A DNA stretch of 43,346 nt from a phage. Of the stretch, positions 1 through 43,346 are shown piece by piece. The stretch lies in assembly GCA_031490115.1 (NCBI GenBank), contig GCA_031490115.1_4355.1. The stretch is one strand, 5' to 3'. Below the pieces are notes generated by a model. The model was given only the letters and a program-made list of their open reading frames with translations. It ran no database searches and had not been told where the DNA came from. A program made the position numbers and the translations under genes. How positions within the stretch are numbered: position 1 is the stretch's first letter; each line of letters opens with the position of its first letter.

Positions 1-31
1 AAAAAAAAATCCCGGCTGGGTCAGGGCCGGG
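1..31 (-). terminator. rho-independent terminator closing the leftward lysis operon
   Basis: Hairpin CCCGGC-N9-GCCGGG at 11-31; A9 at 1-9 on the plus strand gives a U run after the hairpin on the minus-strand transcript, 67 nt past the endolysin stop. Confidence 0.6.
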
Positions 32-97
32 ATAAAACTGGAGAGCAGAGGGATGGGGCAGGAGGTGATTTAAGTATCGTCGGATTAGTCTTAGGTG

Positions 98-586
98 TCA
101 ACCTTTCACCGCGCGCCCGATAGCCTCTGCCTCTTGCCACGGTTTACCGTCGAACAGCGCCAGACGACCGGCGGTACGACGACGCAGTCCAAGTATCGGT
201 TTGCCGTTCTGGTTGATGAACAGCGCCAGCTTAGCCCGCAGAGTCGTGACGTCACCAGAACGCAGTGCCTTACCTGTGCCAGTAGTAGCCGCAATCACAC
301 CGGCACCCGCGTTATACACCAGGTCGCACACTGCGTCGAACTGTGCCTGTGTCAATGAATGGTGTGCTGCTGCGTCAACCGCAGCTACGGCCTTAGCCAT
401 ATCACGATTCAGTAACAGGAGTCCTTGTCCCGGGGTGATGGTCTGCCCCGCCTTAACATGCGGGCCATAGCTTCCATACCCAATAGTCAGGTACTTCTCA
501 TTCGGTGTAGCGCGATACGCGGTTCCGCGGAATCCCTCGAACGCGGCAGTGAATTTGATGCCATTATCTGAAATATTTCGAGACAC
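98..586 (-). CDS. endolysin (phage lysozyme, P22 gp19 / T4-lysozyme-like fold)
   Basis: Translation has the lysozyme N-terminal motif EGFRGTAY...TIGYG and the C-terminal ...LGLRRRTAGRLALF typical of P22-type lysozymes. Probable GTG start at 584-586 behind GGAGGA; the longest ORF extends to 637. Confidence 0.8.
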   Translation of the reverse strand: MSRNISDNGIKFTAAFEGFRGTAYRATPNEKYLTIGYGSYGPHVKAGQTITPGQGLLLLNRDMAKAVAAVDAAAHHSLTQAQFDAVCDLVYNAGAGVIAATTGTGKALRSGDVTTLRAKLALFINQNGKPILGLRRRTAGRLALFDGKPWQEAEAIGRAVKG

Positions 587-836
587 GCTTATGTCCTCCG
601 TACGACAGCCACGCCTGACGAATCTGACGCAGCGCAACTAATGTGATTAATGTCTCAGGCAGCGTCGATGACATGCTGCCCTGTAACAGGTGGATACATC
701 CGGCGGCGCAGACAATAGCAGTCAGAATATAAAGCACACGCCCGAACAGGCCATCATCTACGCTGGGGTGGTATACGTTAAACAGCGATGTGCTCCCGAT
801 TGCGAGCATACCACCAAACCAGAATAACTCATTCAT
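564..836 (-). CDS. small two-TM membrane protein (second holin or antiholin candidate)
   Basis: ATG at 834-836 overlaps the stop of the upstream holin; two hydrophobic helices; sits between holin and endolysin. Confidence 0.45.
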   Translation of the reverse strand: MNELFWFGGMLAIGSTSLFNVYHPSVDDGLFGRVLYILTAIVCAAGCIHLLQGSMSSTLPETLITLVALRQIRQAWLSYGGHKRVSKYFR

Positions 837-1137
837 TACCACCTCCGCGACGTGCGATGTATTCTCCGGCGACAATGCCAGAGAGACGGGAATAAATTGG
901 CATCCAGAGAATAGCAATGATGAATCCAAGGCCCGCTATTTCGCGTTCACCTGCGATACCGAACCATTGAGCGGCGAGAGGCGCACCGAATACGGCGCAC
1001 GCAAAGCCAGTGGCGAAAAAACAGAGAGCATCGACAGGGCCGGTAATAGCGGCTTTGTGTTGCCGTAAGCATATTACCCCACCAGCTAATGCGGCAGCGA
1101 GAAGCCACCCCGTCACAGTTTCAGTAAATTTATCCAA
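829..1137 (-). CDS. holin-like membrane protein
   Basis: 102 aa with three predicted hydrophobic segments and a charged C-terminus, immediately upstream of the endolysin. Confidence 0.55.
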   Translation of the reverse strand: MDKFTETVTGWLLAAALAGGVICLRQHKAAITGPVDALCFFATGFACAVFGAPLAAQWFGIAGEREIAGLGFIIAILWMPIYSRLSGIVAGEYIARRGGGNE

Positions 1138-1212
1138 GATGAATCCTCTAGGTGCGTATTAAGTATGCAGTAACTGGAGGATAGCACGGTTAGGGATTAT
1201 CTTAATAACGGT

Positions 1213-1506
1213 TTATTTATGACGCCAGATGTATTGTCGTCTCTGCGGTTTAGTCGGAATATCATCGTATCCGAGCGATTTCCAGTAATTAAATAACCGA
1301 TTAGCGATTGCCGCGCGTTCCTGTGTTTTAAACTCTCCTAGATTCACGGCCTTTCCGTTCTGGAATCCACAGGCGCGGATAGCTTTACGCCGTTCTTGTA
1401 TCTCTGGGTACAGCACGTTACGGCGACGCTTGTGTATACGTGTCTTCGCTCTCGGTGACAGTGGCGCAAGGCCGCTTCGTTTCAGGATGTCAGTTGCAAG
1501 AGACAT
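1213..1506 (-). CDS. hypothetical basic protein
   Basis: ORF with GGAGG upstream of the ATG at 1504-1506; lysine/arginine rich; no recognisable domain. Confidence 0.45.
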   Translation of the reverse strand: MSLATDILKRSGLAPLSPRAKTRIHKRRRNVLYPEIQERRKAIRACGFQNGKAVNLGEFKTQERAAIANRLFNYWKSLGYDDIPTKPQRRQYIWRHK

Positions 1507-1694
1507 CACTCCACCCCCTCCACATGTGTAACTGACCCACAGTTCGCGCACTCAACGTAATCAGGAAACTGGTCCTTGTATTTCTGTAACTCGGCTTCAA
1601 GTTTCGCGTAATCTTCGTAAAGCACTAACACGCCCTCAACATCAGGAGTAAACCCGAATATCTGGTCGTAGGTATATCTCTGCACCATAATCAC
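1506..1694 (-). CDS. hypothetical small protein with C-terminal CxxC
   Basis: 62-aa ORF packed head to tail with its neighbours. Confidence 0.4.
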   Translation of the reverse strand: MIMVQRYTYDQIFGFTPDVEGVLVLYEDYAKLEAELQKYKDQFPDYVECANCGSVTHVEGVE

Positions 1695-1894
1695 TTCTCC
1701 TGTTTACCAAGTCGCTTAGGTGAGCAGATAGCGCGTACCTCTGAATCGTTGGGCTTGTCACCCTGAAACAGAAAGTGCGCGTTCTCTGCGGCGCGTGCCG
1801 CTGACTGGCACGCCTCCATTGAGTAAAACGTTTCTGACGCCGCTAGTTGCATCTGGCCCGCCGACAATACCCAGATAAATAAGATGCTGGTCAT
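1691..1894 (-). CDS. hypothetical small protein with N-terminal signal-like hydrophobic segment
   Basis: 67 aa; hydrophobic N-terminus MTSILFIWVLSAGQMQLAAS; 4-nt overlap with the upstream gene. Confidence 0.4.
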   Translation of the reverse strand: MTSILFIWVLSAGQMQLAASETFYSMEACQSAARAAENAHFLFQGDKPNDSEVRAICSPKRLGKQEK

Positions 1895-2334
1895 TCGGTT
1901 ATAGCTCCACCACAGTTATCACAGACTACAGTGTTGCCGTAGTAAGTTCCGCAGTGAGCCGGAATGCACGAGCATACAGGTAGTTGAGCGTCTTCCTTTC
2001 GGCAACCGGATTGTTCTGGCGCATCCTTACATCCGAGTTCCTCAAGTGCTTTGCTAAGGTATTGGCGGCGCAGGGTGTCAGTCATTGCACTATTTGCCCG
2101 CCGGATGTACCCAATCGCGCCTTTAGGGTCCAGGTCAACGATTGAACGAAGACACATAACCTCGTTTTCAGCGCAATCCAGCGCACAGGTTAGTTCCTTA
2201 ATCTGCGCCGACGCGTTACGTAACTGATTCTTTAGTGACTGCACTTCATGCACCAGGTCTTCGCACTGGTTGCTGTTTACCTGCTGCCGTAGTCGGTCAA
2301 TCAGGTACTCGAATACTTCGTTTTTGTTACTCAT
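1891..2334 (-). CDS. hypothetical protein, N-terminal coiled coil and C-terminal Cys-rich (zinc-finger-like) tail
   Basis: 147 aa, first gene behind the promoter at 2365-2393; C-terminus CSCIPAHCG...CDNCGG. Confidence 0.45.
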   Translation of the reverse strand: MSNKNEVFEYLIDRLRQQVNSNQCEDLVHEVQSLKNQLRNASAQIKELTCALDCAENEVMCLRSIVDLDPKGAIGYIRRANSAMTDTLRRQYLSKALEELGCKDAPEQSGCRKEDAQLPVCSCIPAHCGTYYGNTVVCDNCGGAITE

Positions 2335-2364
2335 CTTCTGTCTCTCCTCTCGTCTGTGTAAATG

Positions 2365-2393
2365 AATAGTAGCCTATTCTATCTTAGTGTGCA
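2365..2393 (-). promoter_or_regulatory. sigma70-like promoter (TTGCAC-N17-TACTAT), leftward
   Basis: Minus-strand reading: -35 TTGCAC (2388-2393), 17-nt spacer, -10 TACTAT (2365-2370); same architecture as promoters at 3501, 26218 and 35065. Confidence 0.6.
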
Positions 2394-2551
2394 AGTAAAT
2401 TTTATTGGTGTTTGTATTGTTGCATCTCCTGCAATAGTCGCTTGGATTGTTGCGTTTGGTGAAAGTGTCGCCTTTTGACGACACTAAGTTAAAGTTGTAC
2501 GCTGCTGTGTAGCAGCGTAAGTCACTCAGTAAAATCCCAAACTATTGAACA

Positions 2552-2737
2552 TCACACCTCCGGCGGCTCAGGTAACGGCATCCAGTGCGTTATATCACCG
2601 TGATATAAACTCTTTGCGGGCCCCCAGTAGCCATCTGAATTAACACGCATAACCTCACAGCCAACAAAACAATCAGTTACAAGAACGTATTCATAAGGCT
2701 CCGGCATCCGCCCACTACACTTAATCCACTTGCTCAT
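2552..2737 (-). CDS. DUF551-like phage protein
   Basis: 61 aa ending ...ITHWMPLPEPPEV, the C-terminal signature I associate with DUF551 prophage proteins. Confidence 0.5.
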   Translation of the reverse strand: MSKWIKCSGRMPEPYEYVLVTDCFVGCEVMRVNSDGYWGPAKSLYHGDITHWMPLPEPPEV

Positions 2738-2895
2738 AAATCGCCTCTCTTCTCAAATGCGCCAGCCATTACATTCGCACCAGCTTTCCACGCCCGCCAC
2801 GCGAGACGCGTCTTAACGTTCAGGTACTCTTTCTTCGAACCCTTATTAACCGGCAGACCCTCGACGATGGCCCACCGTTCGAATGCTTCTCTCAT
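2734..2895 (-). CDS. hypothetical small protein
   Basis: 53-aa ORF (MREAFERWAIVEG...) not in the six-frame list; ATGA start/stop overlaps with both neighbours. Confidence 0.35.
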   Translation of the reverse strand: MREAFERWAIVEGLPVNKGSKKEYLNVKTRLAWRAWKAGANVMAGAFEKRGDL

Positions 2896-3047
2896 ACCAG
2901 AACCTCGCATTCATCCCGATACACGAACAATAATGACCCTTTGTACTCAACCATAAAACCATAATGGTTGCTGCTGAACGCCAGAAAAACATCACCTACC
3001 GAGATACCGAAATCTATAAGCCTGCGGTCAGTTATTCGAATTTTCAT
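2892..3047 (-). CDS. hypothetical small protein, paralog of the next gene
   Basis: 51-aa ORF MKIRITDRRLIDFGISVGDVF... shares the KIxITD...G(I/V)xVGDVF pattern with the 3047-3283 product. Confidence 0.4.
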   Translation of the reverse strand: MKIRITDRRLIDFGISVGDVFLAFSSNHYGFMVEYKGSLLFVYRDECEVLV

Positions 3048-3283
3048 TAACGGCAACCTCCCTCAGAGTCGTCGGCACGAGCATCATGATTAGATGCCGT
3101 TGTGTATACCTTCGCTTCTGCCTTAGTTACCGGGATTGTGTATCTTCCTGTCTTAATCCACCAGCCATCCTCACAGGAATCCAGTACATTGAAAACATCA
3201 CCCACATTTACGCCTATTTTCTCGAGAGTATCACCATCTTCTTCGTAGATAACGGTGTTATCTGTAATTATGATTTGCATCAC
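3047..3283 (-). CDS. hypothetical small protein
   Basis: 78-aa ORF MQIIITDNTVIYEEDGDTLEKIGVNVGDVF... Confidence 0.45.
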   Translation of the reverse strand: MMQIIITDNTVIYEEDGDTLEKIGVNVGDVFNVLDSCEDGWWIKTGRYTIPVTKAEAKVYTTASNHDARADDSEGGCR

Positions 3284-3474
3284 TTCACCCCTTTGAATTT
3301 AAAATTGTTGCCGATGAGTGTTAAATTATCTCTGAAAGCGTAACCATGTTTCTTTCGTACAAGACCCCATACGTCTACAGCGGTACTATATTCATCCTCA
3401 TTCTGGGTAACTATTACGTACTGTCCGCCGCGTTTTGTTTTAACCAACTGACCCTTCTTAAACATAACCCTCAC
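3280..3474 (-). CDS. hypothetical small protein
   Basis: 64-aa ORF, first gene after the promoter at 3501-3529. Confidence 0.45.
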   Translation of the reverse strand: MRVMFKKGQLVKTKRGGQYVIVTQNEDEYSTAVDVWGLVRKKHGYAFRDNLTLIGNNFKFKGVK

Positions 3475-3500
3475 TCCTTATGTCTCGTTTCGATAAGTGA

Positions 3501-3529
3501 ATAGTATCCTATTATGTTGGGGTGTGCAA
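3501..3529 (-). promoter_or_regulatory. sigma70-like promoter (TTGCAC-N17-TACTAT), leftward
   Basis: -35 is the reverse complement of 3524-3529, -10 the reverse complement of 3501-3506, 17-nt spacer. Confidence 0.6.
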
Positions 3530-3588
3530 GATAATAGTTACGTTGCCGTTGTGATTCTTTCGTTTCTTAAAAGAGTACGCAACGCAGC

Positions 3589-3608
3589 GGGTGGGCTTTA
3601 GCCCACCC
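3589..3608 (-). promoter_or_regulatory. strong GC hairpin in the leader of the left operon
   Basis: GGGTGGGC-ttta-GCCCACCC, nested inside a longer AGAGTAC...GTACTCT dyad; about 200 nt downstream (leftward) of the copy-A promoter. Confidence 0.45.
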
Positions 3609-3691
3609 CAGCGGAGTGAAGTACTCTCTACCTTGCTTACGGCAACTATAGAAACTTTTAATTATCAGTGACTTGGATATTTAGGCGGGAT

Positions 3692-3838
3692 TAACAATAG
3701 ACTTTGACCCTTCCGAAAGCGTCAGCGGAACTACACTCAAGTGCCTAATGGCACGCGTTGCGTTCCCTGCCGCTCCGCGGTCGCTTGCGATATCTCACAA
3801 GCTCAGTGAAGCTTAGCATATTTTCAAGTAAAAGTCAA
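3692..3838 (-). repeat. copy A of a duplicated promoter-plus-leader element
   Basis: About 80 percent identical to 34856-34998. Minus-strand -35 TTGACT (3833-3838), 17-nt spacer, TGn-TAAGCT -10 (3810-3815), then a conserved leader with hairpin GTGCC-taat-GGCAC (3741-3754). Confidence 0.6.
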
Positions 3839-3885
3839 TACCAGTAGCATCTTTTGTATTTTAGTAACTTTGCGTGGTGTTTTGG

Positions 3886-3914
3886 TTGCTTTTACAAAGT
3901 TACCGCCTTATACT
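3886..3914 (+). promoter_or_regulatory. candidate sigma70-like early promoter, rightward
   Basis: TTGCTT-N17-TATACT, 30 nt upstream of the first plus-strand gene. Confidence 0.4.
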
Positions 3915-3943
3915 TCGATACATATTACACAGGAGAGCGCGAG

Positions 3944-4114
3944 ATGACTATCAATGAAGTTGCAGAATTAATCGGCGTCACCCGCCAGACGATCAATAAC
4001 TGGATTAAGAGTGGAAAGTTTCCTGATTGCAGCGTTAAAGTAATGGGGCGCCGTTTACCAGGAACATTTGACCGTAATAAAGTTGAAGCATGGATTAAGG
4101 AGAACGTGAAATGA
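3944..4114 (+). CDS. HTH DNA-binding protein (AlpA/Xis-like)
   Basis: MTINEVAELIGVTRQTINNWIKSGKFP... matches the AlpA/excisionase-type HTH pattern; AGGAGAG 8 nt upstream. Confidence 0.6.
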   Translation: MTINEVAELIGVTRQTINNWIKSGKFPDCSVKVMGRRLPGTFDRNKVEAWIKENVK

Positions 4115-4342
4115 TTGGGCGTATGGGTTGTTACTTTGAAAACGGTAAAGTTAAATACGAACGGTAAAGTTAAATACGGGTTTAAGTTTGCGTCGGAAAT
4201 TACTGACAGCGGATTCTATGCGGAAATATGTAAGCCTAATAATTTGTCGGAACCTACGCGCATTATTAAGATGTCAGCAGACGTGTTAAGTAAATGCCGC
4301 TTCTATGATTCCGAGCACGCGTGGTTTTCTGGTTGTAAATAA
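4115..4342 (+). CDS. hypothetical protein (uncertain start)
   Basis: Six-frame ORF with a TTG start; the tandem repeat at 4141-4179 lies in its 5' end. Confidence 0.3.
   Translation: MGVWVVTLKTVKLNTNGKVKYGFKFASEITDSGFYAEICKPNNLSEPTRIIKMSADVLSKCRFYDSEHAWFSGCK
4141..4179. repeat. tandem direct repeat, two copies of AACGGTAAAGTTAAATACG
   Basis: 19-nt unit at 4141-4159, one base, then the unit again from 4161. Confidence 0.7.
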
Positions 4343-4410
4343 AAGAAACCCCAACGCCAGAACGTCGGGGCTAAAGTACAAATCATCAAAGTAAGCATAA
4401 GGATTATACA

Positions 4411-4539
4411 ATGACAAAGTTAATAGTTCCACAGCTACGCCGCCAGAAACACGGCGCTGACTTCTTCGCACCGGTAAAGATGAACCGCGCAATGCGCCGT
4501 ATGCAGGAAGCCTTAGAACGTGCGGAGAAAAAGAAATGA
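4411..4539 (+). CDS. hypothetical small basic protein
   Basis: 42-aa ORF behind AAGGA; its TGA overlaps the ATG of the primase-helicase gene. Confidence 0.4.
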   Translation: MTKLIVPQLRRQKHGADFFAPVKMNRAMRRMQEALERAEKKK

Positions 4540-6788
4540 ATATTGTTTTTGCAACGCTGCGTAACACATTCGATAAAAACCCTGTAGCGCGTGAAATGCC
4601 GCTGGAGCAGTTCGTAGAGTATGTCTGCGATACATCGAAGCGTTTATCCGTGGACCCGTCATGGACTAAGGAAGAGTACGACGCGGCCAAGATTAAACAG
4701 AAAGCTATTGCGCCTGTTGGCGGTCGCCGTAAGAACGCTATTCTGGAAGACAGTGTGGTTAAGTTCGATTTTGACCATCTCAACCGTACTCAGTACCGCG
4801 ACCTTACCCGCAAATTCAAGAACGCACCGTTCTTCAATATTCTGCATACAACGGCATCGCATCAGCATGTGTGTAAAAACGGTGATTACGCCTTCCGCGT
4901 TCTCGTACCGGCTCGCACGCCGTTTAACTCTAACGACGCGTGGATGGTCCAACGGGCTATTTGTGCAGAGTTAGAAATAGATGAAGCCTTGCGTGACCAC
5001 TGCACGGAAGACGGCAACCGCCTTATCTATCTGCCACATAGAGAGTCAAAGATAACGGTTACAGAAGGGCGTGTTATCCGTGCCGAGCGGTACATCAAGA
5101 AAGCCGAAGAGATGGGGTTGAGTAAACGTGAAGTTAAGACACTTGCCGCCGATGAGTATGGGCTTAATGCTGATATAGCGCATTTCTGCGAAGCCGAGCT
5201 TGGCCTTGACGCTTTATCTTCCGGGCGCGGGTACGAAGTCCCATGCCCTAACGAACATCTGCATACAGGCAAAGGCTCCACAAGCATCATGCTTGATGGT
5301 AAAGAAGTGCGCTTTGTGTGCCGGCATACAAACAACGGCGCTTGCACCGAGCTTAACCGCCGACAGCATTTGGCCCTGCGTATGTGCGGCCTGCCAGACG
5401 AGCTTAACGTAGACAAGCAACCTATCAGTATTAACAGCATTCGTGCGGCTCTGCCTGATTTACCGGATGAAGAGATTGAAGAACTGCACCGCACAGAGAA
5501 CGAGGAGCCTGTAACTTGCACGCTGGAAGACCTTGAAGAAGAGGACGAGTTACCAGAACCGGTAAAGGCTGATTTCATCGTAGAAGGGTACATGCCGTCA
5601 GATTGTATCTGGGATATTGTCGGGGAATCCGGCACGTACAAATCATTCTATACGCTGGGGATGATGTACCTTAGCGCCGCCGGATACCGGTTTGCGGGGG
5701 CTGACACCCAACGTTGCCACCATTTCTATATTGACGGCGAGGGTGGTGCAGCTACACGAACACGTATTGATGCACTCGCGGCTAAATATGGCGAGGAAGG
5801 TAAAGATTATGTACATGTCATCGATATGGGCGAAATACTCGCTACGCATGGTGATAAAAAAATTCCAGCTCTAATCCGCAGGATGCGCGAAACCGCAGGG
5901 GATGAACCTATTGGCATGGTTGCCTTCGACACCCTTAACCAGACGCTGGCCCTGACGATTGATAAGTTCGACGAGAACAGTTCATCAACGGCAATCGGTA
6001 TGGGTAAAGTTATCGCCATCCTGAAAGAAGTGCGCGATGCAACTAAAGCCGCTGTCGGTGTCGTTCACCATACTCCGAAGGGCGGAAAGAAAGCCCGCGG
6101 CAGTGGAGCATTGTATGCGGGTGTCGACGTGGAACTGACAATCGAACGCGCTACCGACCGTCAGATAAACGTATACCACTCTAAATTTAAGCACGGTCCG
6201 CAACAGAAGACGGTTGGCATGGTACTGGAGTCTGTACAGTTCCGTGAAGCACCGCCGCCGAAAGAGTACCGCGCGGTTGAGTTCCTCGGTAGCACAGAGG
6301 AATACGGCACAATAGTAAACCTCGACCTGCCTGAGCCGCACAAGGCGCTTGTATTGATGCCGTGGGGCTTCGAGCCATTCAAGACCGACGAGGAGAAAGA
6401 GAGGGAAGAAGGGTTAACTAACGAAGGTAAACAAAATGTACGTAAAACCATAGAGAACGCCGTCAACAGTTCCGAGGCCACGATACTCGCGGCGTTTGAA
6501 CTGGCGGAGGGGACCTACAACGGCAACGAGGGCATCACGGTATCCGCAGCGAATAAGCTCGCGCAGTCTGGCCCCAACGCAAAGGCGTTTAACTCCAAAG
6601 AAGCCATAGAACGCGGGAAGATTAAGAAAATGGTTGAGGCTGGGTATCTTGTTCCGGGTACTGACGAAAACAATCAGATAATCCCAGGCCGTTACAGACT
6701 GAACACCATGATAACAGATAACAAGATTCCGAAGACAATATACGAACCGAATGAAATGCTGACAGTGACCGAGGAGGATTTGGAATGA
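4536..6788 (+). CDS. putative primase-helicase (RecA-like/AAA_25 ATPase domain)
   Basis: 750 aa; Walker A GESGTYKS, DnaB/RepA-like motifs (FDTLNQ, VGVVHHTPKGG), Cys/His cluster CPNEHLH...C...C upstream. Confidence 0.65.
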   Translation: MNIVFATLRNTFDKNPVAREMPLEQFVEYVCDTSKRLSVDPSWTKEEYDAAKIKQKAIAPVGGRRKNAILEDSVVKFDFDHLNRTQYRDLTRKFKNAPFFNILHTTASHQHVCKNGDYAFRVLVPARTPFNSNDAWMVQRAICAELEIDEALRDHCTEDGNRLIYLPHRESKITVTEGRVIRAERYIKKAEEMGLSKREVKTLAADEYGLNADIAHFCEAELGLDALSSGRGYEVPCPNEHLHTGKGSTSIMLDGKEVRFVCRHTNNGACTELNRRQHLALRMCGLPDELNVDKQPISINSIRAALPDLPDEEIEELHRTENEEPVTCTLEDLEEEDELPEPVKADFIVEGYMPSDCIWDIVGESGTYKSFYTLGMMYLSAAGYRFAGADTQRCHHFYIDGEGGAATRTRIDALAAKYGEEGKDYVHVIDMGEILATHGDKKIPALIRRMRETAGDEPIGMVAFDTLNQTLALTIDKFDENSSSTAIGMGKVIAILKEVRDATKAAVGVVHHTPKGGKKARGSGALYAGVDVELTIERATDRQINVYHSKFKHGPQQKTVGMVLESVQFREAPPPKEYRAVEFLGSTEEYGTIVNLDLPEPHKALVLMPWGFEPFKTDEEKEREEGLTNEGKQNVRKTIENAVNSSEATILAAFELAEGTYNGNEGITVSAANKLAQSGPNAKAFNSKEAIERGKIKKMVEAGYLVPGTDENNQIIPGRYRLNTMITDNKIPKTIYEPNEMLTVTEEDLE

Positions 6789-7099
6789 ATATTTACGATT
6801 TTATAGATAACCCGTTTAAAGCAGTGAAGGCAGGATACCGCCCGTCATACCTGACATGTGTTTCCGCTGTAAGCAACAACTGGTGGACTTTTTGTGTGTA
6901 TGCAGCGGGGATTTTTGCGGAGTTTAAAGACATTTTAGACATGACGCTGGCAGAGATTATAAAGTGCCTTTTCAAATTAATTATATCGATAACTATTGTT
7001 ATAAGTTTTCCTGTAAGTGCGTGGTTTCTCGCCTGGATTCAGTACCTGAACGTGCAACACACTATTAAGAATTTGGAAGAACTCGATAAGTTGCTATAA
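6785..7099 (+). CDS. hypothetical membrane protein (AT-rich gene)
   Basis: 104 aa, two hydrophobic helices, coupled to the upstream gene through GAGGAGGATTTGGAATGA; visibly lower GC than its neighbours. Confidence 0.5.
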   Translation: MNIYDFIDNPFKAVKAGYRPSYLTCVSAVSNNWWTFCVYAAGIFAEFKDILDMTLAEIIKCLFKLIISITIVISFPVSAWFLAWIQYLNVQHTIKNLEELDKLL

Positions 7100-7102
7100 A
7101 AA

Positions 7103-7125
7103 GAAAGGGGCTTTAAGCCCCTTCA
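7103..7125. terminator. bidirectional hairpin terminator between convergent genes
   Basis: AAGGGGCTT-t-AAGCCCCTT, a perfect 9-bp stem, between the 6785-7099 gene and the convergent XRE gene. Confidence 0.6.
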
Positions 7126-7328
7126 CCTAACGCCAGCCACTTGGCGTCTACTTCCAGAACTTCCGCCAGTTTGAACAGCGTTGCCGGGCGGACGTCCTGA
7201 GTTACTCCAAGTGCCAGTTGGTTAATCGCGCCCTGGGAAACGCCGGTCAGGGCCGCCAAACGGCGCTGGGAGATGCCGAGTTCTTTACGGCGTTGTTCTA
7301 CACGGATACCTAGTTCAGATGGTTGCAT
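7113..7328 (-). CDS. XRE-family HTH transcriptional regulator (Cro/CI-like)
   Basis: 71 aa, RRKELGISQRRLAALTGVSQGAINQLALG is a classic XRE HTH; AAGGAG 8 nt upstream. Confidence 0.8.
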   Translation of the reverse strand: MQPSELGIRVEQRRKELGISQRRLAALTGVSQGAINQLALGVTQDVRPATLFKLAEVLEVDAKWLALGEGA

Positions 7329-7359
7329 GTCAGTTACTCCTTAGTCAGTTGATATGTGA

Positions 7360-7388
7360 ATAGTACCATATTAATTATTTTAGAAAAG
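7360..7388 (-). promoter_or_regulatory. candidate promoter of the XRE regulator gene
   Basis: -10 TACTAT (reverse complement of 7360-7365) with a poor -35; contains the GAATAG/TATT dyad. Confidence 0.4.
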
Positions 7389-7392
7389 CCCA

Positions 7393-7421
7393 TTGACATG
7401 TGAATAGTTCGCTATTATAGT
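7393..7421 (+). promoter_or_regulatory. sigma70-like promoter (TTGACA-N17-TATAGT), rightward
   Basis: TTGACA 7393-7398, 17-nt spacer holding the GAATAG-N4-CTATT dyad, TATAGT 7416-7421. Confidence 0.65.
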
Positions 7422-7449
7422 TAGCCCATACCAAACGAGAGGGGCAGAT

Positions 7450-7677
7450 ATGAACACAATCACTGGGGCCATAGCTAAAGGTTTTCGAGCAATTTTCGGC
7501 GCTCCGCAAGAAGTGTGCACAAAACATAAATTTGTACTTTCTTGCGTAGTAGGGGATGAGTTTGATGGGTTCGATAAACTTGTTGTCTGTGACCATTGCG
7601 GGCAAGAAGCTATTCAACACTCAAACGGTAAATTTGAACTAATAGACGATAGCCTTACAGAAGGCGACGGTGAGTAA
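7450..7677 (+). CDS. hypothetical small Cys-containing protein (zinc-ribbon-like)
   Basis: 75 aa with C...C...CDHC. Confidence 0.45.
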   Translation: MNTITGAIAKGFRAIFGAPQEVCTKHKFVLSCVVGDEFDGFDKLVVCDHCGQEAIQHSNGKFELIDDSLTEGDGE

Positions 7678-7701
7678 CTTACACAAACAGGAGAGAAACA
7701 A

Positions 7702-8211
7702 ATGTTAGAACAATTCTTAAAATTACTGGAGCGTTTCGTAGTTGCACATGAACTGATTGCTGCGAACAGTGCACGCCGTACCGAACTGCCGAAGGCTATC
7801 ACGGCGCCATATGGTAAAGACGTCGACAGTGGTGTCGCAGAAACTGCAACAATCACGCCTACTGTTGTAAAAGAAGAAACAAAAGAAATCCCGGTTGAAG
7901 GTGAAGACGTCGTTGACACCAAACCAGCAGAAGAAGAGAAGCCGAAACGCAAGCCGCGTAAACCTAAAGTAGAGGAGTCTACGCCAGAACCGGAAGAAGA
8001 GGTCGATTACAAGTCTCTGCGTGACCAGATTCAGGCCATCGACGATGCAATTAATGAAGGTCCTAGCGATGCCGCGTGCGACGATTCTGATGAACTGCTG
8101 GAAGAGTTCACTGGTAAGAAAATGAAGATTGCAGCGATTAAAGACGAAGACCTGGCTGAATACCTGGAACGCCTGACAGCAATCAAGAACAAGTATTTCG
8201 AAGAAGAATAA
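7702..8211 (+). CDS. hypothetical highly acidic protein
   Basis: 169 aa, Glu/Asp-rich with one basic patch KPKRKPRKPK; SD AGGAGAG upstream. Confidence 0.5.
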   Translation: MLEQFLKLLERFVVAHELIAANSARRTELPKAITAPYGKDVDSGVAETATITPTVVKEETKEIPVEGEDVVDTKPAEEEKPKRKPRKPKVEESTPEPEEEVDYKSLRDQIQAIDDAINEGPSDAACDDSDELLEEFTGKKMKIAAIKDEDLAEYLERLTAIKNKYFEEE

Positions 8212-8254
8212 CTATCAGGCGGCCTTCGGGCCGCTTTAACGGAGGGGCGGAAAT

Positions 8255-8527
8255 ATGATTTACCAACTCTACCGCGCCGTAGACAGGCGGGATAACACAG
8301 AGGCGTTGTGGCTGTTGCGTGCGCCGTCCGGTGCGCACCAGATGGAAGAGATGGCGTACTTAGGCAAAGTACCGCGTCCTAAAGATATAGGTCGTCACGT
8401 GTCGCAGATTAAGCGCACGACATTCGCCAAGCCCGACTTTTATGTCTTCGAGTCGATGTATGGATGGGCCTTACATTGCGACCACAAGACACGGCATTTA
8501 ATTGACCAGTGGGAGAACAGAGCATGA
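8255..8527 (+). CDS. hypothetical protein
   Basis: 90-aa ORF behind GGAGGGG; ATGA overlap with the nuclease gene. Confidence 0.45.
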   Translation: MIYQLYRAVDRRDNTEALWLLRAPSGAHQMEEMAYLGKVPRPKDIGRHVSQIKRTTFAKPDFYVFESMYGWALHCDHKTRHLIDQWENRA

Positions 8528-9765
8528 TTCTAAAAGAACGCGGTGGCAATAATGATGTGCACGCCTTATTGTCGCCGTCAGGTGCTAAGAAGTGGCTGAC
8601 GTGCAGTGCATCACTGGCCTGTGAAAAAGATATCCCTAACACGTCGGGTAAAGCCGCTGTATTAGGAACCGCCATGCACACCATAGCTGAGGTCCATCTC
8701 AACGCCTATATACGCGGCACTGCGTTGCCGTTGGAGCGTGAAGTCGGCGCTTACGTACTGGATGAAGGCAAAGGTCAGATTAAGGCGCTAATCAGCCCGA
8801 TGAAAGGCGCGGTACTGATTACGGCGGACATGATTGAGCAGGTGCGCAAGTACACCGACTACTGCAAAGCGATTATAGACGTAGCGACTTACGCCAAGCT
8901 GGAAATGCGTGTCAATCTTACTGAGGTATTGCATCCGGGGTATGAAGGCGTTGAGACGTTCGGAACCGCTGATCTCGTTGCTGTCCAGGAACTGGCAAAC
9001 ACCGACGAGCACATGCTCATTATCGGCGACCTGAAAACCGGGCGGCATCGCGTCGAAGCGAAAGAAAACAAGCAGCTTATGCTTTACGCTCTCGGTGTTT
9101 ATCGTCGACTCAAGAGACGTTATAACATAACAACCGTTCGTCTGGTCATCTTCCAGCCTTACGCTGGGGGTGCGACAGAGTGGGGCATCTCGGTTGAAGG
9201 ACTGGAACTGTTCGCTAAGTTCGCACAGAAACGCGCGCTGTTAGCGCTTGATGCGTATTTCCGTGGCAAGAAGAACCTGAAAGCGTCGGACTTCAAGCCA
9301 TCGGTAGATGGTTGTCAGTGGTGCCGGTTCTCTGAACAATGCGCTGCGCGTACAAAGACGGTTAATTCTGTACTGGCGGAAGAACTGGAAGACGACTTTG
9401 TGCTGGAACTGACGCCGGAGCAACTCGTAGCTGAGTATGAGAAGTTGCCGCTGTTGCGCCAGCACATCGACAAGGTTGAGAAAGCTATGGCGGCCGCGTT
9501 GCATTCAGGTAAGAAAGTTCCTGGTTACAAGTTGGTTGAGGGCCGCCCGGGCAATCGTGCGTGGAAAGACGCAGAGAAAGTGGCTGGCAAGTATGGCATA
9601 GCGCTAATGAAGCAAGTGCTCATGACGCCAACCGAAGCGGCTAAAGTCATACCGGAAGATGAACTGAAAGACTTCATTACCCGTAAGCCAGGCGCACCAT
9701 GTGTTGCAACGGCAGACGACAAACGTCCTGAGTGGAATAGGGTAACAGAGGAGGATTTAGAATGA
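8524..9765 (+). CDS. PD-(D/E)xK nuclease, Cas4-like (DUF2800-type)
   Basis: N-terminus HALLSPSGAKKWLTC, then GTAMH, DLKTG, and a C-terminal Cys cluster CQWCRFSEQC, as in Cas4/DUF2800 phage exonucleases. Confidence 0.7.
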   Translation: MILKERGGNNDVHALLSPSGAKKWLTCSASLACEKDIPNTSGKAAVLGTAMHTIAEVHLNAYIRGTALPLEREVGAYVLDEGKGQIKALISPMKGAVLITADMIEQVRKYTDYCKAIIDVATYAKLEMRVNLTEVLHPGYEGVETFGTADLVAVQELANTDEHMLIIGDLKTGRHRVEAKENKQLMLYALGVYRRLKRRYNITTVRLVIFQPYAGGATEWGISVEGLELFAKFAQKRALLALDAYFRGKKNLKASDFKPSVDGCQWCRFSEQCAARTKTVNSVLAEELEDDFVLELTPEQLVAEYEKLPLLRQHIDKVEKAMAAALHSGKKVPGYKLVEGRPGNRAWKDAEKVAGKYGIALMKQVLMTPTEAAKVIPEDELKDFITRKPGAPCVATADDKRPEWNRVTEEDLE

Positions 9766-9965
9766 TTCAAGTAAATGAAATGCCCACAGATAAAGATTTT
9801 GTGATGATATGGCGCTGGGGCGGTTATATCCATTCGGAATCGTTTACGTTCCTGAACGGCACGATGGTGCGATACAACCATGTGGAGGATGAATTCGAAC
9901 CCGTTGATATGAATGATTTCGAGAACATAGTCCGTATTGCGAAATTTTATTTGACACCTGAATAG
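9762..9965 (+). CDS. hypothetical protein
   Basis: 67 aa, coupled through GAGGAGGATTTAGAATGA. Confidence 0.45.
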   Translation: MIQVNEMPTDKDFVMIWRWGGYIHSESFTFLNGTMVRYNHVEDEFEPVDMNDFENIVRIAKFYLTPE

Positions 9966-9979
9966 TTAGCTATTATAGT
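9951..9979 (+). promoter_or_regulatory. sigma70-like promoter (TTGACA-N17-TATAGT)
   Basis: TTGACA 9951-9956, spacer with GAATAG-ttag-CTATT, TATAGT 9974-9979. Confidence 0.65.
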
Positions 9980-10038
9980 TCTAATCACTGACCGGGCAGC
10001 TTCCCGGAGTAAACGAAACTTAAAAGCGAGAAATTAAG

Positions 10039-10665
10039 ATGGGTATTAAACTGAATCTGCGTAAAGTAAACACTGCTTGGGTTAACGTATTTGAACGTGA
10101 AAAAGACCGTGAAAACGATGATGGCTCAATCACTAAAGGCCAGTACAGCGCGACTATCATCCTGCCGTCTGACCATGCTCAAATCGATGCACTCTACGAC
10201 ACCGTTTACGCTGTAGTTGAAGAAGCGTTAGGCGCAGCCGCTGCCGAGAAATGGATGAAGTCCAACTACGGTGAAGGTAAGCACATGGATAAATGCGCGA
10301 TTAAAGACATTGCCGAGCGCGACAATCCGTTTGAAGACTTCCCGGAAGGCTTCTACTTCAAAGCGAAGGCACAGAAACAGCCGCTGATTGTAACCTCTAA
10401 AAAAGGTGAGACTCAGGTAGAGCAGGACTTCAACGTAGACGGCGAACAGATTGAAGGTGAACAGGTTTACAGCGGATGCTTAGCTAACGTAAGCGTTGAA
10501 ATCTGGTTCAGCCAGAAATACAAAGTCCTCGGCGTTAACCTGCTGGCGATTAAATACGTTGGCGAAGGCAAAGCGTTCGGCGGTTCTAAAGTCGCCGCGA
10601 GCGTCAATGACCTGGAAGATGACGAAGAAGATGAAGTACCGCGCCGTGAACGTCGTCGCCGCTAA
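10039..10665 (+). CDS. putative ssDNA-binding protein (DUF2815-like)
   Basis: 208 aa with an acidic C-terminal tail DLEDDEEDEV; lies between the Cas4-like nuclease and the DNA polymerase, as in the DUF2800-DUF2815-PolA module. Confidence 0.5.
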   Translation: MGIKLNLRKVNTAWVNVFEREKDRENDDGSITKGQYSATIILPSDHAQIDALYDTVYAVVEEALGAAAAEKWMKSNYGEGKHMDKCAIKDIAERDNPFEDFPEGFYFKAKAQKQPLIVTSKKGETQVEQDFNVDGEQIEGEQVYSGCLANVSVEIWFSQKYKVLGVNLLAIKYVGEGKAFGGSKVAASVNDLEDDEEDEVPRRERRRR

Positions 10666-10685
10666 TATCTGAATCAATTTTAACT

Positions 10686-10708
10686 AAGGCCCTTCATTGG
10701 GCCTTTTT
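10686..10708 (+). terminator. rho-independent terminator
   Basis: GGCCC-ttcatt-GGGCC followed by TTTTT. Confidence 0.65.
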
Positions 10709-10725
10709 ACTAGGGGTCAAAAATA

Positions 10726-12906
10726 ATGAGTTACCTGTTCTTAGACTTTGAAACATTCTCAGAAGCCGATTTGAAGAAAGTCGGTTCTTACGCTTACGCC
10801 GAACACCCGTCAACCGAAGTGCTTATCTGTACATATGCTTTTGACGACGAACCTGTGCGGGTATGGGATTGCACCGACGGCAGCGACATGCCGGTGGGTT
10901 TACACCGCGCACTGCGCCGCCTTGTTAAGCCCAACAGCCGCATCAAGATGGTGTGGCACAACGGCTCAATGTTCGACAGGCTCATCATGAAACACTGCTG
11001 GGGCTTTGATATTCCCGTAAGCAACACCATTGATACGATGATTTGGGCGTTTCGTCACGCGCTGCCGGGTTCACTTGACGCATTGTGCGAAGTGCTTGGC
11101 GTGTCCGCCGACAACGCGAAAGACAAACGAGGCAAGGCGCTGATTCAGCGTTTCTCTAAACCGACGCCGAAGAACTACAAAATCCGCCGCTACACCGCTG
11201 AAACACATCCCGATGAGTGGGCGCTGTTCATCAAGTATGCCGTTAGCGACATTACTGCGATGCGTGAAGTCTTCCATAAGCTGCCGCGGTGGGGTAACTC
11301 GGAGTTCGAAGACCGTGTACTGGAACTGGACCAGTTAATCAATGACCGTGGGTTTAAGGTTGACGTCGCGCTGGCGGAAGCTGCAATTGAAGCTGTGGAG
11401 AAACACAAGGCGCAGTTACAGGAAGAAGCCCAACGCAATTACGGCGGCTCACTTACCGGTAAAGACTTTCTGCCTATTCTGCGTGAACTCGCCCCCGCGC
11501 ACCGCATCCACAATGCACAGAAGTCGACGCTGAATGACCTTCTTGCTGATGATGATTTACCGGACGACGCCCGGATGATTATCGAAATGCGCCTCGGGGC
11601 CGCGTCAACAGCGTCAACGAAATATACCCCGCTGCTGCTGGGCCGCTCTTCGGACGACCGCCGACGCGGTTGCATACAGTATGGTGGAGCTAAGCGTACA
11701 TTACGATTTGCCGGTAAAGGCTTCCAGCCGCAGAACCTGGCGCGCGGGTACTATCATGATGATGAACTGGATAAAGGCATTTCTGCGTTACTTAAGGGCC
11801 GTGCGCACCGCCGATTTGACGTAGCCAAGCTAACGGCATCGACGGTTCGCAGTTGCATCATACCGGAAGCAGGGCATAAGTTTGTCGTCGCCGATTACTC
11901 TAACGTTGAGGGTCGCGGGCTTGCGTGGCTGGCAGGCGAAGAAACCGCGCTAGATACGTTCCGCGCCGGGCTGGATATTTACTGCGTAACAGCGGGTAAG
12001 ATGTTCGGCATGGAGCCGGATTACATTAAGAAGGAACGTAAAGACTTACGCCAGATTGGTAAGGCCTGCGAACTTGGACTCGGCTACGCCGGGGGTGTTG
12101 GTGCTTTCGTTCAGTTTGCTAAGAACCTCGGCCTCGACCTTGTTGATATGGCTAAAACAATGGACGGGACATTCCCCGACCACATATGGGCTTCTACCGC
12201 GCGCGGGTACGAGTGGGCGCGTATTCAGGAAGCCAAGCGACCACCGCGTCCGGGTGAAAAGGATGACCGACCATCATATATTCTTGATAAGAAAGTCTGG
12301 CGTACATGCGACGCAATTAAGCGTATGTGGCGGGAGTCCCACCCGGAAACAGTAGCTTTCTGGCGTGATATTGAAGACGCAGCTATGGCAGCAATCCGTA
12401 ATCCGGGGAAAGAGTTCACCGCTGGCCCTCGCGGGGTTAAGTTTTCTCGCAACGTAGAAACGGACAACAACGGCAACAAAGTCGCTGGTTGGTGGTTGCG
12501 CATGACGTTGCCGTCAGGTCGCGTTATGTCATACCCGGGCGTCGGGTTGAGCGTGTCAAAAGAGACAGACGAAGACGGAAAAGTTTCTACTAACGTGCGC
12601 ATCAAGTATCAGGGTGAAAATCAGTTAACCAGGCAGTGGGGCTTCCAGTACACCTACTCCGGTAAACTGGTGGAAAACTGCACTCAGGCACTGTGCCGTG
12701 ACTTGCTGGCTAATGCGCTACTTAACGTTGAAGCAAACGGCTACCCGATTGTACTTCACGTACACGATGAGATTATCTGCGAGACACCAGATTTACCAGA
12801 ATACAATGTTGCAGAGCTTGAGCGATTGATGTGCGAATTACCAGAATGGGCGGAGGGGTTCCCTCTTGTAGCGGAAGGTCAGGAGTTAAAACGCTATGCT
12901 AAGTAA
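10726..12906 (+). CDS. family A DNA polymerase with 3'-5' exonuclease domain
   Basis: 726 aa; Exo I LDFETFS, O-helix-like RQIGKACELGLGYAGG, motif C VHDEII. Confidence 0.9.
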   Translation: MSYLFLDFETFSEADLKKVGSYAYAEHPSTEVLICTYAFDDEPVRVWDCTDGSDMPVGLHRALRRLVKPNSRIKMVWHNGSMFDRLIMKHCWGFDIPVSNTIDTMIWAFRHALPGSLDALCEVLGVSADNAKDKRGKALIQRFSKPTPKNYKIRRYTAETHPDEWALFIKYAVSDITAMREVFHKLPRWGNSEFEDRVLELDQLINDRGFKVDVALAEAAIEAVEKHKAQLQEEAQRNYGGSLTGKDFLPILRELAPAHRIHNAQKSTLNDLLADDDLPDDARMIIEMRLGAASTASTKYTPLLLGRSSDDRRRGCIQYGGAKRTLRFAGKGFQPQNLARGYYHDDELDKGISALLKGRAHRRFDVAKLTASTVRSCIIPEAGHKFVVADYSNVEGRGLAWLAGEETALDTFRAGLDIYCVTAGKMFGMEPDYIKKERKDLRQIGKACELGLGYAGGVGAFVQFAKNLGLDLVDMAKTMDGTFPDHIWASTARGYEWARIQEAKRPPRPGEKDDRPSYILDKKVWRTCDAIKRMWRESHPETVAFWRDIEDAAMAAIRNPGKEFTAGPRGVKFSRNVETDNNGNKVAGWWLRMTLPSGRVMSYPGVGLSVSKETDEDGKVSTNVRIKYQGENQLTRQWGFQYTYSGKLVENCTQALCRDLLANALLNVEANGYPIVLHVHDEIICETPDLPEYNVAELERLMCELPEWAEGFPLVAEGQELKRYAK

Positions 12907-13027
12907 ACTGATTATCGCGGTACTGGCGGGATTTGCCGCAGGTGTCTACTGTCACGAGGGTCAATACGGCATGATGGTTGCCATATTGGGCATGTTCATC
13001 GCAATTTATCTGTGGGTGCTGGAATGA
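12896..13027 (+). CDS. tiny hydrophobic peptide (43 aa)
   Basis: First of three ORFs chained by ATGA overlaps; single predicted TM helix. Confidence 0.3.
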   Translation: MLSKLIIAVLAGFAAGVYCHEGQYGMMVAILGMFIAIYLWVLE

Positions 13028-13113
13028 AAATTTACCGGTTCTACGAAGAAGACTGCCGAATCTGTCCGCGCTGCGGGATTGAGCATACGAAACGTGAGGG
13101 GTGTGTATTATGA
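13024..13113 (+). CDS. tiny Cys-rich peptide (29 aa)
   Basis: CRICPRCG motif; ATGA-coupled on both sides. Confidence 0.25.
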   Translation: MKIYRFYEEDCRICPRCGIEHTKREGCVL

Positions 13114-13262
13114 CAATGTTTGTATTTAGGACCATAGTAACCATGCTCGCACTGTTACTCGGCGCGGGAATAGCTGCGATGTTCTGTTACGGCCTGTTCT
13201 TTCAGTTTGCCGGTGTTGCCCTTCTAGGCGGGGCTTTCCTTACCTGGATGCTGCGGTCATGA
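13110..13262 (+). CDS. tiny hydrophobic peptide (50 aa)
   Basis: Two hydrophobic stretches; TGA overlaps the VRR-NUC start. Confidence 0.3.
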   Translation: MTMFVFRTIVTMLALLLGAGIAAMFCYGLFFQFAGVALLGGAFLTWMLRS

Positions 13263-13543
13263 CTAAAGAGGGCCGCATCCAGAAATACGCAAAAGAGCGA
13301 TTTGAGGCCATCGGGGGCCTCGTCCGTAAACTGTCTTATGAGGGGCGCTCCGGCGCTCCCGACCTGCTGGTAATTCTCCCGGGCGGCATCGTCTGGTTCG
13401 TCGAGGTGAAGAAAGACGAAAGCACGAAGCCTGACCCACACCAGTTACGAGAGCATGAGCGGATGCGTAAACGTGGTGCGAATGTTTTTGTCGTCGGGTC
13501 GTTCAAACAGGTTGACGACCTAGTAGCGAGCTATTATAGTTAG
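13259..13543 (+). CDS. VRR-NUC domain nuclease
   Basis: 94 aa; PDLLVILPGG...FVEVK is the PD-(D/E)xK core of VRR-NUC proteins. Confidence 0.75.
   Translation: MTKEGRIQKYAKERFEAIGGLVRKLSYEGRSGAPDLLVILPGGIVWFVEVKKDESTKPDPHQLREHERMRKRGANVFVVGSFKQVDDLVASYYS
13512..13540 (+). promoter_or_regulatory. sigma70-like promoter (TTGACG-N17-TATAGT)
   Basis: Lies in the 3' end of the VRR-NUC gene; same spacer dyad family. Confidence 0.55.
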
Positions 13544-13573
13544 TCATACACCAACAATATAAGGAATTGAGAA

Positions 13574-13768
13574 ATGAAACACGAATATGACCGCAAACCA
13601 GCACGTGACATCGTACCTGGCGACATGATTTTCAACGTTAAGACCCGCCAGCCTGTTGCCGTTGATACTGTGTTCGTCGAGTCAAACGGTAAACTGGTTA
13701 TCGAAGATGTAACAAGCAACGTTACCGCGTTCGGGCGTAAAGAGCTGGTACTCTACGTTAAGGATTGA
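13574..13768 (+). CDS. hypothetical protein
   Basis: 64-aa ORF behind AAGGAA. Confidence 0.45.
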   Translation: MKHEYDRKPARDIVPGDMIFNVKTRQPVAVDTVFVESNGKLVIEDVTSNVTAFGRKELVLYVKD

Positions 13769-15195
13769 ACATGTCTAAATTTATCCGTCGAGAGTACCAG
13801 AAGCTCATGACCTCGTTCATGCTGCAACACCCGCGCTGTAATATCTGGTGCGGAATGGGGGGAGGTAAAACCTCCTCCACTATGTGGGTGCTCAACCGCC
13901 TGTTCCGCAACGGGCAGCTTACGGAAGAGGACCGCGTGTTAATCCTTGCCCCGTTACGTGTTGCGTCCGGTACGTGGCCCGCTGAACAAGAGAAATGGCA
14001 ATTCCCTTGTCTGCGTGTCGTAGATGCAACTGGTTCGGAGAAGCGCCGCATCGCAGCGCTGGAGTCAGATGCTAACGTGGTGTGCACTAACTACGAAGTT
14101 ATCGAGTGGCTAATTGACTACTACGGCAAAGACGACTGGCCTTTTACGGTTATCGTTGCCGATGAAAGCACGAAGCTTAAATCGTTCCGCAGCCGTTCGG
14201 GTGGTAGCAAGCGGGCAAAGGCGCTCAGCAAGGTTGCGTTCGGAAAGGTTAAGCGTTTCATCAACCTGACAGGCACACCGTCACCAAACGGCCTCAAAGA
14301 CTTGTGGGGTCAGAACTGGTTTATCGACGCTGGCGAGCGCCTCGGCTCTTCGTACACAGCATTCACCGACCGCTGGTTTAACTCGGTACAGAAAGGTAAA
14401 TCGGCCATGGCCCGCGAGTATCATGCACGACCGGGTGCGGATAATGAGATTCATCAGAAGATGAAAGACATCAGCCTGACCATAGACCCTGCCGAGTGGT
14501 TTGGTTGTGAAGCGCCTGTTATCGTACCGGTGGAAATAGACCTGCCGAAGAAAGCGCGTCAGGCGTACATAGATATGGAGGAGAAGTTATTCGCAGAACT
14601 GGAGAGCGGGGAAGTTGAAGCGGCTAACGCTGCGGCGAAGACCTCAAAGTGCTTGCAGATTGCATCTGGTGCTGTATATGTAACCGGGCCAGACGGCGAA
14701 GCAACCAAAGAATGGGAGAAAGTGCACGACACGAAACTGGATGCGCTCGAGTCGATTGTTGAGGAGTTGCAGGGTGCGCCGTTGCTGGTAGCCTATCAGT
14801 TTAAACACGAACTGGAGCGTATCCTTAAGCGATTCCCACAGGCACAGGCGTTCGCCAAAGGCGCTAGGGGGAACAAGCAGATGGAAGCGTGGAACCGTGG
14901 GGAAATCGAGATTTTATGCGTGCATCCTGCGTCAGCCGGGCATGGTTTGAATTTACAGGACGGGGGTCATCATCTGGCGTTCGTCTCGCAAGGCTGGAAC
15001 CTTGAGCACTATTTGCAGGTTGTCGAGCGCATAGGTCCAACACGCCAGAAACAGGCGGGTCACGAGCGCCCGGTGTTCCTTTATCACATCGTTGCTAAAG
15101 ACACTCTGGACGAGGTTGTCGCCGCGCGTACCGACGAGAAGAAATCGGTACAGGAAGAGTTGCTTAATTACATGAAGAGACGAGGTAAGAAATGA
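13765..15195 (+). CDS. DEAD/DEAH-box (SNF2-like) DNA helicase
   Basis: Walker A GMGGGKTS, motif II VIVADESTKL, motif III LTGTPSPN, C-terminal helicase domain. Confidence 0.8.
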   Translation: MNMSKFIRREYQKLMTSFMLQHPRCNIWCGMGGGKTSSTMWVLNRLFRNGQLTEEDRVLILAPLRVASGTWPAEQEKWQFPCLRVVDATGSEKRRIAALESDANVVCTNYEVIEWLIDYYGKDDWPFTVIVADESTKLKSFRSRSGGSKRAKALSKVAFGKVKRFINLTGTPSPNGLKDLWGQNWFIDAGERLGSSYTAFTDRWFNSVQKGKSAMAREYHARPGADNEIHQKMKDISLTIDPAEWFGCEAPVIVPVEIDLPKKARQAYIDMEEKLFAELESGEVEAANAAAKTSKCLQIASGAVYVTGPDGEATKEWEKVHDTKLDALESIVEELQGAPLLVAYQFKHELERILKRFPQAQAFAKGARGNKQMEAWNRGEIEILCVHPASAGHGLNLQDGGHHLAFVSQGWNLEHYLQVVERIGPTRQKQAGHERPVFLYHIVAKDTLDEVVAARTDEKKSVQEELLNYMKRRGKK

Positions 15196-15707
15196 TGGAT
15201 TTCGAAGAGTTTCTACTTAAAGCTCATCTGCTGGCGCGTGGGTTTGACGCTGACCGTCTCCAGGTAGTCTTAGCCCCTGGAGTAGCTACGTTTTACCTGT
15301 GGGGGTTTGACGGTAGGCTTCGCGGATACCAGCATTACAAACCACATGCCGAAAAGAACTGTAAAAACCCTAAAGACGCGCGGTACTTTACCAGAACAAC
15401 AAGGCCGTGTTTATGGGGGCTTGAGTATTTGCCGGAAAGCGGGGTGGTATTTGTTACCGAAAGCATATTCAAAGCCGTAGCCTTGATGAATTGCGGGTTC
15501 AATGCTGTAAGCGCACTGGGGTCAAATATATCAACAGACCTACGGCAGCAAATGTCACTTTTGCCGTATGACTGGGTGTGCGCTGGCGACAATGATAAAG
15601 CTGGATTAAAGTTCAGCAAAACATTCACCAGAGGATTTGTATCTAACGACCTTGATGAACTTTGTGAAGAAGAAATAACGTATCTTGCGAGGAAATTTAC
15701 CAGATGA
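15192..15707 (+). CDS. Toprim-domain protein (primase-like)
   Basis: VVFVTESIFKAVAL (conserved Glu) and CAGDNDKAG (DxD) fit a Toprim fold. Confidence 0.5.
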   Translation: MMDFEEFLLKAHLLARGFDADRLQVVLAPGVATFYLWGFDGRLRGYQHYKPHAEKNCKNPKDARYFTRTTRPCLWGLEYLPESGVVFVTESIFKAVALMNCGFNAVSALGSNISTDLRQQMSLLPYDWVCAGDNDKAGLKFSKTFTRGFVSNDLDELCEEEITYLARKFTR

Positions 15708-15841
15708 ACATCATAGCCCCAATTCCGGCATTGCAAAAACGTATCAAGGAACTCGAAGAAGAGGTTCTGCGGCTACGTCAGCAAAGAGACGCCGCTAATG
15801 CGCAACTGGCGTTTGTACTGGAGAAGTTATCAGAAGAGTAG
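15704..15841 (+). CDS. small coiled-coil protein (45 aa)
   Basis: ATGA-coupled ORF, heptad-like KELEEEVLRLRQQRD. Confidence 0.35.
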   Translation: MNIIAPIPALQKRIKELEEEVLRLRQQRDAANAQLAFVLEKLSEE

Positions 15842-15844
15842 AGA

Positions 15845-15872
15845 AAAGGCCCCGTTTGGGGCCTTAGTTTAT
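15845..15872. terminator. bidirectional terminator between the replication module and the tail genes
   Basis: GGCCCC-gttt-GGGGCC flanked by A-rich and T-rich runs. Confidence 0.65.
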
Positions 15873-18209
15873 TTAACTGTTTGTCAGGGTAGCCACTAAT
15901 GTCTCAAGCGCTATAATCCTTTTCTCTAACTGAGCTGCTTTACGTCGCTGTAACGCAGCCTCTAATATCAATACCTCATCATAACGAATACCATACCGCT
16001 CCCCTGCCGCCGTAGCTTTTGTTAATACTTCCCCAGATTCCTCATCAATAATTTCCGGAGACGCTTCCCACTTATCGTAGCACAGGAAACCGTACTTAGT
16101 CGCGTCCAACCCGTGCCGGGTAAACGCCTCAATTGCTCGTTGGGCTACTACTCCAAAGTGCCACCTAGCTGCATCCTCCCCCTTCTCTGCAACCCTATCC
16201 AGGTACTTATATTGAACTAAATTAACTTCAGCCCAAGCGTCTAACATAGTGTCAGTTAATTCCAGGGGTAGTGTCTTGGTTCTCTCGTCAGACGTAACCG
16301 TAAACGCTGTTTGAGTGAATCCGCCGGACAAAGCGCGATTTGCCGACCCGATAGCGACGGTGTTTGCCCTGGATGGTGTAATAGCCGTCGGGGCTATTTG
16401 AATATACGCCGATGCGTCAGAGGCTAAGCGTAAATCACCATTAACCAGAGAAATAGTTCGAGAAGTACCATCAGATGTGAGTAATTTTATCTGAGAGGTC
16501 GTACCTCCACCAATAGCCAAAGATGTAGCCCCATCGGAAATTAGTCTGAATTTATCAGCTGTCACAAAAGGCAATGCAGAAGTATTTATATACTTAGTGA
16601 ACCACTCAAACCTACCGGACATGGACCCTATGTATTGTCCTATAGCGGGGGCGTGTACCACGTTACTGGTGGTAGTACCATCAATGCTAGAGACTCCGGT
16701 TATAGTAGATAGTGAACTAAGAAGACTGTTCTTGGGTCCAGGGTGCTTTACTTCCACAAAGTTACGGGTAGTCCCTGTCTCTAGTGTAACAACCCCGGAA
16801 GCACTATACATAGGGAAAACCGATGCGTAGTTATTACTAGCTCTGTCTAAAAACCTAATAGAAGTCGCGGTTTGCGTTTGCCCTAAACTATTAGTTCCGC
16901 TGCACCCAACCATTAGAATATTATCAGCGGCATTATAGTTGCCTTGTAATGTAACGCCGTGTGCTTGCGTGGCCTCGGAGGAGGAGTAATCAGCTACAAC
17001 ATTTGTCACCAGATTACCTGAACCCTTGCCGGTGACCACAGCGGCATACTTAGCGTTATTAGCAACAACATTACTGATAATATTACTGCTAGGGGCATTG
17101 GTCGTATTGGTGCCATTATAAACAACGTGCTGACAGCTTTGCCCAATGACGCCACTAACAACATTACATTTAGCATCTGTTTTCAACTCAACCGCCCCGA
17201 ATTGGGGGTAGTTTCGGGCGATAACATCGTTGATTATAGTATTACTTGCGGACTCAAACAGCACGCACCCCGCTGTTTTATTTGTAGCATACCCGGAGTA
17301 GTCGCCCCGTATGCCGCTTACAATGTATCCAGACGGACCCCCATTATTAGGGTATGCTATTAAACTAAATCCAGTTCCCTTTGCATTTTTAAAATCAATA
17401 CCTTTAATAGTAACGTCCTGCCCACCGGCGAAGGAAACCTGCTGACCCTGTGTGAGGTCCGTTGCCTTATTTCCTACAATACTCAGGGTGCTAAGTAGCC
17501 CTCCTGCAGGTTTATCAAAGATTAAGTGGTTTCCAGAATCGTTTGATTGTTTTAAAACCCCACCCCCTGTTCCGAATAGAGAGCATGTCGGGTGGGAGAG
17601 TAGCGACGTACTATACTCCCCTTGCGGTACAAGCACCCCGTTACTAGCTGTAAGCGCTCGGTTAAGGGCGTTTGTGTAATCAGGGTCAGTACTTAAATAG
17701 AAGTCCAGAACGGAAACTACTTCTCTATTTTTATCGTGTTGCGTCCTGCCGACAGCGTCGGTAAATGGTTGTCGGACGCCGACCATGGCATCACCTAATG
17801 TCGCATTGTCTGTGCTGGATAAATCATTCCGTAAATCAGGGTCTGTCTGCGGCTTCCAGTTAGCGTTACCGACTGGATTAAAACTCGCGGGAACAACAAC
17901 CGGCAACGTACCCGCATATGAGTACCACGTCTTGCTTACGGGGTCATACACCACTTTGTCGCGGTCATTAACTGTTAACGTACCGCCGGTGGAAAAGCCC
18001 CACGATACGGGAGAAAAACCGGCATCACGCAACACAGCAGGAAGCGTCTTCTGGGTCTGCCCGGTAACAGGGTTGGTCGCGTAATCAATATCGGCGCCAC
18101 CAGCAACCCCGCCGGATTTACCGGTGATAACCTCGGCTTCAAAAATTTGGTGTTTCTTGGCGGTTTGTAAATCCGCCAGGCTTAAAACGTCACCGCATCC
18201 GCTTGACAT
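15873..18209 (-). CDS. tailspike/tail fibre with C-terminal intramolecular chaperone (peptidase S74-like)
   Basis: 778 aa; central Gly/Ser/Thr/Asn-rich beta-helix-like region; C-terminal block ...DERTKTLPLELTD...WHFGVVAQRAIEAF... resembles the endosialidase-type autocleaving chaperone. Confidence 0.7.
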   Translation of the reverse strand: MSSGCGDVLSLADLQTAKKHQIFEAEVITGKSGGVAGGADIDYATNPVTGQTQKTLPAVLRDAGFSPVSWGFSTGGTLTVNDRDKVVYDPVSKTWYSYAGTLPVVVPASFNPVGNANWKPQTDPDLRNDLSSTDNATLGDAMVGVRQPFTDAVGRTQHDKNREVVSVLDFYLSTDPDYTNALNRALTASNGVLVPQGEYSTSLLSHPTCSLFGTGGGVLKQSNDSGNHLIFDKPAGGLLSTLSIVGNKATDLTQGQQVSFAGGQDVTIKGIDFKNAKGTGFSLIAYPNNGGPSGYIVSGIRGDYSGYATNKTAGCVLFESASNTIINDVIARNYPQFGAVELKTDAKCNVVSGVIGQSCQHVVYNGTNTTNAPSSNIISNVVANNAKYAAVVTGKGSGNLVTNVVADYSSSEATQAHGVTLQGNYNAADNILMVGCSGTNSLGQTQTATSIRFLDRASNNYASVFPMYSASGVVTLETGTTRNFVEVKHPGPKNSLLSSLSTITGVSSIDGTTTSNVVHAPAIGQYIGSMSGRFEWFTKYINTSALPFVTADKFRLISDGATSLAIGGGTTSQIKLLTSDGTSRTISLVNGDLRLASDASAYIQIAPTAITPSRANTVAIGSANRALSGGFTQTAFTVTSDERTKTLPLELTDTMLDAWAEVNLVQYKYLDRVAEKGEDAARWHFGVVAQRAIEAFTRHGLDATKYGFLCYDKWEASPEIIDEESGEVLTKATAAGERYGIRYDEVLILEAALQRRKAAQLEKRIIALETLVATLTNS

Positions 18210-18221
18210 ATAGAGTCCTCT

Positions 18222-20789
18222 TTAATTAAAACCATTGCTGAATCCGTCGGAGAAACCGCTGCCGTATGGCGCGACGCCGTCGTATTTATAGAATCCGTCA
18301 TCATAGTTGTAGCCCGTAATCTTGACCGTGCGGTCGTCGCCGGGGTCGATTGAAGAAACAACTATCTTCTGAGCATTATGCCTTGCTTCGTTGCCGAATG
18401 AAAACTCAGTTTTTAGCGCACTATTCCCCGTGTAGATTGCCTCCTCCGGCGCGGAGAGCATAATCACTTCGCGGTCGTGGCTTCCTTTGATAACGGAGAT
18501 ACTCTGTACAGAGCCATCGCGCTTCTTAAGAATGATGGAATGGTCATCACCAGGAGTAAACGTAACAGGCTGAGACAGCGTCAGCGTAAGGCCATTGACG
18601 GCAACAACATAACCATCCTGCGGCGCGATACGCGAGCCTTTAACTACACTGATTACGCCGCCGGGAGTAGCGAGAGCGCCTTCTTCGGTAGCTTCGAACT
18701 CTACGACAACTTTACTTAACGTGTTGCGCTGGTAGCGACGCCACGCCAGCCAGTACGCTTGCTGATAGTTACGTACACCCTTCGATTCGTATTCCTCAGT
18801 GTTTGCGCCGAGTTCTTCCGGGATATAAATCGTTTCCTGTACGTTAGTATCCGGGTCGATGTACGAGAACGACAGGCTATCGTAGGTTGTCGAATCGTTG
18901 AACGTGCGCGTCCATTTCTCCGTACCGGTCGTTTTGCTGCGGTGGGTGAAAACCATCTCAGGCCCCGCAACAGGACGGTCGAATCGCAGCATAATATCAG
19001 CACCTTTACGGTATGCCGTACAAAACACGGCTTCCGCGATGGTCTGAACGATGTCTTGCATGGTTGTGTCGTAGTCGTCGAATGTGTAGCAGAACTGCCC
19101 GGCTAATTCACTGTCAAAATACGACTCAATTTCTTCCTGCACGGCAAGTAACTTGTCCATATTTGCCGTTGTCAGTTCCAGATTACCCACCACAGGGTCA
19201 CGCGCCAGCCTGATTAGCGACTGCACGGCCTGAGTGTTCGGTGTCATTACCGTATCGAATACGCCGTTACCTAAGTATTTGTAGCACATCTCGGTTGCAA
19301 TCATGCGCAGTTCCGGTTCGGACACCTCGGCTGCACGTGGGGTTTGTTTACGGGCGCAGTGTACGGTAGTACGGTTGCCGTAGTGGGGGGTTGTGTCCAG
19401 CGACTGCCCATACAGATTAGTGAAAGTAACCTCGTCGCTAACAGTACCTTCAAAATCTTTATCGGTGTCCGAAACACGACGCATACGGGCGCGGAATCTG
19501 GAAGCAGTTGGTAAACTTCCGTAAAGAGTAATCCCTGTGTAATCGGTGTTTCTCCCTGTAACAGTGCCTTGCACGGTGAATATGCCACCAACGGGCTGTT
19601 TCAATTCGTCCACCATCTGGTATTGCAGTTCCACCGTAACGGAGGCACGGTTATAATCGCCGTTATATTTATACATGCCGTTGCTGGCGGCGACATTGGC
19701 TACAACACGGTTGACCGTACCGCGGGTGATGTACGCCCATTCAGAGAGGGAAGCCGCGTAAGTGTCCGCCGGACCTATGAGATGGTTACCCTCTTCACCT
19801 ATAAACCATACAGATGTTCCTAGCTGGCTCCATGTAGATTGATTAGGGCTGATATCTACCGTTAGCGTGGTTTCACTAACCGAAAGGACAGTGTACCTCC
19901 CGTCCAGGTTAACCTCATTACCTAAAGACCCTGGGGTTGTATCTGCATATACGTTATCGAAGTATGCCAGGTCCCCGACCGCCAAAAACTCATCGAAACC
20001 AGCGTCATCGCCTACTACAACGCCGGTTGTTCCCCGCCGCTGGACAGTGTAGTCCTGCACGTCTATAGCGATATCATTAGGGGCGGGAAGAACAGCGCCA
20101 TCGACATCGGCGTTTTTAAATGTAACGTACAATTTCTGGTCTATAGGGTCGCCGATATGCAATTGTGGTGTGCTGGTGTTATTCGGCGAAGTGTAAGGAG
20201 AATACACCGTCACCGACGAGCCAGTTATCTCGCTGATTCGGGTATCTGCCTCAGTTACACCGTCTTCCTCAATATGCAGATACCCTCGACCGACGTCATA
20301 GTACGCATATTCAATAAGCGCCCCCGTGGCGTTAAACACCTTATACGTCTGCATCAGGTCATTGGGTATAGTCTGCACTGTCCCGCAGATGTCATAAGAA
20401 CGTTCATAAGGACGTGGCTTGTTCGAGCGGTCAGTAAGACTGTTGTTAGGCGACGTAGCCTGATTGTTGGTAGCGGAATAATTAGCGTTAGCTGCTGTGT
20501 TTAGCCCGAACAATTTGGCAATTGGCTTAAGGATGAAACTGAATACACTACCGATAGCGTCGCCGATACCACCGCCTGCACCCTCGATAATGTGGTACAC
20601 GGCGTCCTCGTCTTTGAGCGCATTGAAGTCGTCTGTTACATCTGTATCATCGCCAATCTCACCGAGATAGACGCGCACAGGCACGCCGTAGGGAATACGG
20701 TTAACGACAAACTCCATCGGCATCCCGACGTGTTTTGTACGGTCGAAAGCGCCTTCAGCGTTTCGCGTGTAGTGCAGGATTATCGCCAA
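18222..20789 (-). CDS. tail tip / host-specificity protein (gpJ-like)
   Basis: 855 aa, downstream of the NlpC/P60-like tail gene; position matches the central tail fibre. Confidence 0.55.
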   Translation of the reverse strand: MAIILHYTRNAEGAFDRTKHVGMPMEFVVNRIPYGVPVRVYLGEIGDDTDVTDDFNALKDEDAVYHIIEGAGGGIGDAIGSVFSFILKPIAKLFGLNTAANANYSATNNQATSPNNSLTDRSNKPRPYERSYDICGTVQTIPNDLMQTYKVFNATGALIEYAYYDVGRGYLHIEEDGVTEADTRISEITGSSVTVYSPYTSPNNTSTPQLHIGDPIDQKLYVTFKNADVDGAVLPAPNDIAIDVQDYTVQRRGTTGVVVGDDAGFDEFLAVGDLAYFDNVYADTTPGSLGNEVNLDGRYTVLSVSETTLTVDISPNQSTWSQLGTSVWFIGEEGNHLIGPADTYAASLSEWAYITRGTVNRVVANVAASNGMYKYNGDYNRASVTVELQYQMVDELKQPVGGIFTVQGTVTGRNTDYTGITLYGSLPTASRFRARMRRVSDTDKDFEGTVSDEVTFTNLYGQSLDTTPHYGNRTTVHCARKQTPRAAEVSEPELRMIATEMCYKYLGNGVFDTVMTPNTQAVQSLIRLARDPVVGNLELTTANMDKLLAVQEEIESYFDSELAGQFCYTFDDYDTTMQDIVQTIAEAVFCTAYRKGADIMLRFDRPVAGPEMVFTHRSKTTGTEKWTRTFNDSTTYDSLSFSYIDPDTNVQETIYIPEELGANTEEYESKGVRNYQQAYWLAWRRYQRNTLSKVVVEFEATEEGALATPGGVISVVKGSRIAPQDGYVVAVNGLTLTLSQPVTFTPGDDHSIILKKRDGSVQSISVIKGSHDREVIMLSAPEEAIYTGNSALKTEFSFGNEARHNAQKIVVSSIDPGDDRTVKITGYNYDDGFYKYDGVAPYGSGFSDGFSNGFN

Positions 20790-21145
20790 AATTCAATCTC
20801 CGTGTACGTGTCTCCGAGGTCCACCAGCCTGTCAAGCCGTACCTGACGGGATGCAAGCTCGCAATGACTCACCATCCCGTCGAAGTAAACTCCAGCGTGC
20901 CACACGATACGACCCCCGCGGCGATAACCCATAAGCACCGCGCAGAAGTTTTCAGGCTTATCAATTTTTGTAAGCCCCTTCGTGTCACGGTGGCCTTCGT
21001 CAAACGCTTCGTTAATTGCCGTTGGGCTTGTAACGTCGAACGCAGGGGTTTCTAACCCGGCATCCGCGCGGACAATGCGCACGTGATGCCAGCAATTGCG
21101 CTTGCGAAAGTCGTAAGGTATGCCCGTGTAGTCGTTAATATTCAT
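20780..21145 (-). CDS. tail assembly protein, NlpC/P60-like (lambda gpK-like C-terminal domain)
   Basis: 121 aa with Cys...His...His spacing (NCWHH...WHAG...SHC). Confidence 0.5.
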   Translation of the reverse strand: MNINDYTGIPYDFRKRNCWHHVRIVRADAGLETPAFDVTSPTAINEAFDEGHRDTKGLTKIDKPENFCAVLMGYRRGGRIVWHAGVYFDGMVSHCELASRQVRLDRLVDLGDTYTEIEFWR

Positions 21146-21657
21146 GTGGTCAACAGGCCGCGTAATAACGGTATCTCTTTAGGTGTCATCAGTATACCAG
21201 TGCTTCGCTGGTTCAGCATAGGTGTACCTACATCCGCGGAGAACTCGCCCTTCTCCTGGTTGATGGCCTGTAACTCGTACACGACAGGACCGTCAGCCGG
21301 ATAAGACAGGTCTGTGCTGACATAACGACGGAAGACGAACTTAGGCAACTCAGTATTGCTCATCGGGATTTTATCCATCTCATCATCCAGTTGATTGAGG
21401 ATATCCGGTAAAGTAAACGTCGTAGTCTGGTCCATATCACTGTTGTTAGCCGCTCCCGACGCCTCCATCGGGGTTGGCTCGAATGTTATTGTTTCGCCTG
21501 TCTCCAGTGTTGCCGTGAGTTCCTGTAACCCGCGCACAAGATAGTACGTCTTAGACAGCAACGGGTGGCTGATTTGCAACGTGATGTAGTCCATCTCGCC
21601 GTCGGGGTTGGAGGCCAGCTTACGGCGATAGGCGGCTTCTACTGATTCCTGGCTCAT
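21142..21657 (-). CDS. minor tail protein
   Basis: 171 aa, position equivalent to lambda gpL. Confidence 0.45.
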   Translation of the reverse strand: MSQESVEAAYRRKLASNPDGEMDYITLQISHPLLSKTYYLVRGLQELTATLETGETITFEPTPMEASGAANNSDMDQTTTFTLPDILNQLDDEMDKIPMSNTELPKFVFRRYVSTDLSYPADGPVVYELQAINQEKGEFSADVGTPMLNQRSTGILMTPKEIPLLRGLLTT

Positions 21658-21660
21658 AAG

Positions 21661-23058
21661 TTAACTGTCCACATTAAAATCAATACGGGTGATGTACTTG
21701 CTTCCCCACGCAGAGTCTGCTTGAGGGATGGCGGCGTAACCGTCAACAGACGGAACGTTTACCACAGAGCCGTCTGAATATGTAATATCAATGCTTGTTG
21801 CACCGTTCATTACTACTTTTGCCGATGCCGTCGTTCGGGTTACCGGTGACGATTCGGTTACTATTGGCGACGTGGCAAAAGGTGATTTTTCTATTTGCAT
21901 CGCGCACACTAATATCCCACTAACCCCGTCACCGACAAATGAACCAACGGCGGAGTTGTTGTACACCCGTGACGCTAAAACCAGAGAAGATGCGCCGCCC
22001 TGGCGTATAGCTACCGTTTCTGTAAATCGATACCAACCATCGCCAAGCTCTGCTATATCGCTGCCGGGGGCGCCCGCGTAAATACCCCCTGTCGATAAGT
22101 TAGCAACACAATCCGCGATAAACTTAGCATCACCAGAGGCGCGAAGTCTCGCATAATTATAACCATATGCCTTAGCAACGTAACTGAGAGTGTATACATC
22201 ACCCTCCGCAAAAGCGGAAGACACCGATTGATATACGAGATGGCTGCCGTTTGTCTGGTTCGGGACTAGCGAGAACGTACCACCGTTTAGAAATCCGTCA
22301 ACTGCATCCGACACTGTTGTTCTAACTTTAGTCCACGATGCGTCAGATAATTTCGACGATTTAATCAGGATATTACTGGACGCGGATTCCGGCGGAACAC
22401 GTCCAACAGCAACCCCATCAATAAACGTAAGAGGCCATTCATTAGCGGCGGACTGCACAAGATTGCCGTTGCGGTTGATGTAATAAACCTGCGGCGCGTC
22501 ATACACAATGCGGCTATCAAGAGTCGACGCCAGAAGGTTAATCGGTGGATACCCGGCAGGCCCTTCATTGCTCCAGATGCGCGGGAACGTTGTCTCATAG
22601 TTCGCGTATATTTTCAGGAAACTGCCCAGGCAATCACCATAACAGCCATACAAATCTGGCAGATTGTTAATCAGACACTGGTTCTCGAGGTCCTGGAACG
22701 GCGATTTCTCGGCGGTTGCCGTGAAAGTAATTGTCCAGTTAATCCCGTCTTCGGTGGACTCGGCGATAGTGGACGTAATGGTTACCTGGTAATCCTCAAT
22801 ACCCATGCCGAAGTCGTGCGCCATCCAGAAACTTGACGCGCCACCATCGACTTTCTCGAGGAACGACAGAAACGCCTGCCGTCCCAGTGCCGATGTAATC
22901 AGAGTTACGCTTATCGGAAACACGTCGTAATACGTGTCGCGGCCCTGACGCACCCCGCCGCCGGCTAAATCGACACTCCAGACGTTGTTACGTCTGGTCA
23001 TTGAGTAGCCTTTTGATACCACCGGCTTAAGGCTACGTGGGAAATATAATTCGGTCAT
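21661..23058 (-). CDS. distal tail / minor tail protein
   Basis: 465 aa, immediately after the tape measure protein. Confidence 0.45.
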   Translation of the reverse strand: MTELYFPRSLKPVVSKGYSMTRRNNVWSVDLAGGGVRQGRDTYYDVFPISVTLITSALGRQAFLSFLEKVDGGASSFWMAHDFGMGIEDYQVTITSTIAESTEDGINWTITFTATAEKSPFQDLENQCLINNLPDLYGCYGDCLGSFLKIYANYETTFPRIWSNEGPAGYPPINLLASTLDSRIVYDAPQVYYINRNGNLVQSAANEWPLTFIDGVAVGRVPPESASSNILIKSSKLSDASWTKVRTTVSDAVDGFLNGGTFSLVPNQTNGSHLVYQSVSSAFAEGDVYTLSYVAKAYGYNYARLRASGDAKFIADCVANLSTGGIYAGAPGSDIAELGDGWYRFTETVAIRQGGASSLVLASRVYNNSAVGSFVGDGVSGILVCAMQIEKSPFATSPIVTESSPVTRTTASAKVVMNGATSIDITYSDGSVVNVPSVDGYAAIPQADSAWGSKYITRIDFNVDS

Positions 23059-25346
23059 TATTTAAACCCCGGCGCATTTCTTGTGGCCTTGCGGGCCTTG
23101 CTAATCTTACTGTTACTGTTCTGCAAAGAGGCAGCCACTTGCTCCTCGATGATGATACGCAAACGGCCTTCATCATCTTGCTCAGTGGATACGTTGCCGA
23201 TTTGAGAACTCGTGTTGTTTACGATAGTAACATTAGACGGTCCGGAAGAAGACCCGTTTTGCCCCATAATTTCTTTCATCTGCTGTGCGGTGCGTACACG
23301 TGACGCACCAGCGGGCATGATAACTTCTGGTTTACCGCGTTCGGCGATGGTTGAAGCCTGCCCCGCGGATAACTGTCCGCCCTGTTCACGTGCGGACCTG
23401 ATAGCGGAAATCTGCGCCATACCCGCCCCAACGGCAGCAGCGGCAGCTACAGGAGCCAGGAACGGGCCAACTACAGGGATAGCCGCTGTTGACTTATACG
23501 CCTCAATAGCCGCGGTGTACGTGGCTATAGTGGCCTGCACGATAGCGAATGCCTTGTACGCGCCAGAAGCCTCGCCCAAAGCCGAACCGATGTTTGAGGC
23601 CATGTTACCGAAGGCCGTTGCCGTTGCGTCGGCACGCTTCGTGGCGTACTGCGCGTTGATGGCATTAAGCGCAGCCTGATACCGCTTCTCACTAATCAAA
23701 CCCTGCTCGCGGTACTTATCTGCTACCGACAGTTTCTGCTGTTCCTGGATGTCGAGAAGCTCAAGCTCAGTAGCGTTCTGACCCATAATCTGAGCCATGA
23801 AGTCGTCGCCTTTCTGCTGCTTTTCCTGGGCTTCTTTCTGGCGTTTATCCAGTTCATCTTGTCGTTTTTGCCCTGCTTCGAGGACAATAGCCGTTTTTGC
23901 TTGCTCGTATTCTTTCAGTGACAGCGCGCCCTGGCTGTAGAACTCTTTTGCTTTAGCCAGTTTCTGCTGTTCCTGAGCGTCAATAGCCTTTAACTCGTCG
24001 TTGTTCTGGCGGGCCAAAGTGTCGAGGTAATCTTGCGCCTGATTCCGCAATTGTTCTGCTTTCTTGGCGGCGGCTTTTGCCGCTTTATCGTCAGCGTTTC
24101 CGGTGCCGCCAGTTCCACCCTTTTTATTAACAAGGCTGGCTAAGTCAATTTCTTGCTTCTTGCGCTCGTCGTACTGCTTGCGCTGTTCCTCAATTTCTTT
24201 CTTACGCTGCTTAGACCGGTCAGTTATGGCCTGTGATTCGGCCTCTGCGCGTTTTATGCTGGCGGCGTACGCGGCGTCGGCCTCTGCGGTCAGGTTTTTA
24301 AAAGTGAGCGCTGCCGTTTTGCTCGGGTCAAACACGTCAGCAAGGGTCTGACCTAACGCTACGGCGTAATCGTCAATGCGCTGGAACCACGCAATAACCT
24401 CGTGGAATGTCTGCTGGATGTCAGGCAACCACTCTCGGATGGCGTCAGGGATAGTTCCCAGCGAGTCTGACATGTCCGCGGATTTGTCCTCGGTGTCGTA
24501 TGCCAGGTCGTTCAAAGCGTCAGAAATAAACTTGAACGACTCATTGAACAGTGTCGCCCAATCCTGGAGCGTGGCGGCTATCTCATTAGATGCGATGGCG
24601 TCGGTAAGCGCCGTCACTGCGTCTTCTGCCATCGCGGCTTGCTCACCTACGGCATCGCCAAAACCGGATTGTGCTACCGCAAGAACAAGACCATCGAAGG
24701 AGTCGGCGAGGCTCGACAACTGACCGTCTAAGGTCTTCGAACGCGTCTCCATCGCTCCGGCGAAATCTGTGTTACCGATGTTTAACAGGTATTTCTGAAT
24801 TTCTTCGGAGTTCTTTTTAACCGTGGTGGTAACACCGCGGAACGTGAAAGAAACTGTATCCGCCTGCTGTGACGACTTGATACCGAACTCTTTTAAGCGC
24901 TCAAACTCAAAGGTACTGGCGTCCGCCACCGCCTCAATCATTTGATTAAGGTCTTTACCCATAGCCGCCGCGGTGTTGCCGTAGGAAATCAGCGCCTCTT
25001 TGCTGGGGTTCAGACCGAGGGCTACAAGTTTAGTGAAGCCCTCGACCGCCTGATTTAGACCATACGGGGTTTCTTTTGCGAACTGTTGCAGGACGCTGAA
25101 AGCCTTAGCCGCGTTCTCTGCGCTTCCAGTCATTGTGATGAGGCCGGAATTCAGCTTATCGAAGTTGCGCTGGGAGTCCACCAGTGCGCTGAACACCCGC
25201 TTAGCGGTTTCCAGACTAACAACGGCAGCAGCGGCAGCGCCAGCCGCTTTGGTAAGGCCGTTCAGTTGCGATGTGGTTTTATCGACGCCGGTCGAGGATA
25301 CTCGTACTATCAAGCTAGCGGTATCAGCCATGATTTCTACCTTCAA
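23058..25346 (-). CDS. tail tape measure protein
   Basis: 762 aa, extensive Ala/Gln/Glu/Lys-rich coiled coil, placed after the G/T chaperone pair. Confidence 0.85.
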   Translation of the reverse strand: MKVEIMADTASLIVRVSSTGVDKTTSQLNGLTKAAGAAAAAVVSLETAKRVFSALVDSQRNFDKLNSGLITMTGSAENAAKAFSVLQQFAKETPYGLNQAVEGFTKLVALGLNPSKEALISYGNTAAAMGKDLNQMIEAVADASTFEFERLKEFGIKSSQQADTVSFTFRGVTTTVKKNSEEIQKYLLNIGNTDFAGAMETRSKTLDGQLSSLADSFDGLVLAVAQSGFGDAVGEQAAMAEDAVTALTDAIASNEIAATLQDWATLFNESFKFISDALNDLAYDTEDKSADMSDSLGTIPDAIREWLPDIQQTFHEVIAWFQRIDDYAVALGQTLADVFDPSKTAALTFKNLTAEADAAYAASIKRAEAESQAITDRSKQRKKEIEEQRKQYDERKKQEIDLASLVNKKGGTGGTGNADDKAAKAAAKKAEQLRNQAQDYLDTLARQNNDELKAIDAQEQQKLAKAKEFYSQGALSLKEYEQAKTAIVLEAGQKRQDELDKRQKEAQEKQQKGDDFMAQIMGQNATELELLDIQEQQKLSVADKYREQGLISEKRYQAALNAINAQYATKRADATATAFGNMASNIGSALGEASGAYKAFAIVQATIATYTAAIEAYKSTAAIPVVGPFLAPVAAAAAVGAGMAQISAIRSAREQGGQLSAGQASTIAERGKPEVIMPAGASRVRTAQQMKEIMGQNGSSSGPSNVTIVNNTSSQIGNVSTEQDDEGRLRIIIEEQVAASLQNSNSKISKARKATRNAPGFK

Positions 25347-25719
25347 AGATTGCTTCTAAGCCCATGATAATGTCTATCTCGAACAGGCTAAGCTGTTTTT
25401 GCGTAACATCGAGATAGGCTTTCAGGTCTTGCCACGTAACGGATTCTCTTGCGAACAATACTACAGCGTCCTCGCGCACGTGTCGCGTAAACTTAATGTC
25501 ACAGTACGTCTCAAAGGTGGATATAAAAAGGGGCGGGCATTCTGGCCCACCCCGTCGCGCTGCACGTTTTTTCTTATCGATTACACCCATCGCGATAAGC
25601 GCCTGTTCGTGTCCGTCAGCTATAGAATCAAACTCTCTGATTTTATGCTTATCCACAAACTCGTAGGTGGCGAACCTGTACAGCGCGTCTACTTTTCCTG
25701 TAATGCTTTGCGCTCGGCG
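25324..25719 (-). CDS. tail assembly chaperone T segment (candidate -1 frameshift extension of G)
   Basis: Reading frame open from 25719 and in the -1 frame relative to the G ORF; overlaps the last ~10 codons of G, where the mRNA reads CAG GAA AAG TAG. Confidence 0.5.
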   Translation of the reverse strand, partial: RRAQSITGKVDALYRFATYEFVDKHKIREFDSIADGHEQALIAMGVIDKKKRAARRGGPECPPLFISTFETYCDIKFTRHVREDAVVLFARESVTWQDLKAYLDVTQKQLSLFEIDIIMGLEAIFEGRNHG

Positions 25720-26108
25720 TTATGGAACGCTGCAACCTGGGTTCCAAGCCCTTTGAACTGGTCGAGCAATTTGTTAAACGCTTCCTTAGAGAAAGGCTCG
25801 TCGTCAAAGCTCCAGCCGTTTACGACTTCTGCCGCGAGTTGTCGGTTGAGGTCTTCCGCCAGTTCATTAACCGCCAGGTTATATTCAGTATAGTCGCCGG
25901 ATTCTTTGGCGGCTTTTTCCAGTTCTTCAAAACGCGCCAGCCCGCGGCGGTACGCGATAATGAAAGCACGCCCCGCTTTAACGGCGACATCGGCATCTGG
26001 ACTTACAACATTAAGCCACTCACCGGAGTCTTCGCCGTTTGGTAGCAGAATCGGCATCTTCTTGCCTACCAGTGCTTTCTCTTCGAAATAGAAATCAGAA
26101 AGTTTCAT
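25689..26108 (-). CDS. tail assembly chaperone (gpG-like)
   Basis: 139 aa, acidic, between major tail and tape measure genes. Confidence 0.6.
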   Translation of the reverse strand: MKLSDFYFEEKALVGKKMPILLPNGEDSGEWLNVVSPDADVAVKAGRAFIIAYRRGLARFEELEKAAKESGDYTEYNLAVNELAEDLNRQLAAEVVNGWSFDDEPFSKEAFNKLLDQFKGLGTQVAAFHNAERKALQEK

Positions 26109-26217
26109 TCTTTAATCCTTTGGTTAAGAGGTTACGGGTTAACGATAAATGCGCCAGACGGGAACCACCCGCTTTTCGTGTGCGACACTAGGCGCAAAAA
26201 TTATTCTACCACAATAC

Positions 26218-26246
26218 TTGCACACCCCAATATAATAGGGTACTAT
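26218..26246 (+). promoter_or_regulatory. sigma70-like promoter (TTGCAC-N17-TACTAT), rightward
   Basis: Same element as 35065-35093; 30 nt upstream of the Imm-like gene. Confidence 0.6.
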
Positions 26247-26276
26247 TCACTTACACCAACAATGGAGGGGTTTAAA

Positions 26277-26468
26277 ATGTCCAGTTTACCAGTTTCCTTA
26301 ATTCTGTTTGCACTGCTCGCTTATTTCGCGCCTTTCCTGGTTGCGTATTTCCGTAACCATAAAGCGAAATTAGCGATATTCATGGCTAATCTGTTTCTTG
26401 GATGGGTTCTGCTGCCGTGGGTATTTATTTTAATCTGGGCTTGCAACTCGAATGTCAAAGAGAAGTGA
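26277..26468 (+). CDS. superinfection immunity (Imm)-like small membrane protein
   Basis: 63 aa from the ATG behind GGAGGGG; YFAPFLVAYFRNHKAKLAIFMANLFLGWVLLPWVFILIWA fits the Imm-type two-TM pattern (YF.P...R.H...AIF..N.FLGW). Confidence 0.6.
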   Translation: MSSLPVSLILFALLAYFAPFLVAYFRNHKAKLAIFMANLFLGWVLLPWVFILIWACNSNVKEK

Positions 26469-26505
26469 GCTAGTATAGGACAAATCCTAAGCACGAGGAA
26501 TAAAC

Positions 26506-26787
26506 ATGGCCCGGAAGAAAATAACCGACGAACAGTTGCAGGAAGAATTGAACGCCGGTATGAAGAATGTAGATATCGCCCGTAAATACGGCATCTCAGA
26601 CCGCGTAATTCGTATCCGTAAAGCGAAGCTGGCTAAGAAAGGCGTGGGCCACGGGCGCGACGTTAGCCACCTTGTGCCAGACGGCTACAAGATTAAAGGA
26701 ACGTCGTCACTTGTGGACGAGTTCGGCAACACTAAGTTGCAATGGGTTAAGACTGATACCGACGCCGAACGTCGGGTTGAATTGTAG
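26506..26787 (+). CDS. putative HTH DNA-binding protein
   Basis: 93 aa; NVDIARKYGISDRVIRIRKAKL is HTH-like. Confidence 0.45.
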   Translation: MARKKITDEQLQEELNAGMKNVDIARKYGISDRVIRIRKAKLAKKGVGHGRDVSHLVPDGYKIKGTSSLVDEFGNTKLQWVKTDTDAERRVEL

Positions 26788-26798
26788 AAAGCCGTAAC

Positions 26799-26951
26799 AT
26801 GATTGTTGAGCAACACCGCACCTTAGCGGCTAAAGACGCCTACGCCTCTCGCGGCGGATGGATGTCGGGCCGCAGTGCAAATGTAATTACTTATAGCGCC
26901 GAATATGGCGAGGTCGCACGTTTAACTATTTCACCGGAGATGCTGGGATGA
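26799..26951 (+). CDS. hypothetical small protein (50 aa)
   Basis: ORF not in the six-frame list; TGA overlaps the ATG of the phosphatase gene. Confidence 0.3.
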   Translation: MIVEQHRTLAAKDAYASRGGWMSGRSANVITYSAEYGEVARLTISPEMLG

Positions 26952-27436
26952 AAGATATTGTAATTTTCGATTTAGACGGGACATTGGCTGACGGTACCCA
27001 TCGCTTACACCTGTTACCAAAAGATAACTACGGAGAAACGTGGGCGTGGAAGCCATTTAACATGGCCTGCAAAGATGACGCTCCGATATACGACAATATC
27101 CATTTGTGTAGCGTACTGTGGCATTCCGGACTTACTATAATTATCCTTACCGGGCGAAGTGATGACGCTGAGGAGGAGACTCGCGAATGGTTACGAGAGA
27201 ATAACGTTAGGTTTGACACGCTAATCATGCGCAGCAAACACGACAACAGAAAAGACATCGTAATTAAAGAAGAGGTGTTGCGTGCTTTCGGACTGGAAAG
27301 AATCTTGTGTGCGTTCGACGACTCTCCAGCGGTAATAAAGCATTTCCGTGACCTCGGCATAACCGCACACGCAGTTACCGAATACGACTGTAACGGGAAC
27401 TCTACACACTTAAAACCACACGGGAGCGATAAATAA
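26948..27436 (+). CDS. HAD-family phosphatase resembling the 3'-phosphatase domain of T4 polynucleotide kinase
   Basis: Motif I IVIFDLDGTLADG, motif II ILTGRSD, motif III DNRKDIVIKEEV and a C-terminal FDDS acidic motif parallel the T4 Pnk phosphatase domain. Confidence 0.65.
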   Translation: MKDIVIFDLDGTLADGTHRLHLLPKDNYGETWAWKPFNMACKDDAPIYDNIHLCSVLWHSGLTIIILTGRSDDAEEETREWLRENNVRFDTLIMRSKHDNRKDIVIKEEVLRAFGLERILCAFDDSPAVIKHFRDLGITAHAVTEYDCNGNSTHLKPHGSDK

Positions 27437-27990
27437 TGGCTAAGGTAATTATTCTTAATGGCCCCGCGGGTTGCGGGAAAGACACGCTTGCTATGGCGCT
27501 GGTAGAAATGGGCTTTGCGAAAGGAACTACCAGTTTCAAGAATCCAATGTTCAATATTGCTTTGGCAGCGTTAGGCCAGGATGCTTACCACGAATTTCTC
27601 GACGGCTACGACGACCGGGCGCGGAAAGAAAAACCCGAGGGTTTTCTTAATGGGTTGTCCCGCCGCCGGTTAATGATTGCCATTTCTGAGCAATTCATTA
27701 AACCGGTATTCGGCGATGATTATTTCGGTAAGTATCTTGCTGAAAACTTGCCTGACGGCGACGAAGTTTTTGTAGTGTCCGATGGTGGATTCGCCAGTGA
27801 AGTTGCCCCTATCGTCGCCGCGGGGCATGACGTGCGAATCGTCCGCCTCCATCGTGACGGCTATACGTTCATCTGCGATAGCCGTGGCTATCTGTACGAT
27901 ATTGATGGTGTAAAAGATTACGACACCTACATCATACCGGGTGACGTTAAATCGAACGTTATAGACATTGCTTTAAAATTAGGTTTGTAA
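27436..27990 (+). CDS. P-loop kinase, dNMP-kinase-like (T4 gene 1-like)
   Basis: Walker A GPAGCGKDT (the G...GKDT variant of T4 dNMP kinase), then SRRRLMIAISEQ and VVSDGGFASE blocks. Confidence 0.55.
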   Translation: MAKVIILNGPAGCGKDTLAMALVEMGFAKGTTSFKNPMFNIALAALGQDAYHEFLDGYDDRARKEKPEGFLNGLSRRRLMIAISEQFIKPVFGDDYFGKYLAENLPDGDEVFVVSDGGFASEVAPIVAAGHDVRIVRLHRDGYTFICDSRGYLYDIDGVKDYDTYIIPGDVKSNVIDIALKLGL

Positions 27991-27994
27991 GAAA

Positions 27995-28020
27995 AAGGCC
28001 CCGAAAGGGGCCTTAGTTTT
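27995..28020. terminator. bidirectional terminator
   Basis: GGCCCC-gaaa-GGGGCC followed by TTAGTTTT; overlaps the major tail gene stop. Confidence 0.65.
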
Positions 28021-29191
28021 ATGCGTAGGTGATACGTTGAATTACGATAGACGACTGGTACTGATTGCCGGTAGCCTGGCCTTCAATGGACTGAGTGATT
28101 GACTCAGGCCCACCAATCTCTGGTGTTACTGCTGTAAGCTCTGCGCGTTTCAAACTGAAAGACATCGCCCCGTTTACCCCAGCCAGAATAGAGTTAATCT
28201 CTACCTGCTGCTCGTTGATAAACTTCTGAATCATAGCCATGTCGTACAGCTTGCCGGAGATGGAGAAGGTGTTAGCCGCGCGGCTACGTTCCACAAACGC
28301 TACGTTAGTGTTGCCGAGTTCGAACTGTGCGGACGCGCTGTTGTCGTTGGTGATGGTAAGGCTATCGCAACGCAACGGGGTAGAACCGTCGAACACGGAA
28401 ACGTCAACCGAAGAGAACGGCTCATCACCAAAAGTAACAGATGAGAAGTTGGAACCGGTCGGCCGCGTAGTGAGAATCTCCTGACTGCGACCGATGAATG
28501 GGAAGCTGCCAGTTACCATCGCGTTAACAGCCTGTTCGATGGTAAAACCAGAAACTTCCACGCCTTTGGTTAACGTGTACGCGTCAGTACCGCCGCACTG
28601 GCCTTTGTACCAGGTAAGGATAGAGAACGTCTTACACGTGTTACCAGTTTCCAGCTTGTCGCCGGTTTTAGCCTTACTAGTTTTTGTCTCGGGGGTCAGG
28701 GTGTGTTGGATGCCCGCACCAGTAACAACCGTAGCCGTCACTGCAGTAACAATAAATGGTTTTGCGTTATCGCCTGTTAAATCGGTAAATGCAATCAGGT
28801 CGCCTATCTCAACTCCGTCAGTGATAAAACTGCCGGTAGCGCGTGTGAACGTCTTGCCTGCAGGCGCGACGGTAATTGATAGCTTGGTCAGAGAACTACC
28901 GGATCGCCATGTAGAGCCTAAAGCACCCGCCAGCCAGTCGTCCTGGCTTTTCGAGCTAAGCTCAATAGCGTATTCTCCGCTAACCTGCTTGTTACCGGTG
29001 CGGATTGACGTAGTTTCACGGCTGCCGTCCAGTTCGTTGGAGGTCAGCGTGTCGCGGGTAATGGCAGGAACGCCACCTGTGTTACGCAATGGCGACCAGA
29101 CCGGGTTAGTCGGTGTTACGCCAGGGGTAGTTTCTGCCACATAGAATTGCGCAGTATTCGCGCCCTTAAAAGGAGTTGTAGCCATATTCAC
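28019..29191 (-). CDS. major tail protein
   Basis: 390 aa, directly upstream (in operon order) of the G/T chaperones and tape measure. Confidence 0.65.
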   Translation of the reverse strand: MNMATTPFKGANTAQFYVAETTPGVTPTNPVWSPLRNTGGVPAITRDTLTSNELDGSRETTSIRTGNKQVSGEYAIELSSKSQDDWLAGALGSTWRSGSSLTKLSITVAPAGKTFTRATGSFITDGVEIGDLIAFTDLTGDNAKPFIVTAVTATVVTGAGIQHTLTPETKTSKAKTGDKLETGNTCKTFSILTWYKGQCGGTDAYTLTKGVEVSGFTIEQAVNAMVTGSFPFIGRSQEILTTRPTGSNFSSVTFGDEPFSSVDVSVFDGSTPLRCDSLTITNDNSASAQFELGNTNVAFVERSRAANTFSISGKLYDMAMIQKFINEQQVEINSILAGVNGAMSFSLKRAELTAVTPEIGGPESITQSIEGQATGNQYQSSIVIQRITYA

Positions 29192-29604
29192 AGCCTCTTG
29201 GTGAATGCAATAAAGTTAATTGACAATGGTCGTTTGGCCCATCCGTTTTCTACAATCAGCGGCCCCAGGCTAACCGATTGAACCTCGGCGCAGATGTCGT
29301 TACGTGAAAATGACTTACCTGCTTTAAACGCCGTGTTAAGTAAGTCTGCCATTTTATTGATTGGCGCGCTACCTTTCACCGATGCGTAGTTAATGTCGAC
29401 CTGATAAACACCTGAGCGTTGTTCCGTGAAGAACAAATCAGCCTGCTCGGTATCCGCCAGCAACATATAGCTCGACAGATACGGCGTATTAGTTGACGTC
29501 GGCGCATCAATGTTTTCAAGCGCAACCTTGATGCCGTTGGTGGTTCCGAAGGCTACCAGCGGCACATCAAACGCTTTGGTTAAGTCTTCAAAGTAGCCCA
29601 TCAC
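29188..29604 (-). CDS. tail terminator / tail completion protein
   Basis: 138 aa, position immediately before the major tail gene. Confidence 0.45.
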   Translation of the reverse strand: MMGYFEDLTKAFDVPLVAFGTTNGIKVALENIDAPTSTNTPYLSSYMLLADTEQADLFFTEQRSGVYQVDINYASVKGSAPINKMADLLNTAFKAGKSFSRNDICAEVQSVSLGPLIVENGWAKRPLSINFIAFTKRL

Positions 29605-29996
29605 TTCACCTTGTTGGTTTCTTCGTTAATGAGTTGCTGGAAACGTGATATATTAGTCCTTACCATACCTTGCGGCGCTTGCTGCGACCAGCCATACTCC
29701 AGTCGTTGTGCATACGGCAGATTATTTGTCAGCGTAAACTCGCGCCAGTCGGAGGCGTTCAGTACAAAACCTGTAGCGTTTCCGGTTGCTGTGTTTCCTG
29801 ATTTATCCGTAGCATCCGTAATCCCGGAAGCAGGAGTACCGCCAGATGCCATCCAGTTCATGCGAAACCGACCAGTATCTACCGGACTCGCCTTTATAAT
29901 AGCGGAAAACAGCTTGATAGACACCTGACGCATCACCTTCTCAGGGTTCTTCTTCGCCTTTTCCACGAACTTAGAGACGTCCAGCGCGAAACTCAT
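29601..29996 (-). CDS. neck protein, HK97 gp10-like
   Basis: 131 aa; PVDTGRFRMNW matches the DTGxLRxxW signature of the HK97 gp10 family. Confidence 0.55.
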   Translation of the reverse strand: MSFALDVSKFVEKAKKNPEKVMRQVSIKLFSAIIKASPVDTGRFRMNWMASGGTPASGITDATDKSGNTATGNATGFVLNASDWREFTLTNNLPYAQRLEYGWSQQAPQGMVRTNISRFQQLINEETNKVK

Positions 29997-30352
29997 TTTC
30001 TCACCTGAATAAAGTAGGCCACAACATCATCGTTAACCACCTTTTTCTCAATGGCTACGACGGACCATTGCTCGCCGCCGAATTGCACTTTGTCTTCCAT
30101 CTTAGGAACGACGCTGTAATCGGCTTTAACAATCATGTCACCAGCCTGAATCGTCGTACCGTTCACCAGACCCGCATTAACAGGAACCGGAACGGCCTTC
30201 AACGGCAACACTTCATCCGCAGACCAGACGTACTCACCGAGAACTTCATCCCACACTTTCGAGCCAGCGCGAATCAGAGATACCGTGCTACCGAATTTGG
30301 TTAACAGGCGTGTACCTACGCCTTGCATACGTTTACTGAAAGCTGTGCTCAT
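29993..30352 (-). CDS. head-tail joining protein
   Basis: ORF in the neck gene block; start taken at the internal Met to avoid a 55-nt overlap. Confidence 0.4.
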   Translation of the reverse strand: MSTAFSKRMQGVGTRLLTKFGSTVSLIRAGSKVWDEVLGEYVWSADEVLPLKAVPVPVNAGLVNGTTIQAGDMIVKADYSVVPKMEDKVQFGGEQWSVVAIEKKVVNDDVVAYFIQVRK

Positions 30353-30966
30353 CAGGCGGCCTCCAGTCTCGAGATAACCAGTAGCGCGGATGGTGCTGTA
30401 CCCCATGCGGTTACGGTAGCCGCTTGCGGGTATACGCCGCCGAAGTTGCTTCCGGCGCTATCCCGCATAATCTGAACGGCAAACGTCTGGCCTGCTGTTG
30501 GGTTAATAACAACGCGAGATTCAATCTGGATTGTGGTGTCCGCGCTTACCAGTTTCGTGGCGGCAGGTGAGCCGTACTGAGCACCGTTCAGAAGAATGCG
30601 TGATAACAGGATAGACGTTCCGCTGGCACCTGTGCGGCCTGCCTGTAACTTGATGCGAACGGCGTAGTTACCGGCGGTGTTGAATGTAACCAGCCCCGCA
30701 GCATTAATCATTACCGGGTCGGATGCACTACCCTGAGCTGCACCGAACGATACCTGCAACGCCGTATCTACTGCGGTAGGCGCTTGCGCTACTGTCGACG
30801 CAGCGCGGAGAACTTCAACCTCTTTAACACCCGGAGTGGCGTAAATAGGTGAGTCAGCCATCTGGGTTAATACCCCGCGCAACTTCGCAGGCGTAATAAG
30901 TCCGGTCGTGTTGTCCGGTAGCTCGGAACCGATTAGCGTGAATATCTCTGATTTAGTCTTCGCCAT
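30352..30966 (-). CDS. structural protein (neck/tail)
   Basis: 204 aa, in the neck gene block. Confidence 0.4.
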   Translation of the reverse strand: MAKTKSEIFTLIGSELPDNTTGLITPAKLRGVLTQMADSPIYATPGVKEVEVLRAASTVAQAPTAVDTALQVSFGAAQGSASDPVMINAAGLVTFNTAGNYAVRIKLQAGRTGASGTSILLSRILLNGAQYGSPAATKLVSADTTIQIESRVVINPTAGQTFAVQIMRDSAGSNFGGVYPQAATVTAWGTAPSALLVISRLEAA

Positions 30967-30968
30967 TT

Positions 30969-31481
30969 TTAACCCCGGTACACGTTAAACGAGAAACCAT
31001 TGTTAAGACCGCCACACAATAACGGGCGTAAAGCGTCGTCAGCAGCGGTAATCGCGGTCGTAGCGCCACTGTTGCCATTGTTGAAGTAGGTAACTGTTAC
31101 CGCACCCTCTACACGCTCGGTCTGCACGGAACGTCCATCGGAGTTAGCCCGAACATCAGTGCCCGCTCCATACGTAACAGCGGCGATTACCTGCGCCCGG
31201 ATTAACTGCGGTGGGATAACATTATCAGCTACGGTGAAGCCGTTTAGTGTTGTTCCCGTACGTGGGTACGCCAGGGACTGCTCGGCGGATACGCGGTGGC
31301 CACACATCTGAGGTTCTGCAAGCCCGACATAAGTAGCACCGTTGCGCAGTGCCACCTCTGCGGCAGTATCGTCTGCGGGTAACTCAAGACCGTAATTAGC
31401 CGCTAACGCGCGGGCGTCAGCCAGACTAATGTAACTGTCGGCGTTAGGTACTATCGACCCGTCTTCCACGATTAGCGGCAT
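30969..31481 (-). CDS. head-tail connector protein
   Basis: 170 aa, first large gene after the capsid and decoration-like genes. Confidence 0.4.
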   Translation of the reverse strand: MPLIVEDGSIVPNADSYISLADARALAANYGLELPADDTAAEVALRNGATYVGLAEPQMCGHRVSAEQSLAYPRTGTTLNGFTVADNVIPPQLIRAQVIAAVTYGAGTDVRANSDGRSVQTERVEGAVTVTYFNNGNSGATTAITAADDALRPLLCGGLNNGFSFNVYRG

Positions 31482-31484
31482 AAA

Positions 31485-31664
31485 TTATTCCTCTGACTTA
31501 CGGCGACGACGCTTAGCACCACCGCCGTTGTTGTGCGCTTCTTCGTTGTCCGGTTGAGTCGCAACCAGTTCATCCGCTTCTACCACACCGCGAACAGGCA
31601 TCACCTGACCGTCAACAACATCAACGTGGGTGTACTTTTCGCGGATTACATAATTATCTGCCAT
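31485..31664 (-). CDS. hypothetical small protein (59 aa)
   Basis: ORF behind AAGGAAAGG; basic C-terminus; not in the six-frame list. Confidence 0.35.
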   Translation of the reverse strand: MADNYVIREKYTHVDVVDGQVMPVRGVVEADELVATQPDNEEAHNNGGGAKRRRRKSEE

Positions 31665-31700
31665 GACCTTTCCTTATTACGGCCCCGAAGGGCCGTTGTA

Positions 31701-32042
31701 TTAAGACACAGTTGCTACAGTGCTGCTGGAGATAATATTACCATACACATCGTGAACAACCACTTTATACGTACCAGAGTCGGCGGTAGTGGTCGACGCT
31801 TTAGCATAGGTGGCTGCGGTAGCCCCCGCGATGGCGTTGTTGTTCTTGTACCACTGATAGGAATATGGCGCCAGACCGCCGGTTACGGTTACGGTCAGTG
31901 ACATAGTTCTACCTGCGGCTACTGCGGTAGTGGCCGCCGGTGCGGATGGGAAAGACGCAGGAGAAATAGTCTCCATATCGATTTTAGCACCTACGGTATC
32001 GGCGGACATACCGGTAATACGACGTTTGATTACATCAACCAT
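31701..32042 (-). CDS. Ig-like domain protein (possible decoration protein)
   Basis: 113 aa; YSYQWYKNN...DSGTYKVVVHD is an I-set/Big-type Ig signature. Confidence 0.55.
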   Translation of the reverse strand: MVDVIKRRITGMSADTVGAKIDMETISPASFPSAPAATTAVAAGRTMSLTVTVTGGLAPYSYQWYKNNNAIAGATAATYAKASTTTADSGTYKVVVHDVYGNIISSSTVATVS

Positions 32043-32054
32043 TTTTAAGCTCCT

Positions 32055-32354
32055 TTAGCTTACAGTTCCTGCATTTTTAAGCGCGGTTAATAGGTTTGCT
32101 ACGGTAGTGCGCAGCGCGGTAACATCAGTTCGGAGTTTGTTGTACTCCGCTACAAGAGCACCGAACTCGGCCTTAGTTGGAGCGTCAGCAGACCTGTACC
32201 CCTCACCAGCGGTAATGGCCGCGGGCGCTGCTACAGTAGCTGACTTTCTAACCCCACCAACTACGCTGGTAGTAGCAGGCGTGACTGGGATATCAAAGTC
32301 ACCGAAGTCGACATTCTGAAGGCTGCGCGGCAAGCCTTTTCCGGTCTTAGCCAT
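32055..32354 (-). CDS. hypothetical structural protein
   Basis: 99 aa, directly downstream of the capsid gene. Confidence 0.4.
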   Translation of the reverse strand: MAKTGKGLPRSLQNVDFGDFDIPVTPATTSVVGGVRKSATVAAPAAITAGEGYRSADAPTKAEFGALVAEYNKLRTDVTALRTTVANLLTALKNAGTVS

Positions 32355-32413
32355 AATTTACCTCTTAGTAAATGAAAAGAGGGACCGAAGTCCCTCTCGA
32401 TTATAGCTTAACC

Positions 32414-33463
32414 TTAAGCACCGACACCAGTTACCAGGAAGGCAATCGGTACGTGCTTACGTTCAACCACACGGTTCCAGTTGGAGGCGTTTGCCAGGTC
32501 CTGCCAGGAAGCAGAGCGGGCTACAGTCTCGGTGCCGTTGCCAGTGATTACCGCGCTGGTGAAGCTGTAACCAAACGGATGCAGCAACCAGGTCTTACGG
32601 GTCCACAGAGTTTCGACACCACCACCGTTACCGCGAGACGCTTCGCGCTCGTATTCCAGCGGGTTGGACGGAGAACCTTCACCGTAACCGATAGCGCCGT
32701 TGCCGAAGATGATGGAGATGAACTTATGGCGGCCGCTAGTACCGACTACAGTCATGCTGTCGTCAACAATCACGCGGTAGCCCTGGTAGGTGGCGAACAT
32801 GGTGTTGTTGTCGGCGTCACGGATAAAGTCGATAAGCTGCTGCTTACGGGCCTGCGCATAAACGAAGCTGTGCATCGCAATAGCACCAAGCACTTCACCA
32901 CCGTTACCCATCAGCGCATCACCCATAGTCTGGGTAGCGTCGATGAACGCACCGGAGTCGAAGCCCAGAGTAGTGGACACGTCGATTACCATGTCATTCC
33001 GCTCGTGGTAAGCATCGGTAGCGGCTACGTTGTCGTTGTACAGACCGAGCGCGGTAGCAATCAGACGGCGTTGCACCTGGCGCTGCCAGAAGTTATCCAG
33101 ACGGGACGCTACAGATTGCAGCGGGTTCTGGCTGGTCAGTTCTACAGTCAGGTCCGCCTGGCCAAAACCTTCGTTCAGGTACGCAACGCGCGCCATCATC
33201 TCGCCGGTCTGCACGTTACGCGGGGTGGCGATGTCCTGGTATACGTCGTTCGAGTAGTTCGGCTCGATAGATGTATCAATCGCTTTCCAGAAAGGAATAT
33301 TAGCGACGTTGGACGGGCCGCGGGCAATCTCGGCGGCGTATGGGGTCGGGGTGAGAATACCAGACTGGAAGAACGCGGTTTTTTCTACCGGGTCCTCGGT
33401 CATATAAGACGCCAGGACCGGGATGTTGCCAGTTACGATATCGCCGATAGTGGTAATTGCCAT
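32414..33463 (-). CDS. major capsid protein
   Basis: 349 aa, directly downstream of the scaffold gene; size and position typical. Confidence 0.7.
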   Translation of the reverse strand: MAITTIGDIVTGNIPVLASYMTEDPVEKTAFFQSGILTPTPYAAEIARGPSNVANIPFWKAIDTSIEPNYSNDVYQDIATPRNVQTGEMMARVAYLNEGFGQADLTVELTSQNPLQSVASRLDNFWQRQVQRRLIATALGLYNDNVAATDAYHERNDMVIDVSTTLGFDSGAFIDATQTMGDALMGNGGEVLGAIAMHSFVYAQARKQQLIDFIRDADNNTMFATYQGYRVIVDDSMTVVGTSGRHKFISIIFGNGAIGYGEGSPSNPLEYEREASRGNGGGVETLWTRKTWLLHPFGYSFTSAVITGNGTETVARSASWQDLANASNWNRVVERKHVPIAFLVTGVGA

Positions 33464-33465
33464 TA

Positions 33466-34167
33466 TTATTTCCTCAGGGCTTTAAGTTGCCGTTCAAATT
33501 CGGCAGGGTTCGATTTATACAGGGCTAAACGCTCTGCTTCACTCATGTCTTTAAACGCTGGTGCGGCCCCGCCGCCTTTGCTACCGGAAGCCCCGCCGCC
33601 GGAAGCTGCATTTGCTTTGATCAAATGCGAAAACGCCTTGTGTTCGCGCAGGTATTTGCGGAACTGTTCCGGGTCAGTCGTGATTACGTTACCGTCTGCA
33701 CCAACAAACTTAGTAACCACATCATCACCTTCGAACTCAGTCTTAACGAACGGCGCAAGAATGTCCACTGCTTCTGGGGTAATAAAGTCACCCGCGAAAG
33801 AGCCTAGCACCGCTTTACGTTCGCTGCCGAGGATACGCTCTGCCATTCTGGAGATGCGACCGTCTTTCTCGGCTAACACCGGGTCATACTGGCTACGAAT
33901 CGTCTTTTCGAACTCATCCATCTTACCAGCGGCTTTTAACGCCTCCTGGTGCGCGCGCTGCCGTTCTTCTTCGGCCTCTTTTGCTTTGCGAGCGGCTTCT
34001 TTCTTCTCCGCCAACAATGCTTCCTGATTAGCCTTAAGCCCGGCAACTTCTTTCTCAATCAGCGCCTGAACTTCTTCAGCGGTGAACATTTTCGGCGCGT
34101 CACCGCCACCAGCTTTATCTTCTGCCCCAGCCTCTTCCTGGAACGGATAACGTAAAAAACGATTCAT
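33466..34167 (-). CDS. scaffolding protein
   Basis: Ala/Glu/Lys-rich coiled coil, followed by the capsid gene; start taken at MNRFLRYPF (the ORF extends to 34221). Confidence 0.65.
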   Translation of the reverse strand: MNRFLRYPFQEEAGAEDKAGGGDAPKMFTAEEVQALIEKEVAGLKANQEALLAEKKEAARKAKEAEEERQRAHQEALKAAGKMDEFEKTIRSQYDPVLAEKDGRISRMAERILGSERKAVLGSFAGDFITPEAVDILAPFVKTEFEGDDVVTKFVGADGNVITTDPEQFRKYLREHKAFSHLIKANAASGGGASGSKGGGAAPAFKDMSEAERLALYKSNPAEFERQLKALRK

Positions 34168-34249
34168 AGTCAGTATGCCCCCTGGACGTTGGAACCCGGG
34201 CCACCCGGATTTACATGTCAAGAATAAATTATCCCAACATGCAAGGCAA

Positions 34250-34513
34250 CTATTCCAGAATATTCCTCACGTAATCCTGCAACATGAACACTTTCAGTCT
34301 CAGTTGCCGTACACATTCTGCGTTCTGAACGTCGATAGCCAAATCCTCGTCGGCGTCGCTACTTGGCAGCGCCAGTTTGCACGGCGGCTGCATCATCGTC
34401 GTATCCGGGGATGGAATTGGCGTTTGCGACTGCGCGGGACTTGAGCTGCACGCGCTCAGGGTCAAAAGTGCACACGCTGCGACCAGGCGTTCTAATGTAC
34501 TTAACGACTTCAC
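34250..34513 (-). CDS. o-spanin (Rz1-like lipoprotein), overlapping the i-spanin gene
   Basis: Lipobox LLTLSAC, Pro-rich mature region with MMQPP (compare lambda Rz1 IMQPPP); in the +1 frame across the 3' end of the Rz-like gene. Confidence 0.55.
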   Translation of the reverse strand: MKSLSTLERLVAACALLTLSACSSSPAQSQTPIPSPDTTMMQPPCKLALPSSDADEDLAIDVQNAECVRQLRLKVFMLQDYVRNILE

Positions 34514-34745
34514 GGGTAATCACCTCTGATTTCGTCTTGCCTTCGTTGTCGGCGGCGGCGGCCTTTGATTCGTCCTGCTGCTGCCGTTGTGTTTTCTTCG
34601 CTAACTCAGCCTGCGCTTTCTGCTGTTGCTGCGAAACGAGATTCGCCCGGCCTTCGCTCCAGCCGCTGCGGTACTGATAAATGCCGTGTGTGTAAGCCAG
34701 GATGATGAAACATGCTCCCGCTACGACAGTTGCTTTAAGATTCAT
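34359..34745 (-). CDS. i-spanin (Rz-like)
   Basis: 128 aa; N-terminal TM helix, Gln-rich coiled coil, embedded lipoprotein ORF. Confidence 0.55.
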   Translation of the reverse strand: MNLKATVVAGACFIILAYTHGIYQYRSGWSEGRANLVSQQQQKAQAELAKKTQRQQQDESKAAAADNEGKTKSEVITREVVKYIRTPGRSVCTFDPERVQLKSRAVANANSIPGYDDDAAAVQTGAAK

Positions 34746-34761
34746 GTTTCCCCTTTCTCGA

Positions 34762-34789
34762 TAAGTAAAGCCCCGCCTTAAAGCGGGGC
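34762..34789 (-). terminator. terminator-like hairpin in the leader of the late operon
   Basis: GCCCCGC-N6-GCGGGGC followed on the minus strand by UUUACUUAU, about 185 nt downstream of the copy-B promoter and 25 nt upstream of the Rz start. Confidence 0.45.
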
Positions 34790-34855
34790 GCTAGTCCTTA
34801 TCATTTAAACATAGAAACGGCGTAATCTCAGTAAATCAGTTACTTTTTACACAAG

Positions 34856-34998
34856 CAATAGAGCACGGCCCTTCAGAACGCGTCAGCGTAACTACACTCA
34901 GGACTTACGTCCCGCTCCGTTACCTGCCCGCGCCGCGGTCGTTTGTTCATACTTCACAAGCTCAGGTGGAGCTTAGCACATTTTTAGTGAAAAGTCAA
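34856..34998 (-). repeat. copy B of the duplicated promoter-plus-leader element
   Basis: Minus-strand -35 TTGACT (34993-34998), 17-nt spacer, TGn-TAAGCT (34970-34975); conserved leader; hairpin GGAC-ttac-GTCC (34901-34912) replaces copy A's GTGCC-taat-GGCAC. Confidence 0.6.
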
Positions 34999-35064
34999 CT
35001 ATTCGAATAGTTTATTCCAACATTTACAATTCGGTGGAATAACTGGAATACGTAAATAAATAGT

Positions 35065-35093
35065 TTGCACACCCCAATATAATAGGGTACTAT
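35065..35093 (+). promoter_or_regulatory. sigma70-like promoter (TTGCAC-N17-TACTAT), rightward
   Basis: A 28/29-nt match to the promoter at 26218-26246. Confidence 0.6.
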
Positions 35094-35120
35094 TCATTCT
35101 ATCGAACCGAGGAGGCCGTC

Positions 35121-35174
35121 ATGTTAGTCGTTATTTCAGTAGTAATTGCAGTTGATGCGGTGATGTTTCTTTAG
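35121..35174 (+). CDS. 17-aa hydrophobic mini-ORF (leader peptide candidate)
   Basis: GAGGAGG 6 nt upstream of ATG; MLVVISVVIAVDAVMFL. Confidence 0.25.
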   Translation: MLVVISVVIAVDAVMFL

Positions 35175-35218
35175 GCTTGTAGTGGTATTGGTGAAATTGA
35201 CACGGGTAATGGTGAACT

Positions 35219-35563
35219 ATGAAATATATTAAATTAGCAGTAGCGGGTGTTGTAGCCGTCTGTTTGAGTGGTTGCGTAAGGTCGTTGCCAGACCCAGCTT
35301 TACAGGTTTATCAGGCGGGGGATACAACGGCAACATGTAATCAGTTACTATCGAGAATCGCCACGACAAAACAAGCTCAAGCCAACGCTACGCACCGTGT
35401 TAATAAGCAAATAGGTACTAACGTTGTACTCGGTGTTACAGGCGCATTCCTGATTGTTCCGCTGTTCTTTATGGACACAGGCGCTGGGCCTTCTATGGAC
35501 GAGATGGCAGCCGGTAATCGTCTGTCGCAGTTACAACAAACATACGACGAGAAATGCAAATGA
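35219..35563 (+). CDS. lipoprotein (superinfection-exclusion candidate)
   Basis: Signal peptide with lipobox LSGC, plus a C-proximal hydrophobic segment; own promoter and terminator; opposite strand to the surrounding structural genes. Confidence 0.55.
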   Translation: MKYIKLAVAGVVAVCLSGCVRSLPDPALQVYQAGDTTATCNQLLSRIATTKQAQANATHRVNKQIGTNVVLGVTGAFLIVPLFFMDTGAGPSMDEMAAGNRLSQLQQTYDEKCK

Positions 35564-35631
35564 CAAATAGTGTGATGTTTTATGTTGTTTTGTGGGTATC
35601 GGCTGCGGTTATCACCGCGATGTTCATATAA
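35560..35631 (+). CDS. 23-aa hydrophobic peptide
   Basis: ATGA-coupled to the lipoprotein gene. Confidence 0.25.
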   Translation: MTNSVMFYVVLWVSAAVITAMFI

Positions 35632-35635
35632 AAAT

Positions 35636-35658
35636 AAAGCCCCGTAAGGGGCCTTTTA
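35636..35658. terminator. bidirectional terminator
   Basis: AGCCCC-gtaa-GGGGC followed by CTTTT. Confidence 0.6.
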
Positions 35659-36120
35659 TCATTCTGGCTTAGTTACCTTCGCCGCTTTACTGACGGCCTC
35701 TACCCCATCGGCATCAGTAACTTTAACGAAGTATTCGCCGACCGCATTAACCGTCAGAGACAGAGCCTCCTCAGGCGCATTCACCACTTCCTTACCGTCT
35801 TTGTACCAGGTCAGAGAATACGGCGCTTTGCCTGCCTTAACCTCGACAGTGATGGTTGCGCTGCCGCCCGCCAGTTCAGCGTCCTGCGGTTGCGCGGAGA
35901 AATACACGTCGCCAGCGTCCGCCAGATACGGAATTTCATAAAGCATACTGGCGGCGGGCAACGCAATACCGGTTTTATCTGCAAACGGCATATCATCTAC
36001 CGGTGTACCGAGTACACTTTCGTCCCCAATAAATACCACGTTCTCGCCAGAGCCAGACACGCGGGCGTACTGGACTACGCGACGAGACGGTACGTCAGTT
36101 ACTTTGAAAAAGCCCATCAT
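35659..36120 (-). CDS. Ig-like domain structural protein
   Basis: 153 aa; YSLTWYKDGKEV...GEYFVKVTDADG is an Ig I-set-like motif shared with the 31701-32042 product. Confidence 0.5.
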   Translation of the reverse strand: MMGFFKVTDVPSRRVVQYARVSGSGENVVFIGDESVLGTPVDDMPFADKTGIALPAASMLYEIPYLADAGDVYFSAQPQDAELAGGSATITVEVKAGKAPYSLTWYKDGKEVVNAPEEALSLTVNAVGEYFVKVTDADGVEAVSKAAKVTKPE

Positions 36121-37163
36121 TATTCCCCTTTCAGATAATCAGCAACACGTTTATCGAGTTCCGCCATCTGCTTAAGCGTGAGCGGATTCCCGAAACCATC
36201 TACAGATATTACGCGAAACTCTTCCGGCGATATACCGCTGTTACGGAAAATCTTACCTCGCACCGGGCCGAGCGCCTGGTCCTGAAACCACGCCGGTTGT
36301 TGTTTCAGGAACTCGTAATAGGTGGTGTCTGCGCTTACCTGAGTACCGCCGTCCGCACCCTTAGCCGCACGTTTTGCGCCTTTATCGAGGAAGTCGAACT
36401 CGGAACTGATTACCGGAGCCGTGCACGACCGGCAGTTCGGATGGGCTGGTGGCATCGGACCTTTACCGATTTCCCACGTCATTCCGTCTCTGGTCCTGCA
36501 AGTCGTGCTGGTACGGCTGTCCAGCGTCGACACCCACTCGTATTTCTCGATGATGTCGTCGTTCTGGCGGTACGTCTCGTTACGTGCTTCGTTGGACACG
36601 TGGGACAGCGCAGTACGGATTACTGTAGCCGCGTATTTCTCCGATACGTCAGCCAGCCCGCCTTTACCGACTACTTCCGTAACAATCTGCCGTGTTGTCT
36701 TACCCTGAACAAAGCCCATCTTAACGCCGGTTACAAGACGTGCTACTTCCGTTTCACCCCAGCCCGACATCAGCTTGGTGAAATCAACGGGCTTGTCGCT
36801 CAATGATAATGGTTGAAACTCGGCAGCGGCCCATACCTGTTCTGCTGTAGGCGTAACAAATTCCGCGTCTACGTTGGCGGTCAGTGTCTTTACGTTCCAC
36901 TCAGCCTCATACGCCGCCAGTTCCTTAAGGTCTTCTGTCAGCTTTGTCTGCCAGTCGCCCGTAAGCCCCACCAGTGCTTCTTCAAGGTCGCGTAACAATT
37001 TATTCAGTCGGGCAGTGCTTCGCCCGTCGTCACCGAATAACAGCACCTGCCGTTTTATTTCGTCCCGCATCTCCTGAATGAACGGTGCTAGGTCTTTCAC
37101 TTCACCAGATGCGGTGCGTTGCAGCCAAATCTGGTGGCTGATTAGTGATGTCAGTAAGCTCAT
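36120..37163 (-). CDS. head morphogenesis / minor head protein (Mu gpF / SPP1 gp7 family)
   Basis: LDSRTSTTCRTRDGMTWE...HPNCRSCTAP is the hallmark motif of this family; lies downstream of portal. Confidence 0.75.
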   Translation of the reverse strand: MSLLTSLISHQIWLQRTASGEVKDLAPFIQEMRDEIKRQVLLFGDDGRSTARLNKLLRDLEEALVGLTGDWQTKLTEDLKELAAYEAEWNVKTLTANVDAEFVTPTAEQVWAAAEFQPLSLSDKPVDFTKLMSGWGETEVARLVTGVKMGFVQGKTTRQIVTEVVGKGGLADVSEKYAATVIRTALSHVSNEARNETYRQNDDIIEKYEWVSTLDSRTSTTCRTRDGMTWEIGKGPMPPAHPNCRSCTAPVISSEFDFLDKGAKRAAKGADGGTQVSADTTYYEFLKQQPAWFQDQALGPVRGKIFRNSGISPEEFRVISVDGFGNPLTLKQMAELDKRVADYLKGE

Positions 37164-37244
37164 ATACCCTCCTGTTTCGATATGACAATCATATCAGTCG
37201 GTAACGTATTGGCATAATCATACGCATTTAAGGTTAAAAAGAGC

Positions 37245-37276
37245 TTGATTAAATTCTACATTCAAATGTAGAATTT
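37245..37276 (+). promoter_or_regulatory. promoter with embedded 26-bp palindromic operator
   Basis: TTGATT (37245-37250)-N18-TAGAAT (37269-37274); perfect 12-bp inverted arms AAATTCTACATT/AATGTAGAATTT at 37251-37276 around a CA centre. Confidence 0.55.
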
Positions 37277-37305
37277 AAACGTACACTTAAACAGGAGAAA
37301 TACAC

Positions 37306-37959
37306 ATGAAACTGCAAACATTAGAGTTCCCTTATGGAGAAATCACTTTTGACCGTGAAAACTTTATTAACGTAAACGAGCTGGTTGACCAGATGAACCG
37401 TTGGCGTTTAGACAACGGCATGGGGGCCAGAGAGCTTCGCCAGGTCATGGCAACGGATGGCTTCAAGATTTTCAAGGAGGAATGCGAAAAACAACTCGGA
37501 ATCGAGAATGCCATAAGGGCGACGAAAGGCCGAAACGGTCGCACCTTTGCATGTCTCCATCTGGCAGTATATATTGCTGAGCAATACAGCGCCTATTTCC
37601 ATTTCCTCGTTATCGACCGCTTTATCACACAACGGCAGGTAGAACTACGAAACATTGGCGCGGTGAGCTTTGTCGAGCTTAACGCTGCCGTTAGTCGAAT
37701 GATCGAGCGCACGGAGGGAAGAATTGGCCACAGTGGACACTTCATACAGGTGGCTAAAGCGGTAAAGGAATCCGTAGATATCCGCGACGTAACGGGTTTC
37801 GATACATGGGACTCTCAGGATGCGAAGACCAATCAGTTGCGAAGTGACATCCAGAAAGCTCTGGTGACGCTTCTTGACATGGAGGCCGTTAATACATGGG
37901 GTGAACTGAAAGAGGCGATACCTCGGGTTGTGCGTAAATGTGCGGCTAATATACGTTAA
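37306..37959 (+). CDS. KilA-N domain protein
   Basis: 217 aa; N-terminal region (...NGRTFACLHLAVYIAEQYSAYFHFLVIDRF) fits the KilA-N/APSES-type fold; AGGAGAAA upstream. Confidence 0.55.
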   Translation: MKLQTLEFPYGEITFDRENFINVNELVDQMNRWRLDNGMGARELRQVMATDGFKIFKEECEKQLGIENAIRATKGRNGRTFACLHLAVYIAEQYSAYFHFLVIDRFITQRQVELRNIGAVSFVELNAAVSRMIERTEGRIGHSGHFIQVAKAVKESVDIRDVTGFDTWDSQDAKTNQLRSDIQKALVTLLDMEAVNTWGELKEAIPRVVRKCAANIR

Positions 37960-37963
37960 AACT

Positions 37964-37990
37964 AAGGCCCCTAGCGGGGCCTTTCTATTT
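37964..37990. terminator. bidirectional terminator
   Basis: GGCCCC-tagc-GGGGCC followed by TTTCTATTT; overlaps the portal stop. Confidence 0.6.
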
Positions 37991-39458
37991 ACTCCTGTTG
38001 TTGCGCGGACTGCGGAATTTCTCCTGCTACCTGAGCAACCGCACCCAACGGCAGCGGTGCGTCCCTAATAGCGTTCTGAATGTCCTCATCGGTCCAGTCG
38101 GTTACGCCAGCCTTACGCAACGCGGCGTAGTAAGCAGTAGCTGGTAGCAGGCCTGCGTTAATGTCCGTCATCCACTGAGCGCGGTCCTGAGCTGTCATCG
38201 GTTGCAGGAAGAACTCCATGTTCAGCTTGAATTCAATCTCTGTGTCTTCGCGCAACCCTAGCATCGCCGCTACCCAGCGCAATGCATCGGTATACGCCAT
38301 ACTTACGTTACGTGCGATTGTCGCCATAACAGACGTATCCGCGCCACGTTGCAGGCGGGCGGATTCGGCGGTGATTTGCTGCGTCGGGGTGATAAGCTGC
38401 GCACCAATCTGAATGGCCTGATTCTCTTTATCCAGCATATTCTGTTTGGCGAGGTTGTTCTCTCCTGCCTGAACAAGAAATGCATTGCCGCCGTAACCGA
38501 TGTTATGGCCCGAACGCGACCCCATGCGCACGCCGTGAGGGTTGGCTTCTTTCCACTGTTCCATGCTCATGTTCTCGCCAGGGGCGATGAACAGAGTAGG
38601 CTGGCCTACAACGAAGCTGGATTCCTCGTTGTCCGCGCTGTTGCGGAAATGCCCGATATTAAGCTCAGCTAACGGCAGCAAAGGTGCATCATCAATGGTC
38701 ACATCGTTGTTGCTTGCCCCAATGAACGTGAACGGGATTTTGCCCCGTAACTGTTCGCCAAGTTCCGGGAATATTTCGATTACATCATCCTGAGCGCCAC
38801 CTTCGGCATCGAAGCGATAGATTCGCTGGCGGTAGCGCCCGTCAATCAAATCGAGAACGCGGTATTGCTCGCCGAATTTTGTTTCAAACTCAGCGCCTGG
38901 TTCCGAGTATTCCCATGCCTCACGCAATACAACCATCGTCACGCGGTTCACTGAACCGATGCGGGTGAGTCTCCAGTTGATAATGTTCTCCGCGGTATAG
39001 AATGCGATTACCGGGTTTAATAATCCCGCGTTCTGCTCTGCCGCCGTTGCTGCGGCTGTTTCCGGGGCGTCCACCAGCAACCCGCCACGACCCACCGAAT
39101 CAATCTCCATTAGCGTATCCTGTGCGTGCTGCCACAGCCCGACACCAGAACCGTCCGCGTTACGTAACAGGTACTCCAGTTCAGGCGGTATAATCTGCTC
39201 GGGGTCTTTGCGCATGACACTGCCGACCATCCCCACCAGCGTTCTCTTGGTGAAGTTGTAGCAGATAGCGCCGTTCTCGTATTCTTCCTGTCGCTGTGCT
39301 GCGTAGGTCTGGTCAGGCTCGTTCTTCCCGACGTTGCGCAGATAGCGGATAAGGTCGCCTTCAAGAGCGTGGCGTACCTTCTGCCATTTATCGGAGTGAC
39401 GCAGCCATTCCCGGTGTTTTGTCTTAACACCCTGATTCTGACCGTTCATAGTTAACAT
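37989..39458 (-). CDS. portal protein
   Basis: 489 aa, between the large terminase and the head morphogenesis gene. Confidence 0.75.
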   Translation of the reverse strand: MLTMNGQNQGVKTKHREWLRHSDKWQKVRHALEGDLIRYLRNVGKNEPDQTYAAQRQEEYENGAICYNFTKRTLVGMVGSVMRKDPEQIIPPELEYLLRNADGSGVGLWQHAQDTLMEIDSVGRGGLLVDAPETAAATAAEQNAGLLNPVIAFYTAENIINWRLTRIGSVNRVTMVVLREAWEYSEPGAEFETKFGEQYRVLDLIDGRYRQRIYRFDAEGGAQDDVIEIFPELGEQLRGKIPFTFIGASNNDVTIDDAPLLPLAELNIGHFRNSADNEESSFVVGQPTLFIAPGENMSMEQWKEANPHGVRMGSRSGHNIGYGGNAFLVQAGENNLAKQNMLDKENQAIQIGAQLITPTQQITAESARLQRGADTSVMATIARNVSMAYTDALRWVAAMLGLREDTEIEFKLNMEFFLQPMTAQDRAQWMTDINAGLLPATAYYAALRKAGVTDWTDEDIQNAIRDAPLPLGAVAQVAGEIPQSAQQQE

Positions 39459-39470
39459 TGAATAATCCTC

Positions 39471-40742
39471 TTAAAGTGCGAAAGTCACCGGGACGTTAAT
39501 AACTGGTTTGCGAATCGGCATTTCATACGCGATAGGGTATGTGGTTCCATCATTCTGGTGGTCCACACCGCCTGATTTATCCGGTTCGCCGTTCTTGTCG
39601 TAAGCCTGTTGCTCCAGGCATCGTGCGGTAACAGGGCAAGCCTGTTCATTAATCATGACCATACCAGATTCAAGCGCCTTATTCATCGCCGCTACGCGGT
39701 CTTTAACCGGTGGGTTTGTCGATTTAGCGCGCACTTCGAAGCCGGCCTGCTGTAACTGGGCAATATCAGATGTGCTGGCGTTGTTACTTTTACGGTTTTT
39801 ACCGCTTGCGTCGGGGTACATAACGATATAGTGGCCCTTACTTTTCCAGCGCTCTGTTACGGCTCTCACCACATCGGGCGTATCGAACATATCCACCAAC
39901 TCGGCGACTGCATGCCAGACTTTGCCACGTTGCACGTAAACTGTACTAGCCATGTGGCCTACGTTAAAGTCCTGCCCGATATACAGAGTCTCGCCTGGTT
40001 TTATTGTTTCGCGGCTGCTGTTTTTCCCGCGGTCATAGGCGTAATAGACAGTCCCCGCCGTCAGGTTGACGAACTCGCCGTTGATGTAGGCGTCAATCAA
40101 CTGACCTGGGTATGTGTCGCGTAACGACTGCACATAATCTTCTGGCAGGAACGGGTTAGACAGGGTGGACGCCTGAATCATCTCGTAGCCTGGATTCTTT
40201 TTGACTACCCAGCGGTCATGTACGAAACGGAATCCTTCCGGGGTAGTGAACACGGAAACGGTATTAGCAGGTTTCGGTGTAATAGGTTTATATGTCCGCG
40301 GCAACTGGCGGTTACGGGCGATGACTTTGTTCCACGCGTGCTCGGCGTGCTCCATGTTAAGGGTGTCCAACTCGTCGATTTTCGCACGAAACGATTCGTA
40401 GCCAACGATTCGTGCTGGATTATCAAGTGTACGCAGAACAAAATCCCCAAATTGCCCGGAAGACGTATAGATTATGTTGTCAGACTTGTTGTATTTGTAC
40501 CGGATACCCCAGTCGGTGAGCTTTTCTTCCATACGCGGTGCAAGGATGAGGCGCACCAGGTCATAAGTCGGCTCATACATGGCGATGATAGAATCGCTAC
40601 CACCTTCCATGCTGTCGAGTAGTGCAGAGTTGCACATAACTTCGGATTTACCCGTACCGAAGCCAGCTACGAATGCCGGAAACTTGCAATGCATACCGAG
40701 AAACGCGCCTTGCGGCTCCGTTGCCGTGATATTAACGTTCAC
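39471..40742 (-). CDS. terminase large subunit
   Basis: 423 aa; Walker A AGFGTGKS near the N-terminus, nuclease-like acidic motifs C-terminally. Confidence 0.85.
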   Translation of the reverse strand: MNVNITATEPQGAFLGMHCKFPAFVAGFGTGKSEVMCNSALLDSMEGGSDSIIAMYEPTYDLVRLILAPRMEEKLTDWGIRYKYNKSDNIIYTSSGQFGDFVLRTLDNPARIVGYESFRAKIDELDTLNMEHAEHAWNKVIARNRQLPRTYKPITPKPANTVSVFTTPEGFRFVHDRWVVKKNPGYEMIQASTLSNPFLPEDYVQSLRDTYPGQLIDAYINGEFVNLTAGTVYYAYDRGKNSSRETIKPGETLYIGQDFNVGHMASTVYVQRGKVWHAVAELVDMFDTPDVVRAVTERWKSKGHYIVMYPDASGKNRKSNNASTSDIAQLQQAGFEVRAKSTNPPVKDRVAAMNKALESGMVMINEQACPVTARCLEQQAYDKNGEPDKSGGVDHQNDGTTYPIAYEMPIRKPVINVPVTFAL

Positions 40743-41240
40743 CGGACACCACCTTAATTGTTACTTCGCTGATTGGCTCGTCGCGTACTTCTTCGGCGGC
40801 AACAGTTTTATTCAGGCCCAGTTTCGCGGCAGCAAACGTAGCAGAGATGCCCGCGGCCCCCGTTTCAGTGAAGTATGCCTCTTCCAGCGCCTGTGCCGTT
40901 TCATAGGCTTCTGCAAATGCGGGAATCTCGCGCAGCCACAGCTTAATAATCGGGATAGTGGCACCGATGTGTAAGGCGAAGCGAGCCAGTGATGGCGGTT
41001 TATCCTGAATCCGCGGGCGTTCATCACCCTTTGACGTAGGCACAAGCTCCCACGACGTGCGGTCGAAGAACTCGATTAGTGCATCGCAATAGCCCGGGTC
41101 CCACAACGCGGCGGAATTACGGGATGATTGATAAAGGCTCTGTTTACCGCGCGGTCGTTTACGGCGACGGTTTGCGCTAACAGCTTCTTCATGTGCAGCT
41201 TGTACCACCTCTGGCGATGGCTGCTTAAGTTTCAGCTTCA
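40732..41240 (-). CDS. terminase small subunit (putative)
   Basis: About 169 aa from the ATG at 41238-41240 (AAGGGG SD); basic N-terminus; 11-nt overlap with the large terminase start. Confidence 0.5.
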
Positions 41241-41332
41241 TAGAATCCCCTTGCATATGCGTCTGACCATCAGAGCGCACCAGACGCGCCCTACGCGTCT
41301 AAAGGGATTATATAAGGGGATTGGGCGGGATG

Positions 41333-41360
41333 TACAGAAAAGCCCTCCGTAGAGGGCTTG
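41333..41360 (-). terminator. rho-independent terminator ending the right-end small-gene operon
   Basis: Minus-strand AAGCCCTC-tacg-GAGGGCTT followed by TTTCTGT. Confidence 0.6.
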
Positions 41361-41417
41361 TATCAGTTATATAGGCCGTGGCGTGGCGCTCGTTTACCGT
41401 CGCCGCCGTAATGGTCG

Positions 41418-41690
41418 TTAGCTACCGCTATAACCCAGGCATTCGGAAAGACTAAAAGTTGCATTAAATTCCTCAAGGTCTATTTTACGAATACATGGTG
41501 AAAGGCAATCAGCGAAAACCAACTCACCAGAATCAATAACGACGAATCGCCAGCCTTTGAATATGTTCTCGGAAATACCCTCCGCAACTTCGCGTACATT
41601 AGGCATGTGTTCTGGGAAATCGTGGAAGTTTCTGGACAAAAATTCAAGGGCCTCACACCGGTTTATGTGGTAGTTATCATATCCAATCAT
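41418..41690 (-). CDS. hypothetical protein
   Basis: 90-aa ORF, last gene of the right-end operon. Confidence 0.4.
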   Translation of the reverse strand: MIGYDNYHINRCEALEFLSRNFHDFPEHMPNVREVAEGISENIFKGWRFVVIDSGELVFADCLSPCIRKIDLEEFNATFSLSECLGYSGS

Positions 41691-41923
41691 TCCCCGCTCT
41701 CCTCTTTAGCGATGCGTTGCTCTGTTTTAGTGATACCGCGGCGCGTGAATAACACCGGGCTTGTCTTAACGTGCGTCATAAGACGGTTGTTATAAATTAC
41801 GTGGCGCTCGCAATCAACATCTTTGCTGTACTTCGCAATCGTCATTTCGTTGATGCCAGTTTGTCGGCATGTCTCCGCCATCGTGCCAAATTCTTTAATC
41901 AGGTTCGGAATGCTGGTAATCAT
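41687..41923 (-). CDS. hypothetical protein (possible HTH)
   Basis: ATGA overlap with the upstream gene if the internal Met is used; the longest ORF extends to 41947. Confidence 0.4.
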   Translation of the reverse strand: MITSIPNLIKEFGTMAETCRQTGINEMTIAKYSKDVDCERHVIYNNRLMTHVKTSPVLFTRRGITKTEQRIAKEESGE

Positions 41924-42090
41924 CCTAAGAAATTCCTCGTTGTCCACATCGCATTCGGATATTTGTTATCGCGGTCCTGCACTACGGCGACCATGTTGCC
42001 GCGTTGCACCAGGCAGAAGTGCCGCTGCTGCTCTCCGTTGTAGCGGCGCCAGATTGCCTCTTCGATTGCTGCGTTGATGTCACTGAACAT
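41920..42090 (-). CDS. hypothetical protein
   Basis: ORF beginning MFSDINAAIEE; the longest form has a GTG start at 42105. Confidence 0.35.
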   Translation of the reverse strand: MFSDINAAIEEAIWRRYNGEQQRHFCLVQRGNMVAVVQDRDNKYPNAMWTTRNFLG

Positions 42091-42173
42091 TAGTATCTGC
42101 CCCACAGAAACCCAACCAATAGTCCGATAAAATAACCTGCTGCTACAAGGCCAATAACCACCTCGAGACTCAT
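42090..42173 (-). CDS. 27-aa hydrophobic peptide
   Basis: MSLEVVIGLVAAGYFIGLLVGFLWGRY, a single TM helix. Confidence 0.25.
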   Translation of the reverse strand: MSLEVVIGLVAAGYFIGLLVGFLWGRY

Positions 42174-42177
42174 ACTC

Positions 42178-42360
42178 TTACCCCACTATCTCATCACCGA
42201 GCCACGCCGTTTCTCGTATATCGTCTACCACACAAGCGGCGTGCTCACGGCTAATTGCAAAAATGTAGAAGCTAAACTTCTTCCCGTCGGCGTCGATGTG
42301 GTTAACCGAGTATGGTTTCCACAGGACGCCATCGATAACTACAGGTTCAGGCGCTTTCAT
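42178..42360 (-). CDS. hypothetical protein
   Basis: 60-aa ORF. Confidence 0.4.
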   Translation of the reverse strand: MKAPEPVVIDGVLWKPYSVNHIDADGKKFSFYIFAISREHAACVVDDIRETAWLGDEIVG

Positions 42361-42646
42361 CTTCTGGCCTGACTACATTGTCGTACAGCGGGATTATTAC
42401 GTCGGCCCCGTTCTTTAAGGCCTCGTTTGCAGTGGTGTAATAGGCCAGTGACGAGCCACTCTCACCGACGAACAACCCCGCGTACACGTTTGGTTCTTGC
42501 GTCTTAATAGCCAGTAGCTCTTTAAACGCCTCCAGCTGAAACTCACCATTAATCGACAGTTGCCCGCCTAACGTCTGTTTCTCTGACTCAAGCACCAGGA
42601 TACGGCGCTCGAGTGATGCGATTGTGATTTTAGGCATTGGTATCAC
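42347..42646 (-). CDS. hypothetical protein
   Basis: 99-aa ORF. Confidence 0.4.
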   Translation of the reverse strand: MIPMPKITIASLERRILVLESEKQTLGGQLSINGEFQLEAFKELLAIKTQEPNVYAGLFVGESGSSLAYYTTANEALKNGADVIIPLYDNVVRPEDESA

Positions 42647-42815
42647 CTTTGTTCAGGTTGAAGCGGTTGATCAGTTCACGGCGTGTCTCATAGAGCGATT
42701 CCACCATCTGCTCCGCTACTGCGATTTTAGTATTCAGGACATGCATCACGTGGCTGATGTCTACGCCGCCGTTGGCAGCCTCTACCATCATCTTTTCATA
42801 TTCACGGTCAGTCAT
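42630..42815 (-). CDS. hypothetical protein
   Basis: ORF beginning MTDREYEKMM; the longest form has a GTG start at 42830. Confidence 0.4.
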   Translation of the reverse strand: MTDREYEKMMVEAANGGVDISHVMHVLNTKIAVAEQMVESLYETRRELINRFNLNKGDTNA

Positions 42816-42967
42816 TTCTTCTCTCCCCACATGCGATTGAGATACTTGTTCTTGTCTGGCCCAGGGAAACTGTTACGTTTCATCAGTTCCTCGCGTGTCG
42901 GGAACGGGGTGTGACTGACTTTACGGCCTACTCGTGATGGTTGGCTTACTTGACCTTGTTCGCTCAT
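42812..42967 (-). CDS. hypothetical small protein (51 aa)
   Basis: ATGA-coupled ORF not in the six-frame list. Confidence 0.3.
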   Translation of the reverse strand: MSEQGQVSQPSRVGRKVSHTPFPTREELMKRNSFPGPDKNKYLNRMWGEKK

Positions 42968-43116
42968 TGTTGTACCCCCCATTCTGTGACAAAGATAAAG
43001 TCGTAAGTACCTTGCTCCATGTCTACAAAGTGCTTTGCAGACTCCTGAGTACCAAATACGCCCAATACTTCCGGGTCTTCGTACTCATTGCGGCCTTCTA
43101 CAATATAGACTTTCAT
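42964..43116 (-). CDS. hypothetical small protein (50 aa)
   Basis: AGGAGAGAAGGA upstream; ATGA overlaps on both sides. Confidence 0.35.
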   Translation of the reverse strand: MKVYIVEGRNEYEDPEVLGVFGTQESAKHFVDMEQGTYDFIFVTEWGVQQ

Positions 43117-43262
43117 TCCTTCTCTCCTGCATAGGCTGTTTTCAGTGCCTGCATTGCCGCGGCCCAGAACGCGTCAGCCGGGATATTGCTGCTCAGGTTA
43201 TTGACGGCGATGCGCGCCATCAGTTGTGCGTCTTCGAATGCTTCGGTATCTGTGATTTTCAT
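43113..43262 (-). CDS. hypothetical small protein (49 aa)
   Basis: First gene behind the promoter at 43296-43324; GGAG SD. Confidence 0.35.
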   Translation of the reverse strand: MKITDTEAFEDAQLMARIAVNNLSSNIPADAFWAAAMQALKTAYAGEKE

Positions 43263-43295
43263 TTTCTCTACTCCGTTCTCGTTGTCGATGAAGTA

Positions 43296-43324
43296 AATAT
43301 AATAGGGTCGAGGATAATAGTCAA
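43296..43324 (-). promoter_or_regulatory. sigma70-like promoter (TTGACT-N17-TATATT), leftward
   Basis: -35 is the reverse complement of 43319-43324, -10 the reverse complement of 43296-43301. Confidence 0.55.
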
Positions 43325-43346
43325 CTAGTCATCACAGAAAATAGAT

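Follow-up and report, generated by a model that had tools for sequence, protein, structure and literature searches.

A lipoprotein moron between the Hoc-like and spanin genes of an Escherichia coli Kagunavirus: a candidate for superinfection exclusion

The stretch of DNA analysed here (the window, 43,346 nt; GenBank assembly GCA_031490115.1, contig GCA_031490115.1_4355.1) comes from an E. coli Kagunavirus. Inside its head gene block, between a Hoc-like head-decoration gene and the Rz/Rz1 spanin genes, lies a compact cassette on the strand opposite to that of both neighbours (table 1). A preliminary description of this DNA had placed a lipoprotein cassette in the head block and listed its elements. 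Inspection of the sequence confirms the cassette, its extent and every one of these elements, and fixes the insertion site between the Hoc-like and Rz/Rz1 genes.

Table 1. Features of the cassette, its flanking genes and its twin unit in the window (positions in nt).
Feature	Position	Strand	Details
Whole cassette	35065-35660	+	promoter-like element, 17-aa ORF, lipoprotein gene, 23-aa ORF, terminator
Promoter-like 32-mer	35065-35096	+	TTGCACACCCCAATATAATAGGGTACTATTCA; -35 TTGCAC 35065-35070, 17-nt spacer, -10 TACTAT 35088-35093
ORF1, 17-aa hydrophobic peptide	35121-35174	+	AGGAGG upstream at 35110-35115
114-aa prolipoprotein	35219-35563	+	predicted signal peptide 1-18, lipobox LSGC, Cys19
ORF3, 23-aa predicted single-pass membrane micro-protein	35560-35631	+	MTNSVMFYVVLWVSAAVITAMFI; ATGA overlap with lipoprotein stop
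Bidirectional intrinsic terminator hairpin	35636-35660	both	stem GCCCC-loop-GGGGC at 35639-35652, T-runs on each strand
Hoc-like head-decoration gene	35659-36120	-	
Rz/Rz1 spanin genes	34250-34745	-	
Twin unit	26218-26468	+	identical 32-nt promoter-like element, then 63-aa PF14373 (Imm_superinfect) membrane protein gene 26277-26468 (profile match)

The cassette is a moron, and the slot that it occupies in Kagunavirus genomes is hypervariable. It has its own promoter-like element (with putative promoter activity) and terminator, it is present or absent at a fixed site, and it runs against the surrounding genes; the earlier view of an autonomous promoter-to-terminator unit encoding a lipoprotein holds in the form of an opposite-strand moron. 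Only 11 of the 192 related phage records carry it. In other relatives the same slot is empty, or holds a gene for a 67-aa protein, RusA, a Dam methylase or other genes, and the promoter and terminator are kept while the cargo changes. The methylase and RusA cargoes are not related to exclusion, a point that counts against an exclusion reading of the slot. A scan of positions 34600-35800 against Rfam gave no RNA family match.

The lipoprotein begins with a signal sequence made up of the n-region MKYIK, a hydrophobic h-region and the lipobox, with cleavage predicted between MKYIKLAVAGVVAVCLSG and the cysteine. These features bear out the claim that the cassette encodes a lipoprotein, its processing being predicted. 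The residue at +2 after Cys19 is valine, which under the Lol sorting rule directs a lipoprotein to the outer membrane by default. The mature part comprises a helix at about residues 40-65, a hydrophobic loop at 68-86 (NVVLGVTGAFLIVPLFFMD) and a helix at about 90-112, together with a Cys40/Cys113 pair. The two cysteines co-vary: both are present in 109 of 113 sequences (both are missing in three and one is missing in one). AlphaFold2 models the protein as a two-helix hairpin (mean pLDDT 74), a model of moderate confidence only, whose poor part is the conserved loop itself; an earlier run from 21 sequences (pLDDT 60) was too poor for use. The loop is marginal as a membrane-spanning helix, and the charges flanking it (+1.5 before and -2.6 after, the latter negative in 96% of members) oppose a membrane-spanning topology. 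Compared with an 82%-identical variant, the lipoprotein has a dN/dS of about 0.09.

Two small ORFs accompany the lipoprotein gene. The 17-aa mini-ORF of the preliminary description is present, but its coordinates were one base off and it is a 33-aa ORF cut short. ORF1 is intact in five relatives (Golestan, fBC-Eco01, phiEc4, SZH-1 and HSE2), where its 33 aa (MLVVISVVIAVDAVMFLWACSGIGEIDTGNGEL) reach the equivalent of 35222 and overlap the start of the lipoprotein gene by ATGA. In the window, codon 18 reads TAG (amber) in place of TGG, a change unique to this genome, so translational coupling to the lipoprotein would be lost and a weak GGTGA ribosome-binding site would remain; lipoprotein expression may be lower here than in the relatives. 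ORF1 is absent from the diverged cassette L023, which retains ORF3 at the same length. Between the two versions of ORF3 we count 13.7 synonymous changes over 15 sites and 6.3 non-synonymous changes over 51 sites (pS 0.91, pN 0.12), and the other two reading frames across it contain stops. On these counts the 23-aa ORF3 is a genuine gene under strong purifying selection, in line with its earlier listing as a hydrophobic peptide. Its 19-mer has a rough membrane insertion energy of -1.5. The closing terminator had also been listed and proves to be bidirectional, common to the cassette and the convergent Hoc-like gene. Its RNA fold has an energy of -11 kcal/mol, and the five sequences compared share one and the same stem but differ in the loop.

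The promoter-like element had been called nearly identical to one at 26218; the two copies (35065-35096 and 26218-26249) in fact agree at 32 of 32 positions. A further copy of the 32-mer, with two mismatches, lies at 3529 on the minus strand, and shuffled sequence, used as a control for this search, gave 0 matches. The 18-nt core of the element occurs in seven copies in the window against 0.01 expected. Among relatives, the element is kept in Golestan, fBC-Eco01, Bas70 and L023, even with different cargo. Only 7 of the 12 sigma-70 consensus positions are matched by the 35065 element, and a scan with this consensus did not pick it up. We infer from the sequence that 35065-35096 acts as a promoter.

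The genes behind this element bear on its meaning. The product of 26277-26468 matches PF14373 with E = 7.5e-13 and 48.6 bits (Pfam gathering cut-off 27.9). The same element precedes small genes at 1850-3500 (minus strand) and a Cro-like HTH gene at 7113-7328. A putative promoter common to the cassette, the PF14373 superinfection-immunity gene and genes of early type supports the exclusion idea of the preliminary description. Transcriptomes of a related phage show a single annotated early gene, one with an HTH domain (PMC12645636), which is a possible homologue of the 7113-7328 gene. The Imm-like gene is classed as late in that relative's transcriptome, under a coarse classification (PMC12645636), which conflicts with a simple ‘early promoter’ reading.

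At the protein level, the lipoprotein is a member of phrog_13472 over its full length (E about 3e-44). The family has 1,466 cluster representatives at E <= 1e-3 and is distributed over diderm bacteria and the mobile elements they carry; the genome scan for it was based on a 21-sequence alignment. Most members have a lipobox, and the loop is near-invariant (LGVTGxFLIVPLFFMD, with invariant columns taken from the family alignments), its motif being invariant from Deferribacterota to Enterobacteria. The window protein carries the family hallmarks: the lipobox, Cys40/Cys113, the loop in the form N-x-x-LGVTG-x-FL-x-VP-x-FFMD and Arg101. Pfam and NCBIfam scans of the lipoprotein returned nothing meaningful (best T2SSF, E = 0.047, and Ala_zip_lipo, E = 0.044, both below cut-offs), and PADLOC-DB v2 had no match for the window protein or the homologues P0007, P0009 and P0017. 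A PDB sequence-profile search with the lipoprotein gave coiled-coil noise only, and Foldseek searches of PDB and BFVD with the pLDDT-74 model gave nothing at E <= 0.001, the hits being generic helical hairpins (AcrA, WXG100). Our literature searches found no paper on the family. As judged from these searches, phrog_13472 is an uncharacterised family without a Pfam entry.

Several candidate explanations of the gene's origin or role were dropped along the way. A host copy was discarded when no copy of the lipoprotein gene was detected at the DNA level in 5,426 complete E. coli genomes. A conserved operon partner across bacteria was likewise set aside, as no neighbour family occurred more than twice among the nearest and second-nearest neighbours in 54 genomes. 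The HSE2 record labels the protein a ‘putative structural protein’; a virion role was dropped as the label reflects BLAST similarity only, without proteomics.

In nine P22-like prophage loci (L004-L006, L011 and L085-L089), a homologue lies 70-80 nt downstream of gene 16, an ejection gene, and is followed by mnt/arc/ant or by the tailspike gene. This gene 16-gene 9 placement, which holds for the homologues and not for the window gene, comes from tblastn to P22 proteins in L004-L006, L011, L085, L087 and L088 and from gene layout only in L086 and L089. In P22 the same interval is the site of sieA (PMC10883804). Neither a SieA match nor the SieA motif was found in the nine loci, and the P22 control was positive. 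A 149-aa minus-strand ORF beside the homologue in L004 was considered as a SieA type and rejected (no similarity, motif absent). The presence of homologues in the sieA interval of prophages without sieA counts in support of exclusion.

Elsewhere, one homologue directly follows traH-traG in an integrative element, beside defence genes; another lies between a DUF4011 helicase gene and type I restriction-modification genes, and a third is beside an island integrase. T7-like Aeromonas phages carry homologues too, in their early regions, with a gene for a 66-aa two-helix membrane protein immediately after. The enterobacterial and phage-borne clades are found on mobile elements only. The majority of the distant homologues stand alone on chromosomes, among housekeeping genes and without a conserved partner. 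For example, a Photorhabdus homologue lies between a dicarboxylate symporter gene and mlaA/fadL, and others are stably present on large Rhizobium replicons. Since the distant homologues are mostly chromosomal, the family probably began with a cellular role in the envelope, and the purpose of the phage copy could be something other than exclusion.

Given the promoter shared with the Imm-like gene and the homologues at the sieA interval, superinfection exclusion remains the leading hypothesis for the cassette. This part of the preliminary description stands; kinship with Llp/Cor and receptor masking, to which it pointed, are not supported. Our best reading is an early-expressed exclusion or envelope function at a post-adsorption step; the explanation we prefer, held tentatively and at a little short of an even chance, is exclusion through a lipoprotein hairpin. 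In this scheme, host RNA polymerase would transcribe the cassette early, along with the Imm-like gene behind the identical promoter. The lipoprotein would be exported and lipidated at Cys19, leaving a mature protein that faces the periplasm as an alpha-helical hairpin whose base is closed by a Cys40-Cys113 disulfide. The near-invariant hydrophobic loop would dip into the membrane or contact a conserved envelope partner, which may be the co-translated 23-aa peptide. The infected cell would thereby become refractory at a post-adsorption step, through disturbance of the conduit that delivers DNA across the periplasm or inner membrane. The net effect would resemble that of SieA, Imm or Ltp, unlike the masking of an outer-membrane protein receptor by Llp/Cor.

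Known exclusion systems offer partial parallels. T4 Imm (PF14373) and Sp are examples of small membrane proteins that virulent phages express early to block the entry of DNA. The window phage has a PF14373 gene under the identical promoter-like element, whereas the lipoprotein had no PF14373 match in the Pfam scan and would be a second independent arm, like Sp in T4. With P22 SieA (phrog_7745), the cassette shares homologues at the same gene 16-gene 9 interval and a proposed post-adsorption target in DNA delivery. On the other hand, the hhalign probability is 0.3%, the motif FxRYPxEAxxFNK is absent from the lipoprotein, and sieA is transcribed on the opposite strand. SieA also lacks a signal peptide and sits in the inner membrane with 3-4 helices (PMC10883804), whereas the lipoprotein has one marginal hydrophobic segment only and is not multi-pass. 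Ltp of Streptococcus phage TP-J34, a lipoprotein targeting the tape-measure protein, and HK97 gp15 are described as moron-encoded envelope proteins that block siphovirus DNA injection (cited in PMC10883804). The cassette likewise is a moron encoding a predicted envelope protein; however, Ltp belongs to a Gram-positive system and the lipoprotein has no Pfam match to its family, and gp15 is an inner-membrane protein and not a lipoprotein. TrbK, TraT and ICEBs1 YddJ are small lipoproteins that keep out incoming DNA, and one family member follows traH-traG. It is after traH-traG that the exclusion genes of F-like and SXT elements are located. Yet only one such context was found, and no Pfam profile similarity to these proteins was detected. 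Finally, lambda Bor is also encoded by a promoter-gene-terminator moron for an outer-membrane-type lipoprotein, but a PF06291 match is absent here, and Bor is a lysogen fitness factor whereas the cassette sits in virulent phages behind an early-type promoter.

Receptor masking, the model favoured in the preliminary description, would have an outer-membrane lipoprotein bind the protein receptor of its own phage on the periplasmic face and inactivate it, as T5 Llp or phi80/N15 Cor does, preventing superinfection and the loss of progeny on cell debris. The cassette resembles these systems in encoding a small lipoprotein of a virulent phage with its own promoter (as for T5 llp), a lipobox cysteine and a proposed role in superinfection protection. 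In addition, Val at +2 predicts outer-membrane sorting, and T5 llp is likewise trailed by small single-helix membrane ORFs (T5.159-162). Homology, however, is limited to the signal peptide: hhalign against T5 Llp gave 22 signal-peptide columns at a probability of 33%, and the match to phrog_1119 (Llp/Cor; E = 0.3) covers residues 1-37 only. The mature part has 95 aa against about 60 aa and is helical, with a conserved hydrophobic loop and a cysteine pair, and T5 llp abuts oad, whereas the cassette, flanked by the Hoc-like and Rz genes, is away from receptor-binding genes. Infection by Kagunaviruses reportedly relies on glycans of the O-antigen or capsule, which their tailspikes recognise, and no outer-membrane protein receptor is known for them (PMC11990801). 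Their host range is glycan-based where that of the Llp/Cor phages is FhuA-based, and blocking of the phage's own receptor is not supported. A motif common to several phyla also argues against a strain-specific, variable receptor target. Receptor masking is thus unlikely, and distinctly so.

Alternatively, the phage may have taken over a general bacterial envelope function, such as homeostasis of the membrane or its lipids or a stabilised infected-cell envelope. Such a function could raise burst size, adjust lysis timing or confer resistance to lysis-from-without or envelope-acting defences, all without excluding phages. Most homologues are chromosomal and stand-alone, by housekeeping or envelope genes, as in Photorhabdus and on the Rhizobium replicons, and the extreme conservation of the loop suggests a universal lipid or protein partner. 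We regard this reading as somewhat unlikely though worth serious weight, as the enterobacterial and phage clades occur only on mobile elements, at exclusion- or defence-type loci, and the promoter is shared with the Imm-like gene. A lysis accessory, either a unimolecular-spanin-like protein or a spanin/holin regulator, is suggested by the adjoining, divergent Rz/Rz1 genes and by the pairing of a lipoprotein with a membrane peptide; it is nonetheless very improbable. The phage already has a complete two-component spanin in its separate Rz/Rz1 pair, and most Kagunaviruses lack the cassette, which is hence dispensable for lysis in most of the genus. Moreover, the hydrophobic segment is internal and, on the charge and cysteine data, unlikely to be transmembrane, the periplasmic part is not long enough to reach across the envelope, and the homologues are prophage morons of the expressed-in-lysogen type and ordinary chromosomal genes. 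Only the slimmest chance is left to decaying or neutral hitch-hiking cargo with no role in this phage: the amber codon in ORF1 is unique to this genome and the slot tolerates emptiness, but the lipoprotein and the 23-aa ORF are under strong purifying selection across variants saturated at synonymous sites, and the promoter and terminator are intact.

A bolder extension of post-adsorption exclusion, which we hold to be improbable, would make phrog_13472 a hitherto unrecognised, widespread class of exclusion lipoproteins recruited from a bacterial envelope protein by virulent phages, by P22-like prophages, where they would take the place of sieA at its locus, and by integrative/conjugative elements. 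Through the invariant loop and a partner micro-protein, its members would block the assembly or membrane insertion of incoming trans-envelope DNA conduits in general, namely phage ejection/tape-measure channels and possibly conjugative ones. Should the exclusion function of the cassette hold, even without this extension, the few superinfection-exclusion proteins known from Gram-negative bacteria would be joined by a family of new structure, in which a helical-hairpin lipoprotein stapled by a disulfide has a membrane micro-protein as partner. The finding would also hint at what occupies the sieA locus in part of the roughly two-thirds of P22-like phages without sieA. Therapy against urinary-tract and K1 E. 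coli makes use of Kagunaviruses, engineered ones among them, and the cassette in a cocktail member could affect co-infection and cocktail design. Whatever its function, the family is a well-defined annotation target, with about 1,500 clusters at 50% identity.

Over about 1.5 kb around the cassette, the phage is 93–95% identical to the Escherichia phages phiEc4, Golestan, SZH-1, HSE2 and fBC-Eco01, virulent siphoviruses of the genus Kagunavirus (Guernseyvirinae). The cassette lies between a Hoc-like head-decoration gene and Rz, an interval whose contents vary among related phages. This slot is empty in K1ind2 and UTI-CM001, encodes a 67-aa protein in the Bas70 group, a RusA-like resolvase or a Dam-type methylase in some related phages, and carries other genes in the remainder. 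The lipoprotein is the cargo in 11 of 192 related phage records. Bas70 retains the cassette's promoter and terminator around different cargo, so that the cassette qualifies as a moron, here sitting in a hypervariable slot. Directly past the terminator hairpin, phiEc4 (L080) and K-02 (L083) carry a 17-bp tandem duplication (TTTTTATCATTCCGGC/TTTTTATCATTCTGGC); the K-02 record annotates minus-strand ORFs alone over the cassette and misses the lipoprotein. Next to the slot, the o-spanin ORF encodes 87 aa, of which public records of relatives annotate the last 47–48 codons only, without the lipobox.

The elements listed in the preliminary description (promoter, 17-aa ORF, lipoprotein gene, 23-aa ORF and terminator) are all present in the sequence, and the noted likeness of the promoter to the one at 26218 extends to identity over 32 nt. 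A further copy of this 32-mer, with 2 mismatches, lies at 3529(-), and shuffled sequence gave no match. Its 18-nt core occurs 7 times in the window versus 0.01 expected. Because an inverted repeat (AATAG-N4-CTATT) in this core covers the putative -10, it may also be an operator. The core is the repeated element detected with PHIRE by the fBC-Eco01 authors, who ascribed it to a phage RNA polymerase (PMC9825357); we saw no RNA polymerase gene in the genus Kagunavirus. The element agrees with the sigma-70 consensus at just 7 of 12 positions, and a consensus scan overlooked it; its repetition, position and conservation nevertheless argue for an active promoter. The terminator stem is invariant among five relatives, while its loop varies.

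Features of the cassette and of other loci discussed in the text
Feature	Position	Strand	Details
Promoter-like 32-mer	35065-35096	+	TTGCAC, 17-nt spacer, TACTAT; identical to 26218-26249
Core ATAATAGGGTACTATTCA	2363-2380, 3498-3515, 7357-7374, 7401-7418, 9959-9976	-	
Core ATAATAGGGTACTATTCA	26232-26249, 35079-35096	+	
ORF1, truncated	35121-35174	+	17 aa
Lipoprotein gene	35219-35563	+	114 aa; lipobox LSGC
23-aa ORF	35560-35631	+	ATGA overlap with lipoprotein stop
Terminator hairpin	35639-35652	both	T-runs on each strand
Small-gene cluster	1850-3500	-	promoter element upstream
Cro-like HTH gene	7113-7328	-	71 aa; promoter element upstream
PF14373 membrane protein gene	26277-26468	+	63 aa; T4 Imm-type superinfection immunity; promoter identical to the cassette's over 32 nt
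o-spanin ORF	34250-34513	-	signal peptide, lipobox LTLSAC; overlaps Rz
KilA-N cassette	37306-37959	+	between head-morphogenesis and portal genes
KilA-N cassette terminator	about 37966-37983		GC-rich hairpin

Transcriptome data from a relative show a single annotated early gene, which has an HTH domain and may or may not correspond to the Cro-like gene here; in the coarse three-bin scheme used there, the Imm-like gene counts as late (PMC12645636). Given the promoter shared with the Cro-like HTH and Imm-like genes and this mixed timing, early transcription of the cassette is plausible only.

The 17-aa mini-ORF described earlier exists, but as an amber-truncated allele of a longer frame. That is, ORF1 encodes 33 aa in five relatives and overlaps the lipoprotein start (ATGA); here codon 18 (35172–35174) reads TAG instead of TGG, an amber unique to this genome. 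Translational coupling through ATGA is thereby lost, leaving a weak GGTGA site upstream of the lipoprotein. A metagenomic contig (L023) with an 82% identical lipoprotein has no ORF1, merely a short, unlike leader, which indicates that ORF1 is optional. The 23-aa ORF, on the other hand, is a genuine gene, because L023 retains its length and overlap, substitutions between the two are mostly synonymous (13.7/15 synonymous versus 6.3/51 non-synonymous sites changed) and the remaining frames are closed.

The 114-aa protein starts with a canonical lipoprotein signal (MKYIKLAVAGVVAVCLSG, followed by C), and its gene has a dN/dS of ~0.09. By profile match it belongs to phrog_13472 (E = 3e-44; function unknown). 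Searches of Pfam, NCBIfam, PADLOC and the PDB yielded no meaningful match, and we found no paper on the family. When 1.84 billion representatives were searched with a profile, 1,466 proteins reached E <= 1e-3, 714 of them E <= 1e-10. Members in a genome scan came from Alpha-, Beta- and Gammaproteobacteria, Deferribacterales, Planctomycetes, Omnitrophota, Nitrospinales and Desulfobacteraceae, all diderm bacteria. The family conserves the lipobox cysteine, Asp35, Cys40, Arg101, Cys113 and a remarkably invariant hydrophobic stretch (N-V-A-L-G-V-T-G-A-F-L-I-V-P-L-F-F-M-D).

With just 17 apolar residues, and with Pro and three Gly in its sequence, this stretch would be a marginal transmembrane helix, and in the Aeromonas phage homologues it is not among the most hydrophobic windows. 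Its flanks carry charges of +1.5 (N-terminal) and -2.6 (C-terminal, negative in 96% of members), which by the positive-inside rule argues against an N-out, C-in crossing. Cys40 and Cys113 co-vary (both in 109 of 113 sequences, neither in 3, one missing in 1). AlphaFold2, run with 113 sequences, predicts two long helices (40–75 and 90–112; mean pLDDT 74) joined by a loop that is the sole low-confidence part; structure comparison found no neighbour except generic helical hairpins. Taken together, the cysteines, marginal hydrophobicity, flank charges and model suggest a periplasm-facing helical hairpin with its base stapled by a disulfide. The conserved loop at the tip may dip into a membrane or bind a partner.

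The main functional evidence is the genomic context of relatives. In nine P22-like prophage loci (L004–L006, L011, L085–L089; Citrobacter, other enterobacterial genomes and IMG/VR prophages), a homologue about 40% identical lies 70–80 nt downstream of ejection-protein genes 7, 20 and 16, followed by mnt/arc/ant or the tailspike gene. The corresponding interval in P22 holds sieA. According to Leavitt et al., sieA is invariably found in the gap from gene 16 to gene 9, and only 22 of 66 P22-like phages carry it (PMC10883804). All nine loci lack both a SieA match and the SieA motif, which the P22 control shows. In the gene 16–gene 9 interval of one of them, L087, a second, unrelated 157-aa lipoprotein (4364–4837(-); lipobox LLVGC) is encoded tail-to-tail with the homologue. 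Other copies lie in a Seleniivibrio integrative element, where traH-traG directly precedes the gene and defence genes for a helicase and a methylase come after it, in a locus flanked by a DUF4011 helicase and a type I restriction-modification system, beside an island integrase, on a small plasmid fragment and in early regions of T7-like Aeromonas phages. In Aeromonas Ahphunavirus, a conserved 66-aa two-helix membrane protein directly follows (L019 4349–4549, L020 4337–4537). Copies in prophages, integrative elements and chromosomes stand alone, with a hairpin at the end. In 5,426 complete E. coli genomes, no copy was detected.

We tentatively favour an envelope-acting exclusion function at a step after adsorption, the best-supported reading. 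The lipoprotein would hinder incoming DNA from crossing the periplasm or inner membrane, probably partnered by the co-translated 23-aa membrane peptide and complementing the Imm-like protein. The exclusion proposed initially is thus retained, by virtue of relatives at the sieA interval, in a form other than the Llp/Cor-type receptor masking on which it was modelled. Masking is improbable: homology to Llp/Cor is confined to the signal peptide, no protein receptor is known for Kagunaviruses, the cassette is unlinked to receptor-binding genes and the same family motif recurs in different phyla. Kagunaviruses are reported to depend on O-antigen/capsule glycans recognised by tailspikes (PMC11990801).

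A serious rival, possible if somewhat less so than exclusion, is a non-exclusion envelope role inherited from bacterial ancestors. Across 54 diverse bacterial genomes, the first and second neighbours of the gene mostly have housekeeping functions, with each neighbour family turning up twice at most. A chromosomal member in Photorhabdus namnaonensis (L027, 6001–6303) has a dicarboxylate symporter on one side and mlaA/fadL on the other, which may hint at bacterial membrane-lipid homeostasis, and in Rhizobium the gene is stable on large replicons. From these contexts, the family is probably an ordinary bacterial envelope protein recruited repeatedly by mobile elements. A part for the lipoprotein in lysis we consider very unlikely.

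By putative function, exclusion would place the lipoprotein closest to T5 Llp, P22 SieA, T4 Imm/Sp, TP-J34 Ltp and the entry-exclusion lipoproteins of conjugative elements; neither its sequence nor its fold assigns it to any of them. If that function holds, it would be a new type among phage exclusion lipoproteins. The arrangement resembles T5 llp, where the lipoprotein gene precedes membrane micro-proteins T5.159-162, four small ORFs for which the annotation gives one transmembrane domain apiece (L093 35430–36491; NC_005859 110429–111490).

A second opposite-strand cassette encodes a KilA-N domain protein and has its own upstream region with an inverted repeat (TTCTACATTCAAATGTAGAA); one relative annotates this position as "DNA polymerase III sliding clamp". 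Finally, the circular 44,086-bp 'plasmid' pC16EC0033-2 (CP088689.1, L021), from a blood isolate of E. coli, is an entire Kagunavirus genome including the lipoprotein cassette; a carrier state, pseudolysogeny or contamination may account for it.

Follow-up and report, generated by a model that had tools for sequence, protein, structure and literature searches.

Promoter-overlapping dyads, autorepression and morons are already textbook subjects of phage biology. The lambdoid cI and Cro operators belong to autorepressor/operator pairs with immunity types, and I-TevI, the product of a free-standing phage gene, is autorepressed at its own promoter. Morons are promoter-gene-terminator units situated between genes that adjoin in related phages; the classical examples come from temperate phages, with expression in the prophage state. 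Few domains are as widespread in DNA viruses as KilA-N, from which the SBF/APSES cell-cycle factors of fungi descend. A phage protein of this kind with a DNA element of its own is BstA, a prophage-encoded KilA-N abortive-infection protein with the cognate anti-BstA DNA element aba (Owen et al., bioRxiv 10.1101/2020.07.13.199331). The aba element, 63 bp long with direct repeats at its ends, extends across the start codon, and BstA itself lies immediately downstream of cI in prophages and uses the cI promoter.

The locus analyzed here lies in a phage contig of 43,346 nt (GCA_031490115.1_4355.1, assembly GCA_031490115.1), hereafter the window, which is the whole stretch of DNA under analysis and represents a Guernseyvirinae-like E. 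coli phage with EcoPhCCP1 as nearest relative (96% identity). Positions 37237-38000 constitute a moron-type transcription unit that is self-contained and horizontally mobile and lies antisense within the late head-gene cluster (Table 1). It resembles BstA-aba in that its 5' end bears a short putative cognate DNA element and in its allele-specific protein-DNA pairs; unlike aba, this element is a promoter dyad, and unlike BstA, the unit stands amid siphophage structural genes. Like morons it possesses its own sigma-70 promoter and terminator, is missing from the corresponding junction in Kagunavirus K1H and occupies a different junction in Segzyvirus, whereas in contrast to classical morons it is carried by siphophages outside chromosomes and is apparently self-regulated.

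Table 1: Features of the KilA-N cassette in the window, and dyad types with the protein classes (residues 41-72) that accompany them across cassettes.
Feature	Positions	Strand	Basis
Mobile cassette (promoter, dyad, gene, terminator)	37237..38000	+	
-35 hexamer TTGATT	37245..37250	+	consensus scan
Perfect dyad TTAAATTCTACATT-CA-AATGTAGAATTTAA (type A), putative operator	37249..37278	none	
-10 hexamer TAGAAT, inside right arm of dyad	37269..37274	+	consensus scan
Ribosome-binding site AGGAG, 8 nt 5' of ATG	37293..37297	+	read from sequence
Coding sequence, 217 aa, KilA-N and helical C-terminal domain	37306..37959	+	
N-terminal KilA-N/APSES-like winged-helix domain, residues 1-108	37306..37629	+	
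Specificity island, codons 41-72, from the loop before the 44-48 helix to the first wing strand	37426..37521	+	
C-terminal helical domain, residues 111-217	37636..37956	+	
GC-rich hairpin terminator AAGGCCCCTAGCGGGGCCTT	37964..37983	none	terminator scan
Type A dyad AAATTCTACATT-NN-AATGTAGAATTT; protein class [AT]RE..VMAT..[ED][NS]..[AST]			
Type B dyad AAATGGTATAT-N4-ATATACCATTT; protein class FKH..LMTT..KD..[IV]			
Type C dyad GAATACTA-N10-TAGTATTC; protein class [ET]KN..LL[SA]T			
Type C' dyad AAATACTAC-N8-GTAGTATTT; protein class as for C			
C-like dyad (imperfect) ATGTACTAC-N8-ATACTACAT			
Type D dyad AAATTAGGAATATAATTT, shorter, 18-bp, over -10; protein class QPRN..ILKT			

In K1H, which is devoid of the cassette, the portal and head-morphogenesis genes are adjacent with a hairpin alone between them, so that the gene of the window is an insert between these two, as the initial annotation had proposed. 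The limits of the cassette were set by comparison with the whole genome of Segz_1, because the stretch given in Table 1 is the sole substantial similarity between that genome and the window (78% over 765 nt). In the Segzyvirus members Segz_1, ASO78B and Vi II-E1 the cassette has the tape-measure gene on one side and tail genes on the other and is again oriented opposite to the late genes; in a third backbone its neighbors are an AAA_25 gene and the small terminase gene. Homologues were found in 342 phage records, 335 of them from Salmonella phages and three from Escherichia phages. Bacterial genomes are nearly free of them, with a single contig detected in a scan of 185,579 species genomes, and the carriers are siphophages outside bacterial chromosomes with genomes of 40-49 kb. 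In TUMS_E19 the cassette is present twice in tandem, with a B dyad in front of the B gene and a C dyad in front of the C gene. Furthermore, the cassette has repeatedly been replaced at a single locus. In S111 and E19a a B unit is fused to what remains of a D-type one, its promoter plus five codons, and L023 has kept D-like and A-like remnants upstream.

The type-A palindrome AAATTCTACATT-CA-AATGTAGAATTT at 37251-37276, reported as perfect in the initial annotation, was recovered at precisely these coordinates, and its pairing continues outwards by two bases on each side, giving perfect arms of 14 nt (37249-37262 and 37265-37278) around a 2-nt center. It is the longest of the perfect inverted repeats in the window. 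Taking the longest perfect arm with a loop of up to 12 nt as the statistic, none of 300 first-order Markov simulations of the window reached an arm of at least 14 nt (mean 9.4, maximum 13), so that chance is far from adequate as the origin of these arms; when 43 kb were simulated with AT-rich intergenic composition, an arm of 14 arose in 3 of 300 runs. The promoter TTGATT-N18-TAGAAT matches 9 of 12 consensus positions, and coordinates together with the consensus scan bear out the earlier statement that the dyad fills its spacer and -10, with an additional overlap at the edge of the -35. Comparable promoter matches numbered four in 3 kb versus 2.5 expected and hence are weak evidence by themselves. 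In AG11 and Jersey the GenBank records list the homologous site as a promoter of RpoD type, and every cassette type possesses a -35/-10 pair at the equivalent place, with TTGCAA, TTGACA, TTGACT and TTGCAT as -35 equivalents in the other types. For ASO78B, the counterpart of the window's terminator hairpin carries a terminator annotation on each strand.

A KilA-N-type domain had been claimed for the encoded protein, and this assignment is supported by relatives in the family and by the predicted fold. The window protein itself scored 20.4 bits against the Pfam HMM PF04383, below the gathering cut-off of 23.8 (E 4.6e-4; residues 13-105), but 36 of 49 aligned family members matched it, with a best E of 7e-18. 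An exhaustive HMMER search yielded about 90 distant relatives with 23-35% identity, mostly of about 210 aa like the window protein. The AF2 model built from the family alignment (pLDDT 90) displays an APSES-like winged-helix alpha/beta fold, in which strands 4-8 and 11-15 are followed by helices 23-36, 44-48 and 51-64, by strands 70-72 and 80-82 on either side of the basic loop TKGRNGR (73-79) and by two further helices, while residues 111-217 form a helical bundle. This C-terminal domain probably serves in dimerization or as an effector. Purifying selection on it is extreme (dN 0.03-0.07, dS saturated), and residues 85-217 are nearly invariant across all cassette types.

The top structural match of the model was DdrC, a dimeric DNA-binding protein. 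Membership in the DdrC family was rejected in view of the lack of detectable sequence homology; a phmmer search against PDB sequences retrieved no solved structure, DdrC included. Moreover, DdrC of Deinococcus radiodurans (7qvb, 7udi) is a chromosomal DNA-damage-response protein with no associated dyad operator. The fungal APSES/SBF-MBF proteins (Mbp1, 1bm8; the PCG2-DNA complex) differ as eukaryotic transcription factors with MCB/SCB sites, their C-terminal domains are unrelated to that of the cassette protein, and identity amounts to only 16-18%. Three further assignments were dismissed. An amidase, as named by PHROG 6095 and many GenBank labels, is backed by neither a Pfam or NCBIfam amidase match nor an amidase among the fold matches; the match to PHROG 6095 is full-length, yet it conveys the name only. 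For a homing endonuclease or other nuclease, no Pfam nuclease domain (GIY-YIG, HNH, LAGLIDADG etc.) was detected, and I-DmoI fold matches reached only E ~1. Finally, no sequence relationship to BstA was evident, given that the PADLOC BstA HMM failed to match the window protein (E up to 1), while it matched BTP1 BstA at 1.9e-124, and hhalign of the family profile with BstA returned a probability of 0.2.

About 40 cassettes from three phage backbones were compared with regard to the dyad. In the main types it starts about 55 nt 5' of the ATG, directly after the -35, and between discrete types both arms switch together and symmetrically with the position kept. Types A, B, C and C' hold a 26-bp frame even where inner arm positions have decayed, and share one geometry, in which the symmetric site lies across the -35, spacer or -10 of the promoter that serves the gene; type D has arms of 6-7 nt and a spacing unlike that of the other types. 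The half-site follows the pattern [A/G]AAT-NN-TA..., and the dyad center flips between reverse-complement states (CA/TG, CTAT/ATAG). Within the -10 hexamer, the type-specific bases of the half-site occupy positions 3-4 (TAGAAT, TACCAT, TAGTAT, TATAAT), which, according to the sigma-70 consensus, are the positions where changes are best tolerated by RNA polymerase. In a distant homologue from Vibrio phage 1.054.O a promoter-like site without a clear dyad was found.

The classes of residues 41-72 match the dyad types one to one, with C and C' sharing one class (Table 1). For types A and B this was followed in an alignment of 14 sequences and 780 columns, in which a column was counted as separating when the base sets of both types were disjoint. 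Of the 26 separating columns, ten fell into 37245-37272 and 15 into codons 41-72, the remaining one being a synonymous site in codon 27, and codons 73-217 contained none. Replacements between A and B within the specificity island concern residues 41, 42, 43, 47, 49, 67, 68 and 72. The 150 nt between dyad and island, i.e. 5' UTR and codons 1-40, are 83-93% identical between the types and separate them at the one synonymous site only, so that two islands rather than one contiguous block are present. Types A and B each occur in both Jerseyvirus and Segzyvirus backbones and C-terminal sequence variants are shuffled across dyad types, from which frequent recombination can be deduced; the pairing of dyad and protein was nevertheless kept. 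Physical linkage adds to the association, because no more than about 150 nt separate the dyad from codons 41-72. At synonymous sites, A and B have diverged to saturation in the protein island and to an intermediate degree (dS ~0.76) between the islands, a pattern that suits old, maintained alleles as well as co-adaptation.

The clade of AG11, ER12 and RA112 is an exception to strict dyad-protein pairing. Here a 62-nt tandem duplication is present, a B promoter-dyad unit and then a perfect A dyad stand in front of the B gene, and the -35 belonging to the A dyad is only weakened (TCGGTT or TTGGTT). With B proteins a B dyad is always present, and a non-cognate dyad can persist alongside it.

The reading we favor, to which we assign a probability of about 0.62 as an explanation of the whole locus, is that the KilA-N protein would bind its own dyad as a dimer and repress its own promoter. 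A host sigma-70 promoter would drive expression of the 217-aa protein, whose N-terminal winged helix would recognize the dyad over spacer and -10, while the C-terminal helical bundle would most likely dimerize it. Dyad-bound protein is expected to block RNA polymerase and, once enough has accumulated, to shut the gene off; since the site covers spacer and -10, binding would exclude the polymerase and amount to negative autoregulation. In each specificity type (A, B, C/C', D and C-like), half-site and residues 41-72 would have changed together. A dimer is probable in light of the symmetry of the site, the predicted helical bundle and the resemblance to DdrC. In the AF2 model, the type-specific residues border the predicted helix-turn-helix region (41-49) and run up to the predicted wing (67-72). 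Since it is the wing that reads DNA bases in the APSES protein PCG2 (PMC4862756), this placement is plausible, and contacts between these residues and bases would be expected from the predicted secondary structure.

The initial annotation took the dyad on the KilA-N promoter for the operator of a dimeric regulator; this is supported by the conserved position, the paired changes of both arms and the covariation with residues 41-72, whereas the XRE-like protein at 7113-7328, named there as a candidate regulator, is unlikely to fill this role, and the comparisons most likely point to the KilA-N protein itself. The antirepressor or host-toxic functions also suggested there are a stereotype of the family. 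Like the lambdoid cI/Cro and I-TevI pairs, the dyad overlies the core promoter of its putative regulator, and like classical autorepressor pairs, the system comes in discrete variants, in which operator and recognition residues change together and modules are swapped by recombination. Unlike the lambdoid pairs, it employs a KilA-N/APSES domain instead of a lambda-type HTH, it resides in siphophages outside chromosomes with no lysogeny switch seen around it, and it consists of one site per genome and a single gene, antisense in a structural cluster.

If the dyad were instead the operator of another regulator, be it a protein of the host or the XRE-like one, KilA-N itself would be just regulated cargo. 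The window does encode this 71-aa protein of the Cro/CI type with an HTH, and a dyad over the -10 is generic repressor geometry. However, Segz_1 carries an identical type-A dyad with no XRE homologue and has only the cassette in common with the window, and the occurrence of four or more different dyads in Salmonella phages argues against a host factor. Across backbones the type of dyad goes with residues 41-72 of the protein that the cassette itself encodes. Neither did additional sites come to light: the window contains no second copy of the 11-nt half-site and, at up to 5 mismatches, no extra binding sites above chance expectation, and blastn of a 34-nt AT-rich query, which is of low sensitivity, returned no similar site from 5,426 E. 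coli genomes. We regard regulation by another protein as very improbable. Also quite unlikely is that the palindrome acts as a nucleic-acid structure, be it a DNA cruciform or a hairpin in the antisense late transcript running from the portal to the head-morphogenesis gene, in which case it could be an attenuator or an element of processing or stability. Pairing is indeed preserved by changes on both arms, RNA hairpins of -10 to -15 kcal/mol are predicted for both strands of types A, B, C and C', and the flips of the dyad center suggest occasional extrusion or template switching. Yet G-U intermediates were not seen, a comparison with the known RNA families of Rfam gave nothing near gathering scores, and the type D hairpin barely folds (-1 to -4 kcal/mol). 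As an intrinsic terminator the dyad had to be rejected, for its stem is AT-rich and was not flagged by the terminator scan, and the nearest minus-strand T-run starts about 8 nt past the stem instead of directly 3' of it. Outer half-sites stay fixed in the 26-bp frame while the inner stem decays, down to 8-nt arms and a 10-nt loop in type C, as is predicted for a dimeric protein site and not for a hairpin. Furthermore, the dyad is absent from the cassette mRNA because it is situated upstream of the expected transcription start, and a hairpin offers no reason for the covariation with residues 41-72.

Closer to the preferred reading is the idea that the protein does bind its cognate dyad, the site serving mainly for self-recognition or immunity in analogy to aba; this we consider rather unlikely, and the same low probability applies to its extension, that the C-terminal domain would attack DNA without a cognate site, such as that of co-infecting phages, with the dyad marking or protecting the carrier's own genome. 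BstA, likewise a KilA-N protein, is neutralized by a cognate, allele-specific DNA element (10.1101/2020.07.13.199331), and the discrete cognate types of the cassette, the extreme purifying selection on its C-terminal domain and the presence of two cassettes of different type in some phages are in agreement with such a function. In the AG11 clade and in L023, non-cognate dyads are stacked upstream, as acquired cross-immunity would look. On the other hand, a simpler explanation of these stacked dyads is that they were left behind when cassettes were replaced, for which S111 with its D-type promoter and five codons is an example, the protein is not a member of the BstA family and the carriers are siphophages outside chromosomes, not prophages. 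The exact position of the site on the core promoter already implies transcriptional control, which counts against self-recognition as its main role. It is likewise doubtful, though conceivable by analogy, that the cassette represents a module of phage-against-phage competition and thereby a siphophage counterpart of BstA-aba. If so, the C-terminal domain would harm replicating DNA, and the self dyad would both shut the gene off and exempt the carrier. Second cassettes and foreign dyads, as in the AG11 clade, L023 and TUMS_E19, would then confer cross-immunity, and the diversification of specificity into discrete types would be explained.

With autorepression at the cognate dyad as the preferred reading, two aspects are new: a viral KilA-N protein with an identifiable putative cognate site in several naturally swapped specificity types, and a single-gene cassette that travels between phage genera not found as prophages. 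No description of the cassette was found in the searchable literature on KilA-N in Jerseyvirus/Guernseyvirinae and on transcriptomes of these phages, and GenBank records annotate only the promoter at the site of the dyad. Four to six matched pairs of protein and site are available in these cassettes, which differ by about eight residues and two or three bases per half-site, and by virtue of these natural pairs candidate recognition sequences and specificity residues of a viral KilA-N domain become directly testable. In addition, the analysis corrects an "amidase" annotation that has spread over hundreds of Salmonella phage genomes, several of them candidates for therapy or biocontrol, and reveals a self-contained unit mobile between phage genera.

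Remnants of older promoter units pile up at the cassette locus of related phages (see table), and this accumulation, as read from the sequences, indicates that a single site has seen repeated replacement of the cassette, which comprises promoter, dyad, KilA-N gene and terminator. Some Jerseyviruses possess two tandem cassettes, and in TUMS_E19 (L006 2333-4024) one is of type B and the other of type C, both preceded by the dyad of their own type. For TUMS_E15, TUMS_E6, S101, S120 and S142, the homologue search of phage records gave two matches in each record. On a metagenome scaffold with a third phage backbone (L026 2250-2500), several GTTCTA-type inverted repeats, e.g. AGTTCTATTGGGGCATAGAACT, lie on either side of the P0033 cassette's promoter, and a separate type-A-like dyad (TTAATTCTAC...ATAGAATTAA) is situated 245 nt upstream of its gene. 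In IMGVR_UViG_638275545_000001 (L017 / L047) the type-C gene is frameshifted past codon 16, and could represent either a pseudogene or a sequencing error; its dyad is whole, save one additional base in the spacer.

Features of the window and of related cassette loci
Feature	Position	Strand	Description
62-nt tandem unit (B followed by A)	AG11 (L001 1835-1968), ER12, RA112 (L066, L067)		5' of B-type gene
D-like and A-like remnants	L023 ~2220-2500		5' of C' unit
D-type promoter with first five codons (MKVQT)	S111 (L068 ~1262-1531) and TUMS_E19		fused to B unit
Loci noted for dyad-centre states	L001, L066, L067 (AG11, ER12, RA112); L002, L019, L055
Promoter-like ATGCCA-N16-(TG)-TATGAT	window 37188-37215	minus	leftward into head-morphogenesis gene, start codon 37163
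Further short stretches common to window and Segz_1	window 43146-43262, 2665-2738, 15774-15825		52-117 nt, 73-87% identity

Among the cassettes compared, the dyad centre (window 37263-37264) occurs in two states which are reverse complements of each other, CA or TG in type A and CTAT or ATAG in type B. Judged from these states, the arms have apparently remained perfect through an inversion of the intervening loop, in the manner of a flip-flop by hairpin or template switch.

Relative to the start site expected for the leftward promoter-like site, the centre of the dyad is positioned about 82 bp upstream, and in the Kagunavirus K1H, which is devoid of the cassette, a hairpin alone was found at the position of this site. 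Beyond the terminator that was inserted with the cassette, late transcription could be started anew from this promoter-like site. Elsewhere in the window, the initially noted XRE regulator at 7113-7328 is indeed present as a Cro/CI-type HTH ORF of 71 aa on the minus strand, of which no homologue was found in the Segzyvirus phage Segz_1. The three short stretches shared with that phage look, when inspected, like short coding segments rather than regulatory modules.

The KilA-N gene (37306-37959) is commonly annotated as "amidase" (PHROG 6095; GenBank e.g. PQ384582, NC_021777, JQ007353). Neither sequence nor fold evidence was obtained in favour of an amidase identity of its product, and the name is apparently a propagated annotation error, present in hundreds of Salmonella phage genomes. 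Across every specificity type, codons 86-214 (window 37561-37950), which encode the C-terminal domain, are under very strong purifying selection, each pair showing 11-19 non-synonymous versus 23-77 synonymous differences, with saturation of dS in several pairs. Such strong selection suggests that the C-terminal domain has a conserved partner or activity besides dimerisation.
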